Source: Rikenellaceae bacterium
Lineage (GTDB): Bacteria; Bacteroidota; Bacteroidia; Bacteroidales; Rikenellaceae
Assembly: GCA_015059845.1 (NCBI GenBank)
Contig: SUZR01000011.1
Location: 2,845-66,844, forward strand
Length of the DNA: 64,000 bases
Direction: 5' to 3'
Notes under the pieces: model-generated
Told to the model about the DNA's origin: nothing
The model's input: only the letters and a program-made list of their open reading frames with translations
Database searches by the model: none
Program-made: the position numbers and the translations under genes
Shown here: positions 1 through 64,000 of the stretch, one piece after another
Numbering within the stretch: position 1 is the first letter of the stretch
How the letters are laid out: each line of letters opens with the position of its first letter

Positions 1-6
1 TCATAT

Positions 7-1473
7 CTATTCTGATTTTTGTTCTTCTTCTGAGGCTGGCTCTGGCGTGGGACGCTCCACGTCGCACACCTTTGTCAGACCACGCTCCGCAGCCAGACGC
101 TCCATCAGAGCGTAGGCCTCGTCGTAGTCGTTATGAATCTCGCCATCGAGGATGGCATTCTTTATCACCTCCTTAATCTCACCAATGGCGCTGCAAGGTT
201 GCAGGTCGTAGCACTTCATTATAATATCGCCCGTGATGGGTGGCTGGAAGTTACGCACGCGGTCGCGCTCCTCCAAATCCTTCATCTTACGGCGAACAAG
301 TTCAAAGTTGGCCAAATAACGCTTCACCTTAGCATCTATACCCGACGTAATATCGGCCTCGCACAGGGTCATCAACGCCTCCACATCGTCGCCCGCCTCG
401 AACAGCAGACGTCTTACAGCCGAATCGGTAACCATATCCTCCGAGAGGATAATCGGGCGCAGATGGAGGTAAACCAGCTTCTGCACAAACTTCATATGCT
501 CGTTCATCGGCAGCTTCAGGCGGCGGAAGATATCGCGCACCATACGCGAGCCGACAACCTCGTGCTGGTGGAAGGTCCAGCCTATTTTTCTGTCGTAGGC
601 CTTGGTCAGCGGCTTGGCAATATCGTGCAGCACGGCCGCCCAGCGAAGCCACAAATCATCGCTCTTGCGGGCCACGTTGTCCAGCACCTTGAGCGTGTGG
701 CGGAAATTATCCTTATGCGCGTGGTTACCCACTCGCTCCACACCGCACAGACGCTCCATCTCGGGGAAAATCAGCTCCAGCAGGCCCGTCATATGCAGCA
801 AATCGAAACCGATAGAGGGCACAGGCGAGAGAACTATCTTATTCAGCTCCACCATAATACGCTCCTTCGACACAATTTTTATACGTTCCTTGTTTCGCGC
901 AATGGCATCGAACGTCTCCTCCTCGATATCGAAGCCCAGCTGCGTGGCAAATCTTACGGCACGCATCATTCTCAGCGGGTCGTCCGAGAAGGTTATATCG
1001 GGGTCGCAGGGGGTGCGGATAATGCAATCCTCCAAGTCGAACATACCCTCAAACGGGTCAACCAGCTCGCCAAAACGCTCGCCATTCAGACACCACGCCA
1101 TAGCGTTGATTGTAAAGTCGCGGCGGCGCTGGTCATCCTCCAGCGTGCCCGGCTCAACCTGCGGCTTGCGCGAGTCGTGCGTATAGGACTCCTTACGCGC
1201 ACCGACGAACTCCACCTCCGTGCCGTGAGCGCGCACCATAGCCGTGCCGAAGGTCTTGAAGACCGACACCTTGCCCTTCACCTCGCGGCCCAAAGCCTCG
1301 GCTACCTCAATTCCGCTACCCACCACAACCACATCTATATCCGTAGAGGGACGACGCAGGTAGTAGTCGCGCACATATCCACCCACGACATACGCCTCCA
1401 CGCCGAGGCTATCGACAATGGCGGAAATCTTTCGGAAAACGGGGTTTTCGAGAGCTTTAATATTCTCTTCCAT
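7..1473 (-). CDS. cca: CCA tRNA nucleotidyltransferase / poly(A) polymerase family with HD domain
   Basis: VVGGYVRD..DIDV nucleotidyltransferase motif, DDQRRRDFTINA, DDPLRMMRAVRF, and LHDIAK HD motif. Confidence 0.9.
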   Translation of the reverse strand: MEENIKALENPVFRKISAIVDSLGVEAYVVGGYVRDYYLRRPSTDIDVVVVGSGIEVAEALGREVKGKVSVFKTFGTAMVRAHGTEVEFVGARKESYTHDSRKPQVEPGTLEDDQRRRDFTINAMAWCLNGERFGELVDPFEGMFDLEDCIIRTPCDPDITFSDDPLRMMRAVRFATQLGFDIEEETFDAIARNKERIKIVSKERIMVELNKIVLSPVPSIGFDLLHMTGLLELIFPEMERLCGVERVGNHAHKDNFRHTLKVLDNVARKSDDLWLRWAAVLHDIAKPLTKAYDRKIGWTFHQHEVVGSRMVRDIFRRLKLPMNEHMKFVQKLVYLHLRPIILSEDMVTDSAVRRLLFEAGDDVEALMTLCEADITSGIDAKVKRYLANFELVRRKMKDLEERDRVRNFQPPITGDIIMKCYDLQPCSAIGEIKEVIKNAILDGEIHNDYDEAYALMERLAAERGLTKVCDVERPTPEPASEEEQKSE

Positions 1474-1484
1474 CGGCAGTTATA

Positions 1485-2207
1485 TTACTTTGTAGAGGCC
1501 AGACAGCGCAGGTACAGCTGCACCGTATTCTCCAATCCCAAATAGAGTGCATCGGCTATCAGGGCGTGGCCAATCGACACCTCGTCGCACCACGGAATAC
1601 GCTCGGCAAAATAGGTAAGATTCTCCAGGCTGAGATCGTGGCCAGCGTTCAAACCCAAGCCCACGCGGCGTGCCGCCTCGGCCGCCTCAACGTATGGAGC
1701 GATAGCAGCCTCACGGTCGGCATTATAGCCCGCAGCAAAGGCCTCGGTGTAGAGCTCCACACGCTGCGCCTCACACTCCTTAGCCGCCTCGACCATCTCG
1801 ACAACGGGGTCAACGAAGATTGAAGTGCGGATGCCTGCATCATTAAAGCGCGAGCATATATCCTTTAGATACTGACGATTACGAATCGTATCCCAACCCG
1901 CATTCGATGTGATGGCATCCACGGCATCGGGAACGAGCGTCACCTGCGCGGGGCGCACCTCCATCACAAGGTCAATGAACGAGGGGATGGGGTTACCCTC
2001 AATGTTGAGTTCGGTTGAGATTACCGCCTTCAGGTCGCGCACATCCTGATAGCGGATATGGCGTGCATCGGGACGCGGATGAACCGTAATACCCTCCGAG
2101 CCGAAGCGCTCGATATCGAGAGCCGTACGCACCACATTGGGCACATCGCCGCCACGCGAATTGCGCAACACGGCAATCTTATTTACGTTTACACTCAGTT
2201 TTGTCAT
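1485..2207 (-). CDS. pdxJ: Pyridoxine 5'-phosphate synthase
   Basis: [43 protein letters not shown] and EVSIGHALI motifs; start moved to the ATG at 2207. Confidence 0.95.
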
Positions 2208-2337
2208 AAAATCGTTATATTTGCATAATAATTCGCCACTTACGAACGAGTCGTAGTCGGGATTTACAGCCCCAACAGAGAGGTTTTTTCGCCGATTACG
2301 TCGCCGTGGCGACGTAAAGTTACTCATTTTTTTCGAT

Positions 2338-3219
2338 ATGAGCACCAAAATTTTACTTTTTTCCCGTCCGCAGATTGCGCACACGCAAAGCGACATCGGG
2401 CAGCTGTGGCCTCTTTTTGAGCGTTACGGTTTTGATTATGCGATAAATCAGGAGTTTGCCGAGGTGGTCGAGCAGCTGTTCGACATCAAGGTTGACCCCT
2501 CGAAAATATATGGAGCTACAACGGGCGAGCAACCCGCCGGCACGGTGATGGTATGCTGTGGCGGCGACGGCACGCTGCTCGAGGGCATACACCGCCTGAG
2601 CGACAAATCGATTCCCGTGGCAGCCATCAACTTCGGCCACCTCGGATTCCTCACCTCGGCCACACGCGACGGCGTGGAGGCTCTCTTCGAGGATATAGCC
2701 AACAACCGCCTCAATCTCCACTCGCGCACGATGCTCGAAATCGAGGGCATAGCCGAACTTGGAGGCCCGATGACGGCTCTGAATGAGGTGGCGGCACAGC
2801 GTCTGGAGGCGACAATGATAAAGGTGGAGGCGAGCGTTAATTCGCAGACCGTAGCGCAGTACAATGGCGATGGTGTAATCGTTTCAACACCAACAGGTTC
2901 TACGGCCTACTCGCTCAGCGCAGGAGGCCCTATCGTGGCGCCCGAATGTGGTTGTTTCCTGCTCACGCCGCTGGCTCCGCATAACTTCGGAATGCGCCCT
3001 GTGGTGGTGCCCGACACGGCAACCATCGAGCTGACGATTCATACGCGTCACGGGCAGGCAATGCTCTCGGTGGATAACCGCACGTACCGCATCGGCGATG
3101 GCGAGAAGATTACAATTCGCCGCGCAAAGGAGCAGATTTTATTGGCCACACCGCACAATATATCATTTTACGAAACGTTACATTGTAAAATGATGTGGGA
3201 CGTGGACATCCGCAACTAA
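2338..3219 (+). CDS. nadK: NAD kinase
   Basis: GGDGT, GHLGFL, LNE and [22 protein letters not shown] motifs. Confidence 0.95.
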
Positions 3220-3315
3220 CCCGCTGTACCCCCAAAAATTGAGTTAAAATAGTGCCGTAGAGGCCAAAATATAGATAAAAACACGAAATTTCTTTAATTT
3301 CCGAGTAAATTTATC

Positions 3316-3323
3316 TACATTTG
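3316..3323 (+). promoter_or_regulatory. Bacteroidota housekeeping-sigma -7 box upstream of uppS
   Basis: TACATTTG matches TAnnTTTG, 8 nt before the uppS ATG. Confidence 0.6.
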
Positions 3324-3331
3324 CAAGTTAT

Positions 3332-4045
3332 ATGGACCGACATAACGTTATACCACAACATATCGCCATCATTATGGACGGCAACGGACGATGGGCCAAG
3401 CAGCGAGGAAAAGATCGCAGCGAGGGTCATTTTGCCGGTATGATGGCACTCAAGCAGACCGTTATGGCCGCCGCACAGAAGGGTGTGAAGTGGCTCACCG
3501 TCTATGCATTCTCAACCGAGAACTGGGGTCGCCCTCAGGCCGAGGTGGATGCGTTGATGGAGTTAGTTTGCAAAGGCGTTGAAATGAATACTCCAGACTT
3601 GGCAGCTCAGGGAGTAAGAGTGCAAGTTATCGGAGACCGTTCGCGATTCTCGGATATAGTAAATGCATCACTCAACAGAATAGAGTCGCAAACTGCTATG
3701 GGAGAGATAATGACGCTCGTATTGGCTCTCAACTACTCATCTCGCAGTGAGCTGACGATGGCCGTACAGCAGATTGCACGCCGCGTGGCTGCGGGAGAGT
3801 TGCAGGCCGATGCCATCAGCGAGCAGACTATCAGCCAGTCGCTCTACACGGCCGCAATGCCCGACCCCGACCTTATCATCCGCACCAGCGGCGAGTACCG
3901 TTTGAGTAACTTTTTGATGTGGCAGGCGTCGTATGCAGAGTTCTATTTCACCGACACACTCTGGCCCGACTTCGGCGAGGAGGAGCTCGGTAAGGCTATC
4001 GAGGCATACAACACAAGAGATAGACGTTACGGATTAGTAAAGTAA
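3332..4045 (+). CDS. uppS: Undecaprenyl diphosphate synthase (isoprenyl transferase)
   Basis: HIAIIMDGNGRWA, YAFSTENWGRP and DLIIRTSGEYRLSNFLMWQ motifs. Confidence 0.97.
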   Translation: MDRHNVIPQHIAIIMDGNGRWAKQRGKDRSEGHFAGMMALKQTVMAAAQKGVKWLTVYAFSTENWGRPQAEVDALMELVCKGVEMNTPDLAAQGVRVQVIGDRSRFSDIVNASLNRIESQTAMGEIMTLVLALNYSSRSELTMAVQQIARRVAAGELQADAISEQTISQSLYTAAMPDPDLIIRTSGEYRLSNFLMWQASYAEFYFTDTLWPDFGEEELGKAIEAYNTRDRRYGLVK

Positions 4046-4065
4046 AAGATATTTGTTGATATACA

Positions 4066-6747
4066 ATGAGATACGCAAGTAAGACAATATTTGTCATCGT
4101 GGCAGCGCTGCTTATGGGAATCGCGCCCGCGGCAGCCCAGAAGGTAAAGAAGGAGCGCAAAGCCAAGACCGAACAGACTCAGCAGGCTAATAAGGAGGCT
4201 GAGCAGAAGCAGGAGGAGAAGGCCGAGCAGAAGGAGCAGGAAGCCGAGCAAGGGGCCGAGCAGAAGGAGCAGAGTGCTACCAAGGAGAAGAAGGATAGTG
4301 TTGTGTTAGCACCCTTTGACGAGAATGCACCTATGATGAAATCGGACGCTACGCCCAAACTATATCACATCCGTAATGTGAATATTCGCGGCGTTGAGCA
4401 TATGAACGAGAACCTGATTCGTTCTACATCGGGTTTGATTCCTGGCGATACTATCTATCTGCCAAGTACTTACATCTCAAACTCTATCACCCGCCTGTGG
4501 GGTCAGCGTTACTTCTCTGACGTGAAGGTAGGTGCTACCATCGAGGGCGATAGCGTGGATATCGAGCTCTTTGTCAAGGAGCGCCCGCGTGTTTATAACT
4601 GGGACTTCGTCGGCGAGGGTGTAGGTCGCGGTAAGCAGAAGGATTTGGCTGAGAAGCTGAAGCTGCGTCGTGGTACGGAGCTTTCGGATTACGTCATCGA
4701 CCGTAACGAGCGCCTTATCAAGAAGGAGTTCGTTGAGAAGGGCTTCCGCAACGTGGAGGTAAAGACCGAGATTGAGAACGACCCCCAGATGGAGAATGCC
4801 GTAAACGTAACCTTCCACATCGACCGCAAGGAGCGCGTGCGCGTGGGTGAGATTACATTTGCCGGCAACGAGCAGTTCAAGGCAAAGCGTCTGCGTCGTG
4901 CCTTCAAGAAGACACACCAGAAGTCTATCAATATCTTCCAGAACACCAAACTCAAGATGGAGGATTACGAGGAGGACAAGAACCTGCTTGTTGAGTTCTA
5001 CAACTCGCGCGGTTACCGTAATGCGACCATCGTGTCGGACTCAATCTACGATATCAACGAGAAGCGTATCGGTATCCACCTCAACGTTACCGAGGGTGAC
5101 AAGTTTTACATCCGCGACGTGAAGTGGGTAGGTAACTCAGTTTATGAGACCGATATGTTGAACAATATGTTCGGCGTGAAGAAGGGCGACACTTACGACA
5201 AGAAGTCTATGCACAAGCGCCTGGGTATCGGCCGCGAGACCAACCCCGAGGAGATGTCAGTATCGAGTCTCTACCAGAATAACGGTTACCTGATGTCGCA
5301 GATTGAGCCTACGGAGATTGTCGTGGCGAAGGATACTATCGATATGGAGATTAAGGTCTTCGAGGGTAAGCCCTTTACAGTAAACGAGGTAGGCATCACA
5401 GGTAACAACCGCGTGAACGACGAGGTTATCCGCCGCGAGCTTACCGTATATCCCGGCTCGCTCTACAACCGTCAGATGTTGATGTACTCGCTGCGTCAGC
5501 TTACAGGTATGGGACACTTCGACCCCGAGAACCTGCAGCCCGATATTCAGCCCGTGAGTGACGAGTTGGTAAACATCAACTTCCCGCTCGCCGAGCAGGC
5601 CAGCGACCAGTTTAACATCGCTGGTGGTTGGGGTTCTGGTTCATTCGTAGGTTCGGTGGGTATCACCCTCAATAACCTCTCTACACGTAACCTCTTCAAG
5701 AAGGGTACGTGGACACCCTACCCCGGAGGTCAGAACCAGAAGTTCTCAATATCAGGACAGACAAACGGTACATACTATAAGGCGTTGGCCGTAAGCTTCA
5801 CCGACCCCTGGGTTGGTGGCCGCAAGCCCAACTCATTCACATTCTCGGCACACTGGTCAGAGCAGAACAACGCATACTACATCTGGCAGGATGCTACAAT
5901 GCACTTCCGTACGCTCGGTATTGCAGCCGGTTTGGGTAAGCGTCTGTCGTGGCCCGACCCCAACTTTACGCTCTACATCGAGGCGCAGTATCGCCGCTAT
6001 GCGTTGAAGAACTGGGATTACTTCATTATGTCGAACGGCTCGGCTAACGATATCTCGTTGAAGGTGTCGTTCGGTCGCTCGACCATCGACCAGCCCATCT
6101 ACCCCCGTAGTGGTTCGGAGTTCTCGGCTACATTGTCGCTCACTCCCCCCTACTCGGCTTGGGATGGCATAGATTACAGCGACGAGACACTCTCGGAGCA
6201 GACACGTTACAAGTGGATTGAGTACCACCGCTGGCAGTTCAAGGGACGCTGGTTCCAGGCGTTGACACGCAACGACAAGCTCGTGCTTATGGCTGCTGCC
6301 GAGATGGGATTCTTGGGCCACTATAATAAGAATAAGGTATCGCCCTTCGAGCGTTTCGAGGTTGGTGGTGACGGTATGAGCGGATATACAATCTACGGTG
6401 TGGACATCATCGGTCTGCGCGGTTATGAGGATGGTGCGCTCGACCCCGTAAACGGAAATTACTCTGTGGCATACAATAAATACACTATGGAGTTACGTTA
6501 TCCTATTATCTTGAAGCCCTCATCGCAGGTATTCGCCTTGGCATTCCTCGAGGGAGGTAGCGGTTTCAACTCGTGGAGAGAGTTCTCGCCCTTCAAGATT
6601 AAGCGTTCGGCAGGTGTCGGCGTACGTCTTTACTTGCCTATCGTAGGTTTGCTCGGTATCGACTGGGGTTACGGATTCGATGCTCCGATGAACGACTCGA
6701 AGCCCAGCGGCAGCCAGTTCCACTTTACAATGGGTAAATCGTTCTAA
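4066..6747 (+). CDS. bamA: Outer membrane protein assembly factor BamA
   Basis: Signal peptide, POTRA-like repeats, RGYEDG motif, C-terminal FHFTMGKSF, and uppS-bamA-skp synteny. Confidence 0.95.
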   Translation: MRYASKTIFVIVAALLMGIAPAAAQKVKKERKAKTEQTQQANKEAEQKQEEKAEQKEQEAEQGAEQKEQSATKEKKDSVVLAPFDENAPMMKSDATPKLYHIRNVNIRGVEHMNENLIRSTSGLIPGDTIYLPSTYISNSITRLWGQRYFSDVKVGATIEGDSVDIELFVKERPRVYNWDFVGEGVGRGKQKDLAEKLKLRRGTELSDYVIDRNERLIKKEFVEKGFRNVEVKTEIENDPQMENAVNVTFHIDRKERVRVGEITFAGNEQFKAKRLRRAFKKTHQKSINIFQNTKLKMEDYEEDKNLLVEFYNSRGYRNATIVSDSIYDINEKRIGIHLNVTEGDKFYIRDVKWVGNSVYETDMLNNMFGVKKGDTYDKKSMHKRLGIGRETNPEEMSVSSLYQNNGYLMSQIEPTEIVVAKDTIDMEIKVFEGKPFTVNEVGITGNNRVNDEVIRRELTVYPGSLYNRQMLMYSLRQLTGMGHFDPENLQPDIQPVSDELVNINFPLAEQASDQFNIAGGWGSGSFVGSVGITLNNLSTRNLFKKGTWTPYPGGQNQKFSISGQTNGTYYKALAVSFTDPWVGGRKPNSFTFSAHWSEQNNAYYIWQDATMHFRTLGIAAGLGKRLSWPDPNFTLYIEAQYRRYALKNWDYFIMSNGSANDISLKVSFGRSTIDQPIYPRSGSEFSATLSLTPPYSAWDGIDYSDETLSEQTRYKWIEYHRWQFKGRWFQALTRNDKLVLMAAAEMGFLGHYNKNKVSPFERFEVGGDGMSGYTIYGVDIIGLRGYEDGALDPVNGNYSVAYNKYTMELRYPIILKPSSQVFALAFLEGGSGFNSWREFSPFKIKRSAGVGVRLYLPIVGLLGIDWGYGFDAPMNDSKPSGSQFHFTMGKSF

Positions 6748-6827
6748 TGCGAACGAGGAGCACGATAGTGGCAGAGATTTTGAACTTATAAACTTATTAG
6801 ATAAGTATAACCTTAAAACCGAAGAGT

Positions 6828-7334
6828 ATGAAACGATTGATTTTAACATTGGCACTTGTGTTGGGCATTGCGACAATGGCCTCGGCACAGAATTATGCTG
6901 TGGTTAACAGCGAGAAGATTTTTAAGTCGATCGACCAATACAATCAGGCCATCACTCAGCTCGACCAGATGGCCAACGACTACCAGACAAAGGTAGATGC
7001 CAAATTCGAGGAGGTAGAGAAGATTTACAACGCCTATATGCAGCGCCGCTCACAGCTCTCGGCCGCATCGCAGCAGGCCAACGAGGAGAACATCCTGAAG
7101 TTGGAGCAGGAGGCACAGAAGTATCAGGAGTCAATCTTCGGCACGGATGGCGAGCTGATGAAGAAGCGTCTGGAGCTTATCCAGCCTATACAGAAACGCG
7201 TATTCGAGGCCATCGAGACATACGCCAAGCAGAAGGGATATGATATGATTATCGACATCTCGCAGAACGCAACAATGCTCTACTACTCGGAGCGTGCCGA
7301 CCACACAGACGAGATTATCGCACTTTTGAAATAA
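6828..7334 (+). CDS. skp: OmpH/Skp periplasmic chaperone (copy 1)
   Basis: Signal peptide, YAVVNSEKIF, coiled coil, GYDMIID; directly after bamA. Confidence 0.9.
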   Translation: MKRLILTLALVLGIATMASAQNYAVVNSEKIFKSIDQYNQAITQLDQMANDYQTKVDAKFEEVEKIYNAYMQRRSQLSAASQQANEENILKLEQEAQKYQESIFGTDGELMKKRLELIQPIQKRVFEAIETYAKQKGYDMIIDISQNATMLYYSERADHTDEIIALLK

Positions 7335-7370
7335 CACAGAAAACACAATAAATTACACACATAAAAAATT

Positions 7371-7877
7371 ATGAAAAAAGTATTGAAACTAACCCTCGCG
7401 GTTGTTTGCGTGATGTTCTCTACATCACTCTTCGCTCAGAAGATCGGCCGCATCAATTCACAGGATGTTGTTGTTAATATGACCGAGTTCAAGGAGGCAC
7501 AGACTCAGATTGAGGCTTTGGCTAAGGACTTGCAGGCTCAGGCTGAGACTATTCAGGTAGAGATGAACAACAAGTTGCAGGAGTATCAGAAGGGCGCAGA
7601 GACTATGACCGACGCTGTACGTCAGCTCAAGGAGAAGGAGCTCAACGACTTGAACACTCGCTTGCAGGAGTTCAACCAGGTAGCACAGCAGGAGTTGCAG
7701 AAGAAGGAGCAGGAGTTGATGGAGCCCATCATCAAGAAGGCTAACGAGGCTATCAGCGAGGTTGCTAAGGCTGGCGGCTACACCGTAATTATGGAGTCAG
7801 GCTCGATGGTTTACTTCGACGAGGCTAACGTTAAGGATATCAGCCCCGAGGTGAAGGCTAAGCTCGGCATTAAATAA
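7371..7877 (+). CDS. skp: OmpH/Skp periplasmic chaperone (copy 2)
   Basis: QKIGRINSQ, coiled coil, GYTVIMES..DISPEVKAKLG. Confidence 0.9.
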   Translation: MKKVLKLTLAVVCVMFSTSLFAQKIGRINSQDVVVNMTEFKEAQTQIEALAKDLQAQAETIQVEMNNKLQEYQKGAETMTDAVRQLKEKELNDLNTRLQEFNQVAQQELQKKEQELMEPIIKKANEAISEVAKAGGYTVIMESGSMVYFDEANVKDISPEVKAKLGIK

Positions 7878-7903
7878 TTAGAGTATTTTTCAACAAATAG
7901 GAG

Positions 7904-7933
7904 GGTGCTAACTTTCGGGTTAGCACCTTTTTT
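7904..7933 (+). terminator. Intrinsic terminator after the skp pair
   Basis: GGTGCTAAC/GTTAGCACC stem followed by a T run. Confidence 0.85.
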
Positions 7934-7998
7934 CTTGTTTAGGGGTAAAAGTTACAAAAAATTCGTATCTTCGCATAAACAACAAAAACTCTAACACA

Positions 7999-9138
7999 AT
8001 GAAACGTCTATACACCTTGGCCCTCACGCTGGCCGCCATAGCATTTTCAACCATCGCCATAGCACAAAACCCCGCCACGCTGCCGCGCAAGATTGAGTCA
8101 GGCCCCTACAAGGCTGGACATATTCAGGGCATAGCGGTGGATGCCGAGCAGAAATATATCTACTACTCATACACCACAATGCTTATCAAGACCGATATGC
8201 AGGGCAACATCGTAGGCACGGTTACGGGTCTGCTGGGACACCTGGGTGATTTGGGATTCAACAACGAGGATGGCCGCCTGTATGGCTCGCTGGAGTATAA
8301 GAACGACGCTATCGGTCAGGGTATCCTTCGTATGGAGAAGAGCTCGCGCAAGTTGCAGAATGCCTTCTACATTGCTATCTTCGATGTGGATAAGATTACG
8401 CGCGAGGGTATGGATGCCGAGAAGGATGGCATTATGACAACGGTATATCTCCCCACCGTGCTGGATGATTACCTTGCCGAGGTACAAACAGCCGAGGGCA
8501 AGAAGGAGCATCGTCTGGGTTGCAGCGGTATTGATGGCGTGACATTCGGTCCGAAGTTTGGCAAGAGGGGCGGCAAGCAGTATCTGACGGTTGGCTATGG
8601 CGTCTATGGCGACACCGAGCGCTCGGATAACGACTATCAGGTGCTGTTGCAGTACGACGTGCGCAAGTGGCAGAAGTATGAGCGTGCGCTCTCGCAGGAT
8701 GATATGCACCAGCAGGGCCCCGCTAAGCCCGCAGGGCAGTACTTCGTTAAGACGGGTAACACGACATACGGCGTGCAGAATCTCGACTACGATGCAGCCT
8801 CACACTCGTGGATGATGGCCGTATATAAGGGCAATAAGAAGAGTTTCCCCAACTACACCTTCTTTGCGGCAGATGGCGCAGCACGCCCCGTAACGAAGGC
8901 TCTGGATGGCGTTCCCTACATCAAGAAGGCGAAGGTCGTTGCGCTGAAGGCCGCAGGCAAGCAGCAGGGCGAGATTCGCGGCTGGGATTGGGGCGTAGGC
9001 TCTACGGGTATGTGCTCGCTGGGTGAGGGTTACTTCTACCTCTCACACAACTATAAGATTGAGGCTGGTCAGGGCAGTATTATCCGCCTCTACCGCTTTA
9101 CGGGTAACGAGAAGCAGGCATTTGAGAGTGTAGAATAA
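7999..9138 (+). CDS. Secreted hypothetical protein, possibly a beta-propeller
   Basis: Signal peptide ending IAIA-Q; repeated short beta-strand motifs (HIQGIAVD, IDGVTFG, VQNLDYD); function not recognised. Confidence 0.6.
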   Translation: MKRLYTLALTLAAIAFSTIAIAQNPATLPRKIESGPYKAGHIQGIAVDAEQKYIYYSYTTMLIKTDMQGNIVGTVTGLLGHLGDLGFNNEDGRLYGSLEYKNDAIGQGILRMEKSSRKLQNAFYIAIFDVDKITREGMDAEKDGIMTTVYLPTVLDDYLAEVQTAEGKKEHRLGCSGIDGVTFGPKFGKRGGKQYLTVGYGVYGDTERSDNDYQVLLQYDVRKWQKYERALSQDDMHQQGPAKPAGQYFVKTGNTTYGVQNLDYDAASHSWMMAVYKGNKKSFPNYTFFAADGAARPVTKALDGVPYIKKAKVVALKAAGKQQGEIRGWDWGVGSTGMCSLGEGYFYLSHNYKIEAGQGSIIRLYRFTGNEKQAFESVE

Positions 9139-9140
9139 GA

Positions 9141-9743
9141 ATGAATAAGGAAGCAGCAATATCCGAGATAGATTGGTATCGTGACCTCGTAGCGCGCAAG
9201 TTGCGCCTTTGGGGTGGTGATTTGCGTGCCGATTTCAAGGAGTTGCTGCTCGCCAATATAGACGAGGTGGCCGAGCGGAAGGAGTCGCTCGTCTTCAAGG
9301 AGTATAAGGATGGTTACTACATCGGTCAGGTGGATGAGGAGGGGCTGCGCCACGGCTACGGAATCTTCACCCGCACCAGCGACAAGCGTGACCGTTGGAT
9401 GATGCAGGCGGGCGAGTGGGTCGAGGAGCGTGCCGTAGGAATCCACACGCTCTACGATGCCGACTGCCCCGAGAAACACCACTATCTGGCTGCCATACAC
9501 TTCAAGGGCAATCGCCGCCGCGAGCGCGGACTGGTGGGCATACGGATGTCGGAACACGGTCTTGACACCCGCCCCAGAAAATATCGCCGCTGGGAGGGAT
9601 TCTCGTGGTCAACGCTCATCGTGGGAGCTATTTTTATCTATATTTTCACGTTGGTTTTTATCCGAAATGCGAAGATATGCCTTGCCGTAGTGGCTGTCGT
9701 TGCGGCACTCTATCTTTTGGGGTGCATCAGGGGAAGAGATTAA
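9141..9743 (+). CDS. Hypothetical membrane protein with a MORN-like motif and two C-terminal TM segments
   Basis: YIGQVDEEGLRHGYG resembles a MORN repeat; hydrophobic C-terminus; starts 2 nt after the previous gene. Confidence 0.55.
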   Translation: MNKEAAISEIDWYRDLVARKLRLWGGDLRADFKELLLANIDEVAERKESLVFKEYKDGYYIGQVDEEGLRHGYGIFTRTSDKRDRWMMQAGEWVEERAVGIHTLYDADCPEKHHYLAAIHFKGNRRRERGLVGIRMSEHGLDTRPRKYRRWEGFSWSTLIVGAIFIYIFTLVFIRNAKICLAVVAVVAALYLLGCIRGRD

Positions 9744-9744
9744 A

Positions 9745-10674
9745 TCACAAGCCTTTGTGGGCTATAACCCACGCCAAAGTATTATATATCCACAGCACCG
9801 TGCCGCGCATAAATCGTGGCAGGGCATTCAGCACACGCACCTTGCGTGCGATGCGGTGCGACATTGTGTTATAGGAGAAAAACTCCAACGCCCGACGTGC
9901 CACATCGGTGCCGCCACGCGAGCTGTCGATAAGGGCCTTGCCCAAAGCTACGCGGGCGATATATTCATTGCTTAAATCCTTACGCTCAGGCTCATACAGC
10001 TGCTCGAACGAAAACGAAGTCTGCTCGGGACGATATATCGCTGCCGAGCGATTTGTTGCTGCACGCGAGTAGATAACCAGCGGCTGCGGCAGAAAAGCGA
10101 CATCGGCTACGCGGGCTATCTTGGTCCAGAGAAATTGATCCTCGCCCATACGCATACCCTCGGGAAAGCCGCCAAGCTGCAGAGCCAAATCGCGTCTGAG
10201 AGTTGTAGCCGAGGGGATAAGCACATAGCGCGTCATCGACTCGGCAAAGAAATCAACCACGCCCTCCTGCTGGCAATAGTTGGCCTTCACCTGACGCTCG
10301 CCATCGTCAATGACAAAGCCCGTTCCGTAGGCACCGCACCCGGGCCAGCGTTCAATCATCGCCGCAACGCTCCGAAGGTAATCCGTGCCCCACATATCAT
10401 CGCCATCCAGCAACGCCACCCACTCACCCGTAGCCTCACGCATAGCGCGGTTACGTGCGGCGCTGACACCCTGATTCTGCTGGCGGATAAGGCGCACGAT
10501 GGGCGTAGCAAGGCGCTCGACAATCTCGGCACTGCCATCCGTAGAACCATCGTCCACGACGATTATCTCGCGCGGCTGCACGCTCTGCATCAAAACCGAG
10601 CAGAGCGTAAGCTCTATTTCCGAGGCCTTATTATAGAGCGGAATTACGACTGATATGTTGCTTACAGATTCCAT
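9745..10674 (-). CDS. Glycosyltransferase family 2
   Basis: ISVVIPLYNK, VVDDGSTDGS, GVSAARN and LLDGDD motifs; ATG at 10674. Confidence 0.92.
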   Translation of the reverse strand: MESVSNISVVIPLYNKASEIELTLCSVLMQSVQPREIIVVDDGSTDGSAEIVERLATPIVRLIRQQNQGVSAARNRAMREATGEWVALLDGDDMWGTDYLRSVAAMIERWPGCGAYGTGFVIDDGERQVKANYCQQEGVVDFFAESMTRYVLIPSATTLRRDLALQLGGFPEGMRMGEDQFLWTKIARVADVAFLPQPLVIYSRAATNRSAAIYRPEQTSFSFEQLYEPERKDLSNEYIARVALGKALIDSSRGGTDVARRALEFFSYNTMSHRIARKVRVLNALPRFMRGTVLWIYNTLAWVIAHKGL

Positions 10675-10730
10675 ATATTGCAAATGTAACTATATTTACG
10701 TAATTTTGCAATAGAGCAAAACGGTATGCT

Positions 10731-11624
10731 ATGCGCCTGACAGAGAAAATAATCGCAGCACTGCAAAATACATTCGACACCCTTCTCTTCCTGGCCACGA
10801 TGGCCGTGAAGGAGGATTTTCGTAACCACGTAGCACGTGCGGGGGCACAGGATATGAACCCCTCACGTCGTCTCGCCATCCTCGGCAACGGCCCCTCGCT
10901 TGCCGAACAACTGCCCGCGCTTATCGAGCGGCAGGAGTGGCAGAGAGTGGATATGATGGCGGTGAACTTCTTCGCACTGAGCGAAGAGTTTGTGCAGGTA
11001 CGCCCGAAGTATTACGTTATCTCCGACCCGATGTTCTTCCGTGCGGCGGGTCGCTCGGAGCGCGTGGACGCATTATATAAGGCTTTGGCAGAGAGGGTTA
11101 CGTGGCCAATGACTTTATATGTACAGTACTACAATCCCGAGCATTTCGACTACAGGGCTGCCATTGCCGCCAACCCGATGATTCGCATCGTTCGCTTCCA
11201 CTCGATAGTTTTTCACGGCTTCCGCAGCGTGGAGTTCTGGCTCTACCGCCGAGGCATAGGCTCGGGAAACTTTGGTACGGTGGTGCAGAATGGCGAGTTT
11301 ATAGGTATCCTGCTCGGCTACAAGCAGATAGAGCTTTATGGCGTGGACCATACGCTGCTGGATGGACTGTGCGTGGATAATGAGAATCGCCTCTGCCGCA
11401 CGCAGAGCCACTACTACGACACCACGCCGCAAGCGCCAAAGCCGATATACTACAACGCCACAAATCCCCCACGTCCCTACACGATGCACGAATATCTGGC
11501 CGAGACGGCCGAGCTGTTCCGCGGACACGAGGTCTTGCGCGACTGGGCCGCGGAGGAGGGCGTGAGAATCATAAACCGCACGCGTGGCTCGATGATAGAT
11601 GCCTACGAGCGTGAGCCGATGTAA
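10731..11624 (+). CDS. Hypothetical protein with GNGPSL / LGYKQIELYGVDH motifs (CstII-type sialyltransferase or DUF115/MptE-like fold)
   Basis: RLAILGNGPSL, VNFF, YYVISDP and GILLGYKQIELYGVDH; divergent from the GT2 gene. Confidence 0.55.
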   Translation: MRLTEKIIAALQNTFDTLLFLATMAVKEDFRNHVARAGAQDMNPSRRLAILGNGPSLAEQLPALIERQEWQRVDMMAVNFFALSEEFVQVRPKYYVISDPMFFRAAGRSERVDALYKALAERVTWPMTLYVQYYNPEHFDYRAAIAANPMIRIVRFHSIVFHGFRSVEFWLYRRGIGSGNFGTVVQNGEFIGILLGYKQIELYGVDHTLLDGLCVDNENRLCRTQSHYYDTTPQAPKPIYYNATNPPRPYTMHEYLAETAELFRGHEVLRDWAAEEGVRIINRTRGSMIDAYEREPM

Positions 11625-11683
11625 AAAATAAGGGTCCCTTTCGGACACCCTCTTTTCATTTAATTACAATCTTGTATTGAAGC

Positions 11684-12121
11684 TTAGTCGTCAATCTCAA
11701 TCAGGCGAAACTCTTTGTTGAAGGTAAGCTCCAGACGGTTCGACAGCGACACCTCATAATCGCGGCGGTCGCGGTCAATCTTCGTAATCCTGGCATCGGG
11801 ATAGTTCTGCTTCACATAATCCTTTATCTGCTGGGGAACGATGTCGGCAGGCACCGCATCAGCCTTACGCTCAACGCTCTTCCACTCGCCATTGGCCGCA
11901 AACTCTATCTTCGCGCCATTGGTGAGGACCACCTCATACTCCTTGCTCATCCAATCGCTATCCTCCTTAGCAAAAGAGAGTCCCACCTGAGGGTAATACT
12001 TCTTGAGGAAGTGCTGTGCCTTCTGAGGAAGCTGCTCGATAGTTATAGGGCGGTCGGCATCGGCCCACGCAATATTCAGGGTAAGGAAAACAACGATTAC
12101 TGTTAACATAAACTTTTTCAT
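11684..12121 (-). CDS. PepSY-like / beta-lactamase-inhibitor-like periplasmic protein
   Basis: Signal peptide; two repeats of the LP..AQ.F.K..YP...YEV.L.NG..IEF...GEW pattern. Confidence 0.85.
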   Translation of the reverse strand: MKKFMLTVIVVFLTLNIAWADADRPITIEQLPQKAQHFLKKYYPQVGLSFAKEDSDWMSKEYEVVLTNGAKIEFAANGEWKSVERKADAVPADIVPQQIKDYVKQNYPDARITKIDRDRRDYEVSLSNRLELTFNKEFRLIEIDD

Positions 12122-12235
12122 AATTCACTCATTTTTCATTTAACATCTTTCTCACACTGCAAAGATTATACACAATTATGAAATGAATTTGAAAAATAGA
12201 TTTTTCTGCAACTTTTTTCTAAAAATTTGCTTCCA

Positions 12236-13858
12236 CTACTTAAATATCTCTGGATACCTATTTATAAAATATACGGGCGTGCAACTCCAAGCGTGGCAAT
12301 AGCTATTGATGGGATAGAATCCGTAGGGCGATTTCTTGTCGTCGTTGGGATCGTAAACCTCCCAGAAGGTGTCGGCGCCCTTGTCAATCATTCCGCCCCA
12401 ATACGATATGAGCAACTCGCGTGCCTGACTATTCATACCGCACTTTAGCATAGCCTCAATCAAATAGTGGTAGGCATAGGGCGAGCCGGGGTAGCAGGTT
12501 GTGGCGTCGTTCAAAACATACTCCAAGGCGCGCACGCCCTCCTTTGCCGAGAGCGTCTCGGAGAGAATCATCCACACCTGCGAGAGATATGACACCTGAT
12601 TATCGCCCGAGAGGATAACACCGCGCGACTTATCATAAAACCTCGCGCGCGACGCCTTGCGCATAGACTTAACCACCGAGGGCCACTCCTTAACCTCCGC
12701 CTCGCGGCCCAGCAGGCAGGCGAGCTCATAGCTCTTGTCGATGGCAAAGGTCATAAGGCCCTGAATAGGCGCGTGGCGATTTAGGTCGTCCTTCCAATCG
12801 AAGACTAACCACCACGAAGGCTGCTTATCCACATCGTAAACCCAATCCTTGAGATATGTACGCGCAAACTCTATCTGATACTTCACCACGGGCCACAACT
12901 CCTCGGCCGTAGTGCGGTCGCCTGTCTCCTTAAAATACTCCAGCAGCGCCACACCATAGAGAAGACTGTAATCCATCGTATGCTGGTTGGTCTGCGGCTC
13001 GGGTTTAGGCAACTCATATACGGTGGCGTGCAGAAATCCCTCCTCGTCAGCCAAGGCCGCAAGCAGATAAAGGCAGCGCTTTGTAAGTTCGTGATTCTTA
13101 TACGAATAGGCATTTGCCAACGCCTCCAAATAGAGGTCGCCAATCCACAGACGCTGGTCGCGCTTAGGGCCATCTTCATATACGGTCTGCATACACTCGG
13201 CAAGAGTCTTGAGCCCTATCTCGTTAATCTTCTTGATGCGCTCATCGGTCTGCGGAGCCAACGCCGCAGGTGTTCCACTCGCTGAGGTTACGGCGCGGAA
13301 CGATATATCCTCAATGCGGAAGTCGTAGTACGACTGCGCCAAGAGTTCAATCTTCACATAGCGGCAAGCCAAACGGCGCTCAACGGTAACAACCTCGGGC
13401 AGACGCATAACGGTGATTACCTCGTCCTGCAACCACGCGCGGCTCAGGCTACCCGTATATGGCTCGAAGGGTGTATTCAGCTCGGCAGGTACTTCGGCAA
13501 AAGTGAGCTTAAATCTTAGGGGCGCATCGGCGGGCAGGCCCATATGGCCAACCTTCATCGTGAAGTAGCCCGTATAGTGGTCGCCCAAGTCGAGAATAAC
13601 CTCCTTGCGAGGCTTGAAAGACTCCTTATATAGCGCCTCAACAGCTTCGTCGGTGCGCTCCATACGCCAACCCTGAAAGGCCTTATCGTCGGCAACACTT
13701 CGCACGATGCTTTGGGGTTTTATCACAGACACCTGCAACTTGGGTTTGGCCTCCTCGGCCTTACGCAACCACGCTTCGCGCTGTGCGGCAAAAGCAACCT
13801 CCTGCGCAGAGATATTCGTTGCAAACAGAAGGGCAAAAAATAGAAATATAATACGCAT
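12236..13858 (-). CDS. GH78-like alpha-L-rhamnosidase family glycoside hydrolase
   Basis: Signal peptide, EDGPKRDQRLWIGD, GADTFWE and SYCHAWS motifs. Confidence 0.85.
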   Translation of the reverse strand: MRIIFLFFALLFATNISAQEVAFAAQREAWLRKAEEAKPKLQVSVIKPQSIVRSVADDKAFQGWRMERTDEAVEALYKESFKPRKEVILDLGDHYTGYFTMKVGHMGLPADAPLRFKLTFAEVPAELNTPFEPYTGSLSRAWLQDEVITVMRLPEVVTVERRLACRYVKIELLAQSYYDFRIEDISFRAVTSASGTPAALAPQTDERIKKINEIGLKTLAECMQTVYEDGPKRDQRLWIGDLYLEALANAYSYKNHELTKRCLYLLAALADEEGFLHATVYELPKPEPQTNQHTMDYSLLYGVALLEYFKETGDRTTAEELWPVVKYQIEFARTYLKDWVYDVDKQPSWWLVFDWKDDLNRHAPIQGLMTFAIDKSYELACLLGREAEVKEWPSVVKSMRKASRARFYDKSRGVILSGDNQVSYLSQVWMILSETLSAKEGVRALEYVLNDATTCYPGSPYAYHYLIEAMLKCGMNSQARELLISYWGGMIDKGADTFWEVYDPNDDKKSPYGFYPINSYCHAWSCTPVYFINRYPEIFK

Positions 13859-13866
13859 ATAACTGA

Positions 13867-14922
13867 TTATTTCAACGTTACACTATTTCGTTCGCGCTCA
13901 ATCTTACGTATCGTATTGTCGAGATATCGCTGTATATCCTCGCGCAGTTTTGCATATAGAGGGCACGAGGTGTAGTTCTCATTATCGAGCAACACATCGC
14001 GTATCGAACGCAAGGTGTTCATATAGTTACTCATCTCATTCTTGAGCGGCAGGCCCTGCTTCTTCGAGGAGTTTATCTTGGCCACCGACATCTGTCGCAG
14101 CTTATCGCAGACGGAGTTGAGCATCGGCATAACGACATTGTCCATCAGCGTGTGGCCGTGCATATAGAGATATGTGTTCTCCGGCTCCACGCCCTTCGTG
14201 CGCAGATACTCACCAAAGGCCTCAATATCATCGCGCATATCGGGATGCTCATCCTCCAGGCGACGCAGTTTGCGCTGCACCTGACGGCCCACCCACGCCA
14301 GCGTATCGGCTCCGTTGTACTCCACCTCCAGATAACCCAGACGCACCGTATTCTTAAACTCCTGAAGCGTAAAAACCGACTCATAAGAGAGCTGCGCCGA
14401 GTAGGCGTACCACAGGAAGATGGGGTAAATCTGACGCGAGTACTCGGCCATAAACTCCACGAAATCAAATATATGACAATCGTTCTTTGTAGCCTTCACG
14501 CAGACGTTGTGCAGCGACGGGGCGTAGCAGAGGTAGTTCTCCGTAGCGTAGGTGTAGGTGTGGAACATAAACTCCGCCTCGTTAATCTCCTTCGCCTGCT
14601 CGGTCCTATCGCCGAAGAGGTAGTCGAAATCGGAATCGACACAGAGCAGCAGCTCCTCGCTGGAGTGCGGAATCATTGACATCAGCACCTTCTTACCCTT
14701 GGGCAGGTCCTCGCGGTTGGGTACCGAAATCTCGAAACGGAGATAGGGGTTATCGAAATGGTCAAAAATAGCGCGCCAGAAGGCCACATCCTCGTAACCC
14801 TCGACAAATACGCGCACCAGCTTGCGCCCATCATCCACCGCCACCGGCAGACACGGCTGCTGCTCGTAGCGTTGGCGCAAAGCGGCCTCTTTTTTTAACT
14901 TTTCGATTGTTGCCCGTTTCAT
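13867..14922 (-). CDS. DUF4435 domain protein (TOPRIM-like)
   Basis: VFVEGYEDVAFW, LCVDSDFDYL, TYTYATENY and HGHTL motifs. Confidence 0.8.
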   Translation of the reverse strand: MKRATIEKLKKEAALRQRYEQQPCLPVAVDDGRKLVRVFVEGYEDVAFWRAIFDHFDNPYLRFEISVPNREDLPKGKKVLMSMIPHSSEELLLCVDSDFDYLFGDRTEQAKEINEAEFMFHTYTYATENYLCYAPSLHNVCVKATKNDCHIFDFVEFMAEYSRQIYPIFLWYAYSAQLSYESVFTLQEFKNTVRLGYLEVEYNGADTLAWVGRQVQRKLRRLEDEHPDMRDDIEAFGEYLRTKGVEPENTYLYMHGHTLMDNVVMPMLNSVCDKLRQMSVAKINSSKKQGLPLKNEMSNYMNTLRSIRDVLLDNENYTSCPLYAKLREDIQRYLDNTIRKIERERNSVTLK

Positions 14923-14948
14923 AATTTGTTGTAAATATAAGTATTTAT

Positions 14949-14956
14949 TAACTTTG
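14949..14956 (+). promoter_or_regulatory. -7 box for the SUI1 gene
   Basis: TAACTTTG in the divergent intergenic region. Confidence 0.55.
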
Positions 14957-15061
14957 TGCCAAACAATCCGCGATGTTTTACGCGGCTAAATGCCCAAGCA
15001 GAACACTTTTTGCAGCATAGATTATGCTTGCTGAAGCTTTATAAAGGAAAAAATATTGACT

Positions 15062-15403
15062 ATGAACGACTGGAAAGCACGTCTTGGTATGGTCTATTCG
15101 ACCAACCCCGACTTTGAATATACAACCGCCGAAGAGGAGCAGGCCACTACCCTGCCCCCGCAGCAGCAGAATCTGCGCGTGTGGCTCGACCGCAAGCAGC
15201 GCGGTGGCAAGACCGTAACTCTGGTAAAGGGCTTTGTCGGCACGGACGAGGACCTCAGCGAGTTGGGTCGTATGCTCAAGAGCAGATGTGGCGTAGGTGG
15301 CTCGGCGAAGGATGGCGAGATAATCATTCAGGGCGACCACCGCGACCGCGTTGTGGAGCTGCTCACGCAGGCTGGATACAAGTGTAAAAAGGCGGGAAAT
15401 TAG
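15062..15403 (+). CDS. yciH: SUI1/YciH translation initiation factor
   Basis: RKQRGGKTVT, LKSRCGVGGSAKDGEIIIQGDHR. Confidence 0.93.
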   Translation: MNDWKARLGMVYSTNPDFEYTTAEEEQATTLPPQQQNLRVWLDRKQRGGKTVTLVKGFVGTDEDLSELGRMLKSRCGVGGSAKDGEIIIQGDHRDRVVELLTQAGYKCKKAGN

Positions 15404-15408
15404 GCTTT

Positions 15409-18387
15409 ATGAAAAGAGTTAAATCGAAGATATGCAGAGTATTACTCACCGTGGCGGCGTTGCTGGCGTGCCACGTGGCGAGCGCCCAATATTATAGTTG
15501 GGGTGCCGACCCTGCACGTTTTCGCTGGATGCAGGCCAAGGGCGAGAAGTCGAATGTGATATATCCGCAGCACGCCTCGCAGATAGGTCTGACCACGCTC
15601 TACTTTACCGACCGTATGCGCCCCTACATCGACTACGGTTTCAAACTGCCACCACTCGACCTGCCCTTCGTTGTTCACCCCGAGAATATGGAGTCGAACG
15701 GCTTGGTGATGTGGCTGCCGAAGCGTGTGGAGTTCCTCTCCACGCCCGCCATTGACGGCTACTCTATGCCGTGGATAAAGCAGCTCGTGGCGCACGAGTA
15801 TCGCCACGCGGCACAGTACAACAACCTCAACGTGGGCGTTGTGAAGGTGCTGAGCTATCTCATCGGCCAGCAGAGTTCGACCATCGGATTGGTATTTATG
15901 CCGCTATGGATGATGGAGGGCGATGCCACGATGTGCGAGACGCAGGCCTCGTCGTTCGGCCGTGCCCTGCAGCCGCGCTTCACGCTGGAGTTCCGCGCTA
16001 TGGGCGACATTGTGGATAAGTATCGTAACACCGATAAGTTCTTCTGCGGCTCCTACCGCGACTTTATCCCCGACCACTATCAGCTCGGTTATCAGATGGT
16101 TGCGCACGGCAACGAACTCGCAGGCCGCATTATGGCCAACGATATGGCCTCGTATGGCCCGCGTAAGCCGTGGACAATAGTGTCGGAGAATTGGCGTATG
16201 AAGCGTCTGTTCGGATTCTCCACAACACAACTCTTCCGCTCTACATTCAAACACCTGACCGACTACTGGAGTCAGATTCCCACCCCCGAGAATAGCGCCA
16301 CGCTGCTGGCTACGCCCGCCGTACGCAGCTACACGACCTACTCGAGTCCTCTCTTTGTTGATGGTGAGGTGATAATGCTCAAAAACGACTTGGACCGCCC
16401 TTCGCGTTTCGTGGCTCTCAACGCCACAACGGGCGAGGAGCGCACGCTCTGCTATACGGGATATGTGGCTACGCAGCCCTCGTATGACGAGATTAACAAC
16501 CGCATCTGGTGGACCGAGTATCGCCGCAGCACGATGTTTGAGCAGAAGGTGACCTCGACACTATGCTACCTCGACCTTGACAAGCGCCGTCCCCGCACCC
16601 GCTCGATGGGCGGCCGTAACATCCTCTACCCCACACCCGACGATGAGGGTGGCCTCGCGTGGGCAGAGTATTCGGCCGACGGAATATACACCCTCCACCA
16701 CGAGTATTGTGACGGGCAGCACTTCTCGTTTGCACTCCCCTTCGGGCAGGAGGTACACTCGCTGGCGTGGGATAATACGACACGTTGCCACTACTGCATA
16801 ATTACGGGTGACGAGGGTATGTGGATTTCGCGCATTACGCCCGAAAAAGAGTTTTCGAGAGTGACACAACCTGCGTATATCACGCTGAGCAGGCTGCGTG
16901 CCCGTGACGGAAAACTATACTTCGGCTCCATAGCCTCGGGTCGTGACGAGATACACTGCTACGACCTCGCCACAGACAAGGAGTATCAGCTTACGGAGTC
17001 AACCTACGGCTCGTTCGATGCAGCACCCGCCGAGGATGGACAGATAGTGCTGACGACATACGACTCGTTGGGCTATCACCCCGCGGTGCAGAAGATGGAT
17101 AAGGTATGGCGCGAGGTGGAGTACTCGAAGCTACCGAAGAATGTGGTTAACCCGCCCCGCAAGAGCTGGGGCATAATAAACCTCGACACGGTGAAGATGC
17201 TGGAGCCCGACTCCACTCTCACACGCTCGGCCAGCAAGATACGCCGTTACCGCAAGGGATTGACACTCTTTAACTTCCACAGCTGGGCACCGTTGGCATA
17301 CGACCCCTTTGCGTTGAGCGAGGATGGAGCGATAAATATGAATATCGGCGCAACCGTGATGACGCAAAATCTGCTCTCGTCGATGCAGGGATTCCTCAGC
17401 TACGGATACAGTAACCACGCAGGTCACATCTTCAAGACCTCGCTGCGCTACTATGGTCTGGGCCCCACCATCAGCTTCAATGCGACGTATGGCGGTCATC
17501 AGAACATATACCCCATCTACACCTACAACCCCGAGAAGCACGAGATAGAGCTGCCCGAGGCACCCTCGCGTGGAAAGTTCTACGCCGTAGGTCTTAACGT
17601 GCAGTTCCCATTCCTCTTTCAGCGCGGATACCATACGCGCTACCTTATTGCATCGGCAGGCTGGGAGTACTCGAACGGTCTGGTGGCCAACACGGGGAAA
17701 TTATCGTTTGACGATGGAGGCATAAGTAATATTGCTACCATCGGCTACTCGAAGGGTATTCATCTGGCAACATTTGGACTCGGTTTTCAGGATTTCGTGC
17801 GTCAGGCACACCGCGACTTTGCACCCCCCTGGGGCGTGGTGGCCTCGGCAACATACGCCACAAACCCCGCAAGCGGAGCCTTCAGCGACCTGCTGGCACT
17901 TTATGCGAAAGTATATACTCCAGGATTTGCACGCCACAACAGCCTGACATTGGCTATGGCCTACCAGACCTCCATCGGAGGATTTGAGAGCAAGGATGCC
18001 CTGTCGGCTCTATCGTTCAAATCGACACGTCTGCTACCGCGCGGATTCAACTCCACGCAGATTGAGAACCGCAACTACCTGGCCTCATCGCTCAACTATC
18101 AGCTGCCGATATGCTACCCCGATGGCGGATGGCGCGGAATCGTCTATTTCAAGCGCATACGTCTGAATGCCGGCTTCGACTACGCACAATTCGAGCGTGG
18201 CCGCTTCTACGAAGATGGCTCGCTGCGCCACGAGTGGCACCACATAAACTCTTGGGGTGGAGATATTATCTTCGACTGCAACTTCCTCGGACAGCCCGCA
18301 TCAGCGACAACGGCGTTGAAACTCTCGCTCTATAAGCCCAGCGAGGGAAATCTCTACTTCTCGGTAGGTATGGAGCTGCCGTTCTAA
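15409..18387 (+). CDS. Large outer-membrane protein: gluzincin-like domain, beta-propeller region and C-terminal beta-barrel (Omp85-like architecture)
   Basis: Signal peptide; HEYRH with downstream WMMEGDA; propeller-like middle; amphipathic strands ending FSVGMELPF. Confidence 0.6.
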   Translation: MKRVKSKICRVLLTVAALLACHVASAQYYSWGADPARFRWMQAKGEKSNVIYPQHASQIGLTTLYFTDRMRPYIDYGFKLPPLDLPFVVHPENMESNGLVMWLPKRVEFLSTPAIDGYSMPWIKQLVAHEYRHAAQYNNLNVGVVKVLSYLIGQQSSTIGLVFMPLWMMEGDATMCETQASSFGRALQPRFTLEFRAMGDIVDKYRNTDKFFCGSYRDFIPDHYQLGYQMVAHGNELAGRIMANDMASYGPRKPWTIVSENWRMKRLFGFSTTQLFRSTFKHLTDYWSQIPTPENSATLLATPAVRSYTTYSSPLFVDGEVIMLKNDLDRPSRFVALNATTGEERTLCYTGYVATQPSYDEINNRIWWTEYRRSTMFEQKVTSTLCYLDLDKRRPRTRSMGGRNILYPTPDDEGGLAWAEYSADGIYTLHHEYCDGQHFSFALPFGQEVHSLAWDNTTRCHYCIITGDEGMWISRITPEKEFSRVTQPAYITLSRLRARDGKLYFGSIASGRDEIHCYDLATDKEYQLTESTYGSFDAAPAEDGQIVLTTYDSLGYHPAVQKMDKVWREVEYSKLPKNVVNPPRKSWGIINLDTVKMLEPDSTLTRSASKIRRYRKGLTLFNFHSWAPLAYDPFALSEDGAINMNIGATVMTQNLLSSMQGFLSYGYSNHAGHIFKTSLRYYGLGPTISFNATYGGHQNIYPIYTYNPEKHEIELPEAPSRGKFYAVGLNVQFPFLFQRGYHTRYLIASAGWEYSNGLVANTGKLSFDDGGISNIATIGYSKGIHLATFGLGFQDFVRQAHRDFAPPWGVVASATYATNPASGAFSDLLALYAKVYTPGFARHNSLTLAMAYQTSIGGFESKDALSALSFKSTRLLPRGFNSTQIENRNYLASSLNYQLPICYPDGGWRGIVYFKRIRLNAGFDYAQFERGRFYEDGSLRHEWHHINSWGGDIIFDCNFLGQPASATTALKLSLYKPSEGNLYFSVGMELPF

Positions 18388-18405
18388 CTCTCCGCAGCCG
18401 AATCC

Positions 18406-19497
18406 TTAGCAGCCTACAACCCAGCGGCCGCCGGGGATGTAGGAGATAATCTTAACCGAGAGATAGCTCGTAAGGAATGTAGCTGCCGTAATTGCAGGGA
18501 TGGCTATGGCTGTATGCAAAGCCATCTGCTCCTTGAAGAGCGACACCCACAGACCAATCCAGAAGAGATGCACGAGGTAGATTCCGAAACTCATACGCGA
18601 CATATCGTTCACTGCGGCAGGAGCCTTCTGCTGCTCGATGCAACCGAAGAGCAGGAATGCGCCCACGGTGAGCAGCACGCAGTTAGGCGTACAGAATGCC
18701 CAGCCCAGCTCGATAACGGGTGTAGAGTGCGTAACGCCCGGTATGGCCTGCACGTAGAACGAGTAGATGGTTATCACAGCACCAACCAGCATTGCCGACA
18801 ATCCTACCCAGAAACGGCGGTTGCGGCTCCAATTTAGATGTACGCGAACGTAGTGTGCCACAACGAGATAGCCGATATATCCCGAGAAATTCCACAACAT
18901 ATGGTACTCGTTCCAGAAGCACTGCCCCCACACCTCGCCAAACCAGCGATTCAGATACGGAATGCAGGTTGAAAGCAGGAACAGAGCGATGAAGAAACGC
19001 TCCTCACGTGCCGAGACTGTGCGTAGCCACGGCGATATGACGGGGATAAAGAGGTAAAGACCAATCAGCGGATACATAAACCAGAAGTGGCCCGCCATCG
19101 AGGGGAAGTTGAGCAACAGGCGCTGCATATCGGTTGTAGCCATCTCCACGCTCGTGCCACCCCACATCAACGGCAGCAGGCTATAGAGTACCATAAAGGA
19201 GATAAACGGCGGCAGGATACGACGACAGCGGCGCTTATAAAAATCCCACGCACTCTGCCCCTCGGCCATAGGGGCGAGCAGGAAGGCCGAAACAATAATA
19301 AACAGAGGCACCGACATACGCGAGAAACCATCGTACAGCGACACCCACAAGCGGTCGGTCTCATTGGCAAGGAACGACTGCGGGCCTGCCAGAGCGCTAT
19401 CGCCCACAACGCCATAATATTGCTCCGAGGCGTGGACCAGAATAACTAAAAAGCAGGCAAAAATGCGGATATAATCAAGAAATACGATTCGTTTCAT
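18406..19497 (-). CDS. Acyltransferase family 3 membrane protein
   Basis: RIVFLDYIRIFACFLVILVH, SVPLFIIVSAF, HFWFMY and SFGIYLVH motifs; about 10 TM segments. Confidence 0.9.
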   Translation of the reverse strand: MKRIVFLDYIRIFACFLVILVHASEQYYGVVGDSALAGPQSFLANETDRLWVSLYDGFSRMSVPLFIIVSAFLLAPMAEGQSAWDFYKRRCRRILPPFISFMVLYSLLPLMWGGTSVEMATTDMQRLLLNFPSMAGHFWFMYPLIGLYLFIPVISPWLRTVSAREERFFIALFLLSTCIPYLNRWFGEVWGQCFWNEYHMLWNFSGYIGYLVVAHYVRVHLNWSRNRRFWVGLSAMLVGAVITIYSFYVQAIPGVTHSTPVIELGWAFCTPNCVLLTVGAFLLFGCIEQQKAPAAVNDMSRMSFGIYLVHLFWIGLWVSLFKEQMALHTAIAIPAITAATFLTSYLSVKIISYIPGGRWVVGC

Positions 19498-19666
19498 AGC
19501 TTTCGGGATTGGGTTATTTTTTCAAATCAAACAAAGATAATATTTTCATCGTAAATAACCACGTCCGTGGCGTATATTCTCCTCAAGCAGAGCCTGCAAC
19601 CACGCCCCAATATGAAATTTATACCACATCTATAGATGTGAAAGCCTCAGTTCCGAAATAAATCAC

Positions 19667-19674
19667 TATATTTG
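19667..19674 (+). promoter_or_regulatory. -7 box for PBP1A-asd
   Basis: TATATTTG 19 nt before the ATG. Confidence 0.6.
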
Positions 19675-19693
19675 TACGTTTATTGAGCAACAA

Positions 19694-22102
19694 ATGGATA
19701 TAAAAAGTTTTTTCAAAGATAAAAAGCGGGTCATACGGCTGATGTGGCTTGTGGTTATGACCCCCGTGGCGATGCTCTTTCTGATGCTCGCCTTAGCCGC
19801 TTTTGGCGTGTTCGGACGTATGCCCTCATTCGAGGAGCTGGAGAATCCGAAGAGCAACCTCGCAACCGAGATTTACGGCGACGATGGTCACGTCATCGGC
19901 ACCTTCTTCGTGCAGAATCGCTCGTACGTGCAGTATGAGGATTTGTTCCCTACGGACTCTACACGCCACATTATCCTCGACGGTCACCGCGTGCCGCCCG
20001 TAGTGGCAGCGCTGATTGCCACCGAGGATGTGCGCTTCCGCAACCACTCGGGAATCGATATCCCCTCGCTCTTCCGCGTGGCCATAAAGACTATCGCCTT
20101 CCAGAATCAGTCGCAGGGAGGCGGCTCAACAATCACACAGCAGCTGGCGAAAAACCTCTTCCCGCGTGACACCGTTCGCAATCGCGGCAAGATTGCCCGC
20201 GTGACAAAGCTCGTGCAGTCGAAGTTCAAGGAGTGGATTACGGCCCTCAAGCTCGAGCATAACTACACCAAGGAGGAGATTGCGGCGATGTATCTGAATA
20301 CGGTGGCTTACGGCTCGAATGCCTACGGTATCAAGTCGGCAGCCAGCACTTTCTTCGGCAAGAATCCTAACGAGTTGAACGTACAGGAGGCAGCTATGCT
20401 GGTGGGTGTGGTAAATGCCCCCACGCGCTACTCGCCCGTGCGTAATCCTGAAAATGCGCTGGCACGTAGAAATCTGGTTATCAGCCGTATGCGTGCTGCA
20501 GGAGCTATCTCACGCGATGTGTGCGACTCGCTCTCGGCGCTGCCCATCACACTGCAATACAAGCCCATCTCTCACAACGAGGGTGAGGCTACATACTTCC
20601 GCGAGATGTTGCGTAACGTGATGAATGCCCAGCGTCCCACGCGCCGTCAGTTCCTCACCGACTGGGACTACGAGCAGGCCGTGAAGGAGTATGACGAGAA
20701 TCCGCTCTACGGCTGGTGTCACAAGAACACCAAGGCCGATGGCACGCCCTACAATATCTACCGCGATGGTCTGCGTATCTACACCACCATCAACCCCACG
20801 ATGCAACGCTATGCCGAGGAGGCTGTGCAGAAGCAGATGGAGAGCGTTATCCAGCCACGTATGGATGCGCAGGTGCGTAATACGCGTGTTTTGTTCCTGG
20901 ATTTGGAGAAGGAGGAGATAGAGGCTATCATCAAGCGTGCGATGAAGAACTCGGACCGCTACCGCGAGCATAAGAAGCTGGGAATGACCGAGAAAGAGAT
21001 ATTCGCTACATTCGACAAGAAGTGCGAGATGCGCGTCTTCACCTTCAAGGGCGAGCGTGACACGCTGATGACCCCGCGCGATTCGATTCTCCACCATAAG
21101 CGTATTATGCGTGCTTCGTTGGTTGCGATGGACCCCCGCTCGGGCCACGTGAAGGCATACGTTGGCGGACCGAACTTCCGCTACTTCAAGTACGATATGG
21201 CCAAGCAGGGCAAGCGACAGATTGGCTCAACGGTCAAGCCCTTCATCTACACCTTTGCCATCGACCAGCTCGGTCTTAACCCCTGCACGATGGCACCCAA
21301 CCTGCCCGTATCAATCGAGACACCCGCAGGTATCTGGTCGCCCAAGGAGGCGGGCAAGGTGGAGTATGACGGTGTTCTGCACCCGCTCTATTGGGGTCTG
21401 GCAAACTCGCGCAACAACTACTCGGCGTGGATTATGAAGCAGGCCAAGCAGCCCGAGACCGTTGCCGACTTCCTCCACAATATGGGTATTCGCAGCTACA
21501 TCTACCCCGCCTACGCATTGTGTCTGGGTGCTTTCGAGTCGAATGTATTTGAGTTGGTGAGCGCCTACTCGACCTTCGTAAACGAGGGTGTGCATATCGA
21601 CCCCATCTTCGTGACGCGCATCGAGGACCGTCAGGGTAACCTTATCTCGAGCTTCATCCCGCAGTCGCAGGACGCGGTGAACAAACATACCGCCTACACG
21701 ATGCTCACGATGTTGCAGCGCGTAATCTCGGCAGGTACGGGAGGACGTATGACCTGGCAGTTTGGCTTCGATAATATGGATATTGGTGGTAAGACGGGTA
21801 CCTCGAACGAGAACCGCGATGCGTGGTTTATGTGCGTGACACCCACGCTCGTAGCTGGCTCGTGGGTTGGCGGTGAGGACCAGTCGGTTCACTTCCGCGC
21901 ACAGGGTGAGGGTAGCGTTATGGCCCTGCCTATCGTGGGTGAGTTCCTCAAGAAATCATACGCAGACCCCCGTCTGGGCCTGAGCCGCAATGCTAAGTTT
22001 TCACGCCCCGAGGGCTGGGAGTCGTACGACTGTCCCAAGGAGATGGCCCCGAGCGAGGGCGAGGTGCATCAGTCAACAGAGCCCGACGAGTTTTTCGACT
22101 AA
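19694..22102 (+). CDS. mrcA: Class A penicillin-binding protein (PBP1A)
   Basis: TM anchor; EDVRF..H.GID and GGSTITQQL transglycosylase motifs; STVK, SRN and KTGT transpeptidase motifs. Confidence 0.9.
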   Translation: MDIKSFFKDKKRVIRLMWLVVMTPVAMLFLMLALAAFGVFGRMPSFEELENPKSNLATEIYGDDGHVIGTFFVQNRSYVQYEDLFPTDSTRHIILDGHRVPPVVAALIATEDVRFRNHSGIDIPSLFRVAIKTIAFQNQSQGGGSTITQQLAKNLFPRDTVRNRGKIARVTKLVQSKFKEWITALKLEHNYTKEEIAAMYLNTVAYGSNAYGIKSAASTFFGKNPNELNVQEAAMLVGVVNAPTRYSPVRNPENALARRNLVISRMRAAGAISRDVCDSLSALPITLQYKPISHNEGEATYFREMLRNVMNAQRPTRRQFLTDWDYEQAVKEYDENPLYGWCHKNTKADGTPYNIYRDGLRIYTTINPTMQRYAEEAVQKQMESVIQPRMDAQVRNTRVLFLDLEKEEIEAIIKRAMKNSDRYREHKKLGMTEKEIFATFDKKCEMRVFTFKGERDTLMTPRDSILHHKRIMRASLVAMDPRSGHVKAYVGGPNFRYFKYDMAKQGKRQIGSTVKPFIYTFAIDQLGLNPCTMAPNLPVSIETPAGIWSPKEAGKVEYDGVLHPLYWGLANSRNNYSAWIMKQAKQPETVADFLHNMGIRSYIYPAYALCLGAFESNVFELVSAYSTFVNEGVHIDPIFVTRIEDRQGNLISSFIPQSQDAVNKHTAYTMLTMLQRVISAGTGGRMTWQFGFDNMDIGGKTGTSNENRDAWFMCVTPTLVAGSWVGGEDQSVHFRAQGEGSVMALPIVGEFLKKSYADPRLGLSRNAKFSRPEGWESYDCPKEMAPSEGEVHQSTEPDEFFD

Positions 22103-22132
22103 ACAAGACAACAACTAAAGGTTAAAGAGAAT

Positions 22133-23140
22133 ATGAAGATTGCTATCGTAGGCGCAAGTGGCGCCGTAGGTCAGGAGTTTCTGACCATCCTGAATGAGAG
22201 AGTGGATTTCCCCGTTGACGAGCTGCTGTTGTTCGGCTCGGCTCGCAGCGCGGGAACGAAATATATGTTCCGTGGCAAGGAGGTGGAGGTTAAGCTCCTG
22301 CAGCACAACGACGACTTCAAGGGTGTGGATATCGCCCTCACATCGGCAGGAGGCTCTACATCGGTGGAGTTTGCCGAGACCATCACAAAGCACGGCACGC
22401 TGATGATTGACAACTCATCAGCCTTCCGTATGGACGAGGATGTCCCCCTTGTTGTGCCTGAGGTGAATCCCGAGGATGCACTCAACGCTCCGCGCAACAT
22501 CATTGCCAACCCCAACTGCACCACTATTCAGATGGTTGTGGCACTGAACGCCATCGAGAAGCTCTCGCACATCAAGAAGGTACACGTTGCCACATACCAG
22601 TCGGCAAGTGGTGGCGGCGCGCAGGCTATGGCCGAGCTGAAGCACCAATACGAGGAGATTGTTGCGGGTGAGGAGCCTACCGTAAATAAGTTTGCATATC
22701 AGTTGGCATACAACGTTATCCCCCACATCGATGTCTTCACCGACAACGACTACACCAAGGAGGAGATGAAGATGTTTAACGAGACGCGCAAGATTATGCA
22801 CTCGGATATCAAAGTGTCGGCAACGTGCGTGCGTGTGCCCGTTATGCGTGCCCACTCGGAGAGCATCTGGGTGGAGACCGAGCGCAAGGTTACCTCTGCC
22901 GAGGCGCGTGAGGCTTTTGCTGCAGCCGAGGGCGTGGTACTGATGGATGAGCCCGCAGAGAAGGTTTATCCTATGCCGCTGTTTATCGCTGGCAAGGAGC
23001 CCGTATATGTGGGTCGTGTACGTGAGGATTTGACCGAGGAGAACGGTCTTTCATTCTGGTGCGTGGCCGACCAGATTAAGAAGGGTGCTGCGCTGAACGC
23101 GGTGCAGATTGCCGAGTGGATTATTAAGAATCGAAAATAA
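22133..23140 (+). CDS. asd: Aspartate-semialdehyde dehydrogenase
   Basis: [33 protein letters not shown] and [16 protein letters not shown] motifs. Confidence 0.97.
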
Positions 23141-23160
23141 ATCTATATGCTACAATAGAG

Positions 23161-23190
23161 AAGGCTGTCGCAGAGTGCGACAGCCTTTTT
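23161..23190 (+). terminator. Intrinsic terminator after asd
   Basis: 12-bp stem AAGGCTGTCGCA/TGCGACAGCCTT followed by Ts. Confidence 0.9.
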
Positions 23191-23244
23191 GATTATCGTG
23201 CAAACAACAAAATTATAATATTTTCATACAATACCACAAAGGGC

Positions 23245-23276
23245 ATTGTTTATTTACGAAAAGTTTAATACTTTTG
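23245..23276 (+). promoter_or_regulatory. Promoter of candidate rod RNA 1
   Basis: ATTG at 23245-48, 20-nt spacer, exact TACTTTTG at 23269-76; predicted +1 near 23281. Confidence 0.7.
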
Positions 23277-23280
23277 TTAA

Positions 23281-23554
23281 AGTAATCGAATAGGTTACAG
23301 ACATACAGAAAGTGTTTTCGCAGTCTTTACAAGAAAATGTGGAAGTTTTCAAAGAGAGAAGGCAGACGAATAGCACTCATCTCTTGTATATGTATGGGAA
23401 CGTTGGCACGGCTTGTGTCGATGCCTCACGCTATACAGGTGTGGGGCATTGTATCGTTTATTCTCTCAAGGTCTTTCCACAACCTTCTTGTAAATAAACG
23501 GGAATCATCTCCACACTTTCTATTTATAATAATCTGCCGCATAGGAGATATTAC
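23281..23554 (+). ncRNA. Candidate rod-shaped structured RNA, copy 1 (unassigned family)
   Basis: Nested complementary blocks AGAAAGTGT/ACACTTTCT, TTTACAAGAA/TTCTTGTAAA, TGTGGAAG/TTTCCACA, GAGAGAA/TTCTCTC, AGACGA/TCGTTT; own promoter; homologous to 56770-57029. Confidence 0.75.
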
Positions 23555-23572
23555 GGCAAAACAATTATTACA

Positions 23573-24409
23573 ATGAAAAGATTAGTCATATTAGGAGTTG
23601 CGGTGTGTATGCTCGTTGCCTGCAAACAGACAAATAACATCCCTACGCACATCACCGAGGAGAATTACCTCAAGGCCGACAGCGCACTATGGGCGGAGTT
23701 TGAGCGCGACACCGAACCGATAATTGAGCAGATGGATGCCGAGCCTGAGCGCTTTGATGTCCTATATGAACTGTATAAATCTATCGAGGAGGCCACCGAT
23801 AAACGAAACTACGAACTTGCAATAGAGTATGCAGCTGTGCCGAGCGGATTAAGAAGAGTCTTTACTGTACGAAACCAGCTGAGTAAAGAGCAGATGCAAA
23901 AAACGCTCTCGGAGATTCCCGATTCAATGCAACAATCATTTTACGGCAAGCTCATCAAAGAGTATATCGAGGCCGACCAGATTGAGGAGGGAGATATGTA
24001 TCAGCCCTTTGAGTGTATGTGTGAGGATGGCCAGCCATTCGATTGGTCGCGCTTAGACGGAAAAAAGACACTATTGTGCTACGGCGGATTGGGCTGTATG
24101 GGTGATGTGGGGCGCGAGTTGTTAAAGAAGTGGAACGAGCAGTACGCGAGTAAAGATTTCCAAATCGTAATCTATGCCCCCGAAGTTGATAATTACGAGG
24201 AGCTTGTAGAGGATAAGAAGTATTGGCGCGATAATGGGGTGACAGATTACATAGCCATTGCCGATTTCTTGGGTGATGCCAGCCCCATAAGGATTATATA
24301 CAGCTCGCAGGCTAAGCCCACGTGCTTTATGATTGATAGCCAGGGTCGCGTGGTTATTAAGTCAATGGGACTTGCCCCCGAGCGTATGGAGGCCTTCTTA
24401 GCGCAATAA
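23573..24409 (+). CDS. Lipoprotein with a TlpA/thioredoxin-like domain lacking CxxC
   Basis: Lipobox LVAC; FECMCEDG..FDWSRLDGKKTLL; PTCFMIDSQGRVV; active-site region reads YGGLGCMGD. Confidence 0.7.
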   Translation: MKRLVILGVAVCMLVACKQTNNIPTHITEENYLKADSALWAEFERDTEPIIEQMDAEPERFDVLYELYKSIEEATDKRNYELAIEYAAVPSGLRRVFTVRNQLSKEQMQKTLSEIPDSMQQSFYGKLIKEYIEADQIEEGDMYQPFECMCEDGQPFDWSRLDGKKTLLCYGGLGCMGDVGRELLKKWNEQYASKDFQIVIYAPEVDNYEELVEDKKYWRDNGVTDYIAIADFLGDASPIRIIYSSQAKPTCFMIDSQGRVVIKSMGLAPERMEAFLAQ

Positions 24410-24449
24410 TCGACGTTTCCGTATAGAGCAAAATTGTATCATAAGAACC

Positions 24450-25934
24450 CTATTTATGTATAGAGTAGCCTTTGACCTCAATCGCCTTGGGTGTGGCGGG
24501 ACATAGATTCTCGCACGCGCCGCAGCCTATGCAGAGTGCCTTTTCGATTTGGGGATACATACGCCCATCAACGCCGCGCTGTAACTTAATTGCATCGGCC
24601 GGGCAATGCTCCGCACAGTTACCACACTCCACGCCATCGCGTGCCACAACGCACCGCCCGCGATGAAAAACAGCGTGGCCCAACTGCGTCATACGCTTCT
24701 GCTCAAGCGCTAAGGGCAGGATTGCTCCCGTTGGGCAGACCTCACCACAGAGGGTGCAGTCGTACAAACAATACCCCTTATCATATCGCATTACGGGCTG
24801 CATAACACCCTGCAAACCATACTCCATAACGGCCGGCTGCAAGACGTGCGATGGGCACTTGCTTATGCACAGATGGCACGCCGTACACTTCGCCTGCAGA
24901 TGCTCTATGCTCTGCGCACCCGGAGGTGCTACGGGGCGTGGCCCACGATGTTTGCCACCCCCGCCCTGCATAGCCTGCTCCATACGCTTGTGGCGTTGCT
25001 GCGCCTCGGCAACGGGGATAGCGGCTACGGTAGCCATCGTGGCAAGGAATGAACGGCGCGACTTATCGGCAGGTTTCTCAGTCGAGGGCGTGCTACGCAT
25101 CGTAAACGATATTGCCCCCTGCGCACAAGCATCAATACAGTCAAAACATACCACACAGCGCGTGGGGTCGATGCGGTGCGCGGCGGTATCTATACACTCA
25201 CCCTTGCACTTGCGACCACACAGGCCGCAATCCACGCACTTCGAGGTATCTATCTGAATCTTAAAGAGTGAGGCGCGGCTCACCTCGCCCAAAAGAGTAC
25301 CTACGGGGCAGAAAGAGTTGCAATATCTGCGGCCACCAATCCACGCCAGAAGGCCGATAATACCGATTGTCACCAGCGCCACCAGCGCCGAGAGCCACGA
25401 CACCGACACCACCTCGCGGCCAAAGCTATCGCCAAAGAAGACGGCCAAAACATTATTCGTCCCCTGCGCCACGGGTCTTAACCCCTCGTGCATAACTCGG
25501 CCGAAGATGCTATACGGGTCAACCAATGCCACCACAAAGCCCACTCCCGCAGCTACGCACAACGCCGTTACGGCCAGCACGCCATAGCGTAGCAGATGCG
25601 AGGGTCTACGGAATGAGAATCGTGTGCGGGCACTCTTATTACGATATTTTCGCAGCGTATTCACTCCATCCTGTACCGTACCCAAAGGGCAGAGCGTAGA
25701 GCAGTAGATACGCCCAAAGGCGAGCGTCAGCACAAGCAACAGACAAACAGTCAGGGCACTAACGCTCAGCAGAGCAGGCACAAACTGCCAGCGTGCCAGC
25801 TCCGCACCAGCATCACGCAGACTATCCACCCTAGCCGTTCCGTTGCCCCAATCAACGAAGGTCAAGGTAAGCAGGACAAAGCAGAGCAGCGCTACAGCCA
25901 CGCGCAGGATTCGTAATATATTGTATCTCTTCAT
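24450..25934 (-). CDS. Membrane polyferredoxin (4Fe-4S binding protein)
   Basis: TM segments, GRIYCSTLCPLG, RRYCNSFCPVG, multiple CxxCxxCxxxC clusters; ATG at 25934. Confidence 0.9.
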   Translation of the reverse strand: MKRYNILRILRVAVALLCFVLLTLTFVDWGNGTARVDSLRDAGAELARWQFVPALLSVSALTVCLLLVLTLAFGRIYCSTLCPLGTVQDGVNTLRKYRNKSARTRFSFRRPSHLLRYGVLAVTALCVAAGVGFVVALVDPYSIFGRVMHEGLRPVAQGTNNVLAVFFGDSFGREVVSVSWLSALVALVTIGIIGLLAWIGGRRYCNSFCPVGTLLGEVSRASLFKIQIDTSKCVDCGLCGRKCKGECIDTAAHRIDPTRCVVCFDCIDACAQGAISFTMRSTPSTEKPADKSRRSFLATMATVAAIPVAEAQQRHKRMEQAMQGGGGKHRGPRPVAPPGAQSIEHLQAKCTACHLCISKCPSHVLQPAVMEYGLQGVMQPVMRYDKGYCLYDCTLCGEVCPTGAILPLALEQKRMTQLGHAVFHRGRCVVARDGVECGNCAEHCPADAIKLQRGVDGRMYPQIEKALCIGCGACENLCPATPKAIEVKGYSIHK

Positions 25935-25935
25935 A

Positions 25936-27300
25936 CTATTTCCACTCTTGACGTACACGTTCAACAAGCTCCTCCACGCGCTTTAGCTCCGTCGGGATAT
26001 GCAACGCCTGCGGGCACTTGGGCGAACATTGATTACAGCCGATACAGCGCTCGGCACGACCATCTGGCCTGACATTATTCTTATATCTGTTGAGCAGGAT
26101 GCGGCGGCGACGCAGATACTCCTCATCGTGCGCACCATCGGGATTGGGTAGCAGCTGGTCGTCGAAGCAACGATTATACGTGCGCAGGATTGCGGCAATA
26201 TCCACCCCATAGGGGCAGGGCATACAATAGAGGCAGTCGGTGCAGTCGATACGCGTATTGTTGCGGTACTGCTCGGCGGCACGATGCAGAAGCTCTATCT
26301 GCTCCGAGTTCAGCGGCTGAAAGTCGGTGAAGGTATCGCAATTCTCCACCACGTGCTCCATACGCGACATACCACTCAGCACGGTCAGCACATAGGGATA
26401 CGAGGCGCAGAACTTCAGCGCCCACGCCGCAGCAGTCATCGTGGGGTCGTTCTCGCGCAGCATTGTCGTCACGCTCTGCGGCAGGTCGATAAGCGAGCCA
26501 CCGCGAATAGGTTCCATAACAATCACGGGCAATTCACGTTCAGCCAGCAGGTTATACAACTTCTCCGAGATGCGCGTTTCGTCACGCCAGTCGAGCCAAT
26601 TCATCTGTATCTGCACAAAATCCCACTCCACGGGCTGAGCCAGCAGCCACTCAAAGAGAGCCAAATCGCCGTGGAACGAGAAGCCCAGTTGGCGTATGCG
26701 GCCGCGGCGTTTCTCCTCGAGCAGATACTCCAGAACGCCCTGATTGAGATAGAGATTCTGGAACACATATTGGCGGCTGATGCTATGGCAGAGGTAGTAA
26801 TCGAAATACTCCACACCACAACGCTGGAGCTGCGTTGCGAATATCTCCTTGGCCTGCTCCAGGGTCTTTGTTTCGGGCGGCATCTTGTCAGCCAGAAAGA
26901 AACTATCGCGCGGGTATTGCTTCAGCACCTCACCCACCATACCCTCCGAGTCACCACGGTGGTACATCCACGCCGTATCGTAGTAGTTCACGCCACGCTG
27001 ATAGGCATACTCCAGCATCTCGCGTGTAGGCTCGCGGTCGATGCGGCCCGTATAGCGGTCGCCACCCACCGTCGGGAAGCGCATACAGCCAAAGCCGAGC
27101 AGCGACACCTCATCGCCATTGCGGGGATTGCGCTTTAGCGACACACGTCCATCCTTTCCTGCAATGGTCACCTGCTCTGTTCGCTTCGGCTCCGAGCAGG
27201 CCGAAAGGCCAAAGGCACCCGCCACAACACCTGCAGCCATACTGCGCAGCGCCTCGGCACGTGTCATCGGCGTGGAGAGTATATTTTTATGATTTTTCAT
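25936..27300 (-). CDS. Aldo/keto reductase with C-terminal 4Fe-4S dicluster
   Basis: LGFGCMRFP, NYYDTAWMY, GFSFH and MEPIRGG motifs; CTDCLYCMPCP and CIGCNQCSPKCP. Confidence 0.92.
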   Translation of the reverse strand: MKNHKNILSTPMTRAEALRSMAAGVVAGAFGLSACSEPKRTEQVTIAGKDGRVSLKRNPRNGDEVSLLGFGCMRFPTVGGDRYTGRIDREPTREMLEYAYQRGVNYYDTAWMYHRGDSEGMVGEVLKQYPRDSFFLADKMPPETKTLEQAKEIFATQLQRCGVEYFDYYLCHSISRQYVFQNLYLNQGVLEYLLEEKRRGRIRQLGFSFHGDLALFEWLLAQPVEWDFVQIQMNWLDWRDETRISEKLYNLLAERELPVIVMEPIRGGSLIDLPQSVTTMLRENDPTMTAAAWALKFCASYPYVLTVLSGMSRMEHVVENCDTFTDFQPLNSEQIELLHRAAEQYRNNTRIDCTDCLYCMPCPYGVDIAAILRTYNRCFDDQLLPNPDGAHDEEYLRRRRILLNRYKNNVRPDGRAERCIGCNQCSPKCPQALHIPTELKRVEELVERVRQEWK

Positions 27301-27303
27301 TGA

Positions 27304-28098
27304 TTATTTCTTCTCGTGCTCGCGCACAAAACGCATCAACAACGGATAGGCGGGCTCGCACATATTGTGGCCATAGCCATCCAACTCATAGAGCGTAGCA
27401 TCGGGGTGCTTAACCAGCTGGAAGATACGCCACATCAAGGCATTCTCCTCGTAGCGGCCCAACATCTCCATCTCGCGGTCACCCGAGAGAATCAGTATGG
27501 GAGCAGCATCGCCACGCACGTGGAACATAGGCGAGAGCTCATCCACAACGGGCTGCGTGTTGGCAATACCACGCGAGCGGCGCTCCTCGAAGTGGGTGAT
27601 AGCCTGACCGCTGAAGGGGATAATGCCCTTCAGGGTGTTGGCGTCAATGCCGTAACGCTCCAGACGCGACTTATCCAAGCCCACCATCGTAACCAAGTAG
27701 CCACCTGCCGAGTGGCCCGCGATGTAAATACTCTTATTGCTACCGCCCCACTTCTCGATGTTGTTAAACACCCACGCCACGGCGCACGCCGCATCGTCAA
27801 CGATTTGCGTAACCTTCACGTTGGGCGAGAAGCGATAACCCACGCCCACCACAACGCAACCATCGCGCATAATAGCCTGAGGGATATCTTTACTACCACC
27901 CGTCAGGCCACCGCCGTGAAACCACACAATAACGGGGGCATCCTTAGCACCCTCGGGCGTAGCGATATCCAGACGACACATCTTTGTGGCGTACTCATCG
28001 TCCGTGCGATAGTTTATATCGCGGCTGAAGCTATACTCCTGCGCACTTAGCGTCGCCACCATCAGCGTGGCCACGAACAGCAATAAAAATCTCTTCAT
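27304..28098 (-). CDS. Secreted alpha/beta hydrolase (esterase)
   Basis: Signal peptide, WFHGGGL oxyanion motif, GHSAGG nucleophile elbow. Confidence 0.9.
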   Translation of the reverse strand: MKRFLLLFVATLMVATLSAQEYSFSRDINYRTDDEYATKMCRLDIATPEGAKDAPVIVWFHGGGLTGGSKDIPQAIMRDGCVVVGVGYRFSPNVKVTQIVDDAACAVAWVFNNIEKWGGSNKSIYIAGHSAGGYLVTMVGLDKSRLERYGIDANTLKGIIPFSGQAITHFEERRSRGIANTQPVVDELSPMFHVRGDAAPILILSGDREMEMLGRYEENALMWRIFQLVKHPDATLYELDGYGHNMCEPAYPLLMRFVREHEKK

Positions 28099-28101
28099 AC
28101 T

Positions 28102-28770
28102 CTATGCTTTACTTATTGTTTCCAGAAAATCACTATTTCGCTCCCACACCGACGAGGTGGCAAACCACAACTCACGCGCCTCGGTGCGTGGCGAGGGACG
28201 CTCGCTGCGGCTATCGGCCAGATAGGCCTCATCGGCAGGATGCTCCGCAGCCGTAAGCTCCGCAAACCACTCCTTATGGCGTGTGCGCAGCGTGCGAAGC
28301 GCATCGCGGTCAACACCGCCCGTGCGGCGATACTCGGCCCACAGCGAGAGCAGATGGTATTCGGGGCTCTTAGGCGAGATGTCAAACATAGACTCCTCCA
28401 GGCAGTCATAATCCTCCAGCTCCACGTAGCAGATGGCAAGCAGAATATTCACACTCATATGGTCCTCCTCGTCCATCGCCAAAAGATTCTCCCACAGCGC
28501 GGCAGCCACCTCCACCTCGCCAACGCTCAGATGGTCGGAAGCCGAGGCGTAGATAAGCTCCATAGCGGCGCGTGTATCTCTGTCGTTCCAATCCAGCAAC
28601 ACATCCTCATCGGGGATGGCATCCAGCAGACGCTGCACACCCTCGAAACGCATATCGGCCGCCTGAGCCCACTGCTCACACTCGCGGGCACGTCGCATCA
28701 AATCGCCAAAGCCGCCACCCTCAACCTGCCACAAGCCCGAAGAGGTGGGGCGAACAATAATCTTTCTCAT
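28102..28770 (-). CDS. Hypothetical helical (TPR-like) protein
   Basis: Intact 222-aa ORF in an operon; amphipathic helices; no family recognised with certainty. Confidence 0.6.
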   Translation of the reverse strand: MRKIIVRPTSSGLWQVEGGGFGDLMRRARECEQWAQAADMRFEGVQRLLDAIPDEDVLLDWNDRDTRAAMELIYASASDHLSVGEVEVAAALWENLLAMDEEDHMSVNILLAICYVELEDYDCLEESMFDISPKSPEYHLLSLWAEYRRTGGVDRDALRTLRTRHKEWFAELTAAEHPADEAYLADSRSERPSPRTEARELWFATSSVWERNSDFLETISKA

Positions 28771-28771
28771 A

Positions 28772-30202
28772 CTACTTAGATTTTGCACTCTGCTGCACCT
28801 TTATCCACATACCAGCGGTGATGGCCAGCGTCACCACAGCCGCCAAAGCGTAGGCCAGCGTGCGGTTAGGCATACCGATAAACTGATTAGATACAAAGAC
28901 AAACGAGGTGCAGATATAGGTCATAAATACCGCTGGGGGCAGAGCCACCCAGATATTACGCTTAAACTTCTTCAGATAGACCACAATCACCCACAGCGTC
29001 ACAACCGACATAGCCTGATTACACCACGCAAAGTAGCGCCACACAACATCGAAATCGACAAAGAGCAGAGCAATACCGATGGCAAACAGAGGCAGGGCGA
29101 TAGAGAAGCGCTTTAGGATAGAGCGCTGCTCGACCTTCAACACATCGGCGACGATAAGGCGAGCCGAGCGGAAAGCCGTATCACCCGAGGTGATAGCTGC
29201 CGCAACAACACCAAACAGAGCCACAAAGCCACCCACAGCACCCAGCGTAGTGTTAGAGATGGTACTCACCGCCCACGCAGCGTCGTTGCCGTGCTCGGCT
29301 AGAGCGGCAACCAACGAATCGGGACCGTGGAAGAATGCCATACCGATAGCGGCCCAGATAAGGGCGATGATAGACTCGGTAATCATCGAGCCGTAGAATA
29401 TCATACGGCCCTCGCGCTCGTTATTCATACAGCGTGCCATAAGTGGCGACTGCGTAGCGTGGAAACCCGAGATAGCTCCACACGCCACCGTAATAAAGAG
29501 CGTGGGGATGATAGGCATAGCCTCGGCATTGGCCTGATAGTTACGCAGGGTGTCGAGGGTAAGGTTGGGAATGGTATAATCGCCCGTAAAGAGTACCACA
29601 GCAAGGCCGATGGCCATAAAAATCAAGGCACCGCCAAAGAGGGGATAGATCTTTCCGATGAGCTTATCGATGGGCAACATTGTTGCGATAAAATAGTAAA
29701 CCAGAATTATCGCAATCCAGCCCCAATAGGGTATTGCAGTAATCATCGAGCCGAGGATGCTGGCTGGCGAGCGCATAAAGACAACACCTACCAGAATCAA
29801 CAGCACCAGAGATATGGCACGCATAAATTGGCGCATACCGCCACCCAGGTAGCGACCCACAATCTCGGGCAGGCTCAGGCCGTCGTTACGCAGCAGGATG
29901 ATACCCGACAGGTAGTCGTGCATAGCACCCACGAAGATACCGCCAAAGGTAATCCACAGAAAGACCACCGGACCGAAGCAAGCACCCATTATAGCTCCGA
30001 AGATTGGGCCAATACCAGCAATATTTAACAGCTGAATGAGGAATGTACGCCAGCGCGGCATAGGAATGTAGTCCACGCCATCGTACAGCGTAGTGGATGG
30101 CACCGAGGCTTTGGCGTCAATCTTACAAACGCGGTCGAGGTATGCTCCATAGCCGAAATAAGCGGCTACGAGCAATGTCAGGCAGATAAGGAATGTTACC
30201 AT
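28772..30202 (-). CDS. cstA: Carbon starvation protein A (peptide/pyruvate transporter)
   Basis: QLLNIAGIGPIFGA, GAMHDY, ACGAISGFHATQSP and AITSGDTAFRSAR motifs. Confidence 0.93.
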   Translation of the reverse strand: MVTFLICLTLLVAAYFGYGAYLDRVCKIDAKASVPSTTLYDGVDYIPMPRWRTFLIQLLNIAGIGPIFGAIMGACFGPVVFLWITFGGIFVGAMHDYLSGIILLRNDGLSLPEIVGRYLGGGMRQFMRAISLVLLILVGVVFMRSPASILGSMITAIPYWGWIAIILVYYFIATMLPIDKLIGKIYPLFGGALIFMAIGLAVVLFTGDYTIPNLTLDTLRNYQANAEAMPIIPTLFITVACGAISGFHATQSPLMARCMNNEREGRMIFYGSMITESIIALIWAAIGMAFFHGPDSLVAALAEHGNDAAWAVSTISNTTLGAVGGFVALFGVVAAAITSGDTAFRSARLIVADVLKVEQRSILKRFSIALPLFAIGIALLFVDFDVVWRYFAWCNQAMSVVTLWVIVVYLKKFKRNIWVALPPAVFMTYICTSFVFVSNQFIGMPNRTLAYALAAVVTLAITAGMWIKVQQSAKSK

Positions 30203-30392
30203 AATACTCTTCAATTATTTTAGCTGCACTCGGCCCTGGTGTCGGGCGGCGGGGGTGCAGATGATAGATTTACGTAAGTGCGAATTTACTAAAAATCCTA
30301 AAAAAAATCGTACTTTTTCACAGCGAGATGGCTAAACTTACAAAATAATTACGATATTTGCACCCGAAATAAGGTCACACGATGGCCCGCAA

Positions 30393-30464
30393 GCTGAATT
30401 AGCTCAGTGGTAGAGCACTTCACTCGTAATGAAGGGGTCCCGAGTTCAAGTCTCGGATTCAGCT
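30393..30464 (+). tRNA. tRNA-Thr(CGT), CCA not encoded
   Basis: GCTGAAT/ATTCAGC acceptor, D-arm GCTC-AGTGGTA-GAGC, anticodon arm CTTCA-CTCGTAA-TGAAG, T-arm CCGAG-TTCAAGT-CTCGG. Confidence 0.97.
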
Positions 30465-30785
30465 CTGGAAAGGGAAACGGTAGCAAATGCTACCGTTTTT
30501 CTTTTCATATTGAGTCCAGCTGAACGAGGGACCCCCGAAGTCCTCCTTTCTCAAAGGAGGATTTAGGAGGAATGTAAATATAGTCCCCACGGGATGCAAA
30601 AGCATCCCCGAGTTCAAGTCTCGGATTCAGCTCTGGAAAGGGGAACGGTAGCAAATGCTACCGTTTTTCTTTTCATATTGAGTCAGGCTGAACAAGGGAC
30701 CCCCAAAGTCCTCCTTTCTCAAAGGAGGATTTAGGAGGAATGTAGATATAGTCCCCACGGGATGCAGAAGCATCCCCGAGTTCAA
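30439..30785 (+). repeat. 168-bp tandem repeat (2 full units plus 11 bp) starting inside the tRNA-Thr 3' half
   Basis: CCCGAGTTCAA recurs at 30439, 30607 and 30775; 7 differences between the two full units by eye. Confidence 0.95.
30475..30505 (+). terminator. Intrinsic terminator after tRNA-Thr (repeated at about 30643-30673)
   Basis: AAACGGTAGC-AAAT-GCTACCGTTT then TTCTTTT. Confidence 0.9.
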
Positions 30786-30797
30786 CTCCTAAGACAG

Positions 30798-30918
30798 GAA
30801 ACTGTATAACAAGAGCTATTTTGAAGCTGGTCGCAGACCGAGAAAGCGCAGTTTACTCTTCGTAAATGAGCATTTCGAGGGCAAGCCAGATGCCGAAAGA
30901 GCCTTGTTATACAGTTTC
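30798..30918. mobile_element. 121-bp MITE/ERIC-like palindromic element
   Basis: Perfect 16-bp terminal inverted repeats GAAACTGTATAACAAG / CTTGTTATACAGTTTC; internal imperfect palindrome; partial second copy at 42256. Confidence 0.65.
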
Positions 30919-30989
30919 TTTTATTTTATATATATTTTCTTTATATTTGTAAAATAATAACCTGCAAAAACTTAAAAAACGATAATCAT

Positions 30990-33332
30990 ATGAGAAAGAG
31001 AACTTTGCTTTGTGTGGTGGCTATGGTATTGGCGGCGACATCGCTTGTTGCGCAGCCGACAAAACGGCCTGTGGATTACGTGAATCCGATGATTGGTACT
31101 GACGGTATGGGACACACCTTCCCCGGAGCGTGCGCACCCTTCGGTATCGTGCAGCTCAGCCCCGATACGGACACCATCCCGCACAACATCAACGGCACAT
31201 ACCAGAAGAAGGTTTACGAATACTGCGCCGGCTACAAGTACAACGACACAACCATCGTCGGCTTCAGCCACACCCACTTCAGCGGTACAGGACACTCCGA
31301 CTTAGGCGATATTCTCATTATGCCCACAACGGGCGAGCTGAAGCTCAATCCCGGCACCGAGGAGAGCCCCGAGAGCGGCTACCGCTCACGCTTCTCGCAC
31401 ACGACCGAGAAGTCTATGCCCGGCTACTACGAGGTTATGCTCGACGACTACAACGTCAAGGCGCAGCTTACATCGACACAGCGCGTGGGCGTGCATAAGT
31501 ACACCTTCCCGAAGGGTGGCGACGGCCGCATCATCCTCGACCTCAACCACGGCATCTACAACTACGACGGCAAGACGCTGTGGGCCTCGATTCGCGTGGA
31601 GAGCCCCACGCTCATCACGGGCTACCGCATCACAAACGGCTGGGCACGAACAAATTACACATACTTCGCAATCTCGCTCTCGCAGCCCATCAAGAACTAC
31701 GGCTACAAGGATATGCAGAAGATTCTCTACAACGGTTTCTGGCGCAAGTTCCCCGTTAACAAGAACTTCCCCGAGATGGCGGGCCGCAAGGTGGTATCTT
31801 ACTTCGAGTTTGACACCGAGGAGAGCCCCGAGCTGGAGGTTAAGGTGGCCCTCTCGGCTACAAGCACCGAGGGTGCTGTGAAAAACCTGATGGCCGAGGC
31901 CGACGGCAAGAGCTTCGATGTTATCGCCCGCGAGGCATCCGAGGCGTGGAACAAGCAACTTGCCTCTATCGAGGTGGAGGGCTCGGAGGACCAGAAGGCT
32001 ATGGTCTATACTTCGTACTACCATACGATGATTAACCCCTCGGTATATATGGATGTTGACGGCAAGTACCGCGGTCTGGACCAGAATATGCATCAGGCTG
32101 ACGGCTTTAAGAACTACACTGTATTCTCATTATGGGACACTTACCGTGCCGAGCACCCCTTCTTGATGTTGATGAAGCCCACCGAGGCTCGCGATATGGC
32201 TATGTCGATGATTCGCCACCAGCAGCAGAGCGTACACGGCCTGCTGCCCATCTGGAGCCATATGGCCAACGACAACTGGTGTATGAGCGGCTACCACGCC
32301 ACATCTGTCTTGGCCGACGCCATAGCAAAGGGTGCCAACGTGGATAAGGACGAGGCGCTGAAGGCGATGGTTACAACCTCAAACGTGCCCTACTTTGATG
32401 GTCTGGGCGAGTATGTGAAGTTGGGTTATGTGCCTCTGGAGGCGACCAGCACCGCAGCCTCTACGACGTTGGAGTATTGCTACGACGACTGGACCATCTA
32501 CAAGACCGCGCTGGCGGCTGGTAACCAGAAGGTGACTGACGAGTACTACAAGCGCGCGCTCAACTACCGCCACATCTACGACAAGGAGCTTGGCTTTGCC
32601 CGCCCGAAGTATCGTGACGGCTCGTTCAAGCCCGAGTTTGATGTGTTGCAGACACACGGCGAGGGTTTCATCGAGGGTAACTCGTGGAACTTCTCATTCC
32701 ACGTGCCACACGATGTCTTTGGCGTCATCAACCAGATGGGTGGCGAGCAGGAGTTCCTACGCAAGCTGGACGAGTTGTTCGCAATGCACCTCCCCGAGGA
32801 GTATTACGCAGCAAATGAGGATATTACAGCAGACTGTCTGATTGGCGGCTACGTACACGGCAACGAGCCGAGCCACCACATACCCTACCTCTACGCGTGG
32901 ACCTCGCAGCCGTGGAAGACGCAGTATTGGGTGCGTGAGGTGATGAACAAGATGTACAAGAATCATATTCGCGGCTTGGGCGGCAACGACGACTGCGGAC
33001 AGATGTCGGCGTGGTATCTCTTCACCGCGATGGGCTTCTACCCCGTATGTCCGGGTACCGACCAGTATGTTTTGGGTGCGCCCTACCTGCCCTATATGAA
33101 GCTCTCGCTCGCCAATGGCCAGAGCCTTGAGATTAAGGCACCGGGTGTGAGTGACAAGAATCGCTACGTGAAGGCTGTGCTTCTCAATGGCAAGCCCTAC
33201 ACCAAGACCTACATCACACACGAGGATATTGTGGGTGGCGGCACGCTGGAGTTTGTGATGAGCGCAAAGCCCAACAAGAAGCGCGGTCTGGCATCGAGCG
33301 ACAAGCCCTACTCATTAACCAACGGAGAGTAA
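30990..33332 (+). CDS. GH92 alpha-1,2-mannosidase
   Basis: Signal peptide, YVNPMIGT, GHTFPGA, FSHTHFSGTG, SLWDTYRA, TLEYCYDD, HGNEPSHH and GNDDCGQMSAWY motifs. Confidence 0.95.
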   Translation: MRKRTLLCVVAMVLAATSLVAQPTKRPVDYVNPMIGTDGMGHTFPGACAPFGIVQLSPDTDTIPHNINGTYQKKVYEYCAGYKYNDTTIVGFSHTHFSGTGHSDLGDILIMPTTGELKLNPGTEESPESGYRSRFSHTTEKSMPGYYEVMLDDYNVKAQLTSTQRVGVHKYTFPKGGDGRIILDLNHGIYNYDGKTLWASIRVESPTLITGYRITNGWARTNYTYFAISLSQPIKNYGYKDMQKILYNGFWRKFPVNKNFPEMAGRKVVSYFEFDTEESPELEVKVALSATSTEGAVKNLMAEADGKSFDVIAREASEAWNKQLASIEVEGSEDQKAMVYTSYYHTMINPSVYMDVDGKYRGLDQNMHQADGFKNYTVFSLWDTYRAEHPFLMLMKPTEARDMAMSMIRHQQQSVHGLLPIWSHMANDNWCMSGYHATSVLADAIAKGANVDKDEALKAMVTTSNVPYFDGLGEYVKLGYVPLEATSTAASTTLEYCYDDWTIYKTALAAGNQKVTDEYYKRALNYRHIYDKELGFARPKYRDGSFKPEFDVLQTHGEGFIEGNSWNFSFHVPHDVFGVINQMGGEQEFLRKLDELFAMHLPEEYYAANEDITADCLIGGYVHGNEPSHHIPYLYAWTSQPWKTQYWVREVMNKMYKNHIRGLGGNDDCGQMSAWYLFTAMGFYPVCPGTDQYVLGAPYLPYMKLSLANGQSLEIKAPGVSDKNRYVKAVLLNGKPYTKTYITHEDIVGGGTLEFVMSAKPNKKRGLASSDKPYSLTNGE

Positions 33333-33333
33333 T

Positions 33334-33362
33334 AAAAAAGCGGCCTGAGAGCCGCTTTTTTA
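33334..33362. terminator. Bidirectional terminator between GH92 and the thioesterase
   Basis: AAAAAGCGGC-CTGAGA-GCCGCTTTTT. Confidence 0.85.
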
Positions 33363-33749
33363 TTTTACATATTCGCGCCACGCATCGGGCACGGGAACAG
33401 ATTGCTGCGCCTGCGCATCGAAGCAGACCATCACCGTACGCGAACGACTGCACTCCCTATCGCCACAGAGAATTCGCTGCTGGAGCGTGAGACTCTTTTC
33501 GCCAATTGATTCGATATACGTTTCGACCTCAACCCCCTCGCCCATACGGATTTGCGAGAGGAAATCGGTCTGCAGCGACACGATGATAGCGGGTATAGGC
33601 TCCAGCACACCCGTGCGACGCCACAGCTCACGAAAAAGCTCCGTCTTGCCTACATCGAAGTAGTTCTGCTGGGCGACATTATTCACGTGGCCGAAGGAGT
33701 CAACATCAGCAAAGCGCATCTGTATCGCAGTTCTGATAACGAGTGCCAT
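33360..33749 (-). CDS. Acyl-CoA thioesterase (4HBT/YbgC hotdog fold)
   Basis: IQMRFADVDSFGHVNN motif. Confidence 0.9.
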   Translation of the reverse strand: MALVIRTAIQMRFADVDSFGHVNNVAQQNYFDVGKTELFRELWRRTGVLEPIPAIIVSLQTDFLSQIRMGEGVEVETYIESIGEKSLTLQQRILCGDRECSRSRTVMVCFDAQAQQSVPVPDAWREYVK

Positions 33750-33750
33750 A

Positions 33751-34317
33751 CTACTTGCGGATTATCTTCACCTCGCCCCTCTCGCCGAAAGCGATAATTG
33801 AGCTGGGCTGGCACGTAGGCTTACCCTGAAAACGGGGGTTGACAACAAAATCGACACCGTCGATAATCTCGCGTACCACATCCTTTAGACCCTTCAGCGG
33901 CGTAGGCTCTCCCGAGATATTGGCCGAGGTAGAGACAATCGGCTTGCCGAACTTGCGAATCAACTGCTGGCAGAAGTCGTGGTTGGGAACGCGCACACCC
34001 AGAGTACCCTCCTCGGGGATGAGGTTTGCAGCAACGCCAACCGCGCCGCCAAGAATCAAAGTCAGCGGTTTCTCGGACATCTCCATAACCTCAAAGGCGA
34101 TACCTGGCGCCTTGTTCACGTAACGCACAATCATATCGGCATCGCGGCAGAGGACAATCATCGAAGTCTTGTTCTCGCTCTGCTTGAGCTTATATATCTT
34201 CTCTACGGCCTCCGCGTTGGTGGCATCGCAACCTATGCCCCACACCGTGTCGGTGGGATAGAGGATTAGACCTCCTGCACGCAGCACCTCGAGGGCGGCT
34301 TGTAACTCTTTTTCCAT
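33751..34317 (-). CDS. tsaC: L-threonylcarbamoyladenylate synthase (Sua5/YrdC)
   Basis: ILYPTDTVWGIGCDA, KIYKLK and PIVSTSANISG motifs; ATG at 34317. Confidence 0.93.
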   Translation of the reverse strand: MEKELQAALEVLRAGGLILYPTDTVWGIGCDATNAEAVEKIYKLKQSENKTSMIVLCRDADMIVRYVNKAPGIAFEVMEMSEKPLTLILGGAVGVAANLIPEEGTLGVRVPNHDFCQQLIRKFGKPIVSTSANISGEPTPLKGLKDVVREIIDGVDFVVNPRFQGKPTCQPSSIIAFGERGEVKIIRK

Positions 34318-34468
34318 AACGAATTTCTTTTGTTTGCGACAAAAGTAGTGAAAATTCGCCACACTCACTCAACCATTATGGTGATTTTTAGCGCTGAGGG
34401 TTGCTCTTTGGCAATTATTTTACTAATTTTGCGACCAGCAAAAAAATAATAACAAAAAATAACTCACT

Positions 34469-35200
34469 ATGGGAAGAGCGTTTGAGTATCGCAAAGCAAG
34501 AAAAATGAAGCGTTGGGGTCATATGGCCCGCGTATTTACCAAGATTGGTAAGGAGATTGAGATGGCAGTAAAGGCTTCGGGTTCAGACCCCTCGTCTAAC
34601 ACCCGCCTGCGTATCTTGATTCAGAATGCAAAGGCAGAGAATATGCCCAAGGAGAACATCGAGCGTGCAATCAAGCGTGCAACCGACAAGGATGCTGCCG
34701 ATTACAAGGAGATGATTTACGAGGGATATGGTCCTCACGGTGTTGCATTCCTCGTTGAGACTGCAACCGACAACACAAACCGTACGGTAGCAAGCGTCAG
34801 AATGTACTTCAACAAGTGCGGCGGTACGCTGGGTAACTCTGGTTCTGTGGCATTTATGTTCGAGCACAAGTGCGTCTTCAAGTTCAAGCCTGCCGTCGAG
34901 TTCGACCCCGAGGAGATGGAGCTTGAGATGATTGACCTGGGCGTTGACGAGTTCTTCGCTGAGGAGGGTGAGGTTACGGTTAGTGCCCCCTACGAGTCAT
35001 TCGGTGCTATTCAGAAGTGGATTGAGGATAACGGTTACGAGTTGGTATCAGGTGAGGGTGTGCGTATCCCCACCGACACAAAGACTCTGACTGCCGAGCA
35101 GCGTGCAGACGTTGAGAAGTTGCAGGAGAAGTTGGAGGAGGATGACGATATCGTAAACGTATATCACACTATGGCTGAGGCCGAGGATGAGGAGGAGTAA
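34469..35200 (+). CDS. yebC: YebC/PmpR family protein
   Basis: MGRAFEYRK, NMPKENIERAI, YEGYGPHG and TDNTNRT motifs. Confidence 0.95.
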   Translation: MGRAFEYRKARKMKRWGHMARVFTKIGKEIEMAVKASGSDPSSNTRLRILIQNAKAENMPKENIERAIKRATDKDAADYKEMIYEGYGPHGVAFLVETATDNTNRTVASVRMYFNKCGGTLGNSGSVAFMFEHKCVFKFKPAVEFDPEEMELEMIDLGVDEFFAEEGEVTVSAPYESFGAIQKWIEDNGYELVSGEGVRIPTDTKTLTAEQRADVEKLQEKLEEDDDIVNVYHTMAEAEDEEE

Positions 35201-35220
35201 TCATCTACCCCGATAATATG

Positions 35221-35248
35221 AAAGCCACCTAAAAAGGTGGCTTTTTTT
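35221..35248 (+). terminator. Intrinsic terminator after yebC
   Basis: AAAGCCACCT/AGGTGGCTTT plus a T run; the same stem recurs at 53024-53047. Confidence 0.85.
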
Positions 35249-35269
35249 GTTGATTATATTATAGAAATT

Positions 35270-35347
35270 ATAAGTGTTATGGGTGTTATGGGTGTTATAG
35301 GTATTACATATAACACTTATAATGCTTATAGCACCTATAACACTTAT
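35270..35347. repeat. Palindromic array of 9-bp units (4 forward + 4 inverted)
   Basis: ATAAGTGTT ATGGGTGTT ATGGGTGTT ATAGGTATT, spacer ACATAT, then AACACTTAT AATGCTTAT AGCACCTAT AACACTTAT. Confidence 0.9.
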
Positions 35348-37398
35348 TTCTTACTACCCCATTTAGGAGTAATACCGAGGAAAAATTCAAAGTTAATTCC
35401 CGGCATCGGGCGCGAGAGAACGGAGAGATACTCCTCGTCGAAGAGGTTATTCACAGCCCCCTTGAGCGAGAGGTCGGCCCACGCAAGCGAGAAACGCTTT
35501 TCGAGGCTAATGTTGCTCATATAGTATGGCGGGAGGTTGCCCGAGAGCGAGAGGTCATTGCTCGACATTGTGTAACGCTCGCTGTAATGACACCACTTAT
35601 AGAGCAGCGACCACGTGCGATACGACAGCTCACCCGTCAGCGTGGCGGATATCTCGGGCACGTAGGGCAGCTGCTTACCCACCGACTTATCGGCGGGCGA
35701 CATCGGCTCGCCCTCATTGATGGAGGGTGTCCACGAGAAGGTGCCATTCATACCCAGATGCCACTCATCGCTAAGCGCAACGGCCAGCTCGGCCTCCAGC
35801 TCCACGCCATAGGCGTGAACGCTCTTGATATTGCGGGGCGAGAAGAATCCCTTGGTTGTGGGCAGCCATATAATCCAATCCTTCACGTGCGAGTCAAACC
35901 ACGAGGCAGAGCCCGAGAGGGAGTAGCTACCCTCGCGTCCTACGGCAAACGAGAGGCCCGCATCGTAGGTCCAGCCGCTCTCACGCTTTAGGTCGGGATT
36001 TCCTCCCGGCAGGAAGTAGAGGTCGTTGAGCGTGGGGAAACGGAAGTTACGCGACAGCGAGGCCTTAGCCACGATATTGCCGCGCTTCGAGAGTACGCCA
36101 TCCACAAAGAGCGCAGGGATAACGGGAGTCCACTCCGTGCCAAACATCTCCTCACGCAGAACAAGCGACACGCCGAGGCGCTCCGTCGGTCGCCACTTGG
36201 CTGACACAGAGCCAGACAGCTCAATGCGGCCCTTGTTATATCCCACGATGGCCTTGTCGCCCTGCTGCAGGATGATATTCTTGTCGCGGCTCTCAACAAG
36301 GTGCTGGTGCGCCGAAACGGAGGCGGTGAAGAGCCACTTCGAGCCGATATAATACTCGCCATCGACCTGCCCGTAGAAGGTGTTTACCTTGCTGCGCGAG
36401 CGGGTCATCGAGGTCATAATGCCATTGCCCGCATCACGCTTATAGTCGTAGGCCATCCACGTGTGGATATAGCCCGCCTTGGCCGCCACCTTCCACGTAC
36501 TGCTCAGGTGGTCCCACGACAAAACGCCACGGAAGGTATGCTCACGCTGGCGGTTATCGAACTCGGCGGCCTCACCGTAATCGGTGGTGAGCATCGGCAG
36601 CTCGCGGTTGGAGTTTATGTACCACGCGCTCAGACCGAAACGCTCGCCACTATCGGAGTTATAGTAGGCCTCCTGCAAGATATGCAAATCCTTGAACGAG
36701 CCGCTGCGGTTGCGCTCAACGGGGTAGTATTGGCCGACGATAGTGTTATTATCGTCGTAGATATTCTCCTTCTTATCGTGGTTGCGGTACTTATATTCGT
36801 TGGGCGAAGATGAATAGACGGCACGTGTCGAGAGCTGCCAATTCTTATTGCCATAGGTCAGACGCAGGAACTCATCGAAGGTCTGGAACGACCCCACGCC
36901 CTGCACATACTGCAGACCGAAGCCCTCATTCTGCAGCGCCTTGGTCGAGAGCCTCACGGCTCCACCCAGACCGCCACCCGTCTCGCTGACGGACGAGGTG
37001 CCGTGCAGCAGCGAAGCGTCATCAATAAAGTAGGAGGGAATCATCGAGAAGTCGGTCATACCCAACATCGGGTTGTTGATACGCATTCCGTTCCACGTAA
37101 CCTGCGTATGCGAGGGTGACGTGCCACGAAAGGCGACCGTAGAGAGTGTGGCGCGGCCGTAGCTCTTGACAAAAATCGAAGAGTTGAACGTCAGCACATC
37201 GGCAATCGAGAGGGCGATATTCTCCTTCAGCACCACCGAGTCGAACTTGGTCTGCTGCACGCCTATCTCCTTCATCGGGCGGCGGCCATAGACCGTAACC
37301 TCCTTGATGGGGATGGTACGACGTGGCTCCTCCTGCGCCTGCGTGGCGAGGGGTGCGGCCAATAGTACCAATATTAATATGTCGAGAAGTCGCCTCAT
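35344..37398 (-). CDS. btuB: TonB-dependent receptor, BtuB-like cobalamin transporter
   Basis: Plug domain (KSYGRATLSTVAFRG..HTQVTWNG), barrel with GNPDLKRE, VNNLFDEEY..MPG; last gene of a riboswitch-led operon. Confidence 0.85.
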   Translation of the reverse strand: MRRLLDILILVLLAAPLATQAQEEPRRTIPIKEVTVYGRRPMKEIGVQQTKFDSVVLKENIALSIADVLTFNSSIFVKSYGRATLSTVAFRGTSPSHTQVTWNGMRINNPMLGMTDFSMIPSYFIDDASLLHGTSSVSETGGGLGGAVRLSTKALQNEGFGLQYVQGVGSFQTFDEFLRLTYGNKNWQLSTRAVYSSSPNEYKYRNHDKKENIYDDNNTIVGQYYPVERNRSGSFKDLHILQEAYYNSDSGERFGLSAWYINSNRELPMLTTDYGEAAEFDNRQREHTFRGVLSWDHLSSTWKVAAKAGYIHTWMAYDYKRDAGNGIMTSMTRSRSKVNTFYGQVDGEYYIGSKWLFTASVSAHQHLVESRDKNIILQQGDKAIVGYNKGRIELSGSVSAKWRPTERLGVSLVLREEMFGTEWTPVIPALFVDGVLSKRGNIVAKASLSRNFRFPTLNDLYFLPGGNPDLKRESGWTYDAGLSFAVGREGSYSLSGSASWFDSHVKDWIIWLPTTKGFFSPRNIKSVHAYGVELEAELAVALSDEWHLGMNGTFSWTPSINEGEPMSPADKSVGKQLPYVPEISATLTGELSYRTWSLLYKWCHYSERYTMSSNDLSLSGNLPPYYMSNISLEKRFSLAWADLSLKGAVNNLFDEEYLSVLSRPMPGINFEFFLGITPKWGSKK

Positions 37399-38472
37399 CT
37401 ATTTCCAACAAAAAGCTCCAGGGATTACTCCCACATAAAACTCATCCACCAGCTCACCCTCGGCCGAGTAGCGATAGACCTTACCCTGCTGCTGGTAGTC
37501 GATGGCGTCGGCCACATACACATCGCCCTCGACAGGGTCGATGGTGAGGCCATAATAAATCGTTTCGCGCTGCTTCAGGAATGGCTTCACGGGCAGACGC
37601 TCGGCCGTCACGTCCATATCCCAGACATCGTCGTTGAGCCAATAGAGTTTATCGCCCGCGCCATTTATCTGCACCTCCGAGGGGTCATCGCCCAGCGTGA
37701 ACTTAAATCGTTTCTCTATGGTAAACGTTTCGGCATCAATGCGATACAGTGACGGTGCCTCATAGCCATAGGGTGAGCCCTCGTAGCCGCCATCCGTTAT
37801 GCTCCACATCTTGCCGTTCTTATCCAGCACCAGCGACGTGGGTTGTATGCCCACCTGCAACTCCGCCACAACCTTATCGGTGCGGGTGTCAATCTTCAGG
37901 ATGCGATTCTGGTACGACCAGCAGTTTACATATACATAGTCGCCCCACTGCACCATCTGCTCGGTCGAGCCCGTCTCCATAGTCATACCGGGGCACTCAA
38001 TCGAGCCCGTAACCTCAAAGGTGTGGGGGTTGACGATAAAGATGCGGTTATCCCAAATCTGCGTCACGTAGGCCTTCTCGTCCGAGAGGAAGTGGATATA
38101 GCGCGGCGAGGTGAGGTTTGTAATGCGGCCCACCTCCTTGAATGTAGTCACATCGATAGCAAAAATCACGTGCGAGTTATTCACCACAATCCACCCCACG
38201 CCATCGCGCACCACCATCGACTGCGCAACGTCGCCCAGCTTCATCGCGTTGGCACGGAAGAAGACCTCGTTCTCCACCTCGCCCGTAGTGGGGTCGTAAT
38301 ACGACAGCGAGGCATTACCATACTGGAAGTTACCCTCGTTGGTAATGAACAAGCCCCGACCTGCGGCCGAGAACTCCTCCTCGGTGCCATACTCCCACTT
38401 CATACAACCGCCCATCAAGAGCAGTTGAAGAGCTGTGGCAACAAGCACTATGACCTTTGCTCTGTTATTCAT
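37399..38472 (-). CDS. btuG: BtuG-like surface beta-propeller lipoprotein (YncE/DUF5074)
   Basis: Lipobox GGC; FITNEGNFQYGNASLSYYD, LGDVAQSM, SPRY and ADAIDYQQQG motifs; adjacent to btuB. Confidence 0.85.
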   Translation of the reverse strand: MNNRAKVIVLVATALQLLLMGGCMKWEYGTEEEFSAAGRGLFITNEGNFQYGNASLSYYDPTTGEVENEVFFRANAMKLGDVAQSMVVRDGVGWIVVNNSHVIFAIDVTTFKEVGRITNLTSPRYIHFLSDEKAYVTQIWDNRIFIVNPHTFEVTGSIECPGMTMETGSTEQMVQWGDYVYVNCWSYQNRILKIDTRTDKVVAELQVGIQPTSLVLDKNGKMWSITDGGYEGSPYGYEAPSLYRIDAETFTIEKRFKFTLGDDPSEVQINGAGDKLYWLNDDVWDMDVTAERLPVKPFLKQRETIYYGLTIDPVEGDVYVADAIDYQQQGKVYRYSAEGELVDEFYVGVIPGAFCWK

Positions 38473-39412
38473 TGCGTTTTAACATTAATCCATAATCGTA
38501 AATATCAACCACCTCCGTTGAGTTCTCGCCCAGCCAGCCACTTTTGGCGTTGCAGGCGGTCTGCACCTTCACGAAGTCGATATATTTCAGCTCCACAGCC
38601 TCACCACTATCGTCCATAGCATTTGCTATGTCGAAGATATTAACCACTCGCTGCTCCGGCAGGTAATCCTGCGCGCTGAAGTTATCTGCATAACCCCAAT
38701 CGTAGGCAGGCTGCACCCAATAGGAGCCATTACCCGACTTATCGTAGTTGCGGGCCTCAAGGCGCGTGCCCGTCAGGGTGTAGCTCTCCTCCTTAATCCA
38801 CGCAGGGTAGTAGCTCGGCTGCGGGTGGAAGGCCTTCAGGTAATCAATCTCGCCCTCTTGTCCCTCGCTATCGCGCCACTTGACGGGTTGTCCCTCCGCC
38901 TCGGGACGAAAATATGTCACCGAGTAGTTTTGGATAGTCGCCGCCTTGCCCGTCTCACTGCCACGCAGTTCGTACCACGTATCGTTGGGCTCGCCGTCGC
39001 CATTCTCATCCTGCATAACCCACACAACACCCGGCTCGGACGAGCCGTCGAAGGCGTTGCCGCGGATAGCAATCTCGCTGCCGACAACATTATCCACACT
39101 ATGGTCGAAGCCGACAACAATATAACCGCCATAGCCGCCCAGCGACACGATAGTTCCCTCGCTCATACGGCGCTCGGCATAAGCCGCAGCAGCCTCGGGG
39201 GTAAGCTCCTCGCCCGTAAAGCCGCCCGTCTTGGCATCATTAATAAACTGCCCAGGGGCGGGGGTATATTCCCAAACTCTATCCCACTGCTCGGCCGACG
39301 AGGGCGTTGCAGCGCGATAATTATTATTTAACGTGATTGTGATCACATCGTCTTTATTACAAGACGATGCAACCACAACCATCAACATACACACAATTCT
39401 AAATATCCTCAT
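38465..39412 (-). CDS. Surface lipoprotein with PAPGQFIN domain (BtuH-like B12-binding candidate)
   Basis: Lipobox ASSC; EYTPAPGQFIN, SLGGYGGYIVVGFDH and SEPGVVWV..DENGDGEPNDTWYELRGS; ATG at 39412. Confidence 0.7.
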   Translation of the reverse strand: MRIFRIVCMLMVVVASSCNKDDVITITLNNNYRAATPSSAEQWDRVWEYTPAPGQFINDAKTGGFTGEELTPEAAAAYAERRMSEGTIVSLGGYGGYIVVGFDHSVDNVVGSEIAIRGNAFDGSSEPGVVWVMQDENGDGEPNDTWYELRGSETGKAATIQNYSVTYFRPEAEGQPVKWRDSEGQEGEIDYLKAFHPQPSYYPAWIKEESYTLTGTRLEARNYDKSGNGSYWVQPAYDWGYADNFSAQDYLPEQRVVNIFDIANAMDDSGEAVELKYIDFVKVQTACNAKSGWLGENSTEVVDIYDYGLMLKRNE

Positions 39413-39425
39413 TGGAATATTTTTT

Positions 39426-40577
39426 TTATTTCTCAAACCTAACTGCGACATCGTCGTAGGCGAAGTAGGCGGGAGAGCCCAATCCCCAAGCGCTGACCAT
39501 ATCGTCAGAGCCTGTGATGTTAAACTCAACCTTCAGAACCTTGCCGAGAGGTGTCAAGTCCCACTTGGTCCAATCGGTAACAAACTTCTTGCCCTCGGCC
39601 AGCAGATAGAACTCTACCTCGGTAGGCTCCGCATCCGTTGCGCTGTCATAACCATAGGCCGTAATCTTAAACCACGAGGTGTCGGAAGGCCCATTCTGGT
39701 ACGACGAGCCGAAGCCGTGGCCCTTGTAGATGTTATAATAGACATACGCAGTATTGGCAACCCACATATGGTCAACTACACGTGCTACACCATCCTCAAA
39801 CTCGATGCTCGGCAATGTCAAATCTCGGCCCGAGTCGGTATAGCCGTGGTGTATGCAGCAGTTTGCGCCGCTATGTGCGCCATCGGCATATACATACAGT
39901 TCGGTACTATATGACCCGTACTTCTCATACTCTCTTGTGTACGACTTCGACAACACGTGTCCCGATGCGTTGTAGGTCTTGCCGCGGCTTGTTTCGGGGA
40001 ATGCGTGCGAAAGGTTTGTATTGCCCGCATCGCTCCAGTTATACTCGCTGTCGCGGCCCATCCACTCGGGGTCGTATATCATATAATCGCCATAGTCCAG
40101 CGCGGGAATCAAATCCGACCACGTTGAGATAGAGTACGACGTACCCTGACAATCCAGGAAGGTGTAGGGCTCAAACTTCGCATCCTCATCCTCGAAGGTC
40201 AAGACGCGCAACTCGTAGTTGATAACGGGCAGCTTGATAACACGACCGTCGGCAAGAGTGATGATAACCATATCATCCTGCTCAACAATAGAAACAAAGA
40301 ACGAGTCGCCATCCTTACCGTTCGTAATCTCGATGGTGCTACCATCACTGAAGGTAAGCGTATAGCCGTTGTCGGTCTGGGTGGTTGCAACAATCACCTT
40401 ACCCTTGTTCAGGGCCTCAACCAGCGATGTGAGTGTAGCGATATCCTCCTGATTGGCAGTCACCTGCTCTTGCAGAGAGTTAACCTTATCCCACAAACCA
40501 GAGTCATCGTATTCGCACGATGTGAAAGCAACGGCGCTAAGCACCAATACAAGCATTGCAAAAAATCTCTTCTCCAT
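39426..40577 (-). CDS. Lipoprotein with DUF4988-like N-terminus and DUF4465-like C-terminus (paralog B)
   Basis: Lipobox FTSC; YDDSGLWDKV..GYTLTFSDG..ITNGKDG; DHMWVANTAY..SWFKITAYG..WTKWDL..YFAYDD. Confidence 0.75.
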   Translation of the reverse strand: MEKRFFAMLVLVLSAVAFTSCEYDDSGLWDKVNSLQEQVTANQEDIATLTSLVEALNKGKVIVATTQTDNGYTLTFSDGSTIEITNGKDGDSFFVSIVEQDDMVIITLADGRVIKLPVINYELRVLTFEDEDAKFEPYTFLDCQGTSYSISTWSDLIPALDYGDYMIYDPEWMGRDSEYNWSDAGNTNLSHAFPETSRGKTYNASGHVLSKSYTREYEKYGSYSTELYVYADGAHSGANCCIHHGYTDSGRDLTLPSIEFEDGVARVVDHMWVANTAYVYYNIYKGHGFGSSYQNGPSDTSWFKITAYGYDSATDAEPTEVEFYLLAEGKKFVTDWTKWDLTPLGKVLKVEFNITGSDDMVSAWGLGSPAYFAYDDVAVRFEK

Positions 40578-41685
40578 AGCACTAAATATTTTATTTTACT
40601 TTTCAAATCTTACGGCTACGTCATCATAAGCGAAGTAACCCGCTACACCAAGGCCGTATGGACCATACAAATCATCGCTACCTACGAGATTAAACTCCAC
40701 ACGAGTAACCTTTCCGAGTGATGCCAAATCCCACTTTGTCCACTCGCTTACACCTTTACGGCCCTTATTCCAGAGATAAAATTCTGCCTCACCACATCGC
40801 TCATCGTTCTCATCATAACCATAAGCGACAATCTTAAACCAGCTATCCTCTCCAGCACCTGTAGGAACCTGCCAACCGTCACCATTTGTCAAAAGGTTAT
40901 AAACATAAGTTGTGTTGGTAACATACATATGGTCGATAACACGAGACTCACCATCTGCAAATTCGAAATAAACCAGCTCATTCATCATACCCATACCTGA
41001 GTCATCCAGGTAACCAAAGTGTACGCAGAAATTATCCGACCCATTTGCACCACCAGTTACATTATATGCCTGCAAATCGTGCATATAATCCCCCTGCGAG
41101 AGGTCATTACCAGTATAGTTTGAGATAGCGTGACCTCCATAGCCAGGGAATAATGCCGTAGATGATGGATAGAATGCCAACTCGGTATTATTCTCATCAT
41201 CCCACGAATACTGGCCATTACCGTTACCATACTCGCCGCTTGAAATCAAACTTGACCAATAATTATCGCCTCCTGTTCCTTTATAATCCTCATCCTCAAA
41301 GGTCAAAACGCGCAACTCGTAGTTGATAACGGGCAGCTTGATAACACGTCCGTCGGCAAGAGTGATGATAACCATATCATCCTGCTCAACAATAGAAACA
41401 AAGAACGAGTCGCCATCCTTACCGTTTGTAATCTCGATGGTGCTACCATCGCTGAAGGTAAGCGTATAGCCGTTGTCGGTCTGGGTGGTTGCAACAATCA
41501 CCTTGCCCTTATTCAGGGCCTCGACCAGTGATGTGAGTGTAGCGATATCCTCCTGATTGGCAGTCACCTGCTCTTGCAGAGAGTTGAGCTTATCCCACAA
41601 ACCAGAGTCATCGTACTCGCACGATGTGAAAGCAACGGCGCTAAGCATCAGTGCCAGCATTGCAAAAAATCTCTTCTCCATAGCA
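40182..41685. repeat. ~400-bp direct repeat with period 1104 (5' halves of the two paralogs)
   Basis: 40182-40581 vs 41286-41685; about 16 mismatches by eye, mostly synonymous. Confidence 0.95.
40596..41681 (-). CDS. Lipoprotein with DUF4988-like N-terminus and DUF4465-like C-terminus (paralog A)
   Basis: Same architecture as 39426-40577; ATG at 41681 (MEKRFF). Confidence 0.75.
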   Translation of the reverse strand: MEKRFFAMLALMLSAVAFTSCEYDDSGLWDKLNSLQEQVTANQEDIATLTSLVEALNKGKVIVATTQTDNGYTLTFSDGSTIEITNGKDGDSFFVSIVEQDDMVIITLADGRVIKLPVINYELRVLTFEDEDYKGTGGDNYWSSLISSGEYGNGNGQYSWDDENNTELAFYPSSTALFPGYGGHAISNYTGNDLSQGDYMHDLQAYNVTGGANGSDNFCVHFGYLDDSGMGMMNELVYFEFADGESRVIDHMYVTNTTYVYNLLTNGDGWQVPTGAGEDSWFKIVAYGYDENDERCGEAEFYLWNKGRKGVSEWTKWDLASLGKVTRVEFNLVGSDDLYGPYGLGVAGYFAYDDVAVRFEK

Positions 41686-41887
41686 AAATATTTTAAGTTA
41701 ATAAAAGTTACGCTGTGGAGCAGAACCATAAATTAACTCAAAACATCCTTTTGCCGTAGAGCCAATGCCAACGGGGCAGCGGCGCAGTTGTTCGCCTGAG
41801 GCGGAACAAAAACTTATATTTTACGGATAAAATTAGTTTTGACTTGTCCCGTAGTCCTGCAGGTCACAAATCTTGTTTAACGCAAAA

Positions 41888-42100
41888 GGTAGGTCTTCTG
41901 ACTTGTTCCATTTGTGACGCCTTCCCAACGCCGCAGCGTCAGTGGCAAAGAGTGTCACAAACTAACTTCGTTTATCGGGCGGTGCATCAGGCATTTTCAG
42001 CCAATCGCCCCGAAGTGGAACTCACAGCAACAGGTATTGTTCCGGATTCTCACCGGATTCCCTATTATTCTCGGTGGCCGAGGGCCACACGGGAACCGTT
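41888..42100 (-). promoter_or_regulatory. Cobalamin riboswitch
   Basis: Minus strand AATAGGGAATCCGGTGAGAATCCGGAACAATACC..GCTGTGA..GCCACTG..GGGAAGG..AAGTCAGAAGACCTACC; upstream of the btu operon. Confidence 0.95.
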
Positions 42101-42109
42101 TGCTTAGTG

Positions 42110-42117
42110 CAAAGATA
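42110..42117 (-). promoter_or_regulatory. -7 box of the B12 operon
   Basis: TATCTTTG on the minus strand just upstream of the aptamer. Confidence 0.7.
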
Positions 42118-42180
42118 ATGAGTTTTTTTGTTTTGCAACTTTTTTATGGGATATTTTTTCGGGCGGGGTGTGGGAAATAA

Positions 42181-42207
42181 AAAACTCCCTCTAAAGAGGG
42201 AGTAAAA
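42181..42207. terminator. Terminator downstream of mqnD
   Basis: ACTCCCTCT-AA-AGAGGGAGT flanked by A runs on the plus strand (U tract on minus). Confidence 0.75.
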
Positions 42208-42255
42208 ATTCAGTGTCGGAAGCAAATATATGCGGCAAGCCCCCATCTTCCATTA

Positions 42256-42282
42256 GAAATTGTATAACAAGAGCTATTTTGA
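42256..42282. repeat. 27-bp fragment of the 30798 palindromic element overlapping the mqnD stop
   Basis: GAAATTGTATAACAAGAGCTATTTTGA vs GAAACTGTATAACAAGAGCTATTTTGA (1 mismatch). Confidence 0.85.
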
Positions 42283-43053
42283 TATTCCTGTGAGTGCCTC
42301 CATTGCCTGACGACCCTCCTCACCGAGCGAAAGTGAGAAATCATTAACGAAGAGTGAAATATGCTTATCAATCACATCATCCTCAAGCTCCTGCGCGTGC
42401 TGCTTGACAAACTCGCGCGAGGCCATAGGATTGGCAAAGGCGTATTCGATACTGCGCCTCAAGACGCGCTCCACCCTCTGCTGTACATCCTCCGGTAAAT
42501 TGCGCCTTACGACAATACCGCCCAACGGCAGGGGCAGCTGCGTGCGTGCCTCCCACTCCAGACCGAGGTCGGCAACCAACTCCAGCTGACGACGCTCATA
42601 GACAAAGCGCCCCTCGTGAATCAACACACCGCCATCCGCCTCGCCTCGCTCAACGGCGGCTGCAATCTCGGAGAAGAGCATCGGTGTGCGCACCTCGATT
42701 TCGGGGAACAATCTACCTATCAGAGCATTAGCCGTAGTATGCTCACCCGGCACAAGGATATGCCTCAGCTCGCCACGCTCACCCTTACGTCTTACCAGCA
42801 GAGGGCCATTGCCACGCCCCAGAGCCGCACCGCTATCCAGCAGGCGGTAGTGCTCGGTGATGGCGGGCAGCACGGCACAACTGATTTTGCTCACATCGGG
42901 CAGAGCCTGCTGCACACCCGCATTGAGCTCCTCAATGTCGTGGAACTCGACCTCAAAGGCAAGCCCCTCGCAATCGACACGGCCGTTGACGATTCCGTCA
43001 AACATAAAGGTGTCGTTAGGGCAGGGCGAAATGGAAAGACGTAACGGTTTCAT
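42274..43053 (-). CDS. mqnD: 1,4-dihydroxy-6-naphthoate synthase (futalosine pathway)
   Basis: SISPCPNDTFMF, DIEELN, GAALGRGNGP, GVLIHEGRF, LPLPLG and HISLFVNDFS motifs. Confidence 0.95.
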   Translation of the reverse strand: MKPLRLSISPCPNDTFMFDGIVNGRVDCEGLAFEVEFHDIEELNAGVQQALPDVSKISCAVLPAITEHYRLLDSGAALGRGNGPLLVRRKGERGELRHILVPGEHTTANALIGRLFPEIEVRTPMLFSEIAAAVERGEADGGVLIHEGRFVYERRQLELVADLGLEWEARTQLPLPLGGIVVRRNLPEDVQQRVERVLRRSIEYAFANPMASREFVKQHAQELEDDVIDKHISLFVNDFSLSLGEEGRQAMEALTGISK

Positions 43054-45740
43054 TACAATGCAGTTTCAAATTCGTAGTGGCCCGAGCGCACCTTATACAA
43101 GGCATAACCCTCGCGTACACCCTTGCGGATAACATTTTCAGACTCCTCGAACTCGGGCACAGCACCCTCGAAGGGGAGCCACAGCGTAGCCGTAGCTCCA
43201 ACGGGCACATCGCAGGCAATATTGAAGCGGCCATCCTTATGCTCCCAGCGGATAGCAATCTGGCCGTATGTCGTGTCGTGCGTGTACTCCACCCACTCCA
43301 GACCTGCAGGCACCACGGGGCGTACATCGAACGAGCGGAAGCCCGCATCCACAGCACGCAAGCCCGCCAAGTCGCGGTAGAACCAGCCGATACCACCGCC
43401 GAACATCGGGTGGTTGTGCGAGTTACCGCCATCCCACTGCTCCCACGTAACGGTTGCGCCCTGCTCAATCCACCAACCGAATGAGGGGAAGTCACGCTGA
43501 TTTATCATCTTGTAGGCCAAATCCTTAAGGCCATTATCGCACAGCACCTCAAAGAGGAAGCGTGTACCGACAATACCCGTATCGAGGTGGTCGTTCACCT
43601 CGGCGATATTCTGTCGCAGAGCCTCAACGACCTTCTCACGACGCTCCTCAGGTACGCCTATCTTCAATGCCAAAACATTGCTGCCATACTTGCCATACGA
43701 GCCCGTTGCGGGGTCGTAGAGGTTGTCGTGGAACGCCTTAGCAGCTGCATCGCGGATAGCCTCAAACTCCGTGGCATCCTTGCCCAACGAGTGAGCCGTA
43801 CGAACTGCTATATCGGCGCACTGCCACAAGAAGTAGGTATGCACCAGCTCGGCACGCGGTAACTCACGCGGCGGCAACCAATCGCCAAGATTCTTCCACT
43901 TCTGCACATCATTCGAGAGCATAAGGCCCGTATCGCTATCGACCCACGTTGTCATCCAGCGCACGTGGCGACGCATAGCGTCGAAGTTCTGCTCCAGAAC
44001 GCGTCTGTCGCCATAATGCACGTAGAACTCCCACGGCATAATCTCCATTGCGGCACCCCAGCCTACGCCACCGCCACAGCCCGGCTGCCACGGCGCACCG
44101 TTGGGGACGTATCCACCCGGAGTCTGCGCACCACGAATATCGCGCAGCCACTTGTTGTAGAAGGTCTGCGCATCGAAGTTATGCATAACCGTAACGCACG
44201 CCACCTGACCATCGCCCGTGTAGGGTGAACGCTCGCGGTGGGGGCAGTCGCTGGCTATTGCGCCGTGCATATTGTCGAGCTGGCTACGACGCCAAATCTG
44301 GTTTATCTTATTTATAAGGTCGTTCGAGGTTGCGAACTCGCCCGCATAATCGACATCCGAATTGACGGCGTGCGCCTCGACCTGCTCGGCCGTGAGGTTG
44401 TCAATGCCGCGCACCTCAACCTCCGAGAATACAAACCACGTGAAACGTGCGTGGTAAGACTCGTCGCCCGAGCCGTTGGCCGTATAGCTGTTTGTGCCCT
44501 GACCCGGCGACTCGGTGACGTACTTGATATCAATCTTCTGACCCTTCTCGGCCTTGATATTCTTCAGCGCCATCCATCCCGAAATCTCCTCGGGGAACTT
44601 GATGCGTATGTGGTCCTCCTTCTTCTCAAACTCGATGGGGGCATAACGCTTTGTAATGCGGTCGGCAGGGCCATTTTGCGGAATGAGCTTGCCGATAGGA
44701 GCCTTTTTCAGAGCCACCTGCTGCCACGCCGAATCGTCATAGGCCGCAGTAGCCCAGCCCTTATGCTCAAGGCGTGCATCGTAGTGCTCACCCAGGAATA
44801 TCTGGTCGCTGATAATTGCAGAGCGCTCGGCACGCCACGAAGTATCCGATGCGATAACTTCGCGCGAGCCATCCTCGTATAGAATCTCAATCTGACCCAT
44901 AAAACGTGGCGTACCATAACCCATTGCAGGCCAGTGGCGTACCATATCGTAGAAGCCATTGCCGAGGATTACACCTACCGTATTCTCGCCCTCGACGAGC
45001 AGATTCTCCACTTCGTGCGTAAGGTACATCACGAGATACTCCTCAAAGGGGTCGGTAACTACAATGTCGCGTGTATTAAGTTCGGGACGGGTTGTGTAGT
45101 TGGTCTGGTTGGGTGAGAGGTAATCCTCGCCCACACGCTCGCCGTTGATATATAGCTCAAAGTAACCCAGACCTGTGCCATAGAAGCGTGCCTCTTTAAC
45201 CTTCTTGCTTACCGTAAACTCCTTGCGAAGCAGCGGCGCGGGCACGACATCCTTCGATTTCATCATATCATACGAATCCTCGCCCTGCCACGGAGCGCCA
45301 ATCCACTTGCCCTGCCACTCCTCTTTGCTTAGCAGACCCATATGCCAACGTGCAGGCGCACTCCACGCCGAGGCGCGACCCTGCTCGTCCCATACCATCA
45401 CCTGCCACCAATACGAGGTGCGCGACTCGAGCGGCTTGCCCTTATAGGTGATAAAGGCCGACTCGGCCGAGGTGACCTTGCCCGTATCCCACACGGGAGC
45501 GGAGAAGTCATCGGGCGAGGTGGCTACGCGGATGCGGTAGGCTGTCTGCGCGGCGCCATTCGTCTTTGCCGTATTCTCGTTTATCCACGACAGGCGCGGA
45601 TTCTGGATATCAATAACGGGGTCAGCGTCGTACTCGCACGTAAGCTGTGCGGGTGTGATGGTTGATGTGCCATCCACCGCCGCAGCGGCCGAGAGCGTAA
45701 ATGCCACGATGGCCACCAGCAAAAGATAAAATCGTTTCAT
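43053..45740 (-). CDS. GH78 alpha-L-rhamnosidase
   Basis: Signal peptide, LTCEY..NPRLSW, GLGYFELYING, SDCPHRERSPYTGD, GATVTWEQW..SHNHPMFG. Confidence 0.92.
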   Translation of the reverse strand: MKRFYLLLVAIVAFTLSAAAAVDGTSTITPAQLTCEYDADPVIDIQNPRLSWINENTAKTNGAAQTAYRIRVATSPDDFSAPVWDTGKVTSAESAFITYKGKPLESRTSYWWQVMVWDEQGRASAWSAPARWHMGLLSKEEWQGKWIGAPWQGEDSYDMMKSKDVVPAPLLRKEFTVSKKVKEARFYGTGLGYFELYINGERVGEDYLSPNQTNYTTRPELNTRDIVVTDPFEEYLVMYLTHEVENLLVEGENTVGVILGNGFYDMVRHWPAMGYGTPRFMGQIEILYEDGSREVIASDTSWRAERSAIISDQIFLGEHYDARLEHKGWATAAYDDSAWQQVALKKAPIGKLIPQNGPADRITKRYAPIEFEKKEDHIRIKFPEEISGWMALKNIKAEKGQKIDIKYVTESPGQGTNSYTANGSGDESYHARFTWFVFSEVEVRGIDNLTAEQVEAHAVNSDVDYAGEFATSNDLINKINQIWRRSQLDNMHGAIASDCPHRERSPYTGDGQVACVTVMHNFDAQTFYNKWLRDIRGAQTPGGYVPNGAPWQPGCGGGVGWGAAMEIMPWEFYVHYGDRRVLEQNFDAMRRHVRWMTTWVDSDTGLMLSNDVQKWKNLGDWLPPRELPRAELVHTYFLWQCADIAVRTAHSLGKDATEFEAIRDAAAKAFHDNLYDPATGSYGKYGSNVLALKIGVPEERREKVVEALRQNIAEVNDHLDTGIVGTRFLFEVLCDNGLKDLAYKMINQRDFPSFGWWIEQGATVTWEQWDGGNSHNHPMFGGGIGWFYRDLAGLRAVDAGFRSFDVRPVVPAGLEWVEYTHDTTYGQIAIRWEHKDGRFNIACDVPVGATATLWLPFEGAVPEFEESENVIRKGVREGYALYKVRSGHYEFETAL

Positions 45741-45759
45741 ATAGGGTTAGTTTTAAGTT

Positions 45760-46308
45760 CTATTCGGTAAATAGTTGCGCCACGACAGCCGCCAGAGCCG
45801 TCACAGCCTCACCCACGCGCCACTGCTCGAAGGGCTCGCCCACGCGGTTGGAAACAGCACGTATGTGGCAGAAGTTATCAATATCGAAGCTCGAGAGCGC
45901 AGCGGCCACGCCCGAACTCTCCATCTGCTCAACAACAGGTAGCTCGCCCATTACGATAGCCTCGTTGCGCATAGCGTCACCCGAACGGTTGACCGTAAGC
46001 GTGCGCACCTGCCGCAAGCCTGTAACCGACTCACACTCATACTCAAAGGCATACGCCTCGGGCAGACCCTCAATGCCATCGTGTACAACCTCCACAACCT
46101 CTCCCACGCTCACGCGCCCATCGCACGCGCCAGCAATGCCACACAGCACCACACGGCAGGGATTATGCGCCATAATCTCTGCGGCCGTAGAGGCTGCTGC
46201 GCGAGCCATACCAACGCCTATGATGGCTACGGCAGCATCGGGACGCAGCGTGCGAAACGGTGCCGCCTCAGCCTCAGTGGGGAAGAGGAAGAGTGTCTTG
46301 CCAGCCAT
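45760..46308 (-). CDS. mqnB: Futalosine hydrolase / MTA-SAH nucleosidase family
   Basis: PTEAEA, IGVGMARAA, LCGIAG, EQMES and IRAVSNRVG motifs; same operon as mqnD. Confidence 0.8.
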   Translation of the reverse strand: MAGKTLFLFPTEAEAAPFRTLRPDAAVAIIGVGMARAAASTAAEIMAHNPCRVVLCGIAGACDGRVSVGEVVEVVHDGIEGLPEAYAFEYECESVTGLRQVRTLTVNRSGDAMRNEAIVMGELPVVEQMESSGVAAALSSFDIDNFCHIRAVSNRVGEPFEQWRVGEAVTALAAVVAQLFTE

Positions 46309-46309
46309 A

Positions 46310-47707
46310 CTACTCCTGGCCTACGGTAGCCTCAACATCCTCTACGGTGATAGGAATCATCTTATCGCCTCCGATGCGGTATGAGCCCGCGTCGGTTACA
46401 ACCAAGTCATCCTCCAGACGGATGCCGCCGAAGTCGCGGTACTGCTCCAGCTTATCGTAGTTAACGATACCCTTGCACTTACCCTCGGCCTTATACTTAT
46501 CAATCAAATCGGGAACGAAGTAGATACCAGGCTCATCCGAGAGAACGGTGCCCGGCATCAGTCGCCACCACTGGCGTGTGATGCAGCAAGCCGAAGCCTT
46601 GGCACGCTCCTCCAACTCGGCAAATGAGAATGAGCGCTCGCCGATATTCTCGCAGTCGTGAACATCCAGACCGATACCGTGACCCAAACCGTGAGGCATA
46701 AAGAGATATGCAGCACCTGCGGCGATAGCGTCATCCACCGAGCCACGCACCAAATCCAGCTCCTTCAAGCCCTCGATAAGGGTGTGGAACGCCACATCTG
46801 AGTACTCCGAGTACATCATACCCGGGCGCAGAGCCGCAGCGGCATCGTCGTGAGCCTTCAATACGATATTATATACATCCTTCTGCTTCTCGGTAAACTT
46901 ACCACCCACGGGGAAGGTACGGGTATGGTCAGACACGTAGCCGTTCAGATGCTCACCACCCGCGTCGCACAACAGCAGGCGACCCTGCTGCATCGTGCCC
47001 GAGTGGTCGTGGTTATGCAGCACCTCGCCGTGCTGCGAGAGGATAGTGGTGAACGACACGCCTGTGCCATAGCGCAGAGCCATACCATCGACCATACCTG
47101 CCACCTCGTGCTCCGAGCGGCCGGGGCGTGTGGCACGCATAGCGGTAGTGTGCATCTGGTAGCCAATCTCGAAGGCCTCCTCCAGAGCTGCAAGCTCCTC
47201 AGCACCCTTCTTCTCGCGCATCTCGGCAACGGCAAACAGCAAATCGATAGACTTGCGGGCGTGCAACATCTCAGGCTTGATACCGAGCAGATCCGACAAC
47301 ATCAGCTTCGTCTCACCGCGATAAGGGGGAAGGTAATGCACCTCACGACCCAAAGCGATGGCACGCTGAACATCCACCACGAGCTGTGCCATAGGCTTCG
47401 CCTCGGCAACGCCCACCTCATCGGCAAAGTCGCGGATTGTGGGCTGCGGGCCCATCCAGATGATATCCTCAACGGTGAAGTCATCGCCATAGAGCGTATC
47501 CACACCGCTCTCCACGTCAATCACACCAGCCAGCGCGGGAACGCTATGGCCGAAGAAGTAGAGGAACGTTGAGTCCTGACGGAAGTGATATGTATTATTG
47601 GGATAGTTGAAGGGTGACTCCACGTTACCGGGGAGCAAGATGATACCCTTACCAATGCGGCGGCGCAACTCGGCGCGGCGTGCTGAATAAATCTCTGATG
47701 CGAACAT
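46310..47707 (-). CDS. pepP: Xaa-Pro aminopeptidase (M24B)
   Basis: FRQDSTFLYF, LCDAG..YVSDHTRT, PHGLGHGIGLDVHD, EPGIY and GIRLED motifs. Confidence 0.93.
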   Translation of the reverse strand: MFASEIYSARRAELRRRIGKGIILLPGNVESPFNYPNNTYHFRQDSTFLYFFGHSVPALAGVIDVESGVDTLYGDDFTVEDIIWMGPQPTIRDFADEVGVAEAKPMAQLVVDVQRAIALGREVHYLPPYRGETKLMLSDLLGIKPEMLHARKSIDLLFAVAEMREKKGAEELAALEEAFEIGYQMHTTAMRATRPGRSEHEVAGMVDGMALRYGTGVSFTTILSQHGEVLHNHDHSGTMQQGRLLLCDAGGEHLNGYVSDHTRTFPVGGKFTEKQKDVYNIVLKAHDDAAAALRPGMMYSEYSDVAFHTLIEGLKELDLVRGSVDDAIAAGAAYLFMPHGLGHGIGLDVHDCENIGERSFSFAELEERAKASACCITRQWWRLMPGTVLSDEPGIYFVPDLIDKYKAEGKCKGIVNYDKLEQYRDFGGIRLEDDLVVTDAGSYRIGGDKMIPITVEDVEATVGQE

Positions 47708-47739
47708 ATTTTTCTGCTTTTACTTTATTGACGAATGAA

Positions 47740-47775
47740 ATAGGTGTTATAGGTGTTATAAGTATTATAGGTGGT
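47740..47775. repeat. Second array of the 9-bp unit (4 copies)
   Basis: ATAGGTGTT ATAGGTGTT ATAAGTATT ATAGGTGGT next to the U32 stop codon. Confidence 0.85.
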
Positions 47776-47776
47776 G

Positions 47777-49054
47777 CTATACATTATCAAACTGCTGGTC
47801 AACCTCCTCCGAGGGTACCATCTTATAGAGCTTATCGCCACGGCGAAGCGTCTGCGGCATCTTGATTGAGAAATAAGTTCCCTGCGGGATGTGGTCCACG
47901 ACCTTCTCCTTGAGAACCAACCCCTCGGCCTCCATCTCCAGCACGCCCGTAGTCTCGCCCATCCACAGCAGCTGGTCGCCACGATTCACAGGCGCAGCCT
48001 CAACCAGCACCTCGGCAACGGAAATCTTCTTGAAGAAGTTTGTCACCTTGCCGATATAGACCTTGCGCTGCGTAGCCGACGAGCCATAGCGTGCCGTATG
48101 CTCGGCAATGTCGCGGCCGGCGTAGTAGCCCTCCCAGAAGCCTCGGTTAAAGACCGTAGAGAGTTTTTCTTTCAGCTCGGCAGCCAGCTCGGGTGTATAT
48201 TCACCACGCTCCATAGCCTTCAGAGCTGCATCGTAGCTCTCCACCACGCGCTTGACATACTCCGCACCGCGGGCACGGCCCTCGATTTTCAGTACGCGAA
48301 CGCCCGCCTTGATGAACTTATCCAGGAAGTCGATGGTACACAAATCCTTCGGCGAGAGTACATAGCGGCCATCAACGGCCAGCTGGCGACCCGTCTGCAT
48401 CTCCGTAATAAGGTACTTGCGGCGGCATATCTGGCGGCAGGCACCACGGTTGGCCGAGCAGTGCTCCTCGTGCTCGCTAAGGTAGCACTTGCCCGAGATA
48501 GACATACACAGTGCGCCGTGGGCAAACATCTCGATTTGCACCCTCTCGCCACGCGGGCCACGCACATCGCGCTCCTCTATTTGCTGCGAGATATATGCAA
48601 TCTGCTCAAGACTCAACTCGCGTGCCAGCACCACAACATCAGCCCACTGCGAGTAGAACTCCACAGCCTCGATGTTGGAGATGTTACACTGCGTGGAGAT
48701 ATGCACCTCCATACCCACCTTGCGGGCATACATAATGGCGGCAACATCGGCCGCGATGATGGCATCAACACCCTCCTTCAGGGCGCGGTCAACAACCGCA
48801 CGCATATCCTCCATCTCGGTATCGTAGAGGATGGTATTGACCGTAAGGTAGGTTTTTACGCCCGCCTCGTGAGCCGTATGCACGATGGTGGCCAGGTCGT
48901 CGAGTGTGAAGTTCACCGACGAACGGGCACGCATATTCAAAACGCCCACACCGAAATATACGGCATCGGCACCCGCCGCGATGGCAGCGTGCAACGACTC
49001 CATACACCCCACGGGGGCCATAATCTCTATATCTTTTCGTTTAATCATTTTCAT
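47777..49054 (-). CDS. Peptidase U32 family protein (tRNA/rRNA hydroxylase-like)
   Basis: APVG..AIAAGADAVYFG, HISTQCN, LARELS, HGALCMSISGKC, NRGACRQICR, SPKDL and KIEGRAR motifs. Confidence 0.9.
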   Translation of the reverse strand: MKMIKRKDIEIMAPVGCMESLHAAIAAGADAVYFGVGVLNMRARSSVNFTLDDLATIVHTAHEAGVKTYLTVNTILYDTEMEDMRAVVDRALKEGVDAIIAADVAAIMYARKVGMEVHISTQCNISNIEAVEFYSQWADVVVLARELSLEQIAYISQQIEERDVRGPRGERVQIEMFAHGALCMSISGKCYLSEHEEHCSANRGACRQICRRKYLITEMQTGRQLAVDGRYVLSPKDLCTIDFLDKFIKAGVRVLKIEGRARGAEYVKRVVESYDAALKAMERGEYTPELAAELKEKLSTVFNRGFWEGYYAGRDIAEHTARYGSSATQRKVYIGKVTNFFKKISVAEVLVEAAPVNRGDQLLWMGETTGVLEMEAEGLVLKEKVVDHIPQGTYFSIKMPQTLRRGDKLYKMVPSEEVDQQFDNV

Positions 49055-49105
49055 TTGTTTTTCTTTATCAAATCTCCTCTTTGGAGGTGTTCGCCTGCTC
49101 CTTTA

Positions 49106-49190
49106 GAGATTCCCATCGCCTTGCTCCGCAAGTCGGGGAATGACGTGGGAGAGGGTCAGGGAATGACGTGGGAGAGAGTCGGGGAATGAT
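49106..49190. repeat. REP-like palindrome plus 23-bp tandem repeats
   Basis: ATTCCC..GGGAAT hairpin at 49106-49144; units GTCRGGGAATGACGTGGGAGAGR at 49132, 49155 and a partial unit at 49178. Confidence 0.8.
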
Positions 49191-49224
49191 ATGAGTTAGG
49201 GTTGGGGATAACACGGAAAAAGGG

Positions 49225-50199
49225 TTATTTCTTGCGTCCCATAAGGTTTTGAGCAAACACGCGCAGGTGCTCGGTACGCTCAACTGCAATCTCCAGCGTA
49301 TCCAGTATTGCCAAAGCACGCTCGAAACGCAGCGAAATCTGCTGCTGGATGGTGCGTGGTACATCGTAGCGGTCGTAAACCTCCTTCACGCGGGCAATCT
49401 TCTCATCCTCCGAGAGCTTCGCATCAAGGTGCGTAGAGCGCAAGATATCGCGGTCGGGCTCCGTAGCGCGGCTCATAGCATTGAGCATAAGGCAGGTCTT
49501 CTTGCCCTCAAGGATATCGCCACCGATGCGCTTGCCCAGCTCCTCCACTGTGCCGTAGCTGTCGAGCAGGTCGTCCTGCTGCTGGAAGGCGAGGCCGAGT
49601 TCGAGTGCATAGCGGTAAATCTTCTTGCAGTCGCCCTCCGAAGCATCACCCAGCACGGCACCAATCATCGCGGCACCCGCCAGCAGAACGGAGGTCTTAA
49701 GCTCAATCATATTCATATACTCGACAACCGACACCTTCTGGCGCTTCTCGAAATCCATATCGTACTGCTGACCCTCACACACCTGCAAGGCCATCGTGGT
49801 GAAGATATCCATAATGCGCGGCAGTTTGTCGGCCGGCGCACCACTCAGCAGGCGGTAGGCATAAATCATCATTGCATCGCCCGACAGGATGGCCACATTC
49901 TCGCCCCAACGAGCAAAGACCGAGGGCTTGCCGCGACGCACGTCGGCATTATCCATAATATCGTCGTGCAGAAGCGTGAAGTTATGGAACATCTCTACGG
50001 CCGAAGCGGCAGGCAGTGCATCCTGCAGCTTACCGCCAAAAGCCTCACAAACCAACAGCAGCAGCGTGGGACGAATACGCTTGCCGCCACCCGACATCGA
50101 GTAGATGATGGGGGCATAAAGGTCTTTCGGCTCCTCGGGGAGCTGTATCTGTGCGAGGTGATTTTCAAACAAATCCAGGATTTCTTCATTCGTTTTCAT
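49225..50199 (-). CDS. Polyprenyl diphosphate synthase (IspA/IspB family)
   Basis: GGKRIRP, LLHDDIMD..RRG, GDAM, EGQQYD, LKT and FQQQDDLLD motifs; ATG at 50199. Confidence 0.93.
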   Translation of the reverse strand: MKTNEEILDLFENHLAQIQLPEEPKDLYAPIIYSMSGGGKRIRPTLLLLVCEAFGGKLQDALPAASAVEMFHNFTLLHDDIMDNADVRRGKPSVFARWGENVAILSGDAMMIYAYRLLSGAPADKLPRIMDIFTTMALQVCEGQQYDMDFEKRQKVSVVEYMNMIELKTSVLLAGAAMIGAVLGDASEGDCKKIYRYALELGLAFQQQDDLLDSYGTVEELGKRIGGDILEGKKTCLMLNAMSRATEPDRDILRSTHLDAKLSEDEKIARVKEVYDRYDVPRTIQQQISLRFERALAILDTLEIAVERTEHLRVFAQNLMGRKK

Positions 50200-50248
50200 A
50201 AGCGATGGTGGCTTTTTTATATGTTCGTGCCCCAAAATTAAGAAAAAG

Positions 50249-50280
50249 TTTGAAGAAAAAGAATTTTATACTTAACTTTG
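50249..50280 (+). promoter_or_regulatory. -33/-7 promoter of the ROK kinase gene
   Basis: TTTG at 50249-52, 20-nt spacer, TAACTTTG at 50273-80. Confidence 0.7.
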
Positions 50281-50341
50281 ACGTTGTTAAATGTGTTTTG
50301 ACATAAACTTAAACTAATTAACCATAACAACCAAAAACATT

Positions 50342-51352
50342 ATGAAAAAATTGGCAATGGGTATCGACATCGGCGGAACAAACACTGCGTTTGGTCTTGT
50401 TGATGAGGAGGGTACCGTTTTCTGTGAGTCTGTAATTTCAACCGAGAAGTACAAGAAGTTTGACGACTATGAGACTTATGTAAAGACTCTGTGCGAGGCT
50501 ATGCACGCTCTTATCGGCAGCGTATCTTTCGAGTTTGAGTTGATTGGTATCGGTATTGGTGCCCCCAACGCAAACTACCACACAGGTATGATTGAGGCTC
50601 CCGCAAACTTGTGGAAGTTCCGCGACGACGAGCCCAACCCCGATGAGTCACGTCGTATGTTCCACTTCGTGGACGATATCAAGGCTTCATTCCCCGGTGT
50701 TGACGTAGCTATCACAAACGACGCTAACGCTGCAGCTATCGGCGAGGGCGTATTCGGTAACGCTAAGGGTATGAAGGATTATGTTGTTATCACTCTGGGT
50801 ACAGGTCTTGGCTCAGGTATCGTTAGCAACGGCGAGATGATTTACGGTCACGACGGCTTCGCAGGTGAGTATGGTCACGTGATGGTTGACAGCCGCGTAC
50901 ACGGCCGCGAGTGCGGTTGCGGACGCAAGGGTTGCTTGGAGGCTTACGCATCGGCTACAGGTATCAAGCGTACTGCATTTGAGTTGATGGCAAAGATGAA
51001 CAACGATAGCGACTTGCGCGAGGTTCCCTTCTCTAAGTTTGAGGCTGTAATGCTCTCAACCGCTGCTGACAAGGGTGACGCTATCGCCAAGGAGGCATTC
51101 CGCTTCACTGGTGAGGTGTTGGGTAAGTCATTGGCTGACTTGGTTGCTACAACTTCTCCCGAGGCTATCATCCTGTTCGGTGGTTTGGCTAAGGCTGGCA
51201 AGCACATCTTCGAGCCCACTAAGTGGTATATGGAGGAGAATATGATGGCTACATTCAAGAACAAGGTTAAGTTGTTGCCTTCAGGTATCGAGGGTAAGAA
51301 CGCTGCTATCCTTGGCTCATCAGCTCTTATCTGGCAGAAGGTTAAGTACTAA
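50342..51352 (+). CDS. glk: ROK family glucokinase
   Basis: GIDIGGT, NDANAAAIGE, TLGTGLGSG and GEYGH..CGCGRKGCLE motifs. Confidence 0.88.
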   Translation: MKKLAMGIDIGGTNTAFGLVDEEGTVFCESVISTEKYKKFDDYETYVKTLCEAMHALIGSVSFEFELIGIGIGAPNANYHTGMIEAPANLWKFRDDEPNPDESRRMFHFVDDIKASFPGVDVAITNDANAAAIGEGVFGNAKGMKDYVVITLGTGLGSGIVSNGEMIYGHDGFAGEYGHVMVDSRVHGRECGCGRKGCLEAYASATGIKRTAFELMAKMNNDSDLREVPFSKFEAVMLSTAADKGDAIAKEAFRFTGEVLGKSLADLVATTSPEAIILFGGLAKAGKHIFEPTKWYMEENMMATFKNKVKLLPSGIEGKNAAILGSSALIWQKVKY

Positions 51353-51373
51353 GATTTAGCAGGGCATAATACC

Positions 51374-51407
51374 AAAAGCCTGTCCCGAGTCATCGTGACA
51401 GGCTTTT
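51374..51407 (+). terminator. Terminator after the ROK kinase gene
   Basis: AAAAGCCTGTC/GACAGGCTTTT. Confidence 0.8.
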
Positions 51408-51483
51408 ATAGATTTTTGAGGTGCGGGCCAATAGCGTCTGCACGATAACAGAGAGGTTAGTTAGAAAAAAAATAGGAGAAAAG

Positions 51484-52998
51484 ATGAAGAGACTATTGAT
51501 TTTGGCGATGCTGTTGCTGCCGATGGGCGTATGGGCACAGAGCGCCGCAGTGAAGAAGATTATGGAGATGGCACGCGAGGATAACCGCACGATGCAGCAT
51601 CTCGATATTTTGTGTAACCGCTTCGGCGGTCGCCCCGTAGGCTCGGCCGCTTACGACAACGCCGCAGAGTGGGCTGTAAAGCAGTTCAAAGATTGGGGCT
51701 TGGAGGTGAGCGTAGAGAAGGTTGGCGAGACCTGCGTAGGCTTCAACCGCGGTGGCTGGTGGGGTCGCGCTATGGGCGAGTACAACGAGACACTCTACTT
51801 CACAACACCCTCATACACAGCAGGCACGAAGGGCCCGCAGCGTGGTCACGTAGTAATTGAGCCCCGCACGTGGGACGAATTCAACCGTATGAAGGGCACG
51901 CTGAAGGGTGCTTGGGTGTTGCTCAAGAGCAAGAGCACAGGCTGGCCTCTGGACCACGACGCTGCAGCCAAGGAGAAGCGTCACGCTGCAATCAAGGAGA
52001 ACGAGGAGATTGCAAAGCAGAACCGCGAGGCTGGCGTGGATGGCAAGAAGCGTCCCCTGAACGAGATGCCCGCATTGCTCTATGACGAGATGGTGGAGGC
52101 AGGCGTTTTGGGATTCATTCAGCCCACATCGGTGCCCATCCGCACGCTCTACGACCGCAAGATGTTGCAGGAGAACACCACAACCTTCGAGCAGCTGCCC
52201 ACCGTACCCGACATTAAGCTGGACGAGGCGCAGTTTGAGCGCATCTACAAGCTGGCAGAGGAGCGCCGCTATGTGCAGCTGGAGTTCGATATCCGCAACT
52301 ACTTCAAGATGGGTCCCGTGCCCTACCACAACATTGTAGCCACGATGAAGGGCTCGAAGTATCCCGACGAGTATGTAATCCTGGGTGCGCACCTCGACGC
52401 TTATGACGTAGCTACGGGTGGCGTGGATTGCGGCTCGGGTGTATCGGCCGTGATGGAGGCTGCACGTATGTTGAGCGTTTCGGGTGCGAAGCCTGAGCGT
52501 TCGATTATCTTCATCCTCTTTGCTGCCGAGGAGTTTGGTCTGCTGGGCTCGCTGAAGTGGATTGAGGACCACCCCGAGAAGCTGGATAAGATTTCAAATG
52601 TATTCAACCGCGATGGAGGCCCTATGCCCTACACCGATTTCTATGCTCCCGCATCGCTGGTGAAGGAGTATGAGAAGATTGCAAAGCCCCTGCAGGAGCT
52701 CTATCCCTCGTATAACTTCACCGTTCACAAGCTCGAGCCGCGTGAGAAGCCTACAAAGACGGGCGGCAACGACTCTACATCGTTTATGGTGGAGGGTATC
52801 CCCGCCGTGCAGATGGCCGACTGGAAGGACCCCTCGGGTTACAACTTCCAATATACGGAGATTTGGCACACCGACCGCGATACTTACCAGAAGAGTATTC
52901 CCGAGTATCAGGAGCAGGCAGCTACCGCGCTGGCTATTATGGCGTTGGGTACAGCAAATCTGCCTACGCTGTTGCCACGAAACGAAGTGTATAAGTAA
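51484..52998 (+). CDS. Secreted M28 family peptidase (carboxypeptidase Q-like)
   Basis: Signal peptide, GGRPVGS, GAHLD..GGVDCGSG, AAEEFGLLGS, GGNDSTSF and WHTDRD motifs; ATG at 51484. Confidence 0.88.
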   Translation: MKRLLILAMLLLPMGVWAQSAAVKKIMEMAREDNRTMQHLDILCNRFGGRPVGSAAYDNAAEWAVKQFKDWGLEVSVEKVGETCVGFNRGGWWGRAMGEYNETLYFTTPSYTAGTKGPQRGHVVIEPRTWDEFNRMKGTLKGAWVLLKSKSTGWPLDHDAAAKEKRHAAIKENEEIAKQNREAGVDGKKRPLNEMPALLYDEMVEAGVLGFIQPTSVPIRTLYDRKMLQENTTTFEQLPTVPDIKLDEAQFERIYKLAEERRYVQLEFDIRNYFKMGPVPYHNIVATMKGSKYPDEYVILGAHLDAYDVATGGVDCGSGVSAVMEAARMLSVSGAKPERSIIFILFAAEEFGLLGSLKWIEDHPEKLDKISNVFNRDGGPMPYTDFYAPASLVKEYEKIAKPLQELYPSYNFTVHKLEPREKPTKTGGNDSTSFMVEGIPAVQMADWKDPSGYNFQYTEIWHTDRDTYQKSIPEYQEQAATALAIMALGTANLPTLLPRNEVYK

Positions 52999-53023
52999 GC
53001 ATCTACCTTATATTATTTTATAG

Positions 53024-53052
53024 AAAGCCACCTATTCGGGTGGCTTTTTTTT
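53024..53052 (+). terminator. Terminator after the M28 peptidase gene
   Basis: AAAGCCACC-TATTCG-GGTGGCTTT plus a T run. Confidence 0.85.
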
Positions 53053-53201
53053 ATTAATTTGAGAAAATTTTTAACTCCGATAGTTGTAGATTAAAAAAAT
53101 CTTCGTAACTTTATATTTCGAACGCGCATTGCAAACCTAACACTACGCGTTCAACCTAAAAAGCAAACAAACTAAAGTAAAACCAATAAAACTTCACGAA
53201 T

Positions 53202-55364
53202 ATGAAAAACTATTCAGCTAAAGAGATTAAGAACATCGTTCTCATCGGCGCGCCTGGCACGGGAAAAACTACCCTTGCTGAAGCGATGGCTTTTGAGGGT
53301 AAGGTTATCGACCGCAGGGGTAGTATCGAGACTAACAACACTATCTCGGATAATACAGATATTGAGCACGAGTACAAGCGCTCAATATACTCAACAACCC
53401 TTTTCACCGAGTTTATGGGCCGCAAGCTCAATATCATAGACTGCCCGGGTTCTGACGACTTCTGTGGCAACCTCTTCTCTGCCTTCAAGGTGGGTGACGT
53501 AGGTATTATGGTTATGAACGCCCAGAACGGTTGGGAGGTAGGTGACGAAATTCAGTCACGCTACGCTCGCATCCTGAACAAGCCTTTGATTGGTGTTATC
53601 AACCAGTTGGATGGCGACAAGGCTAACTACGAGGCTACAATAGAGGGTATTCGCGCTGCATCACGCGTGAAGCCCGTAATCGTACAGTACCCCGTAGAGG
53701 TTGGTCCTGGTTTCAACGCATTCATCGACGTACTTATGATGAAGATGTACCGCTTCACCGACGAGAACGGTACTCGCGAGGAGTTGGATATTCCTGCTGA
53801 CCAGTTGGAGTACGCTCAGGAGTTGAATCAGGAGCTCTCAGAGGCTGCTGCAGTATATGACGACGCATTGATGGAGCTCTACTTCGAGAAGGGCGCCCTC
53901 ACACAGGACGATATCCGCTCAGGTTTGAAGCTCGGCGTTGCTAACCGCGAGATTATGCCTATCTTCTGCTGTTCAGGTAAGCGCGACATCGGTACAAAGC
54001 GTTTGATGGAGTTCATCATCAACGTTGCTCCCGGCCCGACTACTCCTACAACAGCGCCCAAGTTCGTATCTACCGAGGGTGAGGAGCTGGTTGCAGACGA
54101 GAATCTGCCCACAGCAGTATTCGTATTCAAGAGCCAGATTGAGCAGCACATCGGTGAGATTACTTACTTCCGCGTAGTACGTGGTAAGATTACCGAGGGT
54201 ATGGAGCTCGTGAATAGCCGCACAGGCAACAAGGAGAAGCTCTCGCAGTTGTTCGCCGTAGCAGGTAAGAACCGTATCAAGGTTACTGAGCTGTCAGCAG
54301 GTGACATCGGTTGCACCGTGAAGCTGAAGGCTACTCGCACAAACGACACGTTGGCAGCTGCTGGAGCACACGTGAAGGTTGAGCCTATCGTATTCCCCGA
54401 GCCTCGCTACCGCGCAGCTGTGAAGGCTAAGGAGCAGGGCGACGAGGAGAAGCTGGGTAAGCTGTTGAACGACATCAAGTACGAGGACCCCACAATCTTG
54501 GTTGAGTACTCTAAGGAGCTCAAGCAGACCATTATTCAGGGTCAGGGTGAGCACCACCTCAACATCGTTAAGACACGCTTGGCAAACGATAATAAGCTCG
54601 ATATTGAGTACTTCGCACCGAAGATTCCTTATCGTGAGACAATCACCAAGGTAGCACAGGCAGACTACCGCCACAAGAAGCAGTCTGGTGGTGCTGGTCA
54701 GTTTGGTGAGGTACATATGGTTATCGAGCCCTACTACGAGGGTATGCCCGAGCCTACAAAGTACAAGGTTGGCGGCAAGGAGATTACCGTAAATATCAAG
54801 GGTAAGGAGGAGTATGACCTCGATTGGGGCGGCAAGTTGCAGTTCTACAACTCAATCGTTGGTGGTGCTATCGACGCACGCTTTATGCCCGCTATCCTGA
54901 AGGGTATTATGGAGAAGATGGACGAGGGTCCGCTCACAGGTTCTTACGCCCGCGATATCCGCGTAGTTATCTACGATGGTAAGATGCACCCCGTAGATTC
55001 AAATGAAATCTCATTTAAGCTGGCTGCACGTAACGCCTTCAAGGAGGCATTCCGCAACGCTGGTCCCAAGATTATGGAGCCTATCTACGCTGTGGAGGTA
55101 TTGACCCCGAGCGAGTATATGGGTGCCGTGATGAGCGACCTGCAGAACCGCCGCGCAATGATTATGGGTATGGAGTCTGACAAGGGCTTCGATAAGCTGA
55201 ACGCTCGCGTGCCTCTGGCCGAGTTGTACCGCTACTCAACATCGTTGTCATCACTCACATCTGGTGCTGCTACATACACAATGCAGTTCGCATCATACGA
55301 GCAGGTTCCCGCAGACGTTCAGGACAAGCTGCTTAAGGCTTACACCGACACTGACGAGGATTAA
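53202..55364 (+). CDS. fusA2: Elongation factor G paralog (EF-G2)
   Basis: EF-G domain order with degenerate G motifs (GAPGTGKT, RSIYS, DCPG, NQLD), HKKQSGGAGQFG and a domain-IV insert. Confidence 0.9.
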   Translation: MKNYSAKEIKNIVLIGAPGTGKTTLAEAMAFEGKVIDRRGSIETNNTISDNTDIEHEYKRSIYSTTLFTEFMGRKLNIIDCPGSDDFCGNLFSAFKVGDVGIMVMNAQNGWEVGDEIQSRYARILNKPLIGVINQLDGDKANYEATIEGIRAASRVKPVIVQYPVEVGPGFNAFIDVLMMKMYRFTDENGTREELDIPADQLEYAQELNQELSEAAAVYDDALMELYFEKGALTQDDIRSGLKLGVANREIMPIFCCSGKRDIGTKRLMEFIINVAPGPTTPTTAPKFVSTEGEELVADENLPTAVFVFKSQIEQHIGEITYFRVVRGKITEGMELVNSRTGNKEKLSQLFAVAGKNRIKVTELSAGDIGCTVKLKATRTNDTLAAAGAHVKVEPIVFPEPRYRAAVKAKEQGDEEKLGKLLNDIKYEDPTILVEYSKELKQTIIQGQGEHHLNIVKTRLANDNKLDIEYFAPKIPYRETITKVAQADYRHKKQSGGAGQFGEVHMVIEPYYEGMPEPTKYKVGGKEITVNIKGKEEYDLDWGGKLQFYNSIVGGAIDARFMPAILKGIMEKMDEGPLTGSYARDIRVVIYDGKMHPVDSNEISFKLAARNAFKEAFRNAGPKIMEPIYAVEVLTPSEYMGAVMSDLQNRRAMIMGMESDKGFDKLNARVPLAELYRYSTSLSSLTSGAATYTMQFASYEQVPADVQDKLLKAYTDTDED

Positions 55365-55421
55365 TCCTATACAACCCTCACATCGTAAGGCCACTTCAGT
55401 CTTAGAATGTGAGATGCATTT

Positions 55422-55459
55422 AACAAAAACCGTTCCCGCCTGGGAGCGGTTTTTTTGTT
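55422..55459 (+). terminator. Terminator after EF-G2
   Basis: AAAAACCGTTCCC-GCCT-GGGAGCGGTTTTT. Confidence 0.85.
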
Positions 55460-56018
55460 GGAGGGGGCTTCTGTGACTACATCTCTATACTCTGCCCTTT
55501 CTTGCGCCACAACTCTATTCTCATCACACGCCAACAAGTCTCAGGACAATAAAAGGTTGTAATTTTCTTGCATATTTCTCCCTAAGTGCCTGATATTAAG
55601 ATGTAAAAATGACAAAAAAGTTGCATATCAAACATTCTTGAAAACGAATTAAAAAAATATTAAACAATTTTTAACAAAATATAATAAATAATAAGAAAAG
55701 TGATAGCGCATTACAATTTTTCGAGGGAAGGTATTTTTTTTGCATTAAAATTATAGGTAAATGACACGCTTAGGAATGAATAAATATTCCAATATTTGGA
55801 AGTTTTGGCTGAAAACGTATAGGTTTTCTAATATTTTTACTATATTTTTGTAAAAGATTTATAATATATATGCGATTTGAAATGAATCCCTTACGTCAAA
55901 TTATCGCATAAAAAAATGAGTTCTTACTAAGTTTTTTGCACGACAAAGTGCCTTAGTTGGATTATGAGCTAAACGCGACGAAATCAATCAATCCTAAATC
56001 CTTATAAATTTTAAGCTC

Positions 56019-56582
56019 ATGAAAAGACTATTAATTTATCTTTGTGCGGTGTCAATTTTGGCATCTTGCATCAAGCTGCCGGATATAGATGTCTCCGGGG
56101 AATCGCAGGAGGCTAAAGCGGCCTTACTGGCCCAGTTCTCATCTGCGAATATTAAAAATTGGGATAGCCGATTAGGTTATGTTGTTGTTAATTTTACGCT
56201 TGATGTCGAAAATGATACACCCGCCAATTGCGTAGCGTGGTACGACAGAAACGGTAAGTGGTATCTTACCGAGAGCAGTATGAAGTACCAGGAGCTCCCC
56301 GCGGCTGTCACAGCAGCCTTCGAGGGTGGCGACTTCAAAGATTGTAATATCGAAGAGGTCTATTGCCTTGATGCTCCCGAGTTCACAGAGTACGCTATGC
56401 TTATCACTGGTAAGATTTACGGCTATGCGCAGAGAGGTTTTCTCTACTACAAGGAGAACGGCACGTTGCACATAAGCATCGTAAATCCTCGCTCAGATTA
56501 CACCTACGGAGATTATCTGTTGGCTCCGATTTGTAAAAAGGGCGACGGCAGTAATACCGACAGCACCCCGCTTGAGAATTAA
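56019..56582 (+). CDS. Lipoprotein with a PepSY-like (beta-lactamase-inhibitor-like) domain
   Basis: Lipobox LASC; AWYDRNGKWYLTE..ELPAAVTAAF pattern. Confidence 0.7.
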   Translation: MKRLLIYLCAVSILASCIKLPDIDVSGESQEAKAALLAQFSSANIKNWDSRLGYVVVNFTLDVENDTPANCVAWYDRNGKWYLTESSMKYQELPAAVTAAFEGGDFKDCNIEEVYCLDAPEFTEYAMLITGKIYGYAQRGFLYYKENGTLHISIVNPRSDYTYGDYLLAPICKKGDGSNTDSTPLEN

Positions 56583-56637
56583 CCCCTTACTGATTCTCAA
56601 CGTGGATAGCACGAAGTATTAAAGTGCAGTGAATTTT

Positions 56638-56684
56638 GCGGTACGTCTATAGCTGATAGCAATAGACGTGCCGCTTTTTGTTTT
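56638..56684 (+). terminator. Terminator after the PepSY-like lipoprotein gene
   Basis: GCGGTACGTCTAT/ATAGACGTGCCGC then TTTTTGTTTT. Confidence 0.85.
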
Positions 56685-56769
56685 CTACATAGTAAATCAT
56701 TACGACCACAACTGCATAGAGAGCGTAACAAAGAAGATGATAATCGTTACCATAATCATCACACACTAC

Positions 56770-57029
56770 ATCGCGGCCCGAGCGATATCATTAAAACCTA
56801 AAACATAACCCATATAAACAGAAAAGTGCGAGCCTGTTTCTATCCAACGGTAGGCCTTCGACTGCCTTATGGTAGATATAACGACTCACACTTTGGCGGT
56901 ATATGTCTTTAGAACATAATACATACCAAAATGAGCGCTCGTCATTCCCTACCATAATGAGTTGTCGAAGTTCACCGTTGAGGAAGAAAAAACGCTTTCC
57001 AATAAATATGTCTGCCGCGCACTGCGACT
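56770..57029 (-). ncRNA. Candidate rod-shaped structured RNA, copy 2 (same family as 23281-23554)
   Basis: Nested blocks CAACGGT/ACCGTTG, CTTCGAC/GTCGAAG, TTATGGTAG/CTACCATAA, ATGACGA/TCGTTAT; own -7 box; four sequence blocks shared with copy 1. Confidence 0.75.
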
Positions 57030-57032
57030 ATA

Positions 57033-57040
57033 CAAAGGTA
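57033..57040 (-). promoter_or_regulatory. -7 box of candidate rod RNA 2
   Basis: TACCTTTG on the minus strand just downstream of the rplQ terminator; no clear -33 TTTG. Confidence 0.6.
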
Positions 57041-57075
57041 ATAATAAATTTCTATTTCCCTTGCCCCTCTGCCAC

Positions 57076-57108
57076 AAAAAATAAGGCCCTCCCAAAAGGG
57101 AGAGCCTT
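57076..57108 (-). terminator. Terminator of the alpha operon (after rplQ)
   Basis: Minus strand AAGGCTCTCCC-TTTT-GGGAGGGCCTT-ATTTTTT. Confidence 0.85.
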
Positions 57109-57190
57109 ACTCGTTGATATATTTCACTTTGCTTCGGGCGAAACGGGCATCGGCTCATCACCGCCCCACCCCACCCTCGGGCTTGGTAAA

Positions 57191-57745
57191 TTACATCTTC
57201 TTACCTACGTTGGTCTTCTTTGCAACGGGTGCAGCCTTAGCTGTTGTAGCCTTAGGAGCCTTGGGAGCCTTAGCCTTTACTACTGTTGCATCCTCAACTG
57301 CGTCGGTCTTCTTTGTTGACTTGCGTGAACGACGAGTCTTGGGCTTAGCCTCCTCGATAGAAACTACCTTACCGAAGGTATATGCCTCGTTGAAATCAAC
57401 GAACTCGATGATACACATATCCGCTGCGTCACCCAGACGGAAGCCCGTCTTCAAGATGCGGGTGTAGCCACCGGGACGCTCTGCAATCTTGGGAGCGATG
57501 GTGCGGAACAACTCAGTTACGGCCTCCTTCTGCTTGAGGTATGAGAAAACTACACGACGTGAGTGGGTAGTGTCCTCCTTTGACTTGGTTACCAGAGGCT
57601 CAACAAACTGCTGTACAGCCTTTGCCTTAGCTACCGTAGTCTCGATACGCTTGTGCAGAATAAGCGACGATGCCATATTTGAAAGCATAGCCTTACGGTG
57701 GCCAGCCTGACGGCCAAGGTGGTTAAAATTCTTATTGTGTCTCAT
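57191..57745 (-). CDS. rplQ: 50S ribosomal protein L17 with Lys/Ala-rich C-terminal tail
   Basis: [26 protein letters not shown] and [10 protein letters not shown] motifs. Confidence 0.98.
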
Positions 57746-57747
57746 AA

Positions 57748-58740
57748 TTATTCTTTATCAAGTTTGTAGAGTGATACGTCCATTCCGAACTTAAGATTCA
57801 ACGATGCCAGCAGCTCGTCCAACTCGGTGAGCGACTTCTTACCGAAGTTACGGAACTTCAGAAGGTCGTTGCGGTTGAGCTTAACCAAATCGCCTACGGT
57901 GTCAACATCAGCAGCCTTCAAGCAGTTCAAAGCGCGAACGCTCAAATCCTGGTCTGAAAGCTTGGTCTTCAGAAGCTGACGCATACGCAATGCCTCATCG
58001 TCCAAAGTATCATTATCGCTGGTGTCGTCCATATTGATTGTGATTTTCTCGTCCGAGAAGAGCATAAAGTGCTGGATCAATATCTTGGCGGCCTCTTTCA
58101 AAGCCTCCTTGGGATGAATCGAACCGTCGGTAGTAATCTCCAAATTCAACTTTTCATAGTCGGTCTTCTGCTCGACGCGGTAATCCTCAATCGAGTACTT
58201 GACGTTCTTGATGGGTGTGAAGATAGAGTCAATCGGAAGAACATCAATCTCCTGTGCGGCTGATGCGTTCTCCTCCGAAGGCACATATCCGCGGCCCTTA
58301 CCGATAGTAATCGTAATCTGCATCTTTGTGCCAGGGGCAAGGTGGCAGATAACGAGCTCGGGGTTAAGAACCTTGAATGATGAGAGGTAGTTAGAGATAT
58401 AACCTGCTGTAAGCTCGGTTACGCCTGCTACGTTTACGGTAACCTTCTCAGAGTCCTGATTATCTACCGTACGAAGGAAACGTACCTGCTTGAGCTTGAG
58501 GATGATATCCATCATACCCTCCATCACACCCGGGATAGCGGCAAACTCATTGTTCACTCCGGCTACCTTTACGGTCGTAATTGCATAACCCTCCAACGAT
58601 GAGAGCAAAACGCGTCGCAAAGCGTTGCCGACAGTCATACCGAAGCCAGGCTCCAACGGACGGAACTCAAACTTTCCGAACGAGGCGGTAGCTTCGAGCA
58701 TAATAACCTTTTCAGGTTTCTGGAATGCTAAAATTGCCAT
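57748..58740 (-). CDS. rpoA: RNA polymerase alpha subunit
   Basis: [28 protein letters not shown] and [18 protein letters not shown] motifs. Confidence 0.98.
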
Positions 58741-58765
58741 AAAACGATTGAATTTGAATTAATTA

Positions 58766-59371
58766 CTACTTAGAGTACAGCTCGACGATAAGCTGCTCCT
58801 TAATGTTCTCGGGAATCTCCTCGCGCTCGGGCTTCTGAAGGAACTTGCCACTCATAGTAGCGCCGTCCCACTCAAGCCAAGCGTAGCGACTGCGTGAACC
58901 CGATACTGCAGTAGTGATTACCTCCAAACTCTTTGACTTCTCGCGTACTGACACGATGTCGCCAACCTTAAGCTGATATGAAGGAATGTTTACAACCTGA
59001 CCGTTGACGCAGATGTGGCGGTGTGAAACCAGCTGACGTGCTGCGGCACGGGTGGGGGCGATGCCCAGACGGTAAACTACGTTGTCCAGACGGCACTCCA
59101 GAAGCTTCAACAGGTTCTCACCAGTGATACCGCCCATACGAGCTGCGGCCTCATAGGTGCGTGCGAACTGCTTCTCCAGGATACCGTAAGTGTACTTTGC
59201 CTTCTGCTTCTCTGAAAGCTGCTCGCCGTACTCAGAGTTCTTCTTACGCTTGCGAGCAAGACCGTGCTGTCCGGGAGGATAGTTACGCTTCTCAAGCACC
59301 TTATCCGCACCATAAATGGCCTCGCCGAACTTACGAGCGATCTTTGATTTTGGTCCAATATATCTTGCCAT
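58766..59371 (-). CDS. rpsD: 30S ribosomal protein S4
   Basis: [26 protein letters not shown] and ARQLVSH motifs. Confidence 0.98.
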
Positions 59372-59452
59372 TGTTTTACTGTTTTTTAGTGTTTGTTAAA
59401 GTCTTTGTTAAAGTCTTTTCAAGTGTAATGTGCTACGCTCTGTGCGTCGGCA

Positions 59453-59842
59453 TTATACGCGACGACGGTTAGGAGCACGGCAACCGTTGTGGGGCAGCGG
59501 AGTAACGTCGATAATCTCCATTACCTCGATACCTGCACCGTGGATGGTACGAACGGCGCTCTCACGACCCTGACCAGGACCCTTAACATAAACCTTAACC
59601 TTACGCAAGCCCATATCGTAGGCAACCTTTGCGCAATCTGCCGCTGCAGTCTGCGCTGCATAGGGAGTATTCTTCTTCGAGCCGCGGAAACCCATCTTAC
59701 CAGCTGATGACCAGCTGATAACCTCACCAACCTCGTTAGTGATGGTGATGATTACGTTGTTGAAAGTAGAGTGCACAAAAGCCATTCCGAGGGCACCAAC
59801 CTTAACAACCTTCTTCTTAACTGTTCCAGTTTTCTTTGCCAT
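59453..59842 (-). CDS. rpsK: 30S ribosomal protein S11
   Basis: [19 protein letters not shown] and [11 protein letters not shown] motifs. Confidence 0.98.
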
Positions 59843-59858
59843 AATAACTTCCTATTTA

Positions 59859-60239
59859 TTACTTCGTTGCCTTTTTCTTGTTTGCTACAGTCTTCTTGCG
59901 ACCCTTGCGAGTACGTGCATTGTTCTTGGTTGACTGACCACGAACGGGAAGACCAAGACGGTGACGGATACCACGGTAGCAACCGATGTCCATCAAACGC
60001 TTGATGTTGAGCTGTACGAGTGAACGGCACTCGCCCTCCACCTTCAAGCCCATCTCAGCGATGGTTGCACGGATTGCGCCGACCTGATCGTCAGTCCAGT
60101 CGCATACTTTAATATTTTCGTCAATTCCAGCTGTTGCCAGAATCTTGCTCGACGTGCTGCGACCGATACCATAGATGTATGTAAGGCCGATAACGCCGCG
60201 CTTGTTTTTTGGTAAATCTACACCAACTATACGTGCCAT
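59859..60239 (-). CDS. rpsM: 30S ribosomal protein S13
   Basis: [18 protein letters not shown] and [18 protein letters not shown] motifs. Confidence 0.98.
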
Positions 60240-60275
60240 AAATTAATTTCTTTACTTTAATTAATCGTTTGAATA

Positions 60276-60392
60276 TTACCCTTGGCGCATTTTGAACTTA
60301 GGATTCTTCTTGCAGATTACGTACAACTTACCCTTACGGCGTACGATCTTGCAATCCTCACTTCTTTTCTTGATTGATGCTTTTACTTTCAT
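60276..60392 (-). CDS. rpmJ: 50S ribosomal protein L36 (absent from the ORF track)
   Basis: Manual translation [38 protein letters not shown]. Confidence 0.97.
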
Positions 60393-60411
60393 AATTTTCA
60401 AGCAATCTTAA

Positions 60412-60630
60412 TTATTTGTACCTAAAGGATATGCGACCCTTACTCAAATCGTAGGGGGTCATCTCCACTTTGACCTTATCTCCGGGCAGGATTTTGATAT
60501 AGTGCATACGCATCTTGCCTGAGATATGAGCCGTGATAACGTGTCCGTTATCCAATTCTACGCGGAACATAGCGTTCGACAACGCCTCGATAATTGTTCC
60601 GTCGCGTTCGATAGCAGTTTGTTTTGCCAT
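60412..60630 (-). CDS. infA: Translation initiation factor IF-1
   Basis: [33 protein letters not shown]. Confidence 0.98.
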
Positions 60631-60636
60631 AGAGTC

Positions 60637-61413
60637 TTACTTAATATTAAGTGCCTGTTCGATTATATTAAAGTCTGTCAACACGTCGGGACCATCACGG
60701 CGGATTGCCACTGCGAACTCAAAGTGAGCCGAGGGTTTACGGTCCTTAGTGCGCACGGTCCAGCCGTCGCGCTCAAAGACTACTGCCTTCGTGCCCATAT
60801 TAATCATAGGCTCGATGCAGATTACCATACCCTCCTTCAACAGTGGTCCTCTGCCACGTGCGCCGAAATTTGGTACACCCGGGGCCTCGTGCATTTTCCT
60901 GCCCACTCCGTGACCTTCCAACTCGCGCACTACGCCGTAGCCGAAGCTTTCGGCGTACTCTTGCACTACTGCCGAGATATCGCCTACGCGATTACCGGCC
61001 TTTGCCTGTGCAGTACCTTTATAAAGAGCTTCTTTGGTGACTTCAAGAAGTTTGCGTGCCTCCGCGCTAACCTCGCCAACGGCGAACGTATATGCCGAAT
61101 CACCAACAAACCCCTTCAAAAACGTACCCAAATCCACCGATACGATGTCGCCCTCCTCGATGACTCTGTCGCCCGGGATGCCGTGTACGACCTGCTCGTT
61201 AACCGAGATGCAAGCCGATGCGGGATAACCCTGATAACCCAAGAATGCAGGCTCGGCACCGTTGGCGCGGATAAAATCCTCGGCAATGCGGTCCAACTCG
61301 CGCGTTGTAATACCCGGACGGATATGCTTACCCACCTCAGCCAATGCTCGGCTTACAAGGATATTGTTCTCGCGCAGAATCTCAATCTCTGCATCTGTCT
61401 TTAGATGAATCAT
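60637..61413 (-). CDS. map: Methionine aminopeptidase type I
   Basis: CISVNEQVVHGIP, GDSAYTF, GHGVG..HEAP, EPMIN and SAHFE motifs. Confidence 0.97.
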   Translation of the reverse strand: MIHLKTDAEIEILRENNILVSRALAEVGKHIRPGITTRELDRIAEDFIRANGAEPAFLGYQGYPASACISVNEQVVHGIPGDRVIEEGDIVSVDLGTFLKGFVGDSAYTFAVGEVSAEARKLLEVTKEALYKGTAQAKAGNRVGDISAVVQEYAESFGYGVVRELEGHGVGRKMHEAPGVPNFGARGRGPLLKEGMVICIEPMINMGTKAVVFERDGWTVRTKDRKPSAHFEFAVAIRRDGPDVLTDFNIIEQALNIK

Positions 61414-61523
61414 CGTGTTGTGTTTTCTGTTTGCGGCGCGCCGACAAGCGACGCGCGCTCACATTCCTTATAATATATCTACTTTAGACAACCGATTTTA
61501 ACCTATTATCAATCGGTGACTCA

Positions 61524-62897
61524 TTAATAACGTCCCTGGATACGTCCGGTCTTCATCAAACCGTCATAGTGACGCATCAGCAAGTAGCTCTCAATCTGCT
61601 TCAGAGTGTCGAGAACAACACCAACCATAATCAGCAATGAAGTACCGCCATAGAAATAAGCGAAGCTCTGCTGAACACCCAAGAACTTCATTGCAAGACC
61701 GGGCATAATTGCCACAAGTGCAAGGAAGATTGAGCCGGGAAGAGTGATTCTCGTCATAATGGTATCGATATAGCTTACGGTCTGCTTACCAGGCTTAACA
61801 CCGGGGATAAAGCCACCGTTACGCTTCATATCGTCGGCCATCATTTGAGGGTTGATGATAATTGCCGTATAGAAATAGGTAAAGGCAATTACCAACACAG
61901 CCAGCGTAAAGTTATACCAGAAACCCTGGATGTTTGCAAATGTTGCCTGCAAACCGGGAATCAAGGCAGGAATCATAACAAGAGCCTGTGCGAAGATGAT
62001 AGGCATCACGTTAGCTGCATTCATCTTCAAGGGGATGTACTGACGTACACCGCCGTACTGCTTGTTACCGATAATACGCTTTGCATACTGTACAGGTACC
62101 TTACGTACAGCCTGGATGACTGCGATAGATACCAAGAACACCAAGAACAGTAGGGCAAGCTCGACCACAAACATAATAAGGCTACCCGTCGAGGTGCTTA
62201 CGCGAGCCGTGAACTCGGCCAGCAAAGCTTGAGGCAGACGAGCAACAATACCAATCATAATGATCATTGAAATACCGTTACCGATACCCTTGTCCGTAAT
62301 ACGCTCACCGAGCCACATAGTAAACATTGTACCTGCGATGAGGATAACTGTCGCATAGGCGAAGAAGTAGAATGTACCTCCATAAACAAATGCCTCGTGG
62401 GGCAACTGGTGATAGAGGTTGGCCATGTAAGCAGGACCCTGGATACAGAGCACCACGATCGTAAGCAAACGTGTCCACTGGTTCATCTTGCGGCGACCGC
62501 TCTCACCCTCCTTCTGCAACTTCTGAACTGCGGGGACCATAATACCCAACAGCTGAATGATGATAGAAGCGGTGATGTACGGCATAACTCCGAGTGCGAA
62601 AATCGCAGCGTTGGCAAATGCACCACCAGAGAATACGTCAAGCAAACCCAACAATGAGTTGCTGTTCATCTGGTCTGCCAAAGCCGAATCAGCGCCCAAC
62701 ATATTGGGGTTGATACCCGGAATGACCACAAAACATCCCAAACGATATACAAGCAGGAGGCCAATCGTATAGAAGATACGCTTGCGCAGCTCCTCAATCT
62801 TGTACATGTTTTTCAATGTTTCAACGAGTTTCTTGTTGGTTGCCAGAAGCAATACGACGATTGCAACTAACACACCAGCAATCAGATAACCGTTCAT
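61524..62897 (-). CDS. secY: Preprotein translocase SecY with an N-terminal hydrophobic extension
   Basis: IFALGVMPYITASII, WLGERITDKGIGNGISM, IPGVKPG and GGTSLLIMVGV motifs; no ATG at the usual start position. Confidence 0.97.
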   Translation of the reverse strand: MNGYLIAGVLVAIVVLLLATNKKLVETLKNMYKIEELRKRIFYTIGLLLVYRLGCFVVIPGINPNMLGADSALADQMNSNSLLGLLDVFSGGAFANAAIFALGVMPYITASIIIQLLGIMVPAVQKLQKEGESGRRKMNQWTRLLTIVVLCIQGPAYMANLYHQLPHEAFVYGGTFYFFAYATVILIAGTMFTMWLGERITDKGIGNGISMIIMIGIVARLPQALLAEFTARVSTSTGSLIMFVVELALLFLVFLVSIAVIQAVRKVPVQYAKRIIGNKQYGGVRQYIPLKMNAANVMPIIFAQALVMIPALIPGLQATFANIQGFWYNFTLAVLVIAFTYFYTAIIINPQMMADDMKRNGGFIPGVKPGKQTVSYIDTIMTRITLPGSIFLALVAIMPGLAMKFLGVQQSFAYFYGGTSLLIMVGVVLDTLKQIESYLLMRHYDGLMKTGRIQGRY

Positions 62898-62916
62898 ATT
62901 AATTTAAGTTTTAAGG

Positions 62917-63363
62917 TTACAACTTTTCTACACTACCGCCAGCAGCTACGATTGCAGCCTCGGCGCTCTTAGAGAAAGCGTGAGCTGTTACGGTGAGAGC
63001 CTTTGATACGCTACCGTTACCCAGAATCTTAACTCGGTCGTTAGACGAGATAAAACCTGCACCGATCAAAGTGTCAATGTTGATAGTTGCGAGCTCCTTC
63101 TTAGCTGCAAGCTCCTCCAAAGTAGAGAGGTTGATGGGCTTGTACTCTACGCGCTTCAAGTTCTTGAAACCGAACTTAGGAAGACGACGCTGCAAAGGCA
63201 TCTGACCGCCCTCGAAACCGAGCTTGCGAGAGTAACCCGAACGCGACTTGGCACCCTTAAGACCACGGGTTGAGTAACCACCGTGACCAGAACCTGCACC
63301 GCGACCCACGCGCTTATCGTGGTGTGTAGAACCCTTAGCGGGCTTCAAATTATTGAGTTCCAT
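62917..63363 (-). CDS. rplO: 50S ribosomal protein L15
   Basis: RVGRGAGSG, GFEGGQMPLQRRLPKFGF and VKILGNG motifs. Confidence 0.98.
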   Translation of the reverse strand: MELNNLKPAKGSTHHDKRVGRGAGSGHGGYSTRGLKGAKSRSGYSRKLGFEGGQMPLQRRLPKFGFKNLKRVEYKPINLSTLEELAAKKELATINIDTLIGAGFISSNDRVKILGNGSVSKALTVTAHAFSKSAEAAIVAAGGSVEKL

Positions 63364-63390
63364 CTTCAGAATTTCTTTTTTGAGTTAAAC

Positions 63391-63573
63391 TTACTTTACC
63401 TCCTCGACTACTACGAGGTGCTTCACGCGCTCGAGCATACCCTTGATGATTACTGAATCAGAGTGCTCTACGCTCTGGTTAATCTTACGAAGACCCAAAG
63501 CTGCGAGATTCTTGCGCTGCTGCGCTGTCGTACCAATCTGGCTACGAACCTGTGTGATTTTCAACTTTGCCAT
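63391..63573 (-). CDS. rpmD: 50S ribosomal protein L30
   Basis: MAKLKITQVRSQIG..LGLRKINQSVEH. Confidence 0.97.
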   Translation of the reverse strand: MAKLKITQVRSQIGTTAQQRKNLAALGLRKINQSVEHSDSVIIKGMLERVKHLVVVEEVK

Positions 63574-63587
63574 TGTCATTCAATAAA

Positions 63588-64000
63588 TTAACCGTTAAAC
63601 ACCTTAGTCATTGAGATACCGCGCAACTGTGCTACGCTGTGTGCATCGCGCAACTCGCAAAGTGCACCTACGGTAGCCTTAACGAGGTTGTGGGGGTTAG
63701 ATGAACCCTTGCTCTTTGCAAGCACGTTCTTAACACCTACTGACTCCAATACGGCACGCATTGCACCACCGGCGATGATACCGGTACCGGGAGCTGCCGG
63801 ACGAATCATAACCTCTGAACCACCGAAACGCATCTCCTGCTTGTGGGGAATTGTACCGTTGATTACGGGGATCTTCACCAAATTCTTCTTTGCATCCTCT
63901 ACACCCTTAGCGATTGCTGAGGTTACCTCCGATGCCTTACCGAGGCCGTAACCTACAACACCGTTCTCGTTACCTACAACAACGATTGCAGAGAAGCTAA
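63588..64000 (-). CDS. rpsE: 30S ribosomal protein S5 (5' end outside the window)
   Basis: [34 protein letters not shown] and GSSNPHN motifs; ORF runs off the window edge. Confidence 0.97.

What the first reader, a model, noticed from the sequence alone, without database searches (positions are those of the whole stretch)
23281..23554. Rod RNA copy 1: a ~275-nt unbranched structured RNA with its own promoter, homologous to a second locus 33 kb away
Seen: after the asd terminator there is an exact TACTTTTG box, then nested pairings: GTAAT 23282/ATTAC 23550, TAGGTTA/TAATCTG, AGAAAGTGT 23307/ACACTTTCT 23513, TTTACAAGAA 23326/TTCTTGTAAA 23485, TGTGGAAG 23338/TTTCCACA 23474, GAGAGAA 23354/TTCTCTC 23461, AGACGA/TCGTTT and CTTGTATA 23383/TATACAGG 23432. 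Four blocks are shared with 57029-56770 (-): CAGACATA, GAAAGYGTTTT, GACGA..GCRCTCAT and CRCACTTT(T)CTRTTTATA. No ORF is conserved between the copies. Inference: a multi-copy ncRNA or leader family. The U-rich bubble near +36 to +45 resembles the pRNA start region of 6S RNA, but the element is longer than typical 6S. It could instead be a regulatory 5' UTR, since an ATG follows 18 nt later.
Basis: partly seen in the sequence, partly recalled or inferred. Interest (0 to 1): 0.88.

Follow-up and report, generated by a model that had tools for sequence, protein, structure and literature searches.

The report
Two-state leader RNA in Alistipes
The flagged "rod RNA" is a real, strongly covarying ~290-nt leader RNA with its own promoter that Alistipes and related gut Bacteroidales place in front of many unrelated, mostly surface-protein genes; it can fold either as one long rod or as two hairpins ending in a terminator-like stem, so it most likely gates transcription into those genes, and it is not a 6S RNA.

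Summary
Copy 1 (window 23277-23558, +) and copy 2 (57028-56770, -) are structured RNAs, each behind a TAnnTTTG promoter box. A third copy lies elsewhere in the genome. Relatives carry up to 16 BLAST matches per genome, and about 100 further members were confirmed, mostly in Alistipes, Tidjanibacter and Rikenellaceae MAGs.

The parts in order are a 5' hairpin, single-stranded CAGACAUA, a 213-nt rod, a U-rich tract and a 3' hairpin. The 3' hairpin loop (GGAGNNN) pairs with an internal loop of the rod (NNNCUCC), and this pairing covaries clearly. The start codon lies 40-79 nt after the rod in 97 of 122 members.

The same sequences also fit a second fold: a 5'-half hairpin plus a 3'-half hairpin (GUGUGGGG:CUCCACAC) followed by 8-10 U. 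This matches the published zipper-type attenuator of plasmid pLS20 and four-segment attenuators.

No Rfam family matches. The 6S idea fails: no central bubble, many copies, each attached to an ORF.

This scan has already found the same leader superfamily in other Bacteroidales genomes. New here are the pseudoknot statistics, the Alistipes subfamily, and the divergent copy 2 lineage with its conserved 17-23-aa hydrophobic mini-ORF.

The parts
23269..23276 (+). Copy 1 promoter -7 box, TACTTTTG (Bacteroidetes TAnnTTTG type). The predicted transcription start is near 23281.
   Evidence: Read directly from the sequence. A box at the same relative place occurs in 30 of 30 first-set members and 117 of 125 of the larger set. 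The start site is inferred from the known spacing of this promoter type.
23282..23298 (+). Copy 1 5'-terminal hairpin P0: GUAAUC, loop GAAUA, GGUUAC.
   Evidence: fold. The stem sequence differs between members yet stays paired, for example GCUAUU/AAUAGC, ACCGC/GCGGU and CGUCGG/CCGGC.
23298..23305 (+). Conserved single-stranded CAGACAUA between P0 and the rod. It is a candidate recognition site for a trans factor or an RNase.
   Evidence: Nearly invariant in alignment A2. Mean unpaired probability is 0.82 in the rod ensemble.
23308..23520 (+). Copy 1 rod, the antiterminator state. Segments: A = GAAAGUGU 23308-23315; B' = GCACUCAUCUC 23373-23383; B = GUGUGGGG 23439-23446; C = CUCCACAC 23509-23516; P1 3' strand = ACACUUUC 23513-23520.
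   Evidence: MFE -84.7 kcal/mol, z = -5.5. In the family, 90.4% of cells pair against 38-48% for slid controls, and 40 pairs change on both sides. The sense strand is more stable than the antisense strand in 120 of 125 members.
23439..23528 (+). Alternative 3'-half hairpin, the terminator state. It is closed by GUGUGGGG:CUCCACAC and followed by the U-rich tract UUUCUAUUUAUA (23517-23528).
   Evidence: The 3' half alone folds this way in 106 of 106 members, mean -25 kcal/mol. The 12 nt after CUCCACAC hold 8-10 U in 120 of 125 members. The alternative fold pairs 93.3% of cells against 45-53% for slid controls.
23507..23512 (+). Pseudoknot 5' strand, AUCUCC, in the asymmetric internal loop of the rod.
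   Evidence: It pairs with 23544-23549. Covariation of this pairing across the family is shown.
23536..23557 (+). Copy 1 3' hairpin: stem GCCG 23536-23539 with CGGC 23554-23557. The loop carries GGAGAU (23544-23549), the pseudoknot 3' strand.
   Evidence: The stem sequence varies with compensation across members. Loop-loop pairing of 6 or more contiguous bp occurs in 102 of 125 members. At the three variable positions, 287 of 339 are complementary.
23573..24409 (+). Downstream gene of copy 1: a 278-aa lipoprotein with a weak, sub-threshold Redoxin-like match. Its ATG lies 52 nt after the rod.
57033..57040 (-). Copy 2 promoter box, TACCTTTG, downstream of the rplQ terminator (57087-57104).
56770..57028 (-). 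Copy 2 leader, a divergent subfamily. Landmarks: 5' hairpin about 57028-57014; CAGACAUA 57014-57007; A = GAAAGCGU 56999-56992; B = GUGUGAG 56891-56885; C = CUCGCAC 56832-56826; pseudoknot GGCUCG 56834-56829 with CGGGCC 56780-56775 in the hairpin 56786-56770.
   Evidence: Rod fold, z = -4.6. The 3'-half hairpin is -24.5 kcal/mol and is followed by UUUUCUGUUUAUAU. Homologs in L162, L192 and L216 keep both folds and the pseudoknot.
56700..56753 (-). Mini-ORF behind copy 2: MVTIIIFFVTLSMQLWS, 17 aa, hydrophobic.
   Evidence: Conserved in the three other copy-2-type loci: MVTIVIFFVALAMDVLC, MATIIIFFATLAMEIANL and MVTMVVLLATLAMNAASYALGVD.

Best explanation
Each copy is a cis-acting 5' leader RNA transcribed from its own TAnnTTTG promoter. 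It works as a two-state (zipper-type, four-segment) transcription attenuator.

State 1 is the rod. Segment A (GAAAGUGU) pairs with the 3' part of C (ACACUUUC), and B' (GCACUCAU) pairs with B (GUGUGGGG). RNA polymerase is inferred to read through the U-rich tract. The newly made 3' hairpin loop (GGAGNNN) then pairs with the internal loop NNNCUCC. This pseudoknot, together with P1, ties up all of segment C and locks the read-through mRNA in the rod form. The A/U-rich start region stays open.

State 2 has A pairing with B' in a 5'-half hairpin and B pairing with C in a 3'-half hairpin directly followed by 8-10 U. That is an intrinsic-terminator shape and would stop transcription about 50 nt before the start codon.

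In state 2 the loops of the two half-hairpins (UGUGGAAG and CUUUCCACA) are complementary. Conversion to the rod can therefore nucleate from the apex and from a loop-loop kiss.

Shown here: the structures, their covariation, the promoter box, the fixed distance to the ATG, and the multi-copy distribution. Inferred: that the U tract terminates, which state is the default, and the trigger. The trigger is probably a trans factor acting on the invariant 5' region (CAGACAUA, segment A) or kinetic control by RNA polymerase speed.
For: Rod plus pseudoknot:
- 90.4% of cells pair, against 38-48% for slid partners.
- 40 pairs change on both sides, and 193 cells do so, against 66 in shuffles (0 of 500 shuffles reach the observed value).

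Alternative fold:
- 93.3% of cells pair, against 45-53% for slid partners.
- 13 pairs change on both sides, against 5.1 in shuffles.
- Residues that are unpaired in the rod yet nearly invariant pair in this fold: the UUU of GAAAA..UUUUC, AGGU/ACCU, and CGUUUAU/AUAAACG.

Terminator-like hairpin:
- The 3' half folds as a B:C-closed hairpin in 106 of 106 members, mean -25 kcal/mol.
- It is followed by 8-10 U within 12 nt in 120 of 125 members.

Copy 2 subfamily:
- It keeps both folds with changed letters: A U6->C is compensated in B' (CAC->CGC), and B:C becomes GUGUGAG:CUCGCAC.

Pseudoknot:
- The variable triplets covary: CAA/UUG 25, CAU/AUG 8, CGG/CCG 5, CAG/CUG 5.
- Pairing of 6 or more bp occurs in 102 of 125 members.

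Leader context:
- The promoter box is present in 30 of 30 and 117 of 125 members.
- The ATG lies 40-79 nt after the rod in 97 of 122 members.
- The spacer between the 3' hairpin and the ATG has a median of 15 nt and is 74% A+U.
- Sense folds better than antisense in 120 of 125 members.

Published analogue: the zipper-type attenuator cATT of pLS20, in which a long imperfect hairpin is extended by pairing of an upstream weak stem-loop with the downstream terminator (PMC13401043).
Against:
- At equilibrium the rod is about 8-12 kcal/mol more stable than the terminator state, even for the nascent RNA ending at CUCCACAC. The terminator state therefore needs kinetic trapping or a stabilising factor.
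- The helices of the alternative fold are built mostly from near-invariant sequence, so covariation for them is modest. The structure was also derived from these same sequences (the tool's own caveat).
- A terminator hairpin enclosing about 60-70 nt is atypical, and the simple terminator scan does not report it.
- The pseudoknot forms only after the U tract has been transcribed, so it cannot influence the termination decision of its own transcript.
- The downstream genes share no function that would point to a signal.
Confidence: 0.6

Rival explanations
1. The element is a constitutively folded 5' UTR that does not switch. The rod, 5' hairpin and pseudoknot form a compact domain that stabilises the mRNA or is processed (for example by RNase III) to set expression of the attached gene.
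For: The rod is the thermodynamic ground state by 8-12 kcal/mol. The pseudoknot exists only in read-through transcripts and is under clear selection. The 5'-terminal hairpin is typical of stabilised RNAs. The start region is not occluded.
Against: This reading does not explain the near-invariance of residues unpaired in the rod that pair in the alternative fold. It does not explain the B:C complementarity followed by a U tract in 106 of 106 members. It also does not explain the compensated changes of A:B' and B:C in the copy 2 lineage.
Confidence: 0.17
2. The element is a stand-alone trans-acting small RNA. The roughly 235-nt RNA ending at the U tract would be the functional product, for example a protein sponge or a 6S-like RNA polymerase binder, and the link to the downstream ORF would be secondary.
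For: It has its own promoter, a 5' hairpin and a terminator-like 3' end, as stable sRNAs do. The core sequences are highly conserved in all copies. Copy 2 is followed only by a 17-aa ORF. Attenuator-derived RNAs can act in trans in other bacteria (for example rnTrpL; title and abstract of PMC6614838, listed).
Against: The ATG sits at a fixed distance in 97 of 122 members. The pseudoknot partner lies beyond the U tract and covaries, so the functional RNA extends into the mRNA. For 6S specifically: there is no Rfam match, no two-sided central bubble, and up to 16 BLAST matches per genome.
Confidence: 0.1
3. The element is a DNA-level feature: a palindromic mobile repeat (MITE or REP-like) or a recombination site of gene cassettes, with RNA folding incidental.
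For: It is multi-copy. It lies in front of accessory genes, and several IMG/VR contigs carry it next to Bacteroidales tyrosine integrases. The copy 2 locus is present downstream of rplQ in only 2 of 60 related metagenome loci.
Against: Many conserved G-U pairs would be C-A mismatches on the other strand, and sense folds better than antisense in 120 of 125 members. Orientation and distance to the promoter and ATG are fixed. Copies within a genome are only 70-80% identical. A covarying pseudoknot has no DNA rationale.
Confidence: 0.05

Closest known systems
Zipper-type transcriptional attenuator cATT of Bacillus subtilis plasmid pLS20 (Gonzalez-Alvarez et al., Nucleic Acids Res 2026, PMC13401043)
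   Same: The topology is the same. A long imperfect hairpin persists in both states. An upstream stem-loop and a downstream intrinsic terminator are complementary to each other, so the long stem can be extended into an antiterminator rod. In pLS20 the antiterminator is the default and the most conserved part is the upstream stem-loop. Here too the rod is the more stable state and the 5' segment is near-invariant.
   Different: No sequence relationship was seen; this was not formally tested. The phylum and the genes differ: pLS20 family attenuators precede conAn1 and conjugation operons of Gram-positive plasmids. Here the half-hairpins are much larger, comprising the whole lower rod arms. The element has its own promoter and is multi-copy in front of unrelated genes. 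It also adds a covarying pseudoknot to a hairpin beyond the U tract. Termination here is not shown experimentally.
Classical four-segment attenuators (trp/his/pyrBI leaders; protein-dependent TRAP and PyrR types). Named from general knowledge.
   Same: The logic of four segments with mutually exclusive pairings applies: 1:2 plus 3:4 (terminator) against 2:3 (antiterminator). Here A:B' plus B:C stands against B':B plus A:C.
   Different: There is no conserved leader peptide. The AUG in the 5' arm is lost in copy 2, L012, L018, L020, L030 and L031. The regulated genes show no metabolic coherence. No effector is known.
6S RNA (Rfam RF00013; 6S-Flavo RF01685)
   Same: It is a rod-like RNA of roughly similar size with its own promoter.
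   Different: There is no covariance-model match and no central bubble. It is multi-copy and fused to ORFs. The asymmetric loop is a pseudoknot partner.
The 'two-state leader RNA of gut Bacteroidales' reported earlier in this scan (AI notes e1-5173979, e1-4139932, e1-4011042, e1-5272507)
   Same: Those notes describe a promoter, a rod and a terminator-like alternative fold in front of unrelated accessory and surface genes, absent from Rfam. Short shared words link the sequences.
   Different: The present members form an Alistipes/Rikenellaceae subfamily with its own conserved blocks. The relationship to the other subfamilies was not tested here beyond the word match.

Membership tests
6S RNA (RF00013 / RF01685) | Match to the family covariance model | tested here: not met
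   cmscan found no hit at the gathering threshold or at E <= 10 on either copy. No hit was found in the whole genome. The B. thetaiotaomicron control is also missed by RF00013, so this test is weak on its own.
6S RNA (RF00013 / RF01685) | Large two-sided central bubble that mimics an open promoter | tested here: not met
   The largest one-sided unpaired run in the rod MFE is 7-9 nt in 92 of 106 members. From the folds printed, it corresponds to the asymmetric NNNNCUCC loop. That loop pairs with the 3' hairpin. The central B':B region is paired (helix 8, 92.8% of cells).
6S RNA (RF00013 / RF01685) | One or two stand-alone genes per genome | tested here: not met
   There are 3 copies in this genome and up to 16 BLAST matches in a relative. 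The ATG of an ORF lies at a fixed distance in 97 of 122 members.
6S RNA (RF00013 / RF01685) | Binds RNA polymerase holoenzyme and templates pRNA | not testable with these tools
   This needs RNA polymerase co-immunoprecipitation or small-RNA sequencing.
Zipper-type attenuator (cATT pLS20 type) | A long imperfect hairpin flanked by an upstream stem-loop and a downstream terminator hairpin that are complementary to each other, so that the stem can be extended | tested here: met
   Both folds are compatible with more than 90% of cells across 30 members. The 3'-half hairpin forms in 106 of 106 members.
Zipper-type attenuator (cATT pLS20 type) | The terminator hairpin is followed by a U tract and terminates transcription | tested here: inconclusive
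   The U tract is present, with 8-10 U in 12 nt in 120 of 125 members.
Zipper-type attenuator (cATT pLS20 type) | Located upstream of conAn1 and a conjugation operon on Gram-positive plasmids (family membership by descent) | tested here: not met
   The host is Alistipes. Downstream genes are lipoproteins and varied accessory genes. The plasmid collection gave no hit. The element works like this attenuator but is not a member of that family.
Ribosome-mediated (trp-type) attenuator | Conserved leader peptide ORF overlapping segment 1 | tested here: not met
   The only recurrent AUG (AAAAUGUGGAAG) is absent in copy 2, L012, L018, L020, L030 and L031, where the letters covary with the opposite arm instead.
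Riboswitch | Regulated genes share a pathway related to the ligand | tested here: not met
   Downstream genes include LRR_5/DUF4988 lipoproteins, an OMP beta-barrel protein, a PD-(D/E)XK nuclease, an SPFH protein, a weak Redoxin-like lipoprotein and mini-ORFs. A kinase, a DNA methyltransferase, radical-SAM proteins and others are read only from N-terminal motifs.
MITE / REP-like palindromic repeat | DNA-level palindrome in either orientation at variable distance from genes, with near-identical copies | tested here: not met
   Orientation and distance to the ATG are fixed. The promoter box is conserved. Copies are 70-80% identical. Strand-specific G-U pairs are present.

The most novel reading that the evidence does not exclude
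The leaders form a previously unknown global regulon. A single trans factor, protein or RNA, would read the invariant single-stranded CAGACAUA and segment A region, or RNA polymerase elongation speed would be sensed directly. Either would tip a kissing-loop-nucleated zipper between terminator and rod. This would co-ordinately switch dozens of horizontally acquired surface-protein and accessory gene cassettes in Alistipes and other gut Bacteroidales. It would amount to a portable conditional terminator that travels with the genes it silences.
Probability: 0.25. Interest if true: 0.85.

Novelty: new variant of a known kind. Interest (0 to 1): 0.7.

Why it matters
Alistipes and related Bacteroidales are abundant gut commensals, and almost nothing is known about their RNA-based regulation. 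A single structured leader heads many surface lipoprotein, BspA-type LRR, outer-membrane and other accessory genes. It is present at up to 16 BLAST matches per genome, and also on integrase-bearing contigs classed as viral (IMG/VR). If it works as inferred, it would be a major control layer for the variable cell surface of these bacteria.

It would also extend the recently described zipper-type attenuation mechanism to a different phylum. It offers a compact, portable switch with a clear set of testable mutations: B:C, A:B' and the pseudoknot code. The element is absent from Rfam 15, and I did not find it in the papers searched.

Tried and rejected
**Rejected readings**
- 6S RNA. There is no model match, no central bubble, and the element is multi-copy and attached to ORFs.
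- GGAG as a Shine-Dalgarno sequence. It sits more than 20 nt upstream of the ATG and covaries with the rod loop. It is a pseudoknot partner, not a ribosome-binding site.
- Leader peptide. The AUG in the 5' arm is not conserved.
- Orthogonal pseudoknot 'codes' within a genome. Rejected because copies in one genome often share the same code.
- Extra divergent copies in the own genome. Motif hits at C8, C9 and C10 turned out to be coding sequence. A loose scan for box plus ACATA returned ordinary promoters.
- Copy 2 as a housekeeping RNA conserved after rplQ. Rejected because it is present in only 2 of 60 related rplQ-downstream loci, plus one relative genome.

**Searches that found nothing**
- The nhmmer profile of the main family does not find copy 2 above shuffled controls.
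- The phage (INPHARED) and plasmid (PLSDB) collections gave no match.
- Full-text searches for the conserved words, for Alistipes structured RNAs and for Bacteroidales attenuators gave no description of the element. The held supplements of Fremin and Bhatt 2021 have no match.

- The fetch from genomes regions, so the other G020 matches could not be read.
- The genome search does not accept a DNA alignment.

Full report
**1. What is in the sequence**

Copy 1 lies between the asd terminator (23161-23187) and a lipoprotein gene (ATG at 23573). A Bacteroidetes-type -7 box, TACTTTTG, sits at 23269-23276.

The stretch 23281-23554 folds at -84.7 kcal/mol, with z = -5.5 against 200 dinucleotide shuffles. 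Copy 2 (57029-56770, minus strand) lies behind the rpoA-rplQ operon and its terminator. It has a TACCTTTG box and folds as a rod with z = -4.6.

No Rfam 15 family matches either copy, at the gathering threshold or at E <= 10.

**2. It is a large family**

- A third copy lies on another contig of the same 2.09-Mb genome. It is 75% identical to copy 1 and divergent from ftsY.
- In 23 of 24 genomes of the same genus the element is present, with up to 16 BLAST matches per genome.
- A pattern scan of one genome per species returned 119 stretches. About 100 of them are true members by an nhmmer profile.
- Those members are labelled mostly Alistipes, Tidjanibacter, Rikenella/Rikenellaceae or 'Bacteroidales bacterium', from ruminant and human gut. 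They include Alistipes montrealensis and A. senegalensis records.
- Eight of 28 IMG/VR pattern hits are real members. Several lie next to typical Bacteroidales tyrosine integrases.
- The reference phage and plasmid collections gave no hit.

**3. Anatomy from comparison** (alignment A2, 30 members, plus a 126-member set)

From 5' to 3' the parts are:
- The TAnnTTTG box, present in 30 of 30 and 117 of 125 members.
- A 5'-terminal hairpin whose sequence varies but stays paired.
- Single-stranded CAGACAUA, with unpaired probability 0.82.
- A rod of about 210 nt.
- A U-rich tract.
- A 3' hairpin with a covarying stem.
- An A/U-rich spacer, median 15 nt.
- The ATG. It lies 40-79 nt after the rod in 97 of 122 members and 50-59 nt after it in 58.

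Pair counts for the rod together with a long-range pairing:
- 90.4% of cells form standard pairs, against 38-48% when partners are slid.
- 40 pairs and 193 cells change on both sides, against 25 pairs and 66 cells in shuffles. None of 500 shuffles reach the observed values.

Many pairs are predominantly G-U. The sense strand folds better than the antisense strand in 120 of 125 members. The selection is therefore on RNA of this strand.

**4. A pseudoknot**

The asymmetric internal loop NNNCUCC, just 5' of the closing helix, pairs with GGAGNNN in the loop of the 3' hairpin.
- 102 of 125 members have 6 or more contiguous pairs. The mean is 6.8, against 4.7 for shuffled downstream sequence.
- The three variable positions covary: CAA/UUG 25, CAU/AUG 8 (plus GUG 5), CGG/CCG 5 (plus UCG 5), CAG/CUG 5 (plus UUG 7). 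In all, 287 of 339 positions are complementary.
- In copy 1 the pairing is AUCUCC (23507-23512) with GGAGAU (23544-23549). In copy 2 it is GGCUCG with CGGGCC.

Two consequences follow. The GGAG is not a Shine-Dalgarno element.

**5. A second, mutually exclusive fold**

This lead came from earlier notes of the scan. I tested it here.
- GUGUGGGG (B) is complementary to CUCCACAC (C). Both are near-invariant.
- The 3' half alone folds as a hairpin closed by B:C in 106 of 106 members, mean -25 kcal/mol.
- That hairpin is followed by 8-10 U within 12 nt in 120 of 125 members.
- The 5' half folds on itself: A with B', UUUUCG with CGAA, GUCCU with AGGAC, GAAAA with UUUUC.
- This two-hairpin structure pairs 93.3% of cells, against 45-53% for slid partners. 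Thirteen pairs change on both sides, against 5.1 in shuffles.
- It explains why residues unpaired in the rod (the UUU of UUUUC; AGGU/ACCU; CGUUUAU/AUAAACG) are nearly invariant, or vary only as A to G.
- The copy 2 lineage keeps both folds with different letters. A U6->C is compensated in B' (CAC->CGC). B:C becomes GUGUGAG:CUCGCAC, at -24.5 and -26.4 kcal/mol in the two members folded, followed by a U-rich tail.
- In the two-hairpin state the loops UGUGGAAG and CUUUCCACA face each other and are complementary. They form covarying helix 4 of the rod. This suggests a kissing-loop route into the rod.

**6. Energetics**

The rod is more stable than the terminator state by about 12 kcal/mol for the complete rod region. 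It is still more stable by about 8 kcal/mol when only the RNA up to CUCCACAC is available. The rod is therefore the ground state. The terminator state needs kinetic trapping or a factor. In the published pLS20 zipper-type attenuator the antiterminator is also the default, and an unknown factor is proposed to stabilise the upstream stem-loop.

**7. What it controls**

The downstream genes are heterogeneous. Pfam hits are:
- BspA-type LRR_5 plus DUF4988 lipoproteins.
- An outer-membrane beta-barrel protein.
- A PD-(D/E)XK nuclease.
- An SPFH/GYF protein.
- A weak, sub-threshold Redoxin-like match in the lipoprotein behind copy 1.

Others, read only from their N-terminal sequences, look like radical-SAM proteins, a Ser/Thr kinase, a DNA methyltransferase, an acyltransferase, zinc-ribbon proteins and recurring mini-ORFs.

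By a crude heuristic, 60% have signal-peptide-like N-termini, against 33% of background ORFs. Lipobox-like N-termini are 47% against 16%. Background start codons are imprecise and relatives are not independent, so this enrichment is only indicative. No common pathway points to a ligand.

**8. Copy 2**

- It is not found by the main-family nhmmer profile above shuffled controls. Close copy-2 relatives score borderline, E about 1e-3.
- The composite CAGACATA-N0-12-GAAAG[CT]GTTT occurs only at the three copies in the genome. By my estimate the chance expectation is well below 0.01.
- Copy 2 shares every architectural part with the main family.
- It is present after rplQ in only 2 of 60 related metagenome loci and in one relative genome. 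It is a lineage-specific gain, not a housekeeping RNA.
- All four loci keep a hydrophobic mini-ORF at the usual distance: MVTIIIFFVTLSMQLWS, MVTIVIFFVALAMDVLC, MATIIIFFATLAMEIANL and MVTMVVLLATLAMNAASYALGVD.

**9. Comparison with known systems**

- 6S RNA fails on model match, central bubble and copy number.
- A ribosome-mediated attenuator fails because no leader peptide is conserved.
- Riboswitch membership is not supported by gene content.
- A MITE-like reading fails on strand-specific G-U pairs, fixed orientation and the pseudoknot.
- The mechanism matches the zipper-type attenuator of pLS20 (PMC13401043) and four-segment attenuators. The element is not a member of those families by host, gene context or sequence.
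- I found no description in the papers searched.
- Earlier agents of this scan reported the same leader superfamily in other Bacteroidales genomes. Those notes are unchecked AI notes. I re-derived the two-state reading on this subfamily myself.

**10. Limits**

The look-up of sequencing runs, the genome search and the fetch from genomes regions were closed. There is therefore no transcript evidence, no family-wide tally and no co-occurrence test for a trans factor. Termination, the default state and the trigger are inferences.

**Verdict**

This is a real, uncatalogued cis-regulatory leader RNA family. It is most likely a two-state zipper-type attenuator with a locking pseudoknot (confidence about 0.6). 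It is not a 6S RNA.

Noticed in passing
window 56700-56753 (-); L162, L192, L216: A 17-23-aa very hydrophobic mini-ORF, M(V/A)T(I/M)(I/V)(I/V)(F/L)(F/L)(V/A)(T/A)L(S/A)M..., is conserved behind all four copy-2-type leaders. In size and composition it resembles small membrane peptides such as type I toxins; that comparison is from memory and was not tested.
   Followed up: partly
L002 (own genome C7) about 1329-1442 (-); also L115, L052, L085, L074, L061: A recurring 37-52-aa ORF family with the motif Y(I/L)APE(I/V)E(V/I)...VE(K/Q/R)GF follows the leader in at least six loci. One is the third copy in this genome, where a BspA-like LRR lipoprotein gene comes next. Its function is unknown.
   Followed up: no
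L166, L178, L185 (IMG/VR contigs): Leader-plus-lipoprotein cassettes lie next to one or two Bacteroidales-type tyrosine integrases (N-terminus MARSTFKVLFYLKRQ...). This suggests the cassettes sit in integrase-associated variable or mobile regions.
   Followed up: partly
L079, L089, L092, L129, L146: True family members occur on contigs of MAGs labelled Sphingobacterium, Eggerthellaceae, Bulleidia, Faecalimonas and Christensenella. Binning contamination by Alistipes-like contigs is more likely than real presence in those taxa.
   Followed up: no
window 41871-42115 (-) and 30393-30464 (+): A cobalamin riboswitch (RF00174, 74.5 bits) and a tRNA are the only Rfam matches at the gathering threshold in the window.
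   Followed up: no
one search hit list (relatives G003, G006, G011, G014, G015, G016 and others): Many BLAST hits cover only the 3' half of the query (about positions 160-290). Where such loci were fetched (L030, L031, L032), at least L030 and L031 showed the full architecture with a diverged 5' half. True copy numbers are therefore probably higher than counts of full-length BLAST hits.
   Followed up: partly

Follow-up and report, generated by a model that had tools for sequence, protein, structure and literature searches.

The first of two related elements in the 64,000-nucleotide stretch of Rikenellaceae DNA analysed here (GCA_015059845.1 SUZR01000011.1:2845-66844, the whole of which we call the window) is the 5′ leader of an mRNA, and it belongs to an uncatalogued RNA family that occurs in multiple copies in Rikenellaceae and Alistipes and has no match in Rfam. 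The predicted ground state of this leader is a conserved rod in which a 5′ arm is paired to a 3′ arm over about 100 bp. The 3′ arm alone is predicted to fold differently, into a hairpin whose 10-bp basal stem stands directly against a U-tract and which has, in the model, the form of an intrinsic terminator. We put at about even the chance that the leader is a conditional terminator, that is, an attenuator in which two exclusive folds would gate the expression of the genes downstream. Within this proposal, we infer termination at the U-tract, read-through past the rod and a choice between the two that is under the control of some factor.

The leader and its family

Copy 1 lies on the plus strand. 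Its promoter, as read in the sequence, has the Bacteroidota −7 box TACTTTTG (consensus TAnnTTTG) at 23269–23276 and is followed by a small 5′ hairpin and then the conserved CAGACATA (23283–23297, from the minimum-free-energy fold). Folds and alignment together place the 5′ arm of the rod at 23308–23384, and this arm contains the R1 strand GAAAGTGT (23308–23315), the middle-helix strand TGTGGAA (23338–23344) and a local hairpin formed by GAAAAT (23333–23338) and GTTTTC (23345–23350). A variable apical hairpin comes next (23385–23436; −17.8 kcal/mol when folded alone), and after it the 3′ arm, whose positions 23437–23518 also make up the alternative three-stem hairpin A1/A2/A3. The U-rich tract TCTATTTATA occupies 23519–23528, and the tail TCTATTTAT begins at 23519. 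A second small hairpin, TGCCG...CGGCA, lies further downstream (23535–23558), ahead of a co-oriented gene for a lipoprotein-like protein of 278 aa (23573–24409) whose match to Redoxin is weak and below threshold. Reading the sequence between the U-tract and the ATG of this gene revealed no TAnnTTTG box.

A profile search of the whole genome found three copies of the element, of which two lie in the window and the third on a different contig. With copy 1 as the query, matches, 1 to 12 per genome, came from 33 of the 36 genomes sampled within the same genus and from just 1 of 24 genomes that represent other families in the order, counts that describe one sample of relatives; half-length matches were also present in this search. 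When species genomes were scanned with an exact pattern, the matches listed came overwhelmingly from Alistipes, Tidjanibacter and Rikenellaceae MAGs. From 170 near-full-length matches, 168 members were extracted as the family set, and 144 non-redundant members aligned with MAFFT served for the covariation analysis. The layout common to the members consists of the TAnnTTTG promoter box, the small 5′ hairpin, the rod of about 100 bp and the U-tract, and the RNA measures about 240 nt. An exact TAnnTTTG box lies 27–45 nt 5′ of the conserved GAAAGTG in about 160 of the 168 members, and at least five T are found among the 9 nt after CACTTTC in 164 of them. According to the alignments, the stem of the small 5′ hairpin varies in its letters among family members and keeps its pairing. 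Overall, the copies are merely 70–80% identical to one another, and pairing is kept through many compensatory changes. Four copies sit on IMG/VR viral contigs, and the modules that we call var1 and var2 re-assort between paralogs within one genome.

The family does not appear to have been catalogued. Rfam 15, run over the whole window at gathering thresholds, returned just a cobalamin riboswitch and a tRNA, and at E values up to 10 the two loci gave terminator-driven or chance matches outside the rod, none of which was relevant. A description of this Alistipes/Rikenellaceae RNA family was likewise not found in the literature.

Main-family copies, copy 1 included, are 5′ leaders of mRNAs, usually of genes for surface or exported proteins. 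In 135 of the 168 members, a co-oriented ORF of 60 aa or more starts within 250 nt, and in the main family the position of the ATG peaks 50–58 nt past CACUUUC. In 127 members the gene lies within 120 nt, and because a promoter box intervenes in just 3 of these 127, the gene depends on transcription through the U-tract. DUF4988/collagen/BspA-LRR lipoproteins account for 42 of the 135 downstream genes; others encode a BACON lipoprotein, an outer-membrane beta-barrel or a PD-(D/E)XK protein, and a hydrophobic N-terminus is present in 91 of the 135 proteins. A coding function of the element itself was also considered, as copy 1 contains a 79-aa ORF (23337–23576) that starts at a conserved AUG. However, the equivalent ORFs of its relatives range from 1 to 82 aa and shift frame, and because of this variation the element is non-coding and a leader peptide is ruled out. 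The comparison with type I toxin-antitoxin RNAs drawn in the initial annotation falls for a similar reason, since there is no conserved ORF.

Two exclusive folds

The full RNA of copy 1 is predicted to be a long rod of −76 kcal/mol (z −4.9). Its closing helix, R1, pairs GAAAGUGU (23308–23315) with ACACUUUC (23513–23520), and its middle helix pairs TGTGGAA with TTCCACA (23338–23344 with 23475–23481). R1 and R7, at the two ends of the rod, share one helix motif, AGUGU/ACACU, and the internal loops in the predicted folds of both copies are small, with no large central bubble. Comparative evidence for this fold is abundant. Across the 144 members, 96.9% of the rod cells are paired, compared with 87.7% in shuffles and 36–49% when the partners are slid, and double changes fall in 478 cells, compared with 141 in shuffles. 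The var1/var1′ helix shows up to four Watson–Crick pair types per column, and the middle helix, with its UGUGGAA-type strand, covaries by being swapped in blocks, for instance UGUGGAA/UUCCACA for UCUGACA/UGUCAGA.

The second fold uses the 3′ arm alone. In copy 1, its basal stem A1 pairs AGGTGTGGGG (23437–23446) with CTCCACACTT (23509–23518) over 10 bp, A2 pairs CGTTTATT (23455–23462) with AATAAACG (23493–23500) over 8 bp, and A3 pairs AAGGT (23468–23472) with ACCTT (23482–23486), closing the loop CTTTCCACA (23473–23481). The initial annotation had described such a hairpin for both RNAs, and every stem that it named is present in both copies. Folded in isolation, the 3′ arms adopt exactly the hairpin described: copy 1 (23437–23528) reaches −25.0 kcal/mol (z −5.14) and copy 2 (56896–56813, minus strand) −28.5 kcal/mol (z −3.94), and in each case 0 of 200 dinucleotide shuffles was as good. 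The proposal that the hairpin loop displays a strand of the middle rod helix is borne out as well, as the loop includes the TTCCACA of 23475–23481, one strand of the helix that covaries. So is the claim of exclusivity: the closing helix of the rod takes ACACTTTC (23513–23520) and R7 takes AGTGT within 23437–23446, and because R1 and R7 together use both strands of A1, the rod and the hairpin are mutually exclusive.

A further claim was that the internal loops on the 3′ side of the rod are complementary to each other in both copies. This describes AGGU/ACCU and UUAU/AUAA correctly, but not the TATCTAC of copy 2, which is paired in the predicted rod.

The second copy

Copy 2 lies on the minus strand. 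Its −7 box, TACCTTTG, is at 57033–57040, just past the terminator of an upstream gene that we read from its sequence as rplQ. Its RNA spans 57028 to 56812, with a small 5′ hairpin (57028–57014) followed by a rod, and the full RNA is predicted to fold as a long rod of −75.5 kcal/mol (z −5.6). The alternative 3′ hairpin extends over 56894–56823. Its first stem pairs AAAGTGTGAGTC (56894–56883) with GGCTCGCACTTT (56834–56823), its second pairs TATCTAC (56878–56872) with GTTGGATA (56848–56841), and the inner stem pairs AGGC (56867–56864) with GCCT (56855–56852) around the loop AGTCGAAG; the U-rich tail TCTGTTTAT follows at 56822–56814.

With 71 bits against 150–285, copy 2 is by far the most divergent member. 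Its relatives were located by a search with the protein read as RplQ, and of 80 Alistipes loci, 9 have an ortholog downstream of the presumed rplQ gene. A comparison of 10 copy-2 orthologs yielded 19 double-change cells for the rod, where shuffling gave 7.9 and none of 500 shuffles came up to the real count. Pairing of the hairpin stands at 96% in the same orthologs, and no double change occurs in it; one pair of stem 2 is broken in 6 of the 10, and the TATCTAC stem has only 5 bp. Behind copy 2 there is no co-oriented gene, the next one (56019–56582) being convergent. Copy 2 is a divergent orphan that retains both folds, and its hairpin most likely just ends a stand-alone RNA. That copy 2 has both folds and nothing to regulate counts against reading the two folds as a switch.

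Is the hairpin itself under selection?

The pairing of both folds is kept in the family, and the second fold, ending at the U-tract, is common to the two RNAs. The two folds nevertheless differ in what the alignments say of them. The initial annotation had suggested looking for covariation in both, and this is strong in the rod and almost absent from the hairpin. Among the 144 members, 97.8% of the hairpin cells are paired, against 97.4% after column shuffling and 35–64% when slid, and there are 12 double-change cells against 2.8 ± 1.5 in shuffles; nearly all of the variation in the 3′ hairpin is one-sided and compatible with G·U pairing. The hairpin stems are the most conserved blocks of the element and show almost no compensatory change, and their conservation could therefore have another cause. 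For comparison, the local hairpin of the 5′ arm is 97.7% paired (96.7% shuffled, 39–51% slid), with 19 double-change cells against 4.1 in shuffles.

It is possible, though in our view unlikely, that the rod alone is functional, as a stabilising or protein-binding 5′ structure, and that the hairpin is a by-product of conserved blocks that are repeated, the rod containing two instances each of AGUGU/ACACU and of CG-centred motifs. All the strong covariation lies in helices that only the rod has, the hairpin stems are so near to invariant that their pairing scarcely exceeds that of shuffled columns, the rod is the more stable fold by 9–13 kcal/mol, and the motif repeated in R1 and R7 automatically yields A1 and B1 complementarity. 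However, a symmetrical rod should favour both arms equally, and it is the 3′ arm alone that is self-complementary: over 46 members, the mean z is −4.7 for the 3′ arm and −1.9 for the 5′ arm, and 98% of the 3′ arms lie below −2. In copy 1, the 5′ arm folded alone is near the shuffle level (z −1.15), with further values of −0.78 and −0.70. In addition, AGGU/ACCU and UUAU/AUAA are replaced in copy 2 by AGGC/GCCU and UAUCU/GGAUA, which are again complementary, and the end of the hairpin falls always exactly at the U-tract.

The best comparative support for the hairpin is this contrast between the main and the copy-2 subfamilies. In stem 1, a G-C pair of the main family has become A-U in copy 2 and another has become U·G; the letters of stem 2 differ; and the inner AGGU/ACCU has become AGGC/GCCU. 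A covariance model built from main-family hairpins alone matches each of the 10 copy-2-type arms over its full length, and copy 2 aligned to that model contains no non-canonical pair. The core formed by AGGU/ACCU and UUAU/AUAA consists of internal loops of the main-family rod and is yet complementary along one arm. Because of this same-arm complementarity and of the asymmetry in z between the arms, moderate evidence suggests that the 3′ hairpin itself is under selection. In 327 kb of related DNA, solo 3′ hairpins serving as terminators elsewhere were not found; just full elements and reverse-strand echoes matched the hairpin model.

A third partner downstream of the U-tract

Just 5′ of ACACUUUC, inside a one-sided bulge of the rod of about 9 nt, members carry a 7-mer of the form N3CUCC that is complementary to the GGAGN3 loop of a small hairpin 20–27 nt past CACUUUC. 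In copy 1 the pair consists of AUCUCC (23507–23512), which is unpaired in the rod and overlaps the 3′ strand of A1, and GGAGAU (23544–23549), the loop of the hairpin at 23535–23558. The initial annotation mentions neither this third, covarying partner of CUCC nor the fact that copy 1 is an mRNA leader.

The complementarity is specific to each member. Between the N3CUCC motif and the member's own loop it is complete (7/7) in 117 of 168 members (70%) and at least 6/7 in 148. Exchanging partners among members lowers the 7/7 share to 37% ± 2.4%, and none of 500 permutations came up to the real figure. The variable triplets fall into six or more complementary types: CAA-UUG, CAU-AUG, CAG-CUG, CGG-CCG, CGA-UCG and AGG-UCU. 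Because this pairing between bulge and loop reaches beyond the U-tract, transcripts that read through the tract appear to be under selection.

CUCC has exclusive partners, as it can pair with the GGGG of A1 or with GGAG, never with both together. Placed side by side, GAAAGUGU and GGAGUUG resemble the A1 strand AAGUGUGGGG, and such an A1-like composite implies that the 3′ segment chooses between an internal partner and the combination of the 5′ end of the RNA with the downstream loop.

Energetics and a possible mechanism

Forcing the hairpin costs 9–13 kcal/mol (12.7 on average) out of about 80–85 kcal/mol. For copy 1, the hairpin state is predicted at −68.5 kcal/mol and the rod at −79.7 kcal/mol, and the equilibrium probability of A1 is about 1e-8, so that the hairpin is negligible at equilibrium. 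In three members (L113, L145 and L149), whose middle helices contain mismatches, the hairpin is already the preferred fold. The barrier from hairpin to rod, estimated along a direct path, is about 27 kcal/mol, which means that either state would be long-lived once formed. The initial annotation had pointed to suboptimal and co-transcriptional folding. The hairpin is a deep minimum; a crude, home-made elongation heuristic, which is indicative at best, gives the rod unless steps above 6 kcal/mol are forbidden. With steps of 9 kcal/mol or more allowed it arrives at the rod, and at 6 kcal/mol it is trapped in a non-rod fold. The helix that stands at the U-tract also differs in strength between the two states, with predicted values of −13.9 kcal/mol for A1 and −8.2 kcal/mol for R1 in copy 1, and of −16.0 and −5.0 kcal/mol, respectively, in copy 2. 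The closing helix of the rod likewise abuts the U-tract and might itself terminate transcription.

If the leader is an attenuator, the default course could be that the 3′ arm, as it emerges, zips onto the 5′ arm to give the rod. This would replace a terminator stem of −14 kcal/mol with a weak closing helix of −8 kcal/mol that lies beyond the 9-nt bulge, and the polymerase would read on. The N3CUCC of the bulge could then dock on the GGAGN3 loop, locking the rod, and the docking may also tune translation or stability. Were the 5′ arm withheld, the 3′ arm would fold alone, transcription would stop at the U-tract and an RNA of about 240 nt would be released. Candidates for the withholding factor include a protein, another RNA, or altered elongation or pausing. 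A search for a sensor in the leader identified no ligand pocket and no protein, tRNA or RNA site, and a search for an antisense or otherwise complementary partner elsewhere in the genome gave just 14–15-mers at chance level and no further profile matches.

The hairpin could, instead, be a constitutive terminator or a transient intermediate, in which case the main product would be a stable rod-shaped small RNA and the genes would live on a fixed trickle of read-through. The U-tract is conserved, a helix adjoins it in both folds, copy 2 has the hairpin and the U-tract with no gene downstream, and a trigger was not found, all of which this explanation would accommodate. We consider it improbable all the same, as 127 members have a gene within 120 nt and another promoter box is present in 3 of them, the covarying N3CUCC:GGAGN3 pair beyond the U-tract argues for selection on read-through, and a plain terminator needs no covarying helices in a rod.

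Loops, barcodes and mobility

The initial annotation had also suggested that the variable loops give locus specificity. Every class of middle helix, however, precedes both DUF4988-type and unrelated genes, and because each loop class fronts both kinds of gene, locus-specific loops are unsupported. The same observation bears on the idea that the rod is a substrate for double-stranded RNA processing, for example by RNase III, and that the 3′ arm freed in this way is a small RNA with its loop, CUUUCCACA or variants of it, as the seed. A long and nearly continuous duplex would suit such processing, the 3′ arm alone resembles a classical small RNA with a terminator hairpin, and the loop does carry the variable strand of the middle helix. 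Nevertheless, the loop classes do not follow gene families and complementary sites in the genome do not go beyond 14-mers at chance level, and we give the idea only a small chance.

A more speculative extension, to which we would attach at most a slim probability, is that the variable parts of the rod (var1, the middle helix and var2, each with a handful of types) act as barcodes that let paralogous leaders pair in trans. A released leader or arm could then capture a matching nascent 5′ arm elsewhere, and the 3′ arm of that transcript would be forced into the terminator hairpin. If this were true, surface genes that share barcodes would be expressed exclusively or coordinately, amounting to an RNA-based choice for surface variation.

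That the element is simply a MITE-like repeat that moves as DNA, like those of the ERIC and Correia types, with a palindrome left by transposition and RNA folds of no regulatory meaning, is very unlikely: it is multi-copy and variable in copy number, fronts unrelated genes, has the copies on viral contigs and re-assorts its var1/var2 modules among paralogs, but the promoter box and the start codon stand at fixed distances, pairing is kept by many compensatory changes at 70–80% identity, the downstream loop covaries with the bulge, and neither terminal inverted repeats nor target duplications were noticed.

Comparison with known systems

In its working principle, the proposed attenuator is one with known terminator/antiterminator leaders; it differs from them in the single rod, the lack of a recognisable sensor, the portability and the docking past the terminator. 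Like trp-type attenuators and the expression platforms of riboswitches, this leader is promoter-proximal and combines a terminator hairpin and U-tract with exclusive folds. As in trp-type attenuators, the 5′ strand of the terminator can pair upstream, and termination would set the leader free as a small RNA. The course from a promoter to a gene with no second promoter in between, which characterises attenuators, is found in copy 1 and in 124 of the 127 closely coupled members, but not in copy 2. Unlike trp-type leaders, this RNA pairs its segments 1:4 and 2:3 into one rod of about 100 bp, which leaves the terminator's 3′ strand paired in the ‘on’ form as well; it lacks a leader peptide, an aptamer and any known protein site; it is portable, multi-copy and placed before unrelated genes; and it has an extra pairing, from bulge to loop, past the U-tract.

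Other known RNAs share single features with this family. 6S RNA is a rod of about 200 nt in which a hairpin of the 3′ half can form once the 5′ strand is withdrawn, as induced by pRNA. The 6S/pRNA analogy of the initial annotation does not hold, as the element gives no match to the 6S model at E values up to 10, has no central bubble and is multi-copy; most copies are, moreover, mRNA leaders, unlike 6S RNA. In Bacteroides, UpxY, a NusG-like protein, acts as an antiterminator on capsule operons with long 5′ UTRs. Each such leader is specific to its operon, of which upxY is the opening gene. The likeness here is that genes for surface structures in Bacteroidales need read-through of a long leader, but no upxY-like gene was found among the genes downstream of the present leaders. 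Viroid rods, such as that of PSTVd with its hairpin II, are stable and unbranched, and their conserved blocks can re-pair into metastable hairpins across a large barrier. Viroids are circular, replicate and are not encoded in a genome, and the likeness to this leader is one of mechanism only.

Within the Bacteroidales, FopS and GibS of Bacteroides too form a multi-copy non-coding family with canonical Bacteroidota promoters (PMC11697453). FopS, which is in Rfam, acts in trans on susC mRNAs; it is a short RNA whose 5′ seed is single-stranded and which has a single terminator hairpin (PMC11697453). In contrast, the present family forms a rod of about 240 nt, lies in cis before genes and has no Rfam match, and this difference in architecture excludes it from being FopS or GibS.

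Implications

Almost no RNA regulation has been characterised in Alistipes and its relatives, which abound in the gut. In these organisms, one portable module made of a promoter and a leader heads many genes for surface proteins and some accessory genes of the nuclease type. The phylum of Alistipes is described as having no Hfq, ProQ or CsrA, and the trigger of the leader could be a new RNA-binding regulator. For engineering in Bacteroidales, the leader might prove useful as a compact switch module. If its two folds do gate transcription, it would represent a control device that is both widespread and new in design, in which the whole leader is the antiterminator.

Features within and downstream of the copy 1 leader

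Rfam recognizes only two catalogued RNAs in the window, namely a cobalamin riboswitch (41871-42115, minus strand, 74.5 bits) and a tRNA (30393-30464, plus strand, 71.4 bits). The conserved AUG in the 5′ loop of copy 1, the leader RNA on the plus strand, opens a frame of 79 codons (23337-23576, plus strand) that spans the whole leader and ends by overlapping, as ATGA, the ATG of the gene that follows, which encodes a lipoprotein-like protein. Relatives do not conserve this frame, and for this reason it is probably accidental. Ahead of this gene, a small hairpin presents the loop U(A/U)GGAG(U/A)UG (23535-23558, plus strand), and it occupies an equivalent place in the 168 extracted members of the family. 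Given that it lies around 25 to 30 nt upstream of the start codon, both in copy 1 and in these members, its GGAG is too distant for a normal Shine-Dalgarno role.

In addition to the rod and the terminator hairpin, in which the 3′ arm pairs with itself, the invariant GUGUGGGG offers a third pairing option near the apical hairpin of copy 1 (23419-23451, plus strand). Here, the 3′ strand of the apex serves as the partner in a local hairpin, GAUGCCUCAC / GUGUGGGGCAUUG, followed by UAUCGUUUAU. This hairpin is picked up by a simple terminator scan, and its family version, CCCCAU/GUGGGG, is the one chosen by RNAalifold. As a fold, it could be an intermediate, or it could act as an early pause or stop site.

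Possible exchange of helices among family members

Four IMG/VR contigs classed as viral carry full-length members (L273-L276, 216 to 224 bits); these contigs may be prophages, bacterial sequence binned wrongly, or genuine carriage by phages. Three other members, L113, L145 and L149, combine a middle-helix 5′ strand from one class with a 3′ strand from another, and, judged by these mixed classes, they look like recombinants. Their predicted ground state is already the terminator hairpin (P 0.86-0.95), and they could be naturally "off-locked" copies.

Eight copies come from a single genome, G020 (L026, L053, L054, L056, L059, L064, L066 and L067). In these paralogs the variable helices belong to a small number of distinct types, combined anew from one copy to the next; for instance, the var1 type TAATCG occurs with two different types of var2, another variable helix of the rod. 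Given that each type retains its matching partner strand while being re-assorted, the sequences suggest nested block exchange between copies.

Follow-up and report, generated by a model that had tools for sequence, protein, structure and literature searches.

The closest parallel to the RNA described here is cATT of the Bacillus subtilis plasmid pLS20, a zipper-type attenuator whose long stem zips by default and thereby swallows one strand of a terminator; for its trigger, a protein and an antisense RNA have both been put forward (Gonzalez-Alvarez et al., NAR 2026; PMC13401043). Riboswitches and the T-box, PyrR and ANTAR-target leaders are likewise structured leaders that act in cis through mutually exclusive helices. 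Further known RNAs resemble it in other ways: 6S RNA, including 6S-Flavo and Bacteroidales-1, is rod-like and has its own promoter; hok-type type I toxin mRNAs have a long folded untranslated region ahead of a small hydrophobic ORF, a likeness confined to copy 2 (see below); and the EAR and put RNAs, which act in processive antitermination, are pseudoknotted cis RNAs in the leaders of cell-surface operons.

We analyzed a stretch of 64,000 nucleotides (hereafter the window) from a genome of the genus Alistipes. To our knowledge, almost no RNA biology has been described for this prevalent gut genus, and large structured RNAs with pseudoknots and covariation of the kind reported here are rare. 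Downstream of rplQ, the window encodes a strongly folded RNA, predicted to be ~270 bases long, which we refer to as copy 2. On balance, we take copy 2 to be a divergent, type-2 member of an uncatalogued family of structured 5' leaders of ~270-300 nt that gate read-through into the gene behind them. The genome holds three copies. Across the 2.09-Mb genome, a motif derived from copies 1 and 2 retrieved exactly one extra site, which lies on a different contig, and profile searches of the genome also supported three copies. We define type 1 as copies 1 and 3 and their relatives, and type 2 as the rplQ-linked set that includes copy 2. The features of the locus and of the other copies are as follows.

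57191..57745, minus strand: rplQ (ribosomal protein L17), the ORF upstream of copy 2, with relatives in Alistipes genomes.
57087..57104, minus strand: intrinsic terminator of rplQ (terminator scan), which lies between the ribosomal operon and the promoter of the leader itself.
56783-57041, minus strand: copy 2, full-length covariance-model match (44.8 bits, E ~4e-12).
57033..57040, minus strand: promoter box TACCTTTG (TAnnTTTG, predicted -7), present in all 10 orthologues.
57014..57028, minus strand: P0, the 5' hairpin GUCGC-AGUGC-GCGGC, with five base pairs intact in 10/10 orthologues.
57001..57013, minus strand: linker AGACAUAUUUAUU, single-stranded and conserved, common to both subtypes.
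56821..57000, minus strand: rod, from minimum free energy (MFE) folding, covariance-model match and covariation.
57000-56995 with 56826-56821, minus strand: P1, GGAAAG with CUUUUC, the rod base.
56980-56974 with 56851-56845, minus strand: P2, CAACGGT/ACCGTTG, rod helix.
56970-56964 with 56862-56856, minus strand: P3, CTTCGAC/GTCGAAG, rod helix.
56957-56949 with 56875-56867, minus strand: P4, TTATGGTAG/CTACCATAA, rod helix, with the upper helices and apex beyond it.
56883..56894, minus strand: AAAGUGUGAGUC, 5' strand of an alternative, terminator-like hairpin; pairs with GGCUCGCACUUU at 56834-56823.
56829..56834, minus strand: GGCUCG, pseudoknot strand in a 3' internal loop of the rod, unpaired in the MFE structure.
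56812..56820, minus strand: U-rich tract UGUUUAUAU, directly 3' of the rod base and of the alternative hairpin.
56770..56786, minus strand: 3' hairpin AUCGC-UCGGGCC-GCGAU; its stem sequence differs among orthologues and its pairing is kept.
56700..56753, minus strand: small ORF MVTIIIFFVTLSMQLWS, 17 codons and stop, with an ORF at the same place in 10 species.
23268..23571, plus strand: copy 1 (type 1), leader of a 278-aa lipoprotein gene at 23573-24409.
G000:C7, ~54720-55020, minus strand, outside the window: copy 3 (type 1), from motif and profile searches.
G000:C7, ~54569-54685 (L005 1569-1685), minus strand: 38-45-aa peptide after copy 3, found also at L018, L030 and L034.

As a preliminary description of this DNA had noted, box TACCTTTG comes directly after the rplQ terminator. 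We take TAnnTTTG to be a Bacteroidota -7 promoter element on the strength of the established Bacteroides sigma-A consensus, in which case transcription would start ~4-8 nt downstream of it. Type-1 loci carry an additional box farther upstream, ACAATGTCCC-N4-6-GAGTGTTGTTCGTTTCGGAAA, whose downstream end is at the -33 region and whose upstream edge is sharp (for example at 23205-23262 in the window and at ~1400-1470 in locus L023); it may be a shared transcription-factor site or an UP-like element. This box (ACAATGTCCC..GAGTGTTGTTCGTTT) was not found upstream of copy 2 or its orthologues and is thus a type-1 feature, not a family-wide one. The preliminary description had also treated a position after a housekeeping operon as common to the copies. 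Judging from the flanking genes of other-species homologues, 0/29 of which are flanked by asd, ftsY or the copy-1 lipoprotein gene, that position is incidental.

On the other side of copy 2, a 187-aa lipoprotein gene (window 56019-56582, plus strand) converges on the copy 2 unit and is absent from this place in genome G006; its terminator hairpin (56645-56685) could also end the transcript of the leader and small ORF. Beyond it, a gene for a 720-aa EF-G-like GTPase paralogue (window 53202-55364, plus strand) is convergent to the ribosomal operon, and in close relatives this gene directly adjoins the rplQ spacer.

We next compared copy 2 with its relatives. Syntenic orthologues downstream of rplQ were present in 10 of the 80 retrieved rplQ loci, and also in G006; the type-2 set comprises 10 sequences from 10 species, the window included (locus L083 is identical to G006). 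The closest rplQ loci are from Alistipes, in metagenome-assembled genomes mainly from animal and human guts, and the rplQ locus of the closest relative (L036) is entirely without the element. In that relative, short-repeat arrays of the TATAGG/CCTATAA type (..ttataggaattataggaattatagg.., L036 ~2150-2240) fill the rplQ-downstream spacer where this genome has copy 2; elsewhere in this genome, similar repeats form a long foldback (G000:C14 ~140900-141050). The family as a whole is widespread among gut members of the genus: BLAST with copy 1 gave matches in 158/201 Alistipes species genomes at 73-87% identity, and three or more matches were scored in most of these 158 genomes. Outside the genus, copy 2 had no BLAST match in 16 other families. 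Candidates for copy 1 at 46630, 29951 and 6995 of the window were rejected as chance motif matches within genes. In a genome-wide fold screen of intergenic windows, the three known copies were among the top rods and the remaining top rods lacked the family motifs. An intergenic, nearly perfect long inverted repeat with ggcagtagggctgtacactcagtactatccctactgcc at its centre (G000:C1 ~169560-169700, minus strand) is unrelated to the family.

Neither blastn-short nor nhmmer, with single sequences or with profiles, linked copy 2 to copies 1 and 3. A covariance model, R1, was then built from 31 type-1 sequences only and used to search 338 kb, consisting of the window and 82 loci. R1 matched copy 2 over its full length (model positions 1-305), and it matched all type-2 orthologues in the same way with 41-61 bits (E 1e-11 to 1e-17), while nothing stronger than 17 bits (E 0.0016) was found elsewhere in the 338 kb. 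Since sequence profiles fail and a model that contains only type-1 sequences finds copy 2, the shared architecture is confirmed by a test that is not circular. Thus, these searches demonstrate a single family, and they bear out the earlier proposals that copies 1 and 2 are paralogous and that they share one architecture with substituted stems. The sequence blocks said to be common to both copies are likewise found as claimed on the minus strand: CAGACATA at 57014-57007, GAAAGCGTTTT at 56999-56989, GACGAGCGCTCAT at 56943-56931 and CGCACTTTTCTGTTTATA at 56830-56813.

Does the family correspond to an RNA that is already known? No Rfam family matched the copy 2 locus when the full window was scanned at gathering thresholds or when the locus itself was searched at E up to 10, which supports the earlier interpretation, and six family loci matched no Rfam family at E up to 1. 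In particular, no riboswitch aptamer of a known class was matched by Rfam at the family loci. We found no description of this RNA in the literature, nor did we find it in the searchable part of the supplement (200/408 files) of a survey of structured RNAs in the human microbiome (PMC8040213). Elsewhere in the window, a cobalamin riboswitch (Rfam RF00174, 74.5 bits) is present at 41871-42115 on the minus strand. Phage records contained no match to the family. Three viral-contig matches to an 18-mer were dismissed as chance, being inside genes and without a model match, and a phage origin of the leader family finds no support in the phage and viral-contig searches.

From 5' to 3', the family architecture consists of a promoter, a small hairpin, a long rod, a U-rich tract, a 3' hairpin that forms a pseudoknot, and an ORF. 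A 270-nt stretch of copy 2 folds into one long imperfect hairpin with an MFE of -89.2 kcal/mol (z = -4.2; 0/200 shuffles as good), and copy 1 (23281-23560, plus strand) gave z = -5.0 in the same test. Across the family the rod has about nine helical segments and several invariant internal loops. Copy 2 has the structural elements that characterize the family, namely the 5' hairpin, rod helices P1-P7 and a loop-loop pseudoknot, and its helices P2, P3 and P4 are the three perfect stems that had been singled out from the sequence and lie where they had been placed. Linker AGACAUAUUUAUU corresponds to the CAGACAUA block, whose first C is the last base of P0; at the family level the linker is (C)AGACAUAU, conserved and single-stranded. 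The U-rich tract (CUUUCUnUUUAUA at the family level) is kept in both subtypes. An extension of the rod past this tract (ACAUAU/AUAUG) is possible in 9/9 type-2 and 13/31 type-1 sequences, in a stretch that is A/U-rich.

The 3' hairpin reaches back to the rod. In copy 2, its loop CGGGCC (56780-56775) pairs with GGCUCG (56834-56829). Type-1 members pair GGAGAUGAU with AUCAUCUCC at this place and type-2 members pair CGAGCC or CGGGCC with GGCUCG, GGCUCG being complementary to the loop of the 3' hairpin in type-2 orthologues. The preliminary description had instead paired the 5' pentamer with the 3' end of the RNA. This did not hold, since GTCGC pairs locally with GCGGC (57028-57024 with 57018-57014) in 10/10 orthologues and the distant GCGAU belongs to the 3' hairpin, as the 3' strand of its stem. 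Furthermore, a long-range complement of the pentamer is missing from the 3' tail in 4/10 orthologues and in a fifth occurs only well downstream of the 3' hairpin, and in type 1 the P0 stems and the 3' hairpin stems are not complementary at all.

We then asked whether these pairings are maintained by compensatory change. In the alignment of the 31 type-1 sequences, 96.7% of the cells in rod and pseudoknot were paired, and both sides had changed at 16 pairs (101 cells); 0/500 shuffles scored as high, and slid controls gave at most 19 both-side-changed cells. In the combined alignment of 41 sequences, which favours the structure somewhat because it was fitted to the covariance model, 97.1% of rod cells were paired and both sides had changed at 26/56 pairs (261 cells), again with 0/500 shuffles as high and with 25-47 cells in slid controls. 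The same alignment showed both-side changes at 6/6 pairs of P0, for which compensatory variants such as ACCGC/GCGGU and AUCGC/GCGAU occur in orthologues. P4 has at least eight different sequences among members and is paired in each, and P3 is invariant within each type, with 5/7 pairs fully substituted between the types and all of them paired. The type-1 pseudoknot alone showed both-side changes at 5/7 pairs, one of which occurs as A-U (15 sequences) and as U-A (12 sequences). Together, the alignments demonstrate the predicted structure and the pseudoknot, and they substantiate the view that it is the structure that is under selection, on a scaffold that stays constant while the stem sequences are replaced.

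The 3' half of the rod can also fold on its own. In copy 2, 74 nt of this half alone reach -28.2 kcal/mol (z = -4.0), and the U-rich tract UGUUUAUAU follows. The alternative helices AAAGUGUGAGUC/GGCUCGCACUUU, UAUCUA/UGGAUA and AGGC/GCCU are stacked and end just before that tract. The mean z of the 3' half alone is ~-4.1 in type 1 and -4.4 in type 2, compared with -1.8 and 0.0 for the 5' half, and by eye a matching alternative hairpin in the 5' half is inconsistent among orthologues. The sequences that make up the alternative helices differ between the two subtypes. Because the alternative hairpin takes up 4 nt of the pseudoknot strand in type 1 and all 6 nt of it in copy 2, hairpin and pseudoknot are mutually exclusive. 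In silico, the leader thus combines exclusive helices with a U-rich tract upstream of a gene, as a zipper-type attenuator does. Covariation of the alternative hairpin itself is weak (3 cells; 2/500 shuffles as high) because the hairpin consists mostly of sequence that is invariant within each subtype, and the changes in the sole clade that has them are explained by rod and pseudoknot too. Moreover, the U-rich tract directly follows the rod base as well, and the rod itself might terminate.

These properties suggest a switch, in which we infer transcription, termination, the trigger and the direction of regulation. The leader would be transcribed from its own promoter and would fold into the 5' hairpin, the long rod and the 3' hairpin kissing an internal loop of the rod, and the RNA would then run into the downstream ORF, which encodes the conserved 17-codon hydrophobic peptide at copy 2 and is mostly a surface lipoprotein gene at other loci. 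In this form, with rod and pseudoknot zipped, the leader would be permissive for read-through. If a protein or an RNA, for instance, prevented the 5' arm from pairing, the 3' arm would fold on itself, and its stable hairpin and the U-rich tract would constitute a terminator at which transcription would end before the ORF. The rod is predicted to be ~20 kcal/mol more stable than the two-hairpin state; being thermodynamically dominant, it would form by default, and a trigger would be needed.

The leader would accordingly be a terminator/antiterminator device, for which the zipper-type attenuator appears to be the best mechanistic analogy since a hairpin resembling a terminator can form when the 3' half refolds; an attenuator was among the options listed in the preliminary description, and it is the one that the evidence favours. 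As in cATT, a long imperfect stem in the 5' leader is preceded by a small hairpin, zipping would sequester one terminator strand, and the antiterminator form would be the default. The two differ in that the 5' strand of the putative Alistipes terminator lies deep inside the rod, so that switching would refold the whole 3' arm, and in that the Alistipes leader adds a pseudoknot whose partner is a hairpin located 3' of the U-rich tract. There is no sequence relationship, the hosts belong to different phyla, cATT serves a conjugation operon and the Alistipes leaders serve single surface-protein genes, and termination is demonstrated for cATT, whereas the Alistipes switch is predicted in silico. 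Invariant loop nucleotides suggest a bound partner, as in riboswitches and T-box-type leaders; unlike these and the PyrR and ANTAR leaders, the family has no Rfam match and its genes share no metabolic theme. Unlike EAR and put, to which it shows no similarity, it precedes units that are single short genes without internal terminators to bypass.

Alternatively, the leader could act post-transcriptionally, with the rod and pseudoknot protecting the 5' end of the mRNA from nucleases or keeping the A/U-rich start region either accessible or closed to ribosomes, in which case the alternative hairpin would be incidental and no termination switch would exist. This is rather unlikely, although the 3' hairpin and pseudoknot lie only ~10-20 nt upstream of the start codon, the rod is dominant and the alternative hairpin shows little covariation of its own. 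About nine helices and many invariant nucleotides in the loops would be more than a mere stabilizer requires, and such a role would leave unexplained why self-complementarity is confined to the 3' half in both subtypes, where different sequences provide it.

We next turned to the genes behind the leaders. In each of the 41 family members examined, an ORF in the same orientation begins shortly after the 3' hairpin (mostly ~10-20 nt). In type 1, the ATG of the first sizeable ORF, as picked automatically, lies 41-50 nt past the core in 20/31 loci, and in ~23/31 once three mis-picked starts were corrected by hand; in type 2, the ATG follows the 3' hairpin by ~10-20 nt in most loci. At copy 2, the start of the small ORF (56753, or an in-frame ATG at 56759 that would add two residues) lies 10-16 nt past the 3' hairpin. 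All 10 species with the type-2 locus have an ORF of 17-23 codons in this position, which makes the earlier statement that copy 2 is not a leader of any annotated CDS wrong in substance. Over 13 codons, variable sites numbered 11, 4 and 11 at codon positions 1, 2 and 3; position 2 is far more conserved than positions 1 and 3, which indicates selection for a hydrophobic peptide. Because the covarying partner strand of the pseudoknot is found on the far side of the U-rich tract, the functional RNA reaches past the tract and is continuous with the ORF, which makes it a 5' leader rather than a free small RNA. Thus, conserved placement and orientation demonstrate a link between the leaders and the downstream ORFs.

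The type-1 leaders are followed mainly by lipoprotein genes whose products have a surface-export-like acidic stretch after the lipobox cysteine; these proteins include BspA-type LRR, DUF4988, WG-repeat and redoxin-like members, and a few small membrane proteins also occur. In 4/31 type-1 loci the leader precedes a family of 38-45-aa peptides (e.g. MEKQNYIAPEIEIIEVAIEKGFAQTQLEGYDKKDDMTW and ..YLAPEFEVVAVEVEQGFALS..NPEQDW), and at copy 3 this peptide gene is just upstream of a BspA-type LRR lipoprotein gene. The 38-45-aa peptides have no Pfam or NCBIfam match, and an NCBIfam search of the small peptides gave none either. The downstream genes encode diverse surface proteins that offer no clue to a signal and no common metabolic theme. 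The leader family probably gates expression of genes for surface proteins and small membrane peptides.

The preliminary description had favoured a free small RNA. With its 3' end at the U-rich tract, such an RNA would be ~210-230 nt long and would work in trans, as a protein sponge, 6S-like decoy or antisense RNA; it would have a promoter of its own, as is predicted here, and a hairpin followed by a U-rich tract, and copy 2 does face a convergent gene. We judge this explanation improbable: it does not accommodate a covarying pseudoknot partner beyond the U-rich tract or the co-oriented ORF that all 41 members have at a short and largely constant distance. A 6S-like decoy had also been considered in the preliminary description. 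The Rfam models of 6S (RF00013), 6S-Flavo and Bacteroidales-1 remained unmatched at E up to 10 on copy 2 and at E up to 1 on six family loci, and the large central bubble of 6S RNA is absent, the MFE rod having just small internal loops and a few unpaired nucleotides on its 3' side; unlike 6S RNA, moreover, the Alistipes leader is multicopy and continuous with an ORF. The proposal of a guide-RNA precursor fares no better, as the variable parts are all within helices and no nuclease gene is nearby.

At copy 2 alone, the conserved hydrophobic ORF of 17-23 codons behind a long folded leader could suggest a type I toxin-antitoxin system, in which a toxic peptide is kept from translation by the folded 5' UTR. 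This is very improbable because the same leader family serves ordinary lipoprotein genes elsewhere; in addition, we identified no gene for an antisense RNA, 10 species have inherited the locus vertically beside rplQ, and the proposed 5'-3' fold-back, to be expected of hok-type mRNAs, is not conserved. Finally, a repeat at the DNA level whose predicted fold is never formed (a MITE/REP-like element, a recombination site or a mobile promoter cassette) would agree with the multiple copies, with best other-species homologues at non-syntenic sites and with the sharp upstream boundary in type 1, yet it is barely credible given 299 G-U/U-G versus 17 A-C/C-A cells, a pseudoknot with a downstream loop, co-orientation with a gene in 41/41 members, the lack of visible terminal inverted repeats and target duplications, and the absence of the family from phage records. 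The same excess of G-U over A-C cells demonstrates that the fold belongs to the strand that bears the promoter and the ORF, which fits RNA and not double-stranded DNA.

Returning to the termination switch, we tentatively propose, as a possibility that goes beyond the reading of copy 2 as a gating leader, that the family is a bistable riboregulator of the zipper type that is locked by a pseudoknot and responds to a factor acting in trans, and that it may thereby coordinate a changeable set of surface lipoproteins and small membrane peptides across Alistipes. The leader family is present in most Alistipes species, usually in several copies, and is tied to cell-surface genes, namely those for BspA-type leucine-rich-repeat, DUF4988 and WG-repeat lipoproteins and for small membrane peptides. 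Its type-2 branch exposes an unannotated, conserved hydrophobic ORF of 17-23 codons beside the ribosomal protein operon. If the mechanism is correct, the recently described zipper-type attenuation would extend beyond Gram-positive plasmids, and the surface of major gut bacteria would be under a layer of RNA-level control that has no Rfam counterpart. If the leader gates expression, it would thus provide a handle on how Alistipes varies the surface that it shows to host and phage.
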